Assembly: GCF_009914755.1 (NCBI RefSeq)
Contig: NC_060933.1
Direction: 5' to 3' (one strand)
Source: the human T2T-CHM13v2.0 reference genome, Homo sapiens
DNA: 64,000 nt
Below, one piece after another: positions 1-64,000 of this stretch. The notes under the pieces were generated by a model, which worked only from the letters and a program-made list of their open reading frames with translations, made no database searches and was not told the origin of the DNA. Position 1 is the first letter of the stretch. Every line of letters begins with the position of its first letter. The translations under genes and the position numbers were made by a program.

Positions 1-690
1 CCATCCATCCATCCATCACCATCCATTCATCCATCCATCCACCATCCATCCATCCATCCATCCACCACCATCCATTCATCAATCCACCATCCATCCATCC
101 ATCCATCCACCACCATCCATCCATCCATCCATCACCATCCATCCATCCATCCATCATCATCCATTCATCTATCCACCATCCATCCATCCATCCATCACTA
201 TCCATCCATCCACGCATCCATTCACCACCATCCATCCATCCATCCACATCCATCCATCCATCCATCCATCCATCCACACCATCCATCCATCCATCCATCC
301 ACCACCATCCATCCATCCATCCACCACCATCCATCCAGCCATCCATCCACCTCCATCCATCCATCCATCCATCCACCATCCATCCACCATCCATCCATCC
401 ATCATCATCCATTCATCCATCCACCATCCATCCATCCATCCCTCCATCACTATCCATCCATCCACGCATCCATTCACCACCATCCATACATCCATCCACA
501 TCCATTCATCCATCCATCCATCCATCCATCCATCCATCCATCCATCCACACCATCCATCCATCCATCCACCACCATCCATCCATCCATCCACCACCATCC
601 ATCCAGCCATCCATCCACCTCCATCCATACATCCATCCCTCCATCCATCCACCATCCATCCACCATCCATCCATCCATCTATCCACTCAC
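1..690. repeat. Degenerate (CCAT)n/(ATGG)n tetranucleotide simple repeat, truncated by the window start
   Basis: Continuous CCAT units with CCAC/CATT/CAT interruptions. Confidence 0.97.
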
Positions 691-694
691 CTAA

Positions 695-4790
<4,096 letters not shown>

Positions 4791-4808
4791 CCCAGGCGTG
4801 GCGGCTCA

Positions 4809-7103
<2,295 letters not shown>

Positions 7104-7641
7104 TGTGATGGTGAATATTAAACCTCAACTTGATTGGATTGAAGGATGCAAAGTATCGTTCCTGGGAGTGTCTGTGAGGGTGCTGCCAGAGGAGATTCAC
7201 ATTTGAGTCAGCGGACTGGGAGAGGCAGACCCACCCTCAATCTGGGTGGGCACCAAACAATCCGCTGTCAGCATAAAAGGCATGGGAAGAGCAGACTTGC
7301 TGAGTCTTCCGGCCTCCATCTTTCTCCTGTGCTGGATGCTTCCTGCCCTCGAACATTGGATTCCAAGTTCTTCAGCTTTTGGACTCTCGGATCTACACCA
7401 GTGGTTTGCCAGGGACTCTCGGGCCTTTGGCCACAGACTGAAAGCTGCACCGTCGGCTTTCCTACTTTTGAGGTTTTGAGACTCAAAACCTCAGCCAGGA
7501 CTGGCTTCCTGACTCCTCAGCTTGCAGATGGCCTATTGTGGGACTTCAACTTGTGATGGTGTGAGTCAGTTCTCCTAATCAACTCCCCTTCATACATTCA
7601 ACTATCCTATTATTTCTGTCCCTTTGGAGAACCCTAATACA
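7104..7641 (+). mobile_element. HERV-L solo LTR, MLT2A family (length suggests MLT2A2)
   Basis: TG...CA termini (TGTGATGGTGAATATT ... GAGAACCCTAATACA), typical CAACTTGATTGGATTGAAGGATGCAAAGTAT head, near-identical 5-bp flanks CTGAC/CTGAG, 538 bp. Confidence 0.88.
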
Positions 7642-8189
7642 CTGAGGGAAACTAAAATAATGAGGTTAAACTTTAAAAAAAACAAAAAAAAAAAAAACCC
7701 ACACCAGCTGGGCGTGGCAGCTCATGCCTGTAATCCTAGCACTTTGAAAGGCTGAGGCAGGCGGATCAAGAGGTCAGGAGTTCGAGACCAGCCTGACCAA
7801 AATGGTGAAACCTTGTCTCTACTACAAATGCAAAATTAGCCAGGGGTGGTGGCGTGCACCTGCAATCCCAGCTACTCAGGAGACTGAGGCAGGAGAATCA
7901 CTTGAACCTGGGAGGCGGAGGTTGCAGTGGGCCAAGATCACGCCACTGCACTCTAGTCTGATGTCTTAGTCAAACTACCAAAACTGGCTGGGCTGAGCAC
8001 GGTGGCTCATGCCTGTAATCCTAGCACTTTGGGAGTCCGGGGTGGGACAGATCACCTGAGGTGAGGAGTTCGAGACCAGCCTGACCAACATGGAGAAACC
8101 CCATCTCTACTAAAAATACAAAAATTAGCCAGGCATGGTGGTTCATGCCTGTAATCCCAGCACTTTGGGAGGCCGAGGCAGGCGGATCA

Positions 8190-8937
<748 letters not shown>

Positions 8938-9186
8938 TTAAATTAAATGGAAATTTTTAAAAACTACCAAAAACTAAAGACAAAGAAAAAAAAATTTTTT
9001 TTTTTCTTTTAGAGACAAGGTCTCACTATGTTGACCAGGCTGGTCTCAAATTCCTGGCCTCCGGCAATCTTCCTGCCTCAGTCTTCCAAAATGCTGGGAT
9101 TACAGGCATGAGCCACTATGCTCAGCTACAGAAAAAAAAAAATTGAAAACAGTGAAAAAGAAAGAACCCTTATCAAAAAATATTGA

Positions 9187-9460
<274 letters not shown>

Positions 9461-9717
9461 TAGCCAGGATGGTCTCGATCTCCTGACCTCGTGATCCACC
9501 CGCCTCGGCCTCCCAAAGTGCTGGCATTACAGGCGTGAACCACCGCGCCCGGCCAAAAGTGGAACTAACATTTCAAATAAAATTATTTTTATTTAATTTA
9601 TTTATTTAGAGACAGAGTCTCGTTTTGTTGCCCAGGCTGGAGTGCAGTGGCACATTCTTGGCTCACTGCCACCTCCACCTTCCGAGTTCAAGTGATTCTC
9701 ATGCCTCAGCTACCTGA

Positions 9718-9885
<168 letters not shown>

Positions 9886-9888
9886 TGA

Positions 9889-10050
<162 letters not shown>

Positions 10051-11255
10051 TAATGTTTGTATTTTCAGTAGAGATGGAGTTTCACCACGTTGGCCAGGCT
10101 GGTCTCGAACTCCTGACCTCGTGATCCGCCCACGTCGGCCTCCCAAAGTGTTGGGATTACAGACGTGAGCCACCGCGTGTGGTCTTTTTATTTTTATCTT
10201 ATTAAATTTTTTGAGACAGGGTCTCTGGCTCTGTTGCCCAGGCTGGAGTACAGCTGCTTGATCCTGGGTCACTGCAACTTCGACCTTCCAGGCTCAAGTG
10301 ATCTTCCCACTTCAGCCTCCCAAGTATCTTGGAAAACAGCTACTTAGCCATACCTGATTAATTTTTATTTATTTTTTTTATTTTTTCCTTTGGAAACTAC
10401 TTTATTTTTTATTTATTTTTTTTTGAACATATGTATTTGTCAATATATTTTTGGCTGATGTGTTTACACAGGAAAAAATAATATTTACATACTCAAACCT
10501 CAGTTCAACATTTTAACAAAACAACATGCAGAAAAGTCTTCACTTCCTTTCTAAATACAAATGCTAGAATGTCGGAATCACACGTGGATGTTTTGAAAAG
10601 CGTGCTGAGCCTCCTCAAGGGTCATGGAGCTGCACATGCTACGACACCAAAGCAACTGGGTTTTGTTGGTTTTGTGGCAGTTGCTTATTAATATGTAATT
10701 TACATTCAGTAAAATCTGCCTTTTATTTTTTTTTTATTTTTTATTTTTAAATTTATTTTTTTATTGATAATTCTTGGGTGTTTCTCACAGAGGGGGATTT
10801 GGCAGGGTCATGGGACAATAGTGGAGGGAAGGTCAGCAGATAAACAAGTGAACAAAGGTCTCTGGTTTTCCTAGGCAGAGGACCCTGCGGCCTTCCGCAG
10901 TGTTTGTGTCCCTGATTACTTGAGATTAGGGAGTGGTGATGACTCTTAACGAGCATGCTGCCTTCAAGCATCTGTTTAACAAAGCACATCTTGCACCGCC
11001 CTTAATCCATTTAACCCTGAGTGGACACAGCACATGTTTCAGAGAGCACAGGGTTGGGGGTAAGGTCACAGATCAACAGGATCCCAAGGCAGAGGAATTT
11101 TTCTTAGTGCAGAACAAAATGAAAAGTCTCCCATGTCTACTTCTTTCCACACAGACACGGCAACCATCCGATTTCTCAATCTTTTCCCCACCTTTCCCGC
11201 CTTTCTATTCCACAAAGCCGCCATTGTCATCCTGGCCCGTTCTCAATGAGCTGTT

Positions 11256-12700
11256 GGGCACACCTCCCAGACGGGGTGGTGGCTGGGCAGAGGGGCTCCT
11301 CACTTCCCAGTAGGGGCGGCCGGGCAGAGGCGCCCCTCACCTCCCAGACGGGGCGGCTGGCCGGGCGGGGGGCCGACACCCCCACCTCCCTCCCGGACGG
11401 GGCGGCTGGCCGGGCGGGGGGCCGACACCCCCACCTCCCTCCCAGACGGGGCGGCTGGCCGGGCGGAGGGCTGACCCCCCCACCTCCCTCCCGGACGGGG
11501 CGGCTGGCCGGGCAGAGGGGCTCCTCACTTCCCAGTAGGGGCGGCCGGGCAGAGGCGCCCCTCACCTCCCAGACGGGGCGGCTGGCCGGGCGGAGGGCTG
11601 ACCCCCCCACCTCCCTCCCGGACAGGGCGGCTGGCCGGGCGGGGGGCTGACCCCCCAACCTCCCTCCCGGACGGGGCGGCTGGCCGGGCAGAGGGGCTCC
11701 TCACTTCCCAGTAGGGGCGGCCGGGCAGAGGCGCCCCTCACCTCCCAGACGGGGCGGCTGGCCGGGCGGAGGGCTGACCCCCCCACCTCCCTCCCGGACG
11801 GGGCGGCTGGCCGGGCGGGGGGCTGACCCCCCCCACCTCCCTCCCGGACGGGGCGGCTGGCCGGGCAGAGGGGCTCCTCACTTCCCAGTAGGGGCGGCCG
11901 GGCAGAGGCGCCCCTCACCTCCCAGACGGGGCGGCTGGCCAGGCGGAGGGCTGACCCCCCCACCTCCCTCCCGGACGGGGCGGCTGGCCGGGTGGGGGGG
12001 CTGACCCCCCCATCTCCCTCCCGGACGGGGTGGCTGGCCGGGCTGAGGGGCTCCTCACTTCCCAGTAGGGGCGGCCGGGCAGAGGCGCCCCTCACCTCCC
12101 GGAAGGGGCGGCTGGCCGGGCGGGGGGCTGACCCCCCCACCTCCCTCCCGGACGGCACGGCTGGCCAGGCGGGGGGCTGACCCCCCCACCTCCCTCCCGG
12201 ATGGGGCGGCTGGCCTGGCCGGGGCTGACCCCCTGCCACCTCCCTCCCGGACGGGGTGGCTGCCGGGCGGAGACGCTCCTCACTTCCCAGATGGGGTGGC
12301 TGCCGGGCGGAGAGGCTCCTCACTTCTCAGACGGGGCAGCTGCCGGGCGGAGGGGCTCCTCACTTCTCAGACGGGGTGGTTGCCAGGCAGAGGGTCTCCT
12401 CACTTCTCAGACGGGGTCTCGGCCGGGCAGAGGCGCTCCTCATCTTCCAGACGGGGTCGCGGCTGGGCAGAGGCGCTCCTCACATCCCAGATGGGGCGGC
12501 GGGGCAGAGGCGCTCCCCACATCTCAGACGATGGGCGGCCGGGCAGAGACGCTCCTCACTTCCTAGATGTGATGGCGGCTGGGAAGAGGCGCTCCTCACT
12601 TCCTAGATGGGATGGCGGCCGGGCGGAGACGCTCCTCACTTTCCAGACTGGGCAGCCAGGCAGAGGGGCTCCTCACATCCCAGACGATGGGCGGCCAGGC
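11256..12700 (-). repeat. SVA VNTR (GC-rich ~35-50 bp units)
   Basis: Repeated GACGGGGCGGCTGGCCGGGC...CCCCCACCTCCCTCCCG and CCTCACTTCCCAGTAGGGGCGGCC units. Confidence 0.95.
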
Positions 12701-12782
12701 AGAGACACTCCTCACTTCCCAGACGGGGTGGCGGCCGGGCAGAGGCTGCAATCTCGGCACTTTGGGAGGCCAAGGCAGGCGG

Positions 12783-12931
12783 CTGCTCCTTGCCCTCGGG
12801 CCCCGCGGGGCCCGTCCGCTCCTCCAGCCGCTGCCTCCCGGGCGGCGCTCGCCGGCGCGGCGGCAAAGACTGAGACAGCTCCGCTGGCCGCTGAACTCCA
12901 TCCTCCCGGCGGTCGGGCGGCGGCGGCTGCC
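12783..12931 (-). pseudogene. MAST2: Transduced fragment of MAST2 exon 1 at the SVA 5' end
   Basis: Minus strand reads QPPPPDRREDGVQRPAELSQSLPPRRRAPPGRQRLEERTGPAGPEGKEQ, which I recognise as the MAST2 N-terminus; it ends in CAG joined to SVA sequence CCGCCTGCCTTGGCCTCCC, the defining SVA_F1 splice junction. Confidence 0.9.
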
Positions 12932-12935
12932 TTAA

Positions 12936-17900
<4,965 letters not shown>

Positions 17901-18058
17901 ATCCAATTTAATGTTTACAATTTATTTATTTAAGAAAAAAATGTTTTGTAAAGAACTGTACCTGGGCCAGGCGCAGTGGCTCACGCCTGTAATCCCAGCA
18001 CTTTGGGAGGCTGAGGCAGGCGGATCACGAGGTCAGGAGATTGAGGCCATCCTGGCTA

Positions 18059-18388
<330 letters not shown>

Positions 18389-18648
18389 CTACTAAAAATA
18401 AAAAATTAGCTGGGTGCGGTGACATGCACCTGTGCTTCCAGCTACTCAGGAGGCTGAGGCAGGAGAATTGCTTGAGCCTGAGGGGTTGAGGCTACAGTGA
18501 GCTATGATCACACCACCACACTCTAGCCAGGATGACGAAATGAAACTTTGTCTCAAAAAGTAAATAAATAAAAACTGTACCTTTGGCTGGGAAATGGTGG
18601 CTCACGTCTGTAATCCCAGCATTTTGGGAGGCCGAGGTGGGTGGGTCA

Positions 18649-18930
<282 letters not shown>

Positions 18931-19886
18931 TTAAAACCCCAGACGGGTTGGGCTTCCCATTTTACAGCAGAGGAAACTGAGGTGTAGGGAGGTGCCTAGG
19001 TGTGTCTGACTCTAAGCTAAACACATGTTTTTAACCCCTGTGCAGTTCAGAGTCTCGTAAACCTCTGGCTCCATGTTCTCGTCAGGATCCCTCTGCTGAG
19101 AGCTCAGCGCAGGTGGCAGGGCTGGACACAGGAGATGGGGACGAGGCCCATGCTGTAGAAGGGGCAGATCTGGGATCTCACCCTAGACAGACCATCCAAT
19201 GGGAAGGGTCCGGGATTGCGGGACAGAAAGAGGAGACAAGAGAGCCAGGCTAGCAGCGCCCAGATGGACAGACACGTAGTCTCTGGGTGCGTTGCTGGAG
19301 GAGCATCCCACGATGGCTGGAACTGTCTGGATGCTGTGCCAGGCAGGCCAAAGTGGCCAGTCACATCGCAGCTGCTCTCAGCTCCTCTCGGCCACCACGG
19401 GCTCTGCTGAAGTGGCAGCCCTGAGCCGGGACACTCCCCACTCCCAACAGACATAGCTGGCGAGGAGGGCACTGCCTATAGGTGGCCTCCACAGGCTTGT
19501 GTGGGATCCCACACTGCAAGATTCTCCCTCAGGAAGGGAATCTGGGGACCCTGGAGAGACTGAGGCCCTTGAGGGATGAGCCGAGGCTGGAGGAGGGGAT
19601 GAGGCTGTGCGGGCAGTGTAGTCCCAGGACCATGGCTGGCTCAGCGCCAGAGGAAGGAAAGGCTGGGAAGGAGGCGCTGAGACTTGAGCCGAGGGGAGAG
19701 CCAGAGAAGGGGAGGGGAGGCTGTGAGGATGGACTTGCATCCAGGTCACATTGGGCTGGGCCCAGAGCAGTTTCTCCAAGTGTGGCCAGGAGCTTACAGG
19801 TGGCTGTTTAGAACTACAGATTCTGGTCTGGTGTGGTGGCTCCCGCTTGTAATACCAGCACTTTGGGTGGGTGGATCACGAGGTCA

Positions 19887-20177
<291 letters not shown>

Positions 20178-20742
20178 TCATTCTGTTGCATCCTGAAGTC
20201 TGAGAGGCACTTTGCCTAAGTGAGGAGCCCGGAAACGTGGCCCAGCCCGTCTGCAGCGACTTTTGCAAGGGTTCCCTCTGCTGCTGCCCTTCACCGCTTC
20301 CCGCAGGTCCTGCTCTCACCCAACTGGCCTAAAGCTCACAGTGTCTCTGCCTCTCACAAACAGCCCTGCAGGGTGGGACCCTGCCCACACCACCCGCCTC
20401 GTTTGGGGTGAAAGGCAGAGCCTGCAGAGACAAGTGTGTCCAGGCCCCTCCGAGACCCTGTCAGCCTTTGGGCACTGGGGTCCAAGTTAGGGTCCATCCT
20501 TCTACACTGCTACCCCCAAATGATGTTATTTTATTTTATTTTTTTATTTTTTTTGAGACGGAGTCTCGCTCTGTCGCCCAGGCTGGAGTGGAGTGGCGCC
20601 ATCTCGGCTCACTGCAAGCTCCGCCTCCTGGGTTCACGCATTCTCTTGCCTCAGCCTCCCGAATACCTGGGACTTCAGGTGCCTGCCACCACGCCCGGCT
20701 GATTTTTTGTATTTTTAGTAGAGATGAGGTTTCACCATGTTA

Positions 20743-20847
<105 letters not shown>

Positions 20848-21504
20848 TCATCCTTGGGCCTCCCTGACCTTCCCCAGCTTGGCACGAGGCAAAGGCCTCC
20901 AAGTCGGCCCAGTGGGGGTGGCTGGTCTCTGTGCCAGCTCAGCTGTCTCCTGGCTTCACGTCAAGGAGGGCTGTGAGCATCCCCCACCCACCTTGTCTGC
21001 ATCGTTCGCCCACCCTTCCCTGTAGCATGCTGGGTGGGGGTGGGGGTCAGCCCTACGCATACCCACCTCTCTGGCTGGATCTCCCCTGTGCCTCCAGCCT
21101 CACCCCACTGCCCCCACGCCCTGGCCTTTGCTGACACAGCCCGTCCTCACCCCAGAGGCCTGTGTGGTGCCTGCAGGGCAGCCTGGCTTTTCTGGCGCCT
21201 CTGGTTGAACACCACCCAGGAAGGGTCCCTTGATTTTCCACCAACTCGTCAGCATGGCCTTCCATTCCAGAACCTGGCACTGCATCCTGCAACTGTTGCC
21301 TGCGGGTCCGGCTCCCCCAGATGGAGCCCTCCCTGAGGGCAGGTACCAGGTGGGCCTGCTTCAGACCCACGACACCTGGCAGTACCTATATAAACACCAC
21401 TCCAGGGATGCGGGTGACGAGGTGAGGGGTGGGAACTGGGTTGATGGGAGAGATTTGTAGTGGTCTAGCAGCCCTGTGTATCACTCTTCTATTGTGGAAA
21501 ATGA

Positions 21505-22053
<549 letters not shown>

Positions 22054-23868
22054 TAACAACATGTCGCTGCCGTTGCTCTGTGGCAGGACTACCCAAGCTA
22101 CCTTATCCTTTTGGCGGCCGTGGACTGTTCCAGAATCCGGATGTCCCATGGCGTATTTACCTATTCCTCTACAGATGGACATTTGTCTCCAATGAGTTCA
22201 TCATTATAAATATTGCTGCCACGGACATCCTGGGGCAGCCTCAGGCCCTTCTGCAGGTGTCTCTGAAGGAAAGATTCCTGGGAGGGAACTCACAAAGGGT
22301 TGTATATTCTAAATGGGCACTGGGGCCAGTGCTGTAATCCCAGAACTTTAGGAGGCTGACGTGGGAGGATACCTTGAGGCCAGGAGTTTGAGACCAGCCT
22401 GGGCAACACAGTAAAACCCCATCTCTACAAAAAATTTAAAAAGTTAGCCGGGCATGGTGGTGCACACCTGTAGTTCCAGCTCGTCGAGAGACTGAGGCAG
22501 GAGGATCACCTGCACCCCGGGGGATCGAGGCTGCAGTGAGGTGTGACCGTGCCACTGCACCCCAGCTTGGGCAACAGAGTGAGACTTCATCTCCAATAAA
22601 CAAACCCACAGGCACTTGGGGTCCATCTTTTATTTCTGTCTTAGAAACCACGGTTGTGATTCAAATGACCTCCACGCTCTGGTAGTCCCTGCCTCTCTGG
22701 TTTCCGACAGCTTTAACATGAGACCCCAAGATGAGGAACTCAATGTCTGAGGTCAGAACTATCCAGGACCAGCCATGTCCTATGGACTGCACCTCCTCTG
22801 CCCGAATTCGAGCCTGCCCACCCTTCCCATAGCCCACCGTGCTGAGATCGGCCCCATGTGCCTGCCTGCCTGCCTCTAGCCGCTGGAGGCGTGGTGGGGT
22901 GGCTGCTCCCTGCCTCCAAGGCTGTCCCCCAAGCTCTGTTGGCCACTGGAAGACAGCTGGGAGTAGGGCCCAGGCTGACCGCCTTGGAGAAGCCTCTTCT
23001 GCCGCATTCGTGGAGATGCTCAGGCCTTAGCTGGTTTTGTGGGGAGTTAAAGACCGCAGAGGTATAGGGCAGGGGTGGGCAGATGGAGGGGCCGCGAGGG
23101 TCCTTGGGGGAGCCAGGAAGGAAGGGAGGTGCTGGGAGCCAGAGACCAGGCCAAGGCCTCCACCTGAGCCCGAGCCTCTCCTCTGCGTCAGCTTTCCTAT
23201 TTCAGGCAGCTGCTCCCCGCCTAGGGAATTCTCCGCGAGCTGTGGAAAATGCAGCAGGGCGGGCCCTGCGTCTGTGGCTTTTTCCTCTCTTCCTCAGCTA
23301 CCGCCCCAGGGCCCGGCCTTCAGTGCCTCGGGCTGGCGAGGGCCGCCCCCCTCAAGGCTGGTACGCGCTCGCCTAATCCCACGTCACCTCTTTCCTTAGG
23401 TTACTTATCCCCGTGGAGAGTGTGCTGCCTCTTAACCAAGTCAGGGAGCGCTTCTATTTTATCCCAAAGAAACACTTCATCACTGTGAAATCCCAGAAAC
23501 AATGGGAACAGGCAGTGGGGCTAAAGTGCAGCTGGGGGCGCAGGAGGGAAGGAACTGGGAGCGGGTGTCGGCGTGGAGGGCGGACCACAGAGCTGCTGTG
23601 GGGACAGCCGCTCAGGGATGATGTCCACACTTAGGGCCGGTATGACTTCCAGGAACACGTGGCTCCTGTGGAGGTCTGCAGAGCAGGGGCAAGCCCCAGC
23701 CTGTATGTACTTGGCTGTGTGACATTGGGCAGGTCACTGAGGCTCTCTGGGCCCCTCATTTTCCTCATCTACCAGAGCGTGGAGGTCTTTTAAATCATTT
23801 TCCTCATCTGTAAAGATCAGAATAGCTCCCACGTTTGGGACTGAATGAGGTGGTATCTAAAGTTCTTA

Positions 23869-24195
<327 letters not shown>

Positions 24196-24242
24196 TCACG
24201 CCTGTAATCCCAGCACTTTGGGAGGCCGAGGCAGGTGGATCA

Positions 24243-24659
<417 letters not shown>

Positions 24660-26741
24660 TTAAAAAATGACTCCTACAAACCACCACTGCACTGGCCACA
24701 CTCCTCCCACCCGGCCCTGTCAAACAAAACTAAACAAAACAAACTATAAGCCTTTGAAAAATCGCCTTGGCTCTTTGGGCCTCTGATTTCCACCTGGTCT
24801 GTCCCAGGAGCTGTATCTTTCACAGTGGTCTTTGCCGGGACCCTCTGTAACCAGTGGGATTATGCTGCCGCCACCAGCACCACCGAGAACCCGAGGTGGG
24901 GAGGGGATTTGCAGACTGTGCCAGGTGCAGCCTGGCTTTGGAAACAAGGGCCGCATTCCTGGAATTCTGGCTGGGAGATCCGCCCAGCTTGGCCTGACCC
25001 AAACTGGTGCCTGCATGGCTTCTGGGCACGCGCAGCTGAGCTCCCAGCACCACCTGGGGGAAGAGGGGGGCCGTCCCCGGGGACACCCTGGCCTGGAGTG
25101 GAGTGGAAGGTGGGGCAGGCAGACAGTCATAGGGACTTTTAAGCAAGTTTAACAGGTTTAAATCCCAACAGGAAGTGGAAGAGAACATGCCACCATTCAT
25201 TCATTGTGAGGGTCTTTATTGAGCACCTGCTGTGTGTCCCTCCTGGCAGGCACCGAGGTGGACAGGGTGTCCCTCTCTCATGAGCCCACAGTAGCGAGGG
25301 AGGTGGACAAGGGAGCGGCCCCTGGTGAGGGTCAGGATGCTGGCAAGGATGGAGGGGCCTTAAGGAAGGGACAACCCAGGCGATCAACCATCCGGATTTC
25401 TTTGGGATTGAGGGGCTGCCAGGGGCAGGGACTCCGGTTCTGGAACTGGGGCTGTGCCAGTCAAAGTGGAGTGTTGTCACTGCAGACAGGGGCAATCTAG
25501 AGGGGCCACCTTAGAGGATGGCCAGGGGAGCGGACGTGATGAATGGAGAACGAGGCTGGTGGGAAGGAGAACGGAGTGGAAGGAGAGAATTTGACACAAG
25601 GAAGAAACCACACAGTCCGTGTCAACAAGATGGGCTCCTCTGTCTACCCTGCTCTTTCTGTACCAGGGAGCTAAGGCCGGGGGAAGAAGAGAAGGACAGT
25701 GGTATAGTGAGGACTGGAAGTGGCTTTCTGGATACCTGGGTTGAGCGTGGCCAATCAGCATAAAGCTGTCAGGTGAAGGCCCACAGGGCCCTGATGGGCC
25801 CCTGTGGAGATCCTGGGGATGGGGGATGGTGACATGAATCCCCCAACTGGCTGTCCTGGCATAGTTACCAGGGGAAAAGGAATTTAACATAAAATCCCAC
25901 TGACCTGGGCTGGCAGGGAGCCATAGGATCTCCAGGCAGCAGCAACAGCTCCCTGCACAGTGGCCAGGTTGAGGTGGCCCACCAGCCTGGAAATCTGGTC
26001 AGCAGCTCCGGGAAACCCTGGGTCCTGGGCATTGCCCCGTCCCTCGGCTTCCTCCACCTTCCCGAATCAACTGCCATCGGAATCCGCTGCCCCCCAAAGC
26101 TCTGGGCTGGCCATGAAGGGGCCAGTGCTTCCGGGCTGCCTGCTTCGAGGACACCAGCACTCCTGCCACAGGCCATTCGTCCATCGCTGCCAGTGGCCCT
26201 CCCTCTCAGGGTTCGGCAGTCCACTGTCCCCGAGGAAATACTAGTTACTAGGTGACGACACGGTTCCTAAAACAGGCTGGTGTTCTGCATTCAGCCCTGC
26301 TGCAACCTCAGAGCCGTGCTGCCTGCTCCTGATCCCAGAGGTGCCGTCTCTGAAGAGGCCACCCCTGGAAGCACTGTCCTGCCTAGAGTCAGGGCTCACT
26401 TCCCTGGTTGTGCCCACTAGCTGTGGGTCCTTGGGCAGCTTCTCAACCTCTCTGAGCCTTGGTTTCCTCATTGTAAAAAGGAGATAATAAAGGCATCACG
26501 TCACAGGCTTGTTGGGAGGGTGCAAGGAGGTACTAAATGTGACAAACTGAATACAGTGTTGGGTGCACAAGTGCTCCTCAGTGCTACATGTCACTCCCAA
26601 CCTCCTGGGCCAAGTGCCCAGAGTGCTGTGATGAGGGTCAGACTCAACTCAGCCAGACCCAGGGGACACTGACCCAGGAATTACAATGGAAGATGTTTTC
26701 ACTGTGGAGGAGCTGGGGGCCGGAAGACTTGCCACGTTTAG

Positions 26742-27107
<366 letters not shown>

Positions 27108-27846
27108 TGACCAGGATGGTTTTGATCTCTTGTTCTTGTGATCTGCCCACCTTGGCTTCTCAAAGTGCTGGGATTACAGGCGTGAGCCACTGTGCCTGGC
27201 CAAAATGTTGTATTTATAAAAATTGTTTAGAGAAGGCTGGGCGTGATGGCTCACGCCTGTAATCCCAGCACTTTGGAGGCCAAGGCGGGTGGATCACCTG
27301 AGGTTAGGAGTTTGAGACCAGCCTGACCAACATGGTGAAACTCCATCTCTACTGAAAATACAAAATTAGCTGGGCGTGGTGGCGCATGCCTGTAATCCCA
27401 GCTACTCGGGAGGCTGAGGCAGGAGACTTGCTTGAACTCGGGAGGCCAAGGTTGTGGTGATCACCCCATTGCACTCCAGCCTGGGCAACAAGAGCAAACT
27501 CCGTCTCAAAAAAAAAGAGAAAATCCTCTAACCCCATTCAGCAATTTTTGCAATCCACCCCTGCCTGCAGTCATAGCTAAAATTCTGAAACCATATAACG
27601 CCAGCAAGGAAGAGAATTTAACAAAGGCAAGTAATTTGCTTTACTAAGTTTTAAATCCTCTTATATCCTACCAAACAGTTGTCAGCCTCAGGAAAAAATA
27701 TGGCAGGTGAAAACAGAAGAGAAAATAAGAATCACAGAAGAGGAACAAACACGATGGAGATTTTCAGAACATTAACTAGGCTTTGGCCACCAGCAGTGAC
27801 TTAGTAAATGGAACTGTTTCTCTGAACATCTTTTTTATTTTTTTGA

Positions 27847-28083
<237 letters not shown>

Positions 28084-29049
28084 TGAGGTGGTGAGACCAA
28101 TTCACCTGGAAGTGGAAGCTGGGAACTTGGTTTGAGTTCTGAGGGTTCTGGGGTCTCGCCCCTTATCTTGCTTTGCCTGGAGGGCTGAAGGGCTGGAAAT
28201 ACTTTTGTTTTGGGGCTGGAACCAGGACTGCAGTTTGGGAGCCGGTGCTAGGTTGGAAGAGGAGGCGGGGTCTGGTAAGCACTTTAGCCGAATTGAGCAG
28301 TGGGAATTAGGGAATTGAGGGCAGTGGGAAGCTGGTTCTGAGTTTTAAACTGGGGAGTGACAGATCAGAGCTGGATTTTTAGGAGTTTCTCTGTTTGGGG
28401 GTTTAGAAAAGACCCAGGTGGGAGGTAGGGCTGGGGTGGGGAGGGAGAGAAGTGGACGATCTGAGAGCTGAGGTGGGGTGGAAGGAGAGCAGCGTGTCAC
28501 GGGCTCGGGATTCCGGCCCAGGCGGCCAGGTGGACGGAGATAAAGATGCGCTTCTTCATCCGAACTGGGTTTGCTAACCTGTGACTGTCACCACTCCATG
28601 CTCCAGGGCACCTGGCCCAAGGGATCCGGCCTCTTGGGCACACAAATCCATATGGAGCCCTGAAGGACCAGACAGGGACCTTGCCTTCTCTGTGTCCTTC
28701 CTGGGAAGGGGACTCCAGACCAACTGCCAGTCTTCCGGTTCCACCTCTCTGACAACCGCTCACCTCACCCTCCTTGGCATTTTTATTTCAAATGCTCTAT
28801 CCCTTTGTTTGCATGGGTTCCTGTGTCATATTCTGTGTTCCCATTTTTAATTGGAGAATAAGGGACTGTATGTTATTCTACCCACAGGCCTAGCTGAGGG
28901 GATAGGGAGGCCATGCCTACCTCCAAGGCTCTAAGAAGTGAAGCAGGCGGCGAGAATGTGCAGTCGTTGAGGCCAGAGGACCGGGCCTCAGCTTCTCCTT
29001 AAGCCCCTGAGTCCTCCTCTGGGGACCACCCCCTTGTACCTGGAGGTGA

Positions 29050-30600
29050 AAATGCCCGCCCAGGAGGGAAGGGCTGGCCCCCGGAGAGCCCGCTGCGAAG
29101 TGAGTTTGCGCACTGCGGAGCGGGCGCGGGTGACTCCAGAGCGGCCCTGCCAGTCCGCGGGGCTGGCGGGGAGCAGGTTCGTGCACCGCGGGCTCTGTGC
29201 ATGCAGAGGCGGGAAGAGCCCCCAGCCCGGCAGCCGGCCCCGCGGGAAGGCGCAGCCCGGGCTTCCGAACCCTGTGAACGCGCAGGTTCCTGGTCTTCCA
29301 GATGGGCAGGAATCGTCCTGCCCGCCCGGGGTGGGAGGCCACATGGGGGCACTGCGCCCGGGCGCGGCCCCAGGTGCTTTCCAAATGCCCACTGCCGCTC
29401 TCATCCGTACCAGCGATGATCAAGAAGGGGCCTGGTCGCCCGGGGAGGTGCCCCGGCCCGAATCGACTCCGGAGACAACGCCGGGCGACGCCACCTGCGC
29501 AGGTCCCGGAGGGCCGCTGGTGTCTGTGTACAGGGCGTGCTGTCTGTGGAAACGCGAGGGCACACTAGCACTTTCCTGTATGTATTATTATACTTCAGTT
29601 TTTAGGAAGTGCATTAGAAGGGCCTGCACCAGTCAAATTCGGGGATTAAAGCTTTTAAGCGGGAAGCGCGCGCCCCGTGCTGTCCCTTTAAAGCGTTGGG
29701 CCGGCCCGAGGCATTCTGGCCGCTGTCGCTGCCCGTAGCGCTCCTCCGAGAGGCCGGCTTTGTGAGCTCGCCCCGCCCCCCGGACACCGCCCCCTCCCCT
29801 CGCGCACGCGCACTGCGCCCCCGCCGCCTGGCGCCCGCCCGAGCTGCCGCCTTGTCGAGCTGAGTCCGCGCTCCCGCCCAGGCGGCGGCCGACGCGACGC
29901 CCCGAGCGCCCGGCCCCGCCGCCGCGGCCCGGCAGGTAAGCGGGCAGCCGCCCGGCCCGGGGAACACAAGGCGGGCAGCGGGGCGGCGCCAGAAGCTTCC
30001 AAACCGCACCCGGCCGCCGCACGTGTTCCCCGCCGGGCCTCGGGCCAGGCCCAGCCCCGGGCGCTGCTCCCGCTGCAGCGGCCCCGCCCGGGACCCCCGC
30101 CCCGGCCCCTCGGTGGACGGCCGCGCGCGCAGTTCCCTCCACCCGGTCCGCCCCCACTCGCGCCCCCACCTCCGCCTCCCCGGCGGACCGCTGACAAGGC
30201 CAGAGGGCCGGCACTGGGTCCTCTTTCCCGCAGGCAGCGTGCCCGGCCTCACATCGCCCCTCTCCCTCCACTGCCCCTTCAGGGAAGGACCCCAGACCCA
30301 CCAAGCCACTCAGTCCCTGGACGAGGTGCGCTTCCCCTCCTCGTAGAAACGCCCCCAGCCCGCTCCCGCCGCTCACCCCAACCCGAGGCAGCCAGGCTGC
30401 AGCTCGCTAGGTGGGGTCCTGGGGTGCGGGTCCTCGGTCCTGAACGGTAGGCCCACCGTGCCTCCTCGCGCGGGGCCGCAGACCTGTCCTGGCCGGTCTG
30501 CGAGAGCCATTTTGAGCGGTTACGTTCCCGGACCAAACAGAGGTCGGCCTGTTACATCGCTAACGACACTCCCTGCTGTCTCGCTTGCAAGTTTCCACTC
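29050..30600. promoter_or_regulatory. WDR5: CpG island / TATA-less WDR5 promoter
   Basis: Very GC/CpG-rich; GC box CCCCGCCCCC 29771-29780, NRF1-like GCGCACGCGC 29802-29811, E2F-like GCGGGAA 29659-29665, E-box CACGTG 30020-30025. Confidence 0.9.
29823..29935 (+). other. WDR5: WDR5 exon 1 (non-coding; start approximate)
   Basis: Ends in consensus donor CAG|GTAAGC at 29935/29936 inside the CpG island; matches my recollection of the WDR5 mRNA leader. Confidence 0.8.
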
Positions 30601-33600
30601 ACCCCGGTCCGTTTACCCATCTCCTCAAATGCTAGTTTAATCTGTGACCTGGGCAGGTGCTGTCCTAGCCGGTGGGGAAGACAGGAAAGCGAAGGACCCA
30701 GGCGGGGAGCCTGTCCAGGATCTCAGATAGGGAGAGCCAGGTCCCCACCTCTGTTGGGCCGGCCACCCGGCTGGTGTTTAAGATGCAGATTAATTCCTGT
30801 CTTTGCACACAGTATGCTTTTCTGACTGCATGTCACAGGCAGATTCCTGGGCTCCACCTCAGGGACTGAGGGACTCAGGAATCGGCCTGTGGCATGCAGT
30901 CCAGGAGGGCACACTGAGGTTTGGTTGCTCGGCTTCAGGTGGTCAGGCTTACCTGGATGAAAAGCAGTGGCTGCTAGGAGGAGCCAGGCAGCATCTGGTC
31001 TAGGGGCCGCCAATTCATCACCGTTCCCGTAACCTTGGCCCCCGCTTTCCTCAAGATCAAGTCTCCAACCTTCCTGTTCTCTCAAAAGGATTGTTCCACA
31101 GAGACACCTGAGTGTTCATGAAAATGCCAAGCCTTGGCCCGGCGCGGTGGCTCACGCCTGTAATCCTAGCACTTTGGGAGGCTGAGGCGGGCGGATTGCC
31201 TGAGGTCAGGAGTTCGAGACTAGCCTGGGCAACATGGCGAAACTCCGTCTCTACTAAAAATACAAAAGATTGGCCGGTCGTAGTGGTACGCGCCTGTAAT
31301 CCCGGCTAAACTGGAGGCTGAGGCGCAAGAATTACTTGAACCCGGAAGGTGGAGGTTGTAGTGAGCCCAGATCGTGCACCTGGACTCTTTGGACTGTGTC
31401 TCAAAAAAAAAAAAAAAAAACAAAAAAAAAACACGCCAAGCCTAGACCCCACCGACGTAGAAACTTGGTGGGTGTGTTGGGTCAAGAAATTGCATTCCCC
31501 GCCACCCCCCGACGGAGTTTCACTCTTTGGCCCAGGCTGGAGTGCAGTGGCGCAATCTTGGTTCTGCCTTCTGGTTTCAAGTGATTCTCCTGCCTCAGCC
31601 TCCCGAGTAGCTGGGATTACAGGGACCGACCACCACACCCGGCTAATTTCTGTATTTTTAGTAGGGAGGGGGTTTCTCCATGCTGGTCAGGCTGGTCTTG
31701 AACTTCCTGACCTCGTGATCTGCCCACCTCAGCCTCCCAAAGTGCTGAGATTACAGGCGTCAGCCACTGTGCCCAGCCATCATATTCTTAAAAGTCAAGT
31801 TAAGGTTGTTTTGTTTGTTTCTTTTACATGTTCATGTTTTTTGAGCCCAAAGGTTGGGGCAGGTTGGGCTTGAGCTGGGAGGGGCTGGACACCTTTTTTG
31901 TAAGACCGCCTATCTGTTGTTCCTCCTCTGAGGGTGTTTCCAGGCGTCTAGACTCACCCAGGTGAGTTGATGCTGACAGGAGCTGCTCGGCCTTCTGAGC
32001 TGCCTATTTCGCCTTCTGTTCCTCTGGTGTTTCGCTTGGGTAGGGCATGGGCACAGTTCACTCAGCTCTGGCCCTGGCCTGGCCTGGCTGTCTAACGCTA
32101 GGACTGTTATAGTGGACTTTGCAGCTTTTTGCTTGGATTTCCTTAGTTCCTCTCTCTCCCTGTATTTGTCCAGCCTGCCAAGGAAAATGCAGCAGTTGGG
32201 TTAAATTGGCATGGCTAGGTTGCACTAATGACAAGTACCACGTAGCTGGCATTTACCGAGGACCGGTTTTGTACTGGCACTTTGTCCCCTGGGCAGCGCT
32301 ACAGGGCCTGCCCCTCCTCTCCCCCTCTCTTGTACTGTACTCGGCCCTAGATGCAGCGTGATCCATCTTTGCGCAGGGAATCTTTGCTGCAGGTGAAATG
32401 GAGCGGTGGCCACACCTGTTCTCTGCAAAGTGGGTGTTGTAATTTCTCTGCCTTCCTCTTGGATGAAGACTTTGAGACATGCTTTTTAATGCCTTCCATT
32501 TCGCGTTAGTGTTACAATCAGCCTGTGCAAGATTTCAGTTCCAAGCTCCAAGCTAGAATTTACAGTGTGTAAACTCATTAGATTGATGGTAGTGCTAGCT
32601 TCTGGGATTCCGATGGCCAGTGGTATTTGCAAGCATGTCTCAGTGGCTTTCCCTTTTAAAAATGCTGTCCCTCCTTTCCAAGTAACCTGTTGTGCTTTTA
32701 TGAGATGTATTGAAGTAATGAATCTATTCCCATGGTAGAGGAAACTAGCTGCTTACTGTACAGATTTGGGATAATTTTCATTGTCAAGGTGAAACCGATT
32801 GAACTGCAGTCTTTTTTCGTTCCCCTGCAGTGTGAGTCCTGCTCGTAGAATATCGTTGGTGTACTTGAGGCTGCTTTTCCAGAAGGCAGGATGTGGAAAT
32901 TCCAGCAGGCAGAGCTGCCTCTGGCTTGCTCTCATCTCTGTGTTTTGTGGCTCCTCACTGAGTGCGCGAGCCCTGTGAGCTGTTAGCATGCTGGAAGGCA
33001 GCCTCGGGCCAGCAGCCTGTGCATGGAGGCACTGGAGCCCCCCCATGAGGCGTAGACCACTGGGTGCCCGTGCTTGTGTTTTCAAACGTGGCTGTGAACG
33101 TGATTGCGTCACTTGGGGTGCATTTTAGGATTTGGATGTGATCCCAAATGTCTACACCCTGAAGCTCAGTCTTCTGTCATTTGGCGTGTTAGCTTTCTGT
33201 CAGGAAACCTTTTGCTGTTCTTTTTTTAATGTGTCCAGGGCTCTTTGAAGAAAACTGCATTTTGTTTGCACAAACTGCTGCATTCTTACAGACTTCTGGA
33301 TAACAAAATAAGAAGCACGCTTGAGGGTGGGGTCTTTCATTATGATGACAAAAGGGGAGAGAGCAGGGGTGTCAGCAGAGCAGCTGGAAAGTATTAGCAA
33401 GGACTTAGGGGAATTAATAGGGTCCTCAATTTGGAATGGTTTGTTTGCTACAGGGCTCAATATGGTAGTCAAATGTTTTTCTTTTCATCCTTTTTCTTGG
33501 AAATCAATTTTTTAAAATATAGTTTGTTTCTTGGCTCCCTGTTCTGCATCTCGCTCAACAGACTGCCTCTGTCACCGGGTCCCTCCACCCTTGTCTCCTG

Positions 33601-33619
33601 TGCGGCCAGCGTCAGAGCC

Positions 33620-33700
33620 ATGGCGACGGAGGAGAAGAAGCCTGAGACCGAGGCCGCCAGAGCACAGCCAACCCCTTCGTCATCCGCCACTCAGAGCAAG
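33620..33700 (+). CDS. WDR5: WDR5 exon 2 coding part (exon starts 33562): MATEEKKPETEAARAQPTPSSSATQSK
   Basis: Kozak GCCATGG; acceptor CAACAG ending 33561; donor AAG|GTGCGT. Confidence 0.97.
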
Positions 33701-34417
33701 GTGCGTGCCCAGGGGCCCCTTGGACACCTTCCGGGGGCAAATACGCTTAGAGAGTCTCGGAAACATCTCAAGCTCATAAGCCTAGTCTTCCCTACTCAGT
33801 TAAATGTCACTGCTAATTTTTATTTACTGACCGCATATCTGGCGAATGCTTGTTGCCTGCTGTGTCAGGGATCCCAAATCTGTCACCTGGAGGAGAGAGC
33901 CTTTTATCAAAAATACAGATTCTTGGTTCTGATTGTAAGAGTCTCTGTAGGAACCAGAAAACATCTCTTTATAGTTGCCCCCACCCTGGCTGCGATCCTG
34001 ACGCACAGGCAGTTCTGCAAGCCCTCCCGTAGACCTTTAGCAAAGGGAGCAGGGCTTCAGTGTTCGGGGTCGGAGGGTGGGGCGCTGGACCAAGGCCAGA
34101 GCTGGTGGGGGCCTCCTGTGCTGTAGCAGGATCACAGGTGGGATTGAGGTGGGGGGATGAGGTGGATTGAGGGGGGCCTCACGTTTCTGGCTCGGCTGGT
34201 GCTGTTGGTGCTGAGTTTGGAGACTACAGAAGAGGAGGTCTTGTGGGGAAGTAGTGGGCTCAGATTCAGATGTGTTCCACTTGAAAGGTACTGTCCACAT
34301 AGAGATTGGTGGAAGGCACTGGGCATGTGGATTTGGAGCTCTAAAGATCTGAGCTGAAATTAAATGGTGGGAGTCAAAATCCAAACTGGTCACGGGTGGA
34401 ACGTACAGTGGTGGTGA

Positions 34418-34558
<141 letters not shown>

Positions 34559-34862
34559 TAGCACTGAGGCCCTTAGCTGCTGGGAGAGGCGGTCTGAGCT
34601 GCAGACAAAAAGCTGGCGAGGGGATGGCTTGCTTCCTCACCTACCGCTGGGGAGACGTAGCAGGCCGCTGGGGGGCACGTAGCAGGCGGGTGTGTCTCCT
34701 CCTGGAACTGTGAGCTCAGTGCTGGTTGAAATTGCCCGTGGGGGGCCAGGCGTGGTGGCTCATGCCTGTAATCTCAGCACTTTGGGAGGCAGAGGCAGGC
34801 GGATCACGAGGTCAGGAGTTCGAGAGCAGCCTGGCCAATATGGTGAAACCCTGTCTCTATTA

Positions 34863-35346
<484 letters not shown>

Positions 35347-35516
35347 TGAAGTTGACTGTTGAACAGGGTGGCTCTAGTGATCAAGGGGTCAGGGCTGCTT
35401 CGAGAGCTGTGGGTTCAGGTTTTAAGTTTTCCCCGTTTTTTAATTTTTTTATAGTTATTTGCATCTTGAACTTTTAACCCAAATAACATTTGACTTCCAT
35501 GGAGGAGTGTCTGTGA

Positions 35517-35852
<336 letters not shown>

Positions 35853-36074
35853 TGACTGCTCAGTAAGCAACACTCAGCGCTCCTCTCCAGGGAAGACTGG
35901 CTGCAGGGGCATGGGGCAGGGGTGGGTGGGGGAGGCCGAGTTGACTTCGGGGAACAGCAAGTCACTGGCGGGGCATCAGGCATGCTTTGGGATGTCAGAC
36001 ATTGATGAATGTGACCTGACTCTTACGTTTGGGGAAATAAGCACTGGAATAATCCTAATAATACTCTGTTATAG

Positions 36075-36263
<189 letters not shown>

Positions 36264-36350
36264 TGAGTCCTTTCTGTGCTGTTTGTGGGGAGGATGGGCT
36301 GATAGCAGGTCTTAGGTTCTGGGGAGGTTTGTCCCCTCTCCTTCCTGTAA

Positions 36351-36509
<159 letters not shown>

Positions 36510-37000
36510 TGACATCGGATGTGGCCAGCTGTCTCCCTGAGGGGCGTAAGCCTGGCCATGGCCTGTGCCTAGCTGATTCCTGCTGTCATGCCACAGTCTA
36601 GAGCAATCAGGTTGGAGGCTGGGACTTGAGAAATGAGTCCTGTGTGCAGTGGAGGGATGGCGAGGGGGTGGTGAGGTGTCAGTGGGGTGCCCTGTGATGA
36701 GCACCAAGGGGCCGTTTGTGCAGACTTGGGGGCAGTGGCCACAGGCGTTCAGGAGGTAGTGTACCCTGAACTGATGCACGGGACAGGAAGGGCGGCCAGG
36801 CTGGGAAGGGCACTGGGAGTGGTGGGAGCACAGGTGAAGTGTGAGTTTTGAGTGGAGTTAGCTTTGATGGGCGGGCTGGGTGGGGATGGCCCAGTCCTGG
36901 TGGGACGTGTTGGAGGCTGGAGCTCTCCGGAGAGCGGGCCTTGCACAGGGACACGTCCTGCCATTTTGCTGTTGCCACTGTGCAAACCAAACGGCCGAGA

Positions 37001-37586
37001 GGCCGGGCGCGGCGGCTCACGCCTGCAATCCCAGCACTTTGGGAGGCCGAGGCGGGTGGATCACTTGAGGTCAGAAGTTTGAGACCAGCCTGGCCAACAT
37101 GGTGAAACCCCGTCTCTACTAAAAATACAAAAATCAGCTGGACGTGGTGGCGCGTGCCTGGAATCCCAGCTCCTGGGGAGGCTGAGGCCAGAGAATCACT
37201 TGAACCTGGGAAGCGGAGGTTGCAGTGAGCCGAGATCGCACCACTGCCTGGGTGACGAGAGCGAAACTCTGTCTTTTTTTTTTTTTGAGACTGAGTCTCG
37301 CTCTGTTGCCCAGGCTGGAGTGCAGTGTTGCGATCTCGGCTCACTGCAAGCTCCGCCTCCCGGGTTCATGCCATTCTCCTGCCTCAGCCTCTCCGAGTAG
37401 TTGAGACTACAGGCGCCCACCACCATGCCTGGCTAATTTTTTGTATTTTTAGTAGAGACGGGGTTTCACCGTGGTTTCGATCTCCTGAGCTCGTGATCCT
37501 CCCGCCTTGGCCTCCCAAAATGCTGGGATTACAAGTGTGAGTCACTGCGCCCGGCCAAAACTCTGTCTTAAAAAAAAAAAAAAAAA
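37001..37586. mobile_element. Nested inverted Alu pair: + Alu (from 37001) with a - Alu (~37274-37556) inserted just before its tail
   Basis: TSD AAACTCTGTCTT at 37264-37275 and 37558-37569; host poly(A) resumes at 37570. Confidence 0.9.
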
Positions 37587-38742
37587 TCAAGAACAAATGG
37601 CCAAGAGTTAAACTACACAGTATCATAAACCGCTCCATTTCACAAAGTGGCCAGAAAGTTCTTTTGTTAACAAAGTGCATGAGGTAGTTTCTTGGCCAAT
37701 CCTGCCCTTCGTTGAGAAGCGGAAGGAAGGGTGGATGCAGCATTTGTCCCATGCTGCCTGCCCGTGTGCCTTTCACTTTGTGCCATCTTGGCGGTGAATG
37801 GGTTTAAGCATTTTTACCCTTGGAAGGCTTTGCCCGAGTGAGATGGCAGGCGAAGCCCTGATACTGCCCGGACGGACAGTGTGTCAGGCCTGGGCGGGGC
37901 TGCGGGGTCTGAGCCCCGCACATAGCTGGGCCACAAGACCCTCGCGGGCCCAGTGTCACTGCTGCGGGGAGGCCGTTTGCTGTGGGGATGGCACCATGTG
38001 GCCCTGTGCTTGTGGCTGTGTGCTTGCGGGCCCAGCCCCTTGGTGCCAGTCCACTGCCCTCCAGGACACCTTGGGTCATAGTCAGCAGAGCTGACCTTCA
38101 GACTGGGGCTGACAAATGAACGCTTGTGAAGTAACCTGAGAAAGGGGTTCGCTGGTGGCCTTTGAGTTGGAAGAAAGAATTCTGTGAGCATCCTAGAGGC
38201 CAAAGATAGCGCAGGTGGGACTCGCGGTTGATAGGTAGGATTTTAAAAGTCTTTTTTTCTTACGAAAGTCACGTTTGCTCATAAAAAAACACAAAAACAG
38301 GTTGGGTGCCATGTCTCCCACCTGTAATTCCAGCACTTTGGGTGGCTGAGGCAGGAGGATCCCATGAGACTAGGAGTTTGAGACCATCCTGGACAACATA
38401 GTGAGATCCTGTCTCTATACAAAAAGCAAAAATTAGCCAGGCGTAGTGATGCGCACGTGTGGTCCCAGCTACTTGGAGGACGGTGGGAGGATTGCTTGGG
38501 CCCAGGAGTTTGAGGCTGCAGTGAGCAAGATGGTACCACTGCACTCCAGCCTGGGTGACAGAGTGAGACCCCATGTCTTAAAAAAACCACAAAGGTGAGC
38601 AAATGTAGGAAGTAGAAAATGAATTCCCTGAGCCACCCCTGGGGTCAGCTGCCAGGAGGTGGAGTCGGTCCCTCTGTGGTCTTCTACTTTGCTTTTTTAG
38701 GTGCATATTTTCCAGGGTAGCTCACTCCTGTCCTTTAAATAA

Positions 38743-39252
<510 letters not shown>

Positions 39253-39345
39253 TAATTCTCACTTTGACAAAAAGGAGTGCAGTGAGCATCCTGTTTGCAT
39301 CTGTGGCCGTTTGTGCGGGATGGCTTTGGAGGGGAAATGCAGTAG

Positions 39346-39894
<549 letters not shown>

Positions 39895-40784
39895 TAGTAG
39901 AGATGGGGTTTCACCGTGTTAGCCGGGATGGTCTCGATCTCCTGACCTCATAATCCGCCCACCTCGGCCTCCTGAAGTGCTGGGTCTTTTTTTTTTTTTG
40001 AGACAGGGTCTCACTCTGTTGCCCAAGCTGGAATACAGTGACGCGATCTTGGCTCACTGCAACCTCCGCCTCCTGGGTTAAAGTGATTCTCCTGCCTCAG
40101 CCCCCCAAGTAGCTGGGACTACAGGTTCATGCCACCACGCCTGGTTAAGTTTTGTATTTTTTTGTAGAGACAAGGTTTCACCATGTTGGCCAGGCTGGTC
40201 TCGAATTCCTGGCCTCAAGTGATCCGCCCACCTTGATTTCCTAAAATGCTGGGATTACAGGCGTAAGCCACCGCGCCCGGCCTCCCTTATCTACCTCCTC
40301 GAAGTTAACTTTTCTGGCAGCCTTCTGCTGGAGTGCAGTGGATGGGCTGTATTGCCCCTTGCACCTGAATGTGGGTGGAATGGTAGAGCCAGGCCATGTT
40401 TGCCAGTGGGTAGTATTTGGATGTGGTTAAGAAGCTGAACAAAGCAAAGCATGGAGTTGGCCTTGTGAGTTTTGGGGACTTGTTTTGTCTTGTTACTGTT
40501 ACATCCATCGTAATAGTCTCAATAAGAGACTGTTTTGCACATTTAAAGGTAGGGATGAATGTGGTTAGATGGATCACTGTGAGTTAGAAAAGTACTTTGA
40601 GAGGCTGCCGGCCAGATGGTTGCAGTGAAGCAGCTGGCACGGTGAGAGCACCCTGTTGGAGCAGAAACAGGTACTCACCCCTCTGTGTCTGCTGGAGAAC
40701 ATCTAGGGCTGCAGTACCCAGCATGCCCAGCATAGAGGCTGCCAGCCGCATGATGGCCCAGAGCTCAGGGCTGTGTGAGGTACC

Positions 40785-41322
40785 TGCAGATTTCAGAGAC
40801 CTGGCACAAAAAAAGAAAGTAAAGTGTCTTGTAATAACTTTTTGTGTTGATTATGTTGAAATAATATTTTAGATACATTGGGTTACATGTTACCAAAGTA
40901 ATTTCACTTGTCTTTTAAGCTTTTCTAATGTAGCTTCTAGAACAATTAAAATTACACGTGTGGCTGGCAGGCTCTTGCAGAGTCTAGCCTAGTGCTTCTC
41001 TGGGCGTGCAGCAGCAGGCAGCATGCCCCGGGGACCTGTTCGAAATTTATGTTCTTGGACTCCCCCTCCTGGACTGGTCAAATCAGAAGCCCTGGGGATG
41101 GGGCCTAGCAGTCTCTGCCATAGTAGCTCACCGGTGCCTTTGATGCATGTGGATTTGCCTCTGGGGACACATGGCAATGTCTGGAGACATTTTTAGTTGT
41201 CAGAGCTATAGGCATCTAGTGAGCAAAGGACAAGGTTGCCACTGCACAGGGGCAGTACCACCCTGTCCCCCCCGGAAGAGTCTGGTCTAAAATGTCAGTG
41301 GTGCCAAGGCTGGGAAACTGCT
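40785..41322. mobile_element. Cluster of hAT-Charlie DNA transposon relics (MER33-, MER5A- and MER20-like)
   Basis: Recognisable motifs: AATTAAAATTACACGTGTGGCT (MER33-like), AATCAGAAGCCCTGGGGATGGGGCCTAGCA (MER5A-like), GGCAATGTCTGGAGACATTTTTAGTTGTCA...AAATGTCAGTGGTGCCAAGG (MER20). Confidence 0.7.
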
Positions 41323-41740
41323 TCTACTAGACAGTAGAAGCAGACAACCTCAGTCCCATCCCCGAATCATTAAACCACGGCTTCCTTGTGTGGCTTGATT
41401 TCACCCAGGAAATGTTTCAGCACCCATAGCCTGAGACAAGATAGTTTCCAAAGGTGCTGTTTGATTGTGAGAAGGCTTATCCTTGGCTGGGTGCAGTGGC
41501 TCATGCCTGTACTCCCAGCACTTCGGAAGACCAAGGTGGGAGGATCGTGTGAGCTCAGGAGTTCGAGACCAGCCTGGGCAAGATAGGGAGACCCTGTTTC
41601 TCTTATGAAGAAAAAAAAAAGGGTGGGCGCGGTGCCTCACACCTGTAATCCCGCAGTTTGGGAAGCCAAGGCGGGTGGATCACTTGCGGTCAGGAGTTCA
41701 AGACCAGGCTGGCCAATATGGTGAAACCCCGTCTCTCCTA

Positions 41741-42028
<288 letters not shown>

Positions 42029-42032
42029 CTAG

Positions 42033-42088
42033 GTTCATTTTAATCGTGATGGATCCTTGATAGTTTCAAGTAGCTATGATGGTCTCTG
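42033..42088 (+). CDS. WDR5: WDR5 exon 8: VHFNRDGSLIVSSSYDGL(C)
   Basis: AG/GT bounded, 56 nt. Confidence 0.97.
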
Positions 42089-43169
42089 GTAAGTGAAAAC
42101 ATTTTACTTCATGAAGCGATGAGTGCTTAACTAAGGGCCAGCTCTTGCACTGTTCCTGCATCTGGGGGTACAGCAGTGACAAAAGACCCAAGTCCTTAAT
42201 TTCCAAAGCTTCTCTTCTGGCCACGCTGCAGACATGTTAGCAGATAGGCAGTGCAGTTTCGGGGTTGGCAGCACAGGTGGTGGGGCGGCATGCCTGGGAA
42301 GATGTCCTTGTTGTTAGGGTGGGTCAGGGAGGGCCTCCTCCATCAGACTTCAGCTCCGTGTAGACGCTGACGTGTGCTGTTCACACGCTCGTGGAAAATG
42401 GGTGTTTGGACCCCTTGAGGTGAAAGCTGTGCTGCTCTGGGAGGATGCTGAGTGATGCCGTCTTGCCCTGTGAGGATGCGTCACCATCCCGGGCAGGTGA
42501 ACCCAAGCAGATGGCAGCATAGAGAAGGGCAGGAGGAAGAGTGACAGGGTCTCCTGCAGAAAGCCCACCTAGGTCTCAGCAGGTGTTTGTAGTGCTTGGA
42601 CTTGGTAATCTGTGTCCAGCACTCCTCAGGAGACACAAGGGAAGTGGAGAAGTAGAGGTTAACTCAGCGAAATGTCTGATGGGAGCGAGTTGGGGGAGTG
42701 GAGTGTTTGGGTTGTGTTTTGGATGTGGGGCGGACACATCATAAGCTGTTCAGATTGGTCACTGGGGAGGAGGAGGACGGTGGCAGCCACTGGCAGAATT
42801 GAAGATCTTACTAGGACTTCCTGCAGGGAACCCTCAGGTGGACACGCACACTCGAAATCTGTTTCCCAGTCTGACTCCCCAGTGACTGTTGGCGTGGGGA
42901 TCCCCAGGGGGTCACAGTCTGTAGTCGCCATGCATGACCCCCCATCGGTCTTGAGAAGACGGGTCTGGTGGGAGAGGGTCGTAGTCGAGTTGCACCCAAC
43001 CACCGGCCTCCCATGGGCTTCACAGCACACACTTCCGGGCCATCGCCTCGCAAGGTTCAAGCTGCGGTTGCAGCACTGTGATGGCGTTTGGGGCTGAGGT
43101 CACTGGGATGTGCTGTGGCAAAAATGAGGTCATCCGGAGCCCCACATTGGCCAGTAGTCTCCACGGTTA

Positions 43170-43340
43170 AAGCCATCGTTTACACTTGACCATTTACCAG
43201 CTTATTATAAAGGATACACTTCAGGAACAGCCAGAGGGGAGGGGTGCACAGGGTGAGCTATGGGCGAGCGTGGAGCTGCCAGGGCCTCTCTGGTGCCACC
43301 CTCCCGGCCCCTCTGTGTGTGTGTCACCAACAGGGAAGTG
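43170..43340. mobile_element. MER21-like LTR fragment
   Basis: CATTTACCAGCTTATTATAAAGGATACA...GAACAGCCAGA...GCCACCCTCC motif order resembles MER21. Confidence 0.55.
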
Positions 43341-45727
43341 AGCATGGGACAGTCTCAGAATTACTCATGGACCTGGCTCTAAGAACTTTCTAAAGAAATC
43401 AGAAAAAGTATACCAAGGAAATTAGGAGGGAAATGGGAAACAAATGAGAACATAGATGATATAAGATGTCTTCTTTGATGAGGCTAGTAATGAAAGCCTT
43501 TTAAGTCCCATAATGGAAAAAGCAAAATAAGCAAGATGAGAACTAGGAGGTGGTTGGAAGCACCGCAGCGGGAGGAAGCGGGAGTCAGAAGCCTCCGTCC
43601 AGCCTGAGCAGTGCCTCGGCTCCAGCAGCGAGCTCGGCCACAGCTCCTAAAGGGGCCCTGGGTATGGTGCCTTAAGGAGCAGTCACCGCTGAAGAGGCTG
43701 GAAAAGGGGATTGAAGGCCTGAAAAGAACATGTCCCCTGTGACTTTGTATCTGAATCCAGTTCAATAGTGAACTTTGAAGCTTATCCCAACGATTCGAGA
43801 CCACAGGCGGGAGGGAGCTCCCTGGTTCATGTCTTTGGTTTTAGCATGAGCTTGCTACCTAAGCCTTGATTGCTGGTCCCAGAGGAAGACCACAGAGGGC
43901 AACTCACTGGTGAATGTTGATGCCAGGATTCCAGAGGAAGTAGCAGCCTCCTGAGCCTACCGTGCACAGAAAGGAATTCCCATAGCCAAGGAATTCATTC
44001 ATTATTGGATAATGAAAGGATTATAACGTAAACATCAGGAAACCTATTATCTAATTCTACCAACAGATTAAAGGCGTTAAATGTCTCTGTCTGTTATTAA
44101 TTAGTAGGGGTCAAAAAGGCGCCTGATTGATAATATCCAGCAGCCAACCCTTCAGCAAGATAGAGCAGTATTGTTGACCACTTACTGGTAACTAATAATT
44201 TTCACATGTGGCGACATGCTGAAACTCTTTCTATGAAAATCAGAAGTGGGACAGGTGTGCTTGGTTCCCATGTTACTCAGCATTGTTGGGAGTTTCTAGT
44301 TAGTGTAAGAAAATGAAAAAATAGTCCTATGAAAATTGAATAGAGATACACATCTTTGTAGATATGTTTGCATGTTTTAAAATATTTAAAAGCCACCAAC
44401 ACTGCTTTTCAAATACCCATTTAACCCTGTGACGTGGGTACTGTCAGCCTTGCTTTTCAGGCAGGGACAGTTACCACGGTCTCTCAGTTGCTCAGTGCAG
44501 GACCAGAACCCGTGTCAGCTCTGGAGTCTGGGCCTGGAACCCCCTGCCCTGCTAGCTACGTGGTGTGATCTCGCGTTTAGTGCCATCAGTGCTTGAAAAT
44601 GGACTTTTTTCTGTATACTAGGAATTGCCAGTTAGAAGATGGGGAAAATGTTTCCATTTTAACAGTGACAAAAATGCTAAGATGTTTAGGAATGCGGCTA
44701 GTGAGAAGGAGCAGGACCAATGCAGGAAATGAGAAATGGAACTGAAAGGACACACGGGGGTTAGGTCTTGAGGGTTAGGAGATGAGGCGGCTCCGGAGAG
44801 GCCCTCCCGCAGTGATTGCGGAGCTAGAGGACATGAATTTGAGATCCATGGGGCAGCAGGATGGAGCTGTTGCTGAGAGAATTGAGAAGATGCAGAGTTG
44901 GGAGGAGAGTTGCTGCTTCTGGGTTTGAAAACCCTGGGTGAAGTGTCTGAGGTCCAGTGTGGTCTCGTCCCTGGATTATTGAAGTGTGGGCAGAACAGGA
45001 GGTGGGTGTGCAGAGCAGAGAGCTTCGGGGCCCTCCCAGAGGCGGCTTCTCCATGGGTGAGAGATGGGAGGGACCGTGCATGGCGGCCATGGGGTCTCGT
45101 GCTTGGGGAATGATTTGTCCACGTGTGACCCGAGCCTGTTCCCCGCTGCTGGCATCTGTGCAGTAGAATTGTGGGTGCTAACACAGTGGGCTCTGCTTCC
45201 AGAATGCGTCTGTATTGGCAGAAATCACAGAAACCCTGAAATTGGAACAATGTAAATGCCTGGCTTGTACCTTCTGGGAATAGTCCAGAAGACTGCTTAC
45301 AATACTCTTAAATTTTTGTTTTGAAAGAAGCCCTCTCATTGCTTGCATGTGTTTGCATGAGCGTGGGCAGAGCCTGCGAGAAGCACTGGGCTGCTGCTGC
45401 CCCTCTCCTTGGCCAGGGAGAGTGGAGAGAGCAACAGGCTTCCCCCTCTGTGTTGGGGGTAAACTGTGGCTTGTGTAGGAGAGATCCAGAGGTACCCCAC
45501 ACATGGTCTGCACGTGTGTAGCATGTGTGGACTGTTGATGTTTGTATGGACAGTGTTTAGTCTTTGTCCCTAGAATATAAGAGAATGACTGTTAAACAGG
45601 TGAAGCATAACTTTTAAAAAAAGATAGGGAAAAGCGTGCTAGTCCTAAAATTTATATCTGACTCCCAGCAGCCCGCGTGAGATCATAACTTGTCTGCTTA
45701 CGCTTTTTTGTTCTCTTTGCTTCGAAG

Positions 45728-45774
45728 TCGCATCTGGGACACCGCCTCAGGCCAGTGCCTGAAGACGCTCATCG
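45728..45774 (+). CDS. WDR5: WDR5 exon 9: RIWDTASGQCLKTLI
   Basis: AAG acceptor after long pyrimidine tract, donor G|GTGAGT, 47 nt. Confidence 0.96.
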
Positions 45775-47924
45775 GTGAGTGTGGCTCTGTGTGGGGGCTG
45801 GGTCTGTGGGGAGGGCCTCCCCTGCTGGGTTCACTGCCCCTGTTCTTCACCAGCTCCTCCTCCCTCCTCTGCCCTGGGTCCGCCCCTGCAGGAGGAACCT
45901 TCCTCCGTGTCCGACCGTTCCGCCAGCTCCCCCTGACCGCCCGCTGGCTCTGTTGCTCCTTCTGGTGCAGTTTTCCTGCCATGGCCTTTCTCTTGGGCCA
46001 GCCTGGGGCTCCTCCACCTGTGCTGTCGGCCTCACTCCGGCTGCTCACTGGAGTCCTCTGGGCAGCCCCATTGCCTCCTGGCTTCGGGCCCCTGCTGTCG
46101 TGCCAGCCTCTTGGATCATTCCTTGAGTGACCGGCTGAGTGCCTGCCCATCTGCTGGGGGTGCTGCCGAGGTGGATGGAGGTGTCCTGGGGGCACGGAGG
46201 ACAGGCCTGAGGAGAGGAAGGAGGGACGTGGCGTGGCCTGGATGGGAAGGCCAGGTGCTGGGCAGGGTGTGGCCTGAGGGTCTGTGACGGCCCGGGGTTC
46301 CCAGCTGCCCCTTGCAGAGCCTGCAGAAAGGAGCGGAAGGGTTTTCATCCGGGGAGTGTTCGTGTTTAAGAAGCCTAGGCTAGATGTGTGGGATGGGGCG
46401 CACCTTGAGGAGGGAGCTGGGTGGTGAGGATGGGGGGATGGACCCCCGTGTGGGGAGGCACCCCGTTTGCGCCCTTCTTCCCTCTAGTCTGTCATAGCCT
46501 GCTGGCCTAGCTGAGACCAAGCCCCACAGGCTGGGAGGCTATCTGTGGCAGGAATGTGTCTCCCCGCAGTCCAGGAGGCTGTGGTCAGGATTGAGGAGGC
46601 CTCTTCTTGGCTTATAGACGCTGCCTTACCCTGGCTTCACACCAGTGTCCCTGGTGCCTCCGTGTGTCCAAATGTCCTCTTGTAAGGACACCACCCTTGG
46701 GCCTCATTTTCACTCTGTCGCCCTCTTTGAAGGCCCTGTCTCCAGTACACTCACCTCTGAGGCTCTGGAGGCTTGGGCTTCAGCATGAGTCCCCTTGCCA
46801 CAGCGGTCTTTATAGCTTCCTGCCTTGTGGGGCCAGCCTTTTGCCATGCATCTCTCCTGATTGAGATCACACCGCACTTGGTGTCCCCTGGACGGGCCAC
46901 CTGTGCTCAGTTGTGTGCGCCGCTGTTGTGTGAGCACACGTAACCCTCACGGCCACCTCTGAGGAGGGGGGTTGTCCTCATCCTGCATAGAGGCTCATTC
47001 ACTAGCCCAAAGCTCCACAGCAAGCAGGTGCAGGGACTGGGATTCCAGCCTGGGCGCCCCTGAGCCCAGGGTGGGGACGGAGGGGTCGCTGCATAGCAGT
47101 TTTCCCATCGGCGTCTCCTCAGGTCTAGCGAGTTAGACCCTTCTGGACTTCACTGAGACAGGTTGGCTGATGCGTTCATCTCTGTGAGGCTCTGCCCAGG
47201 CAGCCTGGGTTAGGCATGCGGACACGCTTGCCATCAGCTGTGTTAAGGGAGCCCGGCCCCCCGGCCCTCACTGTGACCTCGGCCTGCCTGGCGGTGTGAC
47301 GTGGTGTGCCCCTGAGGGAGGGACCGCATGGCCTCACAGCGTCTCCCGTGCCTTTTCAGTGTATGTGACCGGGCTGAGGGAGCGGAGACGCCAGGTGCCT
47401 GGCGAGGCCAGGCGTCCCCGTGGTGGTAATGCTGAGGGCCGTGTCCTTCCCGGTGCTCGGGACACACCAGCGCGTGCACGTGCTTGGGGGTCGGTGGGGG
47501 TCTCTGGTGGGGCCCAGGGGTGGGGCCTGCACCAGGACACACCTTCCTTGAGATTCCCTCCTCCTCACTCAGGTGAGAGGAGATGCCTTCCTCCACTTCT
47601 GAGGGTCGTGGGGTTGCCATGTCCTGAAAACTCTGACCTGTACATCGACAGCTTCTGGGAACCTTGACTCTTTTTCAGCTGTGTGAGAAGCAGCGGCTCT
47701 GCTCTGCCCTCAGGGCTGCAGAGTCCAGCTGATAGGCCTGGGGCATTAGCTGTGGATGTGACAACAAACAGATGGGTTCTGTGGGTGCAGATGCCCCTTG
47801 CGTCGATAAATTCTTAAAGGAGAATTTCCGAGGTGATTCCCCAGCCCTCTTTGCTGCTGGTGGAGTTGTCCCTCTGTTGAGTTGGGCATTCGCCAGCCTC
47901 ATCCATCCCCTGTGAGGCAGGTGA

Positions 47925-48287
<363 letters not shown>

Positions 48288-49084
48288 TGAGTACTGCGTG
48301 GGACTGTGGGGGCGGGCATGTGGCCTCCCCAGCCAGAGACACCTGCGTGCCAGCGTGAGCCTTTGGAGAGCGTGTTGTGGGCTTGGCACGGGATCCAGGC
48401 TCCTGGTGGAGCTTCGGCTTCTGGGCAGTGGCCTGTTAGGTCGGAGGGCAGGCCCCCGTCCATCCCTTCCCGAGGCTGAACCTCAGGTCCGACTATAGGA
48501 GGATTTAGGGTCCGTTTTCTGGTTGAGCAACTGTGGCCAGGGCAGGCCTAGCCATCCCGCATGAAGGAGTCGGCGGTCCGGGGGCCTCCAAGGCCCTTTC
48601 TGGTTCTGACCTCTGAGCATCTTGATTTTACCTCTCACAAAGCCACTGCCCTCCTGGGCTGTTCTCTAAGCTCCAGCTTTCCCATGCGTGCACCCTCAGC
48701 CCTGTGGGTCCGAGCCTGGGCCCTGATCCTCTGAGGGCTGTGTGGTTGGGTGGTAAAACCTGTTCTGGATGTTTCCAGAACCAAGAGGACTTCCTCACCC
48801 TTTTGAGGATGACCCGAGTCAGGGACGATAACACCCATCAGCTTCCTGTTAAAGTCTCTCTTGGAACTACAAATACTTGCGGCTGTCACACTGTGCTCTC
48901 AGACGCCAAGTCACTGGACTTTGAGCCTGAGGGGCTCCTTACCCTGATGGGGAAGGGGGTTCCAGCCCCGCTGGCTTTTGCACCTGGCGCTGATGGTGGC
49001 TGTGACGTAGTGGCTGCAGAGTTGGGTGTGGGGACAGAAGGATGCCTCCAGACATGCCGCCTCACCCCTCTCTCTGTCTTGCAG

Positions 49085-49118
49085 CACTCTGAAGCTCTGG
49101 GACTACAGCAAGGGGAAG
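49085..49118 (+). CDS. WDR5: WDR5 exon 11: TLKLWDYSKGK
   Basis: AG/GT bounded, 34 nt. Confidence 0.96.
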
Positions 49119-49413
49119 GTGAGCCCCCGCAGGCTTGGGCCCCCATGGTGCACCATCCCTGGGTCATGGCCTCTGGTGGGGACAGAGCTGGCCCCGGTGA
49201 TGACAAAGGAGAGGAGCTCAGAGAGCCATCTCCGCTGGGTTTGGTGCGAATTCCTGAAAGACCTGGGTATTTGTAGGGTGGCAGTCTGCAAGTTAAATCT
49301 TCGATTGTGTGGGTTTGGTACTTGTACTTTTCAGAAATAAGTGAAGTGAGTAGTGAAACGCCTTGCTTAGAACGTAGAATTACACAAAATCAAGGGGAAC
49401 CATGACTCTGTGA

Positions 49414-49623
<210 letters not shown>

Positions 49624-50250
49624 TGAATTTCCATTTCAACCAAAGCGCACTGCGCCAAGTACCGGGGACACCTTGTCCCGTTTGTTTCTAGGTCCATCTC
49701 CTTAACGGAGGCAGGCAGCCTGTTGTCGGGCTTTGCTGGCAGTGCTTGGTTGACACCTTCCGAGGGCGCTGGGACCCAACAGGTGGAGCTCTGTGTGCTC
49801 AGGGTGTCCCTGGGTGGGTGCGCTGGCTCCGGGGCTGTCGTCCACCGGCCCCAGCAGGGAGGGGAGTGTGTTTTCCCGCCCACCCACACTGGTCTCGATG
49901 CTCCTGTCTTAGACCGGGGTGACTCGGGCAACATGTGTGTGACACACAGACTCAGAAAAGGGTGACCTGAGAAGCATCTTCCATCCTGGAAGCCTCTCCT
50001 GGGGCAGGCAGGTGCCTGGCTTCTGTGAGCGAGGCCGGTGCTGGGATAGAGCAGGCGGGGCTGTCCCCATTGGGAGAGGAAGCCTCAGGCCTGGCTGGAG
50101 GGCAGGCAGGGCTTTTTGGTTGAGTTCAGCGAGGCAGCCACCAGCAGGGTGGGCGTGGGGCAGGGCATAACTGGAGATTCTCTCCCTTTCACATGCATGA
50201 GCTCTGACCTGCTTTTCCTTGCCCTGTTTTCCCTGCTTGTTGTTACGTAG

Positions 50251-50481
<231 letters not shown>

Positions 50482-51516
50482 TAAGAGCTCTTGCCCAAGG
50501 CATGGAGCTGGTCACTGTGCTGCCGACTCAGACCCGGGCTCCTGGCTTGAACCCTGTTTCTCCCTGTTCTGCCAGGCATGCTGGTCCGGAAGGTGTGTGT
50601 GGCTGTGGGACTTTAGGTGGGTGCAGCCCGTCCCACGTCACGGCGAGCTCTGTTTCCTGGGCTGGGGACAGTGAGGTCATCGCTGCCCCATCCTGGAGGC
50701 TCTGGCTCCTTTCGGGTACCTGTTCCCTCTCCCAGAGAGACCCCCCAGCTGCATGCAGGCCTAGTGGGCTCCACGGCGGAGCTGGTTCCCAGGCTACCTG
50801 GGGTTGCCACCTCTGTGGGTCCCGGCTGCCCTCTGCAGCCGCCGCTACTTCCTCACCCTCTGGCCCTGCATTTCCACGTCTCATGGAGCCAACGAGAGCA
50901 GGGGGTTCGAGCCCTTGTGGAAATCTGGGGAGGCACTGCTTCTCCCTCCATGTGAGCAGCTTCACCCAGCCTGGGGTCAGTGCTTACGCTCCACGGCGGG
51001 CCTGGGCCTTCCCCTGGGTCCTCGCCGGCGTTCTGGGGTTCTTTGGTTTACGTAGAAGCTGTAAACACTTTGATGTGGCCGACCTTGCACCACCAGTCTG
51101 TTAGTTCTGACCTCCCTGCTTGGGTGGTGGACTTGTCCTTGCTGTGACAGAGCCAGCCCTGTGGGGTGCTCTGGGGCTTAGCATTGGGGGGAGGCGGTGG
51201 GAGTGGGCGGCTCAGGGTCCGAGGAGAAGAGGGACATTGTCGATAAAGGACTGAGGACTGTGAGGGGTCTGACTGCAGTCCTTGTGCGCGCCAGCCTCTG
51301 AGCCAGTCCTGCTGCCGCGCTCCTCCTTGTGGGCGCCGAGCTGCTGTTGGTGGGGGCGTGTGGGGCTCCTGGTCTGCAGGCAGGGCTGGCACTCCCTGTG
51401 GCCTCCTGCCCCTGTCCCCCAACCGGCTGTGTCGCCCTGGTACCGGCTGCTGTCCCCTCGCTCCCCTCCCCTGGGCTCCCTGTGTCGAAGGTGGGCAGTG
51501 GGTGCTTGTCCTGTGA

Positions 51517-51738
<222 letters not shown>

Positions 51739-52407
51739 GTCCCTTTGCTCCTGCCCGCGAGAGACTGTCGGGAAGTTGACCCGGATTGGCAAGAAACAGG
51801 GTGTCTTGGAGGTGGTCCCCCAGATCTGCGCCTGGGGGTCAGGACAGGGCCTGATTTGAGCCTCCTCTCTGAAGATGATTTGGCCGAGCGGAAGGTGTGG
51901 ACCACCGGAAAGTTCTTAAAAGTTGCTGGTGACATTTCTTGCCAATTCTAACACTGTCTAGGGAAGAGTTCCTAGTCTATTGTGTTCAAACAGAGTCAAC
52001 AAAAGTTTTTAATTTTTTATTACAGAAGGGTGAAGTTCAATTTAACATGCGTTGTGTTTTTTCAGTAAACGTTCTGTATCTTTTTGATATTCCATGACCC
52101 AGTGCACGCTGTGGCCTGTCACCGCCACCGTGGCCCCGCCAGCTGGCCTCCCCTTTGGCCCACGCCGGCCGCCCCCATTCTCTGCTGCGTAGATGCCCTG
52201 GCCCAGGGCCCTGACTCCTCCATTCCCGCCAGTAGCTGTTCCTAGTGTATTTTCGTCTTTCTGGAAAACAGCATTGAGTGGTTGTTTTCTGTGTAAAGAG
52301 CCGTTTGTGTCTTGGGAGTTTGTGGCCCACATGCCGATAGCACGGTCATCGCACATGACTCTCCCGTTTGTCTCAGTGTCCCTGCAACAAGCAGCACCGC
52401 AGACTGT

Positions 52408-52413
52408 AATAAA
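52408..52413 (+). terminator. WDR5: Proximal poly(A) signal AATAAA
   Basis: AATAAA overlapping TGTA, followed by GT-rich sequence. Confidence 0.6.
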
Positions 52414-53689
52414 AGGTGGGGTTTTGTGAATGGTTGTGGCAAGTGCGTCCTTGTGAAGCTCGTCTCCATGTGGCTTTCTTGGAGAAAGGCTCCCCTGGGG
52501 CAAGAGGGTGGAAGGTTTCTTTGGACAGGAGGTGCTGAGGCTGGCTGCACCTGCTCTCTGAAGACGCCTTCCTCTCTAGGTTCATTGTTCAGTGTTGCTG
52601 GAGGCGGGGAACGGGGGTGGGGAGGTTCTTAGTTGCGAAGGAGCCAAGCTCCTGATGGACTTGCGTTGGGATGTGGGGGACACCTGTGGCATGGTAAGGC
52701 TCCCTGAGTCCCTTACTCCAGGTCAGATGCCAGTGGGACTCATGCGCCCTATGAGGGCTGCAGGGCCAGTGCTGCCCCTCGGACTCCTCGAGGGGTTGGG
52801 TGCTAAGCGCGAGCCTCGCCGTCCCTGCTGGAGCCCTCGCCTGCCTGCCCCTCTGCCTGTGCTCCTGGCACTGTGGCTTCCCGGTGCTCACCTGCACAGC
52901 AGTTAACAGCAGAGGCCGAGCGGGAGCCTCTGGGGAGCGAGGCTGAAACCTGAACCTGCCCATGGAGACAGTTGTGGTGAGGGTTGCCACACACAGTGAG
53001 GGCGGAGCAGGGTGGCTGAGGGCACAGGTGCCTGGGTCTGTCCCACGGGGCAGGGCTTTGGGGCTGTGATGCTCTGGGAAGCCAGCTTGGGTCCTGGGTC
53101 TACAGAGGGCCCTGGCCCCGGAGCCCAGCCAGCTCTGCCTCTCTCAGGGCCTGGAGTCCTGGGGGAGCTCAGCCAGCTCTGCCTTTCTCAGGGCCTGGAG
53201 TCCTGGATGAATCCTGCAGGTTTTTGGTTGCACCGGCCCAGGGAGGAAGCGGGGGGTTTGTCAGGTGGGCTCTCCTGGAGGTCCTCGAGTGGCAGGGGTG
53301 AGGAGGGGATTATCTGAGGCATCTGGAGATGTATATCCTGTGGTTTCCCCTGCCCCTCTGTTTCCGATGAGGTGTACGGATGAGTGACCTGCACTAAGAA
53401 GTGAGTTGCCACAGTGAAAATGGGTTGGTTTTTGTCTTCGACGCTCAGGGTCTGGGCGCCTCGCATTTGCAGTCTGTTGTGACAGACACGGGGAGCTCCG
53501 CGTGCCAGCCTGTGGCTGCCCTGCTGTGGGGGTCCTGGGGCCGGCGAGGCCCCTTCAGTCTTGTTCTGGGGGGACGGCCCACTCCGGGGAGGGGGTGTGC
53601 TGTGCTGAGCGCTGTATCCCTGAATATAGTTTATTTTTTCTACATTTGAATTCTGTTGTAGATTTATGTAAAAATACATTCTTTTTGAA

Positions 53690-53695
53690 AATAAA
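53690..53695 (+). terminator. WDR5: Distal poly(A) signal AATAAA
   Basis: AATAAA in AT-rich block with upstream TGTA motifs. Confidence 0.85.
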
Positions 53696-54849
53696 AATTT
53701 TCATGTCTTCTAATTTAGTCTGGTGAGAATTTCTTAACTTAAAACGTAGCTGTCTCTGTGGGGTGGGAGGGCGGCCGCCCTGGGGCTTTGTCCCCGGTGG
53801 TGGGGGTGGTGTCTGGTGAGCCAGGGTGCCCCGCAGGACAGTCCTGGGTTTTTACAGTAACCTTAGGAAAGTCATCTATTTGTGCTAATTATTCTATGTA
53901 TTTTGTATTGGTTTTTCCACTCTTAGGTATATACCTGTGTGCTAATTACTGACAGTGTTAGGCAGGTAGGCACGGATGAGGAGAGGTCCTCCAAAGTCCT
54001 GCTGCCACCACCATGCTGGGGCGTATCTTCCAGGATATGCGTTATAAACTAACAGGAGCTTTCAGATGTGAAGAGTGTGGCGCCCCCCAGTTTCCTGTCC
54101 CTGCTGCAGGAACTTCATCGTTGTTCATCGGCTCCTCCTGTTATTTCAGTACAAATCCCAGACATTCTACCATGTAAGTGGTGAACGCATGGTATCTCAA
54201 AACAAGTCTCCAGAAGCATTATTACCACAATGCCATTTTCATACCAAAAAAGTTCTCCAACCCCCTGCCTTTTTTTTTTTTTTTTTTTTTTGAGATAGGG
54301 TCTTGCTCTGTTGCCCAGGCTGGAATACAGTGGTGTGATCATGACTTACTGCAGCCTCAACCTCTTGGACACGAGTGATCCTCCCACCTCAGCCTCCCAA
54401 GTAGCTGGGACCACAGGCACATGATATCATGCCTGTCTAATTCTTTTATTTTTGAGACAGGGTTTAACTCTGTCACCCAGGCTGGAGTGCAGTGGTGCCA
54501 TCTCAGCTCACTGCAATCCCCACATCCCGGTTCAAGCGATTCTTGGGCCTAGCCTCCCGAGTAGCTGGGATTACAGGCCCGGCTATTTTGTGTATTTTTA
54601 GTAGAGTTGGGGTTTTGCCATGTTGGCCAGGCAGGCCAGCGAATTTTTGAATATTTTTATTGCAGAGACAGGGTCTCACTGTGGTGCCTAGGCGTGTCTC
54701 AAACTCCTGGCCTCCAGTGATCCACTTCTGCCTCCCAAAGTGCTGGGACTGCAGGCGTGAGCCATTGTACCCAGCCCCCCTAAAGTTATTTAACTGAATA
54801 TCTGATGTTCAGATTTCCCGTTGTCTTAGTATGTTTTAAAAAATTGTGC

Positions 54850-55239
<390 letters not shown>

Positions 55240-56949
55240 TAGCTGGGACTACAGACCCCCACCCACCACGCCCATCTAATTTTTGTATTTTTAGCAGAGA
55301 TGGGGTTTCACCATGCTGCCAGGCTGGTCTCGAACTCTTGATCTCAAGTGCTCCGCCTGCCTTGGCCTCCCAAAGTTCTGGGATTACAGGCGTGAGCCAC
55401 TGAGCCCGGTCCCTCGAGTCTTTTTAAATCGCCAGGTCCTCCCTCTTTTTTCTGTGCCATGTATCGTTGAAACCAGGTCGTTTATCTTGTGGCCTCCTGG
55501 TCTGGTTTTGCTGAGTGCGTCTCCGTGGGGCTGTTCAGCATCTTCCTGTCTCCTGTGTTCCCTGTAACCTGGCAGTGGGGGAGGCAGCCGGCCATGCTCC
55601 ATGCACCCACCACGGTGGGTGGTGCTGTGTGCGTGTTCAAACAGCTGACTCATTAGCAGATTGGTTTTATTTGATAAACATCTTTCCAGTCCTTACTTGA
55701 GTCCTATGTTAAAAAACATACAGGAGTTTGTGCCTATGACAGACGTGATGCACGGGGACACACAGGCCAGGCGAATGCTCTCATCACGCTTGCCATTCTC
55801 ACTCTCTGGGGTGCCTTTCTGGTGGTTTCCATCTATGGGAAACCATGCACAGGTGGGGTCTATCTGTGTCATTTAGGAAAACAAGCTGTGTGGCACATCC
55901 TGGCACATCCTGCTCTTCAGCCCATGAAGGAAGCTCTCAAAACACTGCGGTGGGGTAAGGTGTTGGCAGTGTGGATTCACCGTCCCAGCAAGGAGCTACC
56001 TTAGGGTCAAGGATGAGTTCTGAGAAATAGGAGAAAAGAAAGACTCAGTGAAGAGGAGAATCAGGTATGGTTACCCAGAGGAAGGGCAGAGGATGCTGAA
56101 TCCCAGTAGAGTGATGCCCGCTCCTGGGCTGTGGGCTGAGATGGCATTTCATGCCCTTGGGGGAGACCCTGACCCTCACCACCAAGCCCGACAGGTGTGG
56201 TGGAGCAGGGGGTGCAGGTACTGTTAAAGGTGAGATCCACTTGGCAAAGATTTTATGTAACTCAACTAATGAGGGGACCTGTAAGATGTTACAACCGCTT
56301 GAAAGTACCACACTTACGCAGGCAAACGAATGCTAAGACAAATTGCAAATAGATTCAAACTGGCAAAAGGTCAAAATCCACAGTAATAATCACATCCCAC
56401 TGGGCAGGCACATTGAGCTTCCTACGATTTCGAGCTGTGAACAATGAACAGCAAAGAGCAAAGGTGGAGAGGACCTGGATGGCTGCTTAGACTCCTTAGG
56501 TTGAGCAAAGGGTTTTTTCCTTATGCCTATTTCAAGGTCTCTCTGTTTTTCCTGATAGTCGACTCTTCTGTCAAAAGCTTGGTGAGCAGGAGGGAGGGTT
56601 CCCATAAGGTCTTTTGGGGAGGGAAATACCAGAATATGGGGTGACCCCGAGGGGAGGGGCTCTAACAGATGAAGGCCGCTTGGTAGCTTCATTGTCGGGG
56701 TGCAGGGGGCGAGCTGGGCTGCGGTTTCCAGCCTCCAGGCTGAGCCCTCACCTGGATCGGCCCACTCTCTCCTAAGGGATGCAGCCAGGCTGTGGCTTTA
56801 ACGTGGCTGGTGTGCTGACTGCGCAGTCCTGAGCCCTGGAGCGGCGCGCACTTGGCCTGCCTATTTTCCACATCCCAGGCCTCAGTGCCGGGCCCTCCAG
56901 CTCCCGGGGCCTGCGCCTCCCGCAGCCTTGGCTGTTTCAGCAGGTGGCA

Positions 56950-58291
<1,342 letters not shown>

Positions 58292-58310
58292 GCCTCGGCT
58301 TCCCTGCGCA

Positions 58311-58320
58311 CTTTATTTAA
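58311..58320 (-). promoter_or_regulatory. RNU6ATAC: TATA-like box of U6atac (TTAAATAAAG, -29 to -20)
   Basis: Position and AT content fit a type 3 Pol III promoter. Confidence 0.85.
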
Positions 58321-58338
58321 GGACGAAAGCTCCACTCG

Positions 58339-58355
58339 CCTTTCGGTGAGGGTGA
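58339..58355 (-). promoter_or_regulatory. RNU6ATAC: Proximal sequence element (SNAPc site) TCACCCTCACCGAAAGG, -64 to -48
   Basis: Matches snRNA PSE consensus at the expected spacing from TATA and +1. Confidence 0.88.
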
Positions 58356-58496
58356 CTTCTTGTTCGCTATCCATGGAGGTACATTTATAAAAATGTCATG
58401 GTTCAGTGGGAAACCACAAATGTTCGCATTCAATTAATCGTCTTTGTTAAAATTTGAACGTGTAAGAAAAAAATCTACCACTTTTCGTGCCCTAAT

Positions 58497-58504
58497 ATAT
58501 TCAT
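58497..58504 (-). promoter_or_regulatory. RNU6ATAC: Putative distal sequence element, octamer variant ATGAATAT (-213 to -206)
   Basis: Two mismatches to ATGCAAAT, at the usual DSE distance. Confidence 0.45.
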
Positions 58505-58529
58505 AAAAGTAGCCAATTAGAAGCTGAGG

Positions 58530-59160
58530 GGAACAAACGGAAGTCCCGAGCGTCCTTCAGAGAAGTAGATTCCCCCGGAAACAAAACAGGGCGGGCGCGC
58601 ACCTCCTGCGGCGACACGCCTAGCAGACGGCGGAAGGCGGGAAGAACTGTCTACGGAAGTGGAAGGTTGGTAACGAATCAGAGAACAAGGATCGGAAGAT
58701 CCGTTCCACGGACTTCCGGACGCGGCCCTGCCCCGGGAACTGCGGGTGTTCAGGACCCTGTGGTGCGCGGGACGCCGCCCGCGCATGCGCCGCGCCGGCT
58801 CAGCCCCGTTTTCGCAAGCTCTGCGTGGTCTTGGGTGGCGAGTTCGAGCCTTAGAACGGCCGAGTGCCCTGGAACCGGTTTCGGCTCTGGCGTCCTCGCG
58901 TGTCCTCCGGCTCCAGGTTACAACGTCAGTATTGGCGCCTTGGCGCGGTCCCGTCCTGCTCTCGTCCTCCGTTCCGTGGACCCCGGGGCTGTTCTGGCGC
59001 CTCGCAGGCCGGGCCCCTCCCATCGACTCGATGGGCAGGGCTCTGCGAGGCTCGGGGACCGGGGACGCGCGGCCTTCCTGACAAGGAGCCCGAGGGTCTG
59101 CACAGCCTGGGGCACCACCCGGCCTGGTGAGGATGATCGCTGTGCGCGCGATGCACATGC
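58530..59160 (+). promoter_or_regulatory. CpG island with Pol II housekeeping-promoter motifs, upstream of and divergent from U6atac
   Basis: ACGGAAGT 58537 and 58653, ACTTCCGG 58712, perfect NRF1 palindrome GCGCATGCGC 58781-58790. Confidence 0.7.
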
Positions 59161-59372
59161 GCCCTCAACACCTCTGCACATTCATGCACGTGTCCATACA
59201 TGGGTGCACACACGTCCTTACACGTATGTACATACGCATGTGTACACGCGCACATGTCTGCACACGAGTCACACGTGCAAGTGCACGCATGGATGGTGGA
59301 CACGCGTTTACACACGTGAATATGTGTATACACATGCAGACACATGTGCCTGCCCACATGGATGTGTGCACA
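59150..59372. repeat. Degenerate alternating purine-pyrimidine (CA/TG/CG) tract
   Basis: CACATGCGC...ACACGTATGTACATACGCATGTGTACACGCGCACATG low-complexity run. Confidence 0.85.
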
Positions 59373-60777
59373 AACAAGCACAGAGGTCCTCAGTGGCTCA
59401 CTCCTGGTGGCCGTGTGCTGTGGGCTGGGAATGGCCATACTCATTTCTCAGAGCTTTTGAGTTGTGTGTGTTTCCAGTTGTGCATATTAATTAGAAAAAA
59501 CAAAAGTGAATTTGTAGGTTAAGGCAGGTCCTTAAGTTTCCTTAATTTCCTCTCCCTGGAGACCTGGCAGGCTGGGCCGGGCACTGCTGCGGAAGGCCAG
59601 CCGCACCCTGAGTCAGGTCTTCTCCAGAAGGTTCAGGGCAAGCTCTGGATTACAGATAGGAAACCAAATGCATGAGGAAGGCACTGCTCACCCTGCAATG
59701 ACGGTCAAGGTGTGGGGTGGGGAGCAGCAGCCTGGAGGTCAGAGCCAGGACCTTGGGGGCTGAGAGTGGTGTGCTTGCCTGGTGATCTTCAGCAATGGGA
59801 GGCCTGGTGTCACCCTGGGGCCCAGACTGTGAAGGACTGGTGGCTTTGGGGATCTGCGTGATCCAGGGGGCCCAAGCATCTGCCCAGCCGGCATTCTGTG
59901 CACTGCCCACCTGCCTGTGTTGTCAACGAGGACGGGGTTTGCTAAAATGCAGATTCTTGCCTCTTCCCTAGTCTGAGTCCAGGGTCTGTGGTCAGGCCTG
60001 GGAATCTGTATTCATTGAGGCCCTTTGGGTCCCGCCATCATAGCAGCCTGTCTTTACTTTGGGTGGAGGTCGGAGGTCTGCACATCACCCAGGAGGCTTA
60101 CCAGTGGTAACCCAAGAAGAGGGAAGATGGCAAGAGGGTCTTTGCAGGGTTGGGAGGGCAAGGATGGAAGGACCTGGGAGGCCACAGCACCCTCTCGGAC
60201 TTGGCGCAGAACCCGTGGAAACAGCCTGCGATGCACGGATGGAGGTGGCTTTGCCCTGTGTCTGCTGGTGCCTCTGGAACTCCGGCTCTGACAGACGCTG
60301 CGTCTCCTGCTGACTGCTGCATCCCAAGATGAGCCCAGCGCTTGCACACAGGGCGTCCCAAAGTGTTTGTTGAACAAAGGCATGATCAGTGTTGGTATTG
60401 CCCTGAGACTCATGCCCTCAGCCCCGATTCGGGCACATGGCTCATGTCAACCGCTGGAAGTCCCTCTGGGGCCCACAAATGTCTCTAGACCACAGGAAGA
60501 GTCGGCCTGGCTCCATGTGCCTGGCGCCTGGGGCAGAAAGGTGGACGGGGCAATCAGAGTGGTCACCATCGGGGAGTACACTTTGCACTCCACTCGAGTC
60601 TCCAGGGATATAACTCACTGGATCCTAAGTCTCACTTTCTGAGGGCCGTTCTTAGAGTCTCCTGTATGAAATCAGGCTACATCCAGAGAAAGTTCCAGAA
60701 ATAAGAAAAGATGAGATCGCCTACTGACCCTCCCATTTTTTGCACACGGACACTGAGGGAGGGGAGGAACTTGCTCA

Positions 60778-61223
<446 letters not shown>

Positions 61224-61372
61224 CACCCCATGAGTTATTGCTAGAGTGGTGGGGTAGGGACCCGGCCCCCAGCTCTCAGTGCTGGACATGGGCAGGGTGG
61301 GCATGGGTTCCCTTCCAGCCCTGGCAGAGCCCTGGACCATGCGTGCTTTTCCCCTCAAGTGTCGAGGCAGGC

Positions 61373-61559
61373 AGGGCTGCTGCATAGAATACAAGATGCC
61401 CCATTGAGATGGAATCTCAGACAAATGAGTCATGTTTTACTGTAAGCATATCCCAAATATTTCATGGGACACACTTATACTAAAACTTATTCATTGTTTA
61501 TCTGAGCTTCAAATGTAGTGGAGTGCCCTGTATTTTTATTTGCTAAATTTGGCAGCCCT
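61373..61559. mobile_element. MER53 palindromic hAT MITE
   Basis: Terminal inverted repeats AGGGCTGC/GCAGCCCT and central ATCCCAAATATTTCATGGGAC dyad with TACTAAAA...TTGTTTATCTGA arm. Confidence 0.8.
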
Positions 61560-62012
61560 AGTAACGGGAGCTGGAAGGCTTTTGTTATTTGCCCTCAAGC
61601 AGCATTTCCTGGCATTGGCTTCAGTGACCAGTTGTCTCTTGAAATGTCCCATGGACAGAAGGGAAGAAAACTGGGAAATACTGTGTTAAATAAACTTGCA
61701 CAATTCCTTTTTTTTTTTCTTTAAAGAAAAGCCTAGCCGGGCGTGGTGGCTCACACCTGTAATCCCAGCACTTTGGGAGGCCAAGAAGGGCGGCTCACAA
61801 GGTCAGGAGTTTGAGACTATCCTGGCCAATGTGTTGAAACCCCATCTCTACTAAAAATAAAAAAATTAGCTGGGTGTGGTGTCGGGTGCCTGTAATCCCA
61901 GCTACTTGGGAGGCTGAGGCAGGAGAATTGCTTGAACCCAGGCGGGAGGTTGCAGTGAGCTGAGATCACGCCGCTGCACTCCAGCCTGGGCAACAGAGTG
62001 AGACTCCGTCTC

Positions 62013-62044
<32 letters not shown>

Positions 62045-62052
62045 CCTATTAG

Positions 62053-62497
<445 letters not shown>

Positions 62498-62815
62498 TAG
62501 GAGAAAAGAGGGGCCTGGGAAGGGAAGAAAACAGCAGGGAAGAGGAGGGCTGAAGACAGAGCAGGAGGAAGGCTGAGTGGCTTTAGCTCTTTGGCCTAAC
62601 CCAGACCAGTCAGAGTTCACTCTGGGCACCTCCCAGTGGCAGCCACTTGATTTGCAGGCAAAGAGCTTGGAGACCGGCTCTGCAAATTCAGCCTTATCCA
62701 TGTCCACATGGGTATGGCCCCGGAAAGCACTCAACAAATATGCACTAAATGGATGACTTCAGGCAGTGATCCAGATTATTCAGAGCAGAAAGCTGCTTGG
62801 GCTCTGATTACAGAA

Positions 62816-63149
62816 AAGTACTCCCCGCTCATCCGGATGCAGGGATACCTTCCAAGACCCCCCGTGGAGGCCTGAAACTGTGGATTGTACCGAACTGTAG
62901 AAATACAGTACTGTTTTTTTTTTCCTATACATACATACCTATGATAAAGCTAGGCACAGTAAGAGATTAACAGTAATTACTAATGATAAACAGAACGATT
63001 GCCACAATATACTGCTGTAATAAAGTTAGTGTGTGTGATCTCTCTTTCACAATATCCTAGTGTTCCATGCTCACCTAGTTTCCGGCCACTATTGACCGTG
63101 GGTACCTGAAATTGCAGAAAGCAGAAACTCAGATAAGCAGGGACTACTG
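62816..63149. mobile_element. MER2-like (TcMar-Tigger) DNA transposon
   Basis: TIR-like ends AGTACTCCCCGCTCATCC / GATAAGCAGGGACTACTG followed by TA; internal TTCCAAGACCCCC...GCCTGAAAC and GGCACAGTAAGAGATTAACA. Confidence 0.8.
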
Positions 63150-63167
63150 TACTCTTTTTTTTTTTGA

Positions 63168-63341
<174 letters not shown>

Positions 63342-64000
63342 TAGGGAGACTGTATTTTCCAGAATGCTGATGACATTTCTGCTCCAGATCTGGGGAAGTG
63401 TTGGTGAGTCAGTACTCAGCAGGATAGAAGGCTGAGGACAGTTTGGGCCCCCACAGGTGGCCATTCTCCCTCCCCAGAAACCTGGCCATGTGGTGGGCCG
63501 AGGCTGCCCGCTCTTTCGAAACTCCAAGCTCTGGGCACCCACAAGGAAGGAAGGACGAAGCGAGGGTGGAGTGAGTGCAGTGAGAAGCGCTCCTCCCGGC
63601 CGCCAGCACCATCCTGCGGAGTTAGTGATGTGGCGGGATCAGAGTTCAGTCTTTACAGGGAATGTCTCCTGGAGACACATCTTACTGGCAGCATCTGTGG
63701 GCTGCCTGGGGTGGGGTGAGGCAGGAATGGGGTGGCCTGACCCCTGCCCTGCCCACCTCTCACGCACGCACCTCCACCCACCTGCTGGCTGGTCCCAGAG
63801 GCCTTCCTAGGTTCCCGGGAGGCTCTCCGCTGGGAGCCGGGGGAAGTGTCAGAGCCAGGGCGACATTCCCAGGAATAGCGAGAGGCCCCAAGGACTCATT
63901 CCCTTTCAGAACGGAAGGCCTCGGTGACCCAGGACCCTCCTGGGGCCGTCACAAGTCTTCGAGTAACCACTGGGGCCCAGCGGGTGAGCTTCAAGGCCAC

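What the first reader, a model, noticed from the sequence alone, without database searches (positions are those of the whole stretch)
10358..10765. SVA with three stacked poly(A) tails: a record of serial 3' transductions
Seen, in element orientation: SVA AATAAA (10765-10760), tail 1 (~10759-10721), 296 bp unique AT-rich DNA (10720-10425) with variant signal AATATA 19 nt before its end, tail 2 (10424-10401, containing AATAAA), a 14-bp spacer GTAGTTTCCAAAGG (10400-10387), tail 3 (10386-10371), then the TSD. The TSD and the split host Alu put all of this inside one insertion. Established: SVAs read through their weak poly(A) signal and transduce 3' flanks. Inference: grandparent locus gave the 296 bp, parent locus gave the 14 bp using an AATAAA in tail 2, so at least three generations of human-specific jumping.
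Basis: partly seen in the sequence, partly recalled or inferred. Interest (0 to 1): 0.75.

Follow-up and report, generated by a model that had tools for sequence, protein, structure and literature searches.

The report
SVA retrotransposon carrying two ancestors' flanks
A human jumping gene near WDR5 carries about 300 bases identical to a spot on chromosome 15, plus 14 bases that likely come from a spot on chromosome 3, so it likely records two ancestors missing from this genome; this kind of record is already well described.

Summary
An SVA_F1 on the minus strand (window 10358-12944, 13-bp TSDs, splitting an Alu) ends in tail 1, 296 bp, tail 2, a 14-bp spacer and tail 3. The 296 bp is 100% identical to chr15:70,797,743-70,798,038 and has no other full copy in CHM13. 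That site holds no SVA, starts at a perfect L1-endonuclease motif (TT/AAAA), and an old repeat runs across the junction, so chr15 is the source. The 14-mer occurs 36 more times, about chance level. Only 1 of 36 (chr3:66,096,698, TT/AAAG, followed by A) fits an insertion site, against 0.02-0.06 expected by chance; that test is post hoc. Best reading: chr15 grandparent, then chr3 parent, then chr9. In the last step the RNA was likely cut using an AATAAA inside tail 2, keeping the parent's TSD. Neither ancestor is in CHM13 or in the population tables I could see. Stacked tails, short TSD carry-over and missing sources are all documented (Kirby 2025 lists elements with three origins). This is a real, new instance of a known kind.

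The parts
12932..12944 (-). 5' target-site duplication (13 bp)
   Evidence: identical to 10358-10370
12931..12931 (-). extra G between the TSD and the element, likely copied from the RNA cap
   Evidence: not in the 3' TSD context; 11 loci carry a G before this same start; cap origin per Raiz 2012 passages
12783..12930 (-). MAST2 exon-1-derived 5' end (148 nt) up to the AG/CC junction, the mark of SVA_F1
   Evidence: junction position; first 232 nt match 40 loci at 98-100%; junction described in Kirby Fig. S2
11259..12782 (-). Alu-like remnant and VNTR
   Evidence: Tandem Repeats Finder arrays 11259-12746
10760..11258 (-). SINE-R ending in AATAAA (10765-10760)
   Evidence: sequence; 4-14 mismatches to 20 SVA_F1 copies over ~565 nt
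10721..10759 (-). tail 1: the element's own A/T-rich end, the poly(A) of the chr15 copy, and 5 nt matching the chr15 target site
10425..10720 (-). 3' transduction from chr15:70,797,743-70,798,038 (+); variant signal AATATA ends 19 nt before its end
   Evidence: 296/296 identity; source site anatomy
10401..10424 (-). tail 2, with three AATAAA ending 25, 21 and 14 nt before the next junction; last 4 nt match the chr3 candidate site
10387..10400 (-). 14-bp spacer, likely the parent's target-site duplication; best candidate chr3:66,096,701-66,096,714 (+)
10371..10386 (-). tail 3, the poly(A) of this insertion
10358..10370 (-). 3' target-site duplication
10205..10357 (-). right arm of the host Alu
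   Evidence: colinear with intact Alus
12945..13075 (-). left arm of the host Alu
   Evidence: colinear with intact Alus

Best explanation
This SVA_F1 carries, inside one pair of target-site duplications, 296 bases identical to an SVA-free endonuclease site on chr15 and 14 bases that likely come from a parent copy on chr3, so it likely records three successive insertions. Step 1 (inferred): an SVA_F1 inserted at chr15:70,797,739 (TT/AAAA). Step 2 (inferred): Pol II read through its signals, cut 296 nt downstream at a C/A junction 19 nt after AATATA, and L1 proteins inserted that RNA at chr3:66,096,698 (TT/AAAG), making tail 2. Step 3 (inferred): the chr3 copy was transcribed from an internal start in the MAST2 part (extra 5' G). 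It was cut 14-25 nt after an AATAAA lying in tail 2, which is about where its own ~17-nt TSD ends, and was inserted into the linker of an Alu on chr9, making tail 3. Both ancestors are absent from CHM13 and were likely lost or are rare alleles. Shown: anatomy, the chr15 identity, the empty sites and the motifs. Inferred: that SVAs ever stood at those sites, which signals were used, and the order of events.
For: One full second copy, 296/296, on chr15. No SVA sequence in 15 kb around it. The junction is a 0-mismatch TT/AAAA site; background is 45 of 72,895 G positions, or 45 of 767 given AAAAG. Three of 4 non-self, non-chr9 hits of an old repeat align across the chr15 junction at 69-74% identity, so the chr15 arrangement is the ancestral one. 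Of 36 other exact 14-mer matches only chr3 has a 1-mismatch endonuclease site compatible with tail 2, and it is followed by A; 0.06 such matches are expected, or 0.02 with the A. AAA plus the spacer is 17 nt, a typical TSD length. Hexamer spacing in tail 2 fits. Kirby 2025 reports 27 concatenated cases, ultra-short 3' transductions that are the source's TSD, and missing sources for 16% of carriers. Its Table S4 rows 59, 62 and 71-73 show the same or deeper stacking.
Against: No SVA is seen at either site in CHM13, and there is no sibling with the transduction. Searches for the junction motifs gave 0 hits in the Kirby tables and in the visible part of the Schloissnig table. The chr3 assignment rests on 19 matching bases, and the criterion was chosen after seeing the matches. 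Six matches have 2-mismatch sites, among them four chr10 duplicates with a native AATAAA and a U-rich downstream stretch (21 T of 35, against 14 of 35 on chr3). On chr15 a canonical AATAAA follows the end point directly (position 297), so the RNA ended just before a stronger signal. That is allowed but not the most expected outcome.
Confidence: 0.6

Rival explanations
1. Three insertions as above, but the parent stood at another site: one of the chr10 duplicates, the chrX match, another 14-mer match, or a site whose CHM13 allele differs by a base.
For: Four chr10 copies (92-98% alike) have a native AATAAA 15 nt before the spacer end and a U-rich downstream stretch, the look of a poly(A) site. 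The chrX match has CT/AAAA before it. A 14-mer is not unique.
Against: chr10 and chrX have four A before the spacer while chr9 has T plus three A, so they need a slip or a worse nick (2 mismatches). They are followed by T or C, not A. None of the six candidate loci tested holds an SVA: the chrX hit is a solo LTR about 400 nt away.
Confidence: 0.2
2. Only two insertions (chr15, then chr9). The spacer and tail 3 arose during the chr9 insertion: reverse transcription began on the poly(A) end of another RNA, or on nearby target DNA, and then jumped to the SVA RNA's tail.
For: The host Alu 15-30 nt downstream shares a 4-nt and a 7-nt block with the spacer. The chr10 duplicates look like a poly(A) site that could end an RNA at this 14-mer. 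Template switching in SVA is proposed for 1 case in Kirby 2025.
Against: The local likeness is reached by 21% (strict gaps) or 10% (lax gaps) of 3,000 random 200-nt stretches. No transcript is known to me to end at the chr10 sites (not tested). TSD carry-over is a recurrent, documented outcome, whereas switching was proposed once among 217 carriers.
Confidence: 0.14
3. No SVA ever stood on chr15. The 296 bp came from another RNA ending there, for example read-through from a polymorphic L1 4.6 kb upstream, joined to the SVA tail by a template switch at AAAA.
For: The site is empty in CHM13 and in the tables seen. A non-reference 6,080-bp L1 in forward orientation is listed at chr15:70,793,167.
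Against: The junction is a perfect endonuclease motif, seen in only 45 of 767 AAAAG contexts. Missing sources are common (16% of carriers).
Confidence: 0.04

Closest known systems
Concatenated SVA 3' transductions (Kirby et al. 2025, PMC12593883; Table S4 rows 59, 62, 71-73)
   Same: Several poly(A) tails separated by flanks from successive source loci, including flanks of TSD length (row 62: an 18-bp origin plus a 62-bp origin) and three origins in one element (rows 71-73); sources often absent from the reference.
   Different: That study covers non-reference insertions. This one is in the reference, and its chr15 and chr3 motifs were not found in those tables. Here the short piece follows a long transduction, which rules out the SVA's own signal for the last cut.
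SVA_F1 chr10-derived group (H10_1 / CH10_SVA_F; Raiz 2012 PMC3287187, Kirby 2025, Chu 2023 PMC10681720)
   Same: SVA_F1 with a MAST2 5' end and 3' read-through; offspring act as further sources.
   Different: No 5' or 3' Alu cargo and no chr10 AluSp flank; short (148-nt) MAST2 part; no known sibling.
Ultra-short 3' transduction by retention of the parent TSD (Kirby 2025)
   Same: A spacer of TSD length between two A-tails.
   Different: Kirby confirmed such cases against source elements, whereas here the source is inferred from an empty site. Kirby left the mechanism open; here AATAAA hexamers in the inherited tail lie at canonical distance.

Membership tests
SVA_F1 | MAST2 exon-1 sequence joined at AG/CC to the Alu-like region, no hexamer repeat | tested here: met
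   junction at 12783/12782; no hexamer array at the 5' end; first 232 nt match 40 loci at 98-100%. That the matching chr1:45.68 Mb site is the MAST2 gene is recalled.
SVA_F1 | VNTR and SINE-R with AATAAA | tested here: met
SVA_F1 | L1-type hallmarks: TSD, poly(A), A-rich target | tested here: met
   13-bp TSD, split Alu
SVA_F1 | human-specific (absent at the ape ortholog) | not testable with these tools
   no ape genome is held; the subfamily is called human-specific in Raiz 2012 and Kirby 2025
SVA 3' transduction | extra DNA between the element's tail and a further tail, inside the TSDs | tested here: met
SVA 3' transduction | extra DNA maps to one other locus that holds the ancestral arrangement | tested here: met
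   chr15, 296/296; old repeat continuous across the junction
SVA 3' transduction | poly(A) signal 10-30 nt before the end | tested here: met
   variant AATATA, 19 nt; the list of variant hexamers is recalled
SVA 3' transduction | source element present at the origin | tested here: not met
   site empty in CHM13. Kirby accepts origins without an element (16% of carriers), so this lowers proof, not class.
concatenated transduction with parent-TSD retention | short piece maps to a second locus at an endonuclease site | tested here: inconclusive
   1 of 36 matches fits (chr3), chance expectation 0.02-0.06, post hoc
concatenated transduction with parent-TSD retention | parent element seen with the same TSD | not testable with these tools
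   needs population assemblies; 0 motif hits in the tables seen

The most novel reading that the evidence does not exclude
T-interrupted poly(A) tails create new canonical AATAAA signals at the tail/TSD junction (A-run + T + AAA from a TT/AAA target). An SVA copy can thereby be born with a poly(A) signal that cuts its RNA at about the end of its own TSD. That would explain part of the unexplained ultra-short 'parent TSD' transductions and make them mappable barcodes of lost ancestors, here an extinct chr15-to-chr3-to-chr9 lineage. This element is a clean example, because every other signal is 45 nt or more away. It cannot be the whole story: by eye, only 2 of 5 distinct short-spacer events in the 31 rows seen of Kirby Table S4 have an AATAAA within 30 nt.
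Probability: 0.3. Interest if true: 0.45.

Novelty: new member of a known kind. Interest (0 to 1): 0.27.

Why it matters
It names two former SVA_F1 source sites (chr15 firmly, chr3 probably) that are empty in the reference, and gives exact positions and expected TSD starts to look for in pangenomes or archaic genomes. It is also a clean case for asking why some SVA offspring keep only their parent's TSD, a point Kirby 2025 left open. No effect on WDR5 or WDR5-DT (12 kb or more away) is suggested by anything seen.

Tried and rejected
Siblings with the 296 bp: none. The third hit is 79% over 90 nt, and two further exact 18-mer hits at the 3' junction and one are at chance level and were not examined. 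A sibling sharing this copy's private MAST2 variant: only itself. Nearest relative by sequence: 20 of the 39 other loci listed were compared. No clear parent emerged; L045 (chr6) is closest in the 5' part (7 mismatches) but not in the SINE-R (9). The other 19 loci were not read. SVA-like hit beside the chrX 14-mer: a solo LTR, rejected. Local templating of the spacer from the host Alu: chance level. Literature: 8 searches gave no paper naming this locus; the WDR5 search listed none with WDR5 and SVA in a relevant context. Supplement searches by motif and coordinate were negative, with limits. Kirby cells are cut at 400 characters. The Schloissnig file is cut (roughly half of Table 18 by my estimate, Tables 19-20 not seen). 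GRCh38 prefixes were guessed from recall. The Tang list, the Halabian archive and the Hoyt transduction table (CHM13, 55 high-confidence SVA 3' events) could not be read. Damert 2009, Hancks 2009, Xing 2006 and Hoyt 2022 are not held and may already list this element.

Full report
Observation. A 13-bp duplication flanks the whole (12944-12932 and 10370-10358), with one extra G at 12931. The two flanks align colinearly to intact Alus elsewhere in the window (46 colinear pairs among 86 left and 55 right hits). So tails, 296 bp and spacer all entered in one insertion into the linker of an Alu. The 5' end is 148 nt up to an AG/CC junction, the SVA_F1 mark described in Kirby 2025 Fig. S2, and matches 40 loci at 98-100%.

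The 296 bp. A search of the window's genome gave three hits: itself, chr15:70,797,743-70,798,038 (+) at 296/296, and a 79% match over 90 nt on chr3:154 Mb. Identity extends 5 nt into tail 1 and 2 nt into tail 2. Directly upstream on chr15 lies a run of T followed by AAAA, a 0-mismatch L1-endonuclease site; background is 45 of 72,895 G positions, or 45 of 767 AAAAG contexts, in 334 kb of DNA in hand counting both strands. No SVA sequence lies in the 15 kb around it. Direction is settled by an old repeat: of 4 hits other than chr15 and chr9, 3 align across the junction at 69-74%, so chr15 is the original arrangement. The end point is a C/A junction 19 nt after AATATA, and a canonical AATAAA follows immediately on chr15 but was not carried.

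The 14 bp. The 14-mer has 37 exact matches, against 21 for the reversed control, so it cannot be mapped by identity alone. I read the flanks of all 36 other matches and scored the best TT/AAAA-like nick compatible with the end of tail 2: 1 site with one mismatch, 6 with two, 6 with three, 20 with four, 3 with five. The one-mismatch site is chr3:66,096,698 (TT/AAAG). It matches 4 nt into tail 2 and 1 nt into tail 3 and is empty in CHM13. By chance 0.06 of 36 matches would have TTAAA before them, and 0.02 also an A after; the criterion was set after seeing the list. AAA plus spacer is 17 nt, a usual TSD length. Against it: four chr10 duplicates have a native AATAAA and a more U-rich downstream stretch (21 of 35 T against 14 of 35), but they carry four A where chr9 has three. 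Likeness of the spacer to the host Alu is at chance level (10-21% of 3,000 random stretches).

Which signal cut the last RNA. Tail 2 holds three AATAAA ending 25, 21 and 14 nt before the spacer end; the next variant hexamers are 45 and 57 nt away, and the SVA's own lies over 370 nt away. If the spacer is a flank, a tail-borne signal (or the A-rich tail itself) directed the cut; this is inference from the usual 10-30 nt spacing, which is established knowledge. Tail 1 also holds several AATAAA that were bypassed twice, so use is not obligatory. In the 31 rows of Kirby Table S4 that I saw, 2 of 5 distinct short-spacer events (rows 45/71 and 62, against rows 59, 61 and 70) have an AATAAA within 30 nt, counted by eye. 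The idea is therefore at best partial.

The 5' end. Eleven loci carry G before this same MAST2 start, against 27 with the templated C. Of 5 examined, 3 have the TSD at or next to that G (in one the G may belong to the TSD), and 2 carry 5' extra DNA traced to chr22 and chr2. Raiz 2012 attributes such G to the cap (passages). So this copy is likely a full-length cDNA of an RNA started inside the MAST2 part, although Kirby's length rule would call it truncated.

Ancestors in the population. No SVA at either site was found by motif or coordinate in the Kirby tables or the visible part of Schloissnig Table 18, which uses CHM13 coordinates. That file is cut, and its transduction tables were not seen. 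It does list VNTR-length alleles inside this SVA (chr9:146,331,941) and a non-reference full-length L1 4.6 kb upstream of the chr15 source. Identity of 296/296 only says the copy is recent; with a recalled neutral rate it does not exclude a few million years.

What is known. Kirby 2025 (abstract, Results parts 2-3, sections 6 and 12 part 1, figure-legend supplement part 1, table part 31 of 36, term searches) reports 3' transductions in 159 of 543 polymorphic SVAs, 27 concatenated cases, ultra-short ones equal to the source's TSD with mechanism left open, and sources found for 84% of carriers. Its rows 71-73 have three origins. Schloissnig 2025, Chu 2023, Raiz 2012, Tang 2018, Halabian 2022 and the Hoyt preprint were seen as passages only. 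Damert 2009, Hancks 2009, Xing 2006 and Hoyt 2022 were not available and may list this element. I found no paper naming it in 8 searches.

Verdict. Real feature, correctly read. The chr15 transduction is about 0.95 certain, a third insertion about 0.8, and chr3 as the parent site about 0.6. It is a new member of a known kind, interest 0.27.

Noticed in passing
window 12931 and 10 other loci: Eleven SVA_F1 copies share the same start inside the MAST2 part with an extra G. This suggests a recurrent internal transcription start, so these short-MAST2 copies may be full-length rather than truncated.
   Followed up: partly
L044 (chrX:61.6 Mb) 4222-4508: SVA_F1 with ~287 nt of 5' extra DNA: 213 nt match chr2:161,003,680 at 99%, the rest is unmapped; possibly a concatenated 5' transduction.
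   Followed up: partly
L045 (chr6:34.22 Mb) 476-598: SVA_F1 with ~123 nt of 5' extra DNA matching chr22:28,058,686 at 96%; it shares two minority variants with the chr9 copy.
   Followed up: partly
L048 (chr15:61.28 Mb) and L049 (chr9:38.26 Mb): Both continue after the tail with the same flank, which begins with L049's TSD, so L048 looks like a 3'-transduced offspring of L049.
   Followed up: no
L053 (chrX:99.41 Mb) and L054 (chr5:151.70 Mb): L053 has ~135 nt between two A-tails with ATTAAA near its end; L054 has a 3-nt spacer between A-runs. Stacked tails are common among these copies.
   Followed up: no
chr15:70,793,167 (in L004): Schloissnig 2025 lists a non-reference 6,080-bp L1 here, 4.6 kb upstream of the transduction source.
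   Followed up: no
window ~11941: VNTR length alleles inside this SVA are listed as population-differentiated (FST 0.27, AFR) in Schloissnig Table 13.
   Followed up: no
L036 1380-2001: A solo LTR sharing the SINE-R end lies about 400 nt upstream of the chrX 14-mer match; coincidental.
   Followed up: yes
L026, L028-L030, L039: Five duplicated segments on chr10 and chr17 (89-98% alike) hold the 14-mer; four have AATAAA just before it, and all have a U-rich stretch after it.
   Followed up: partly
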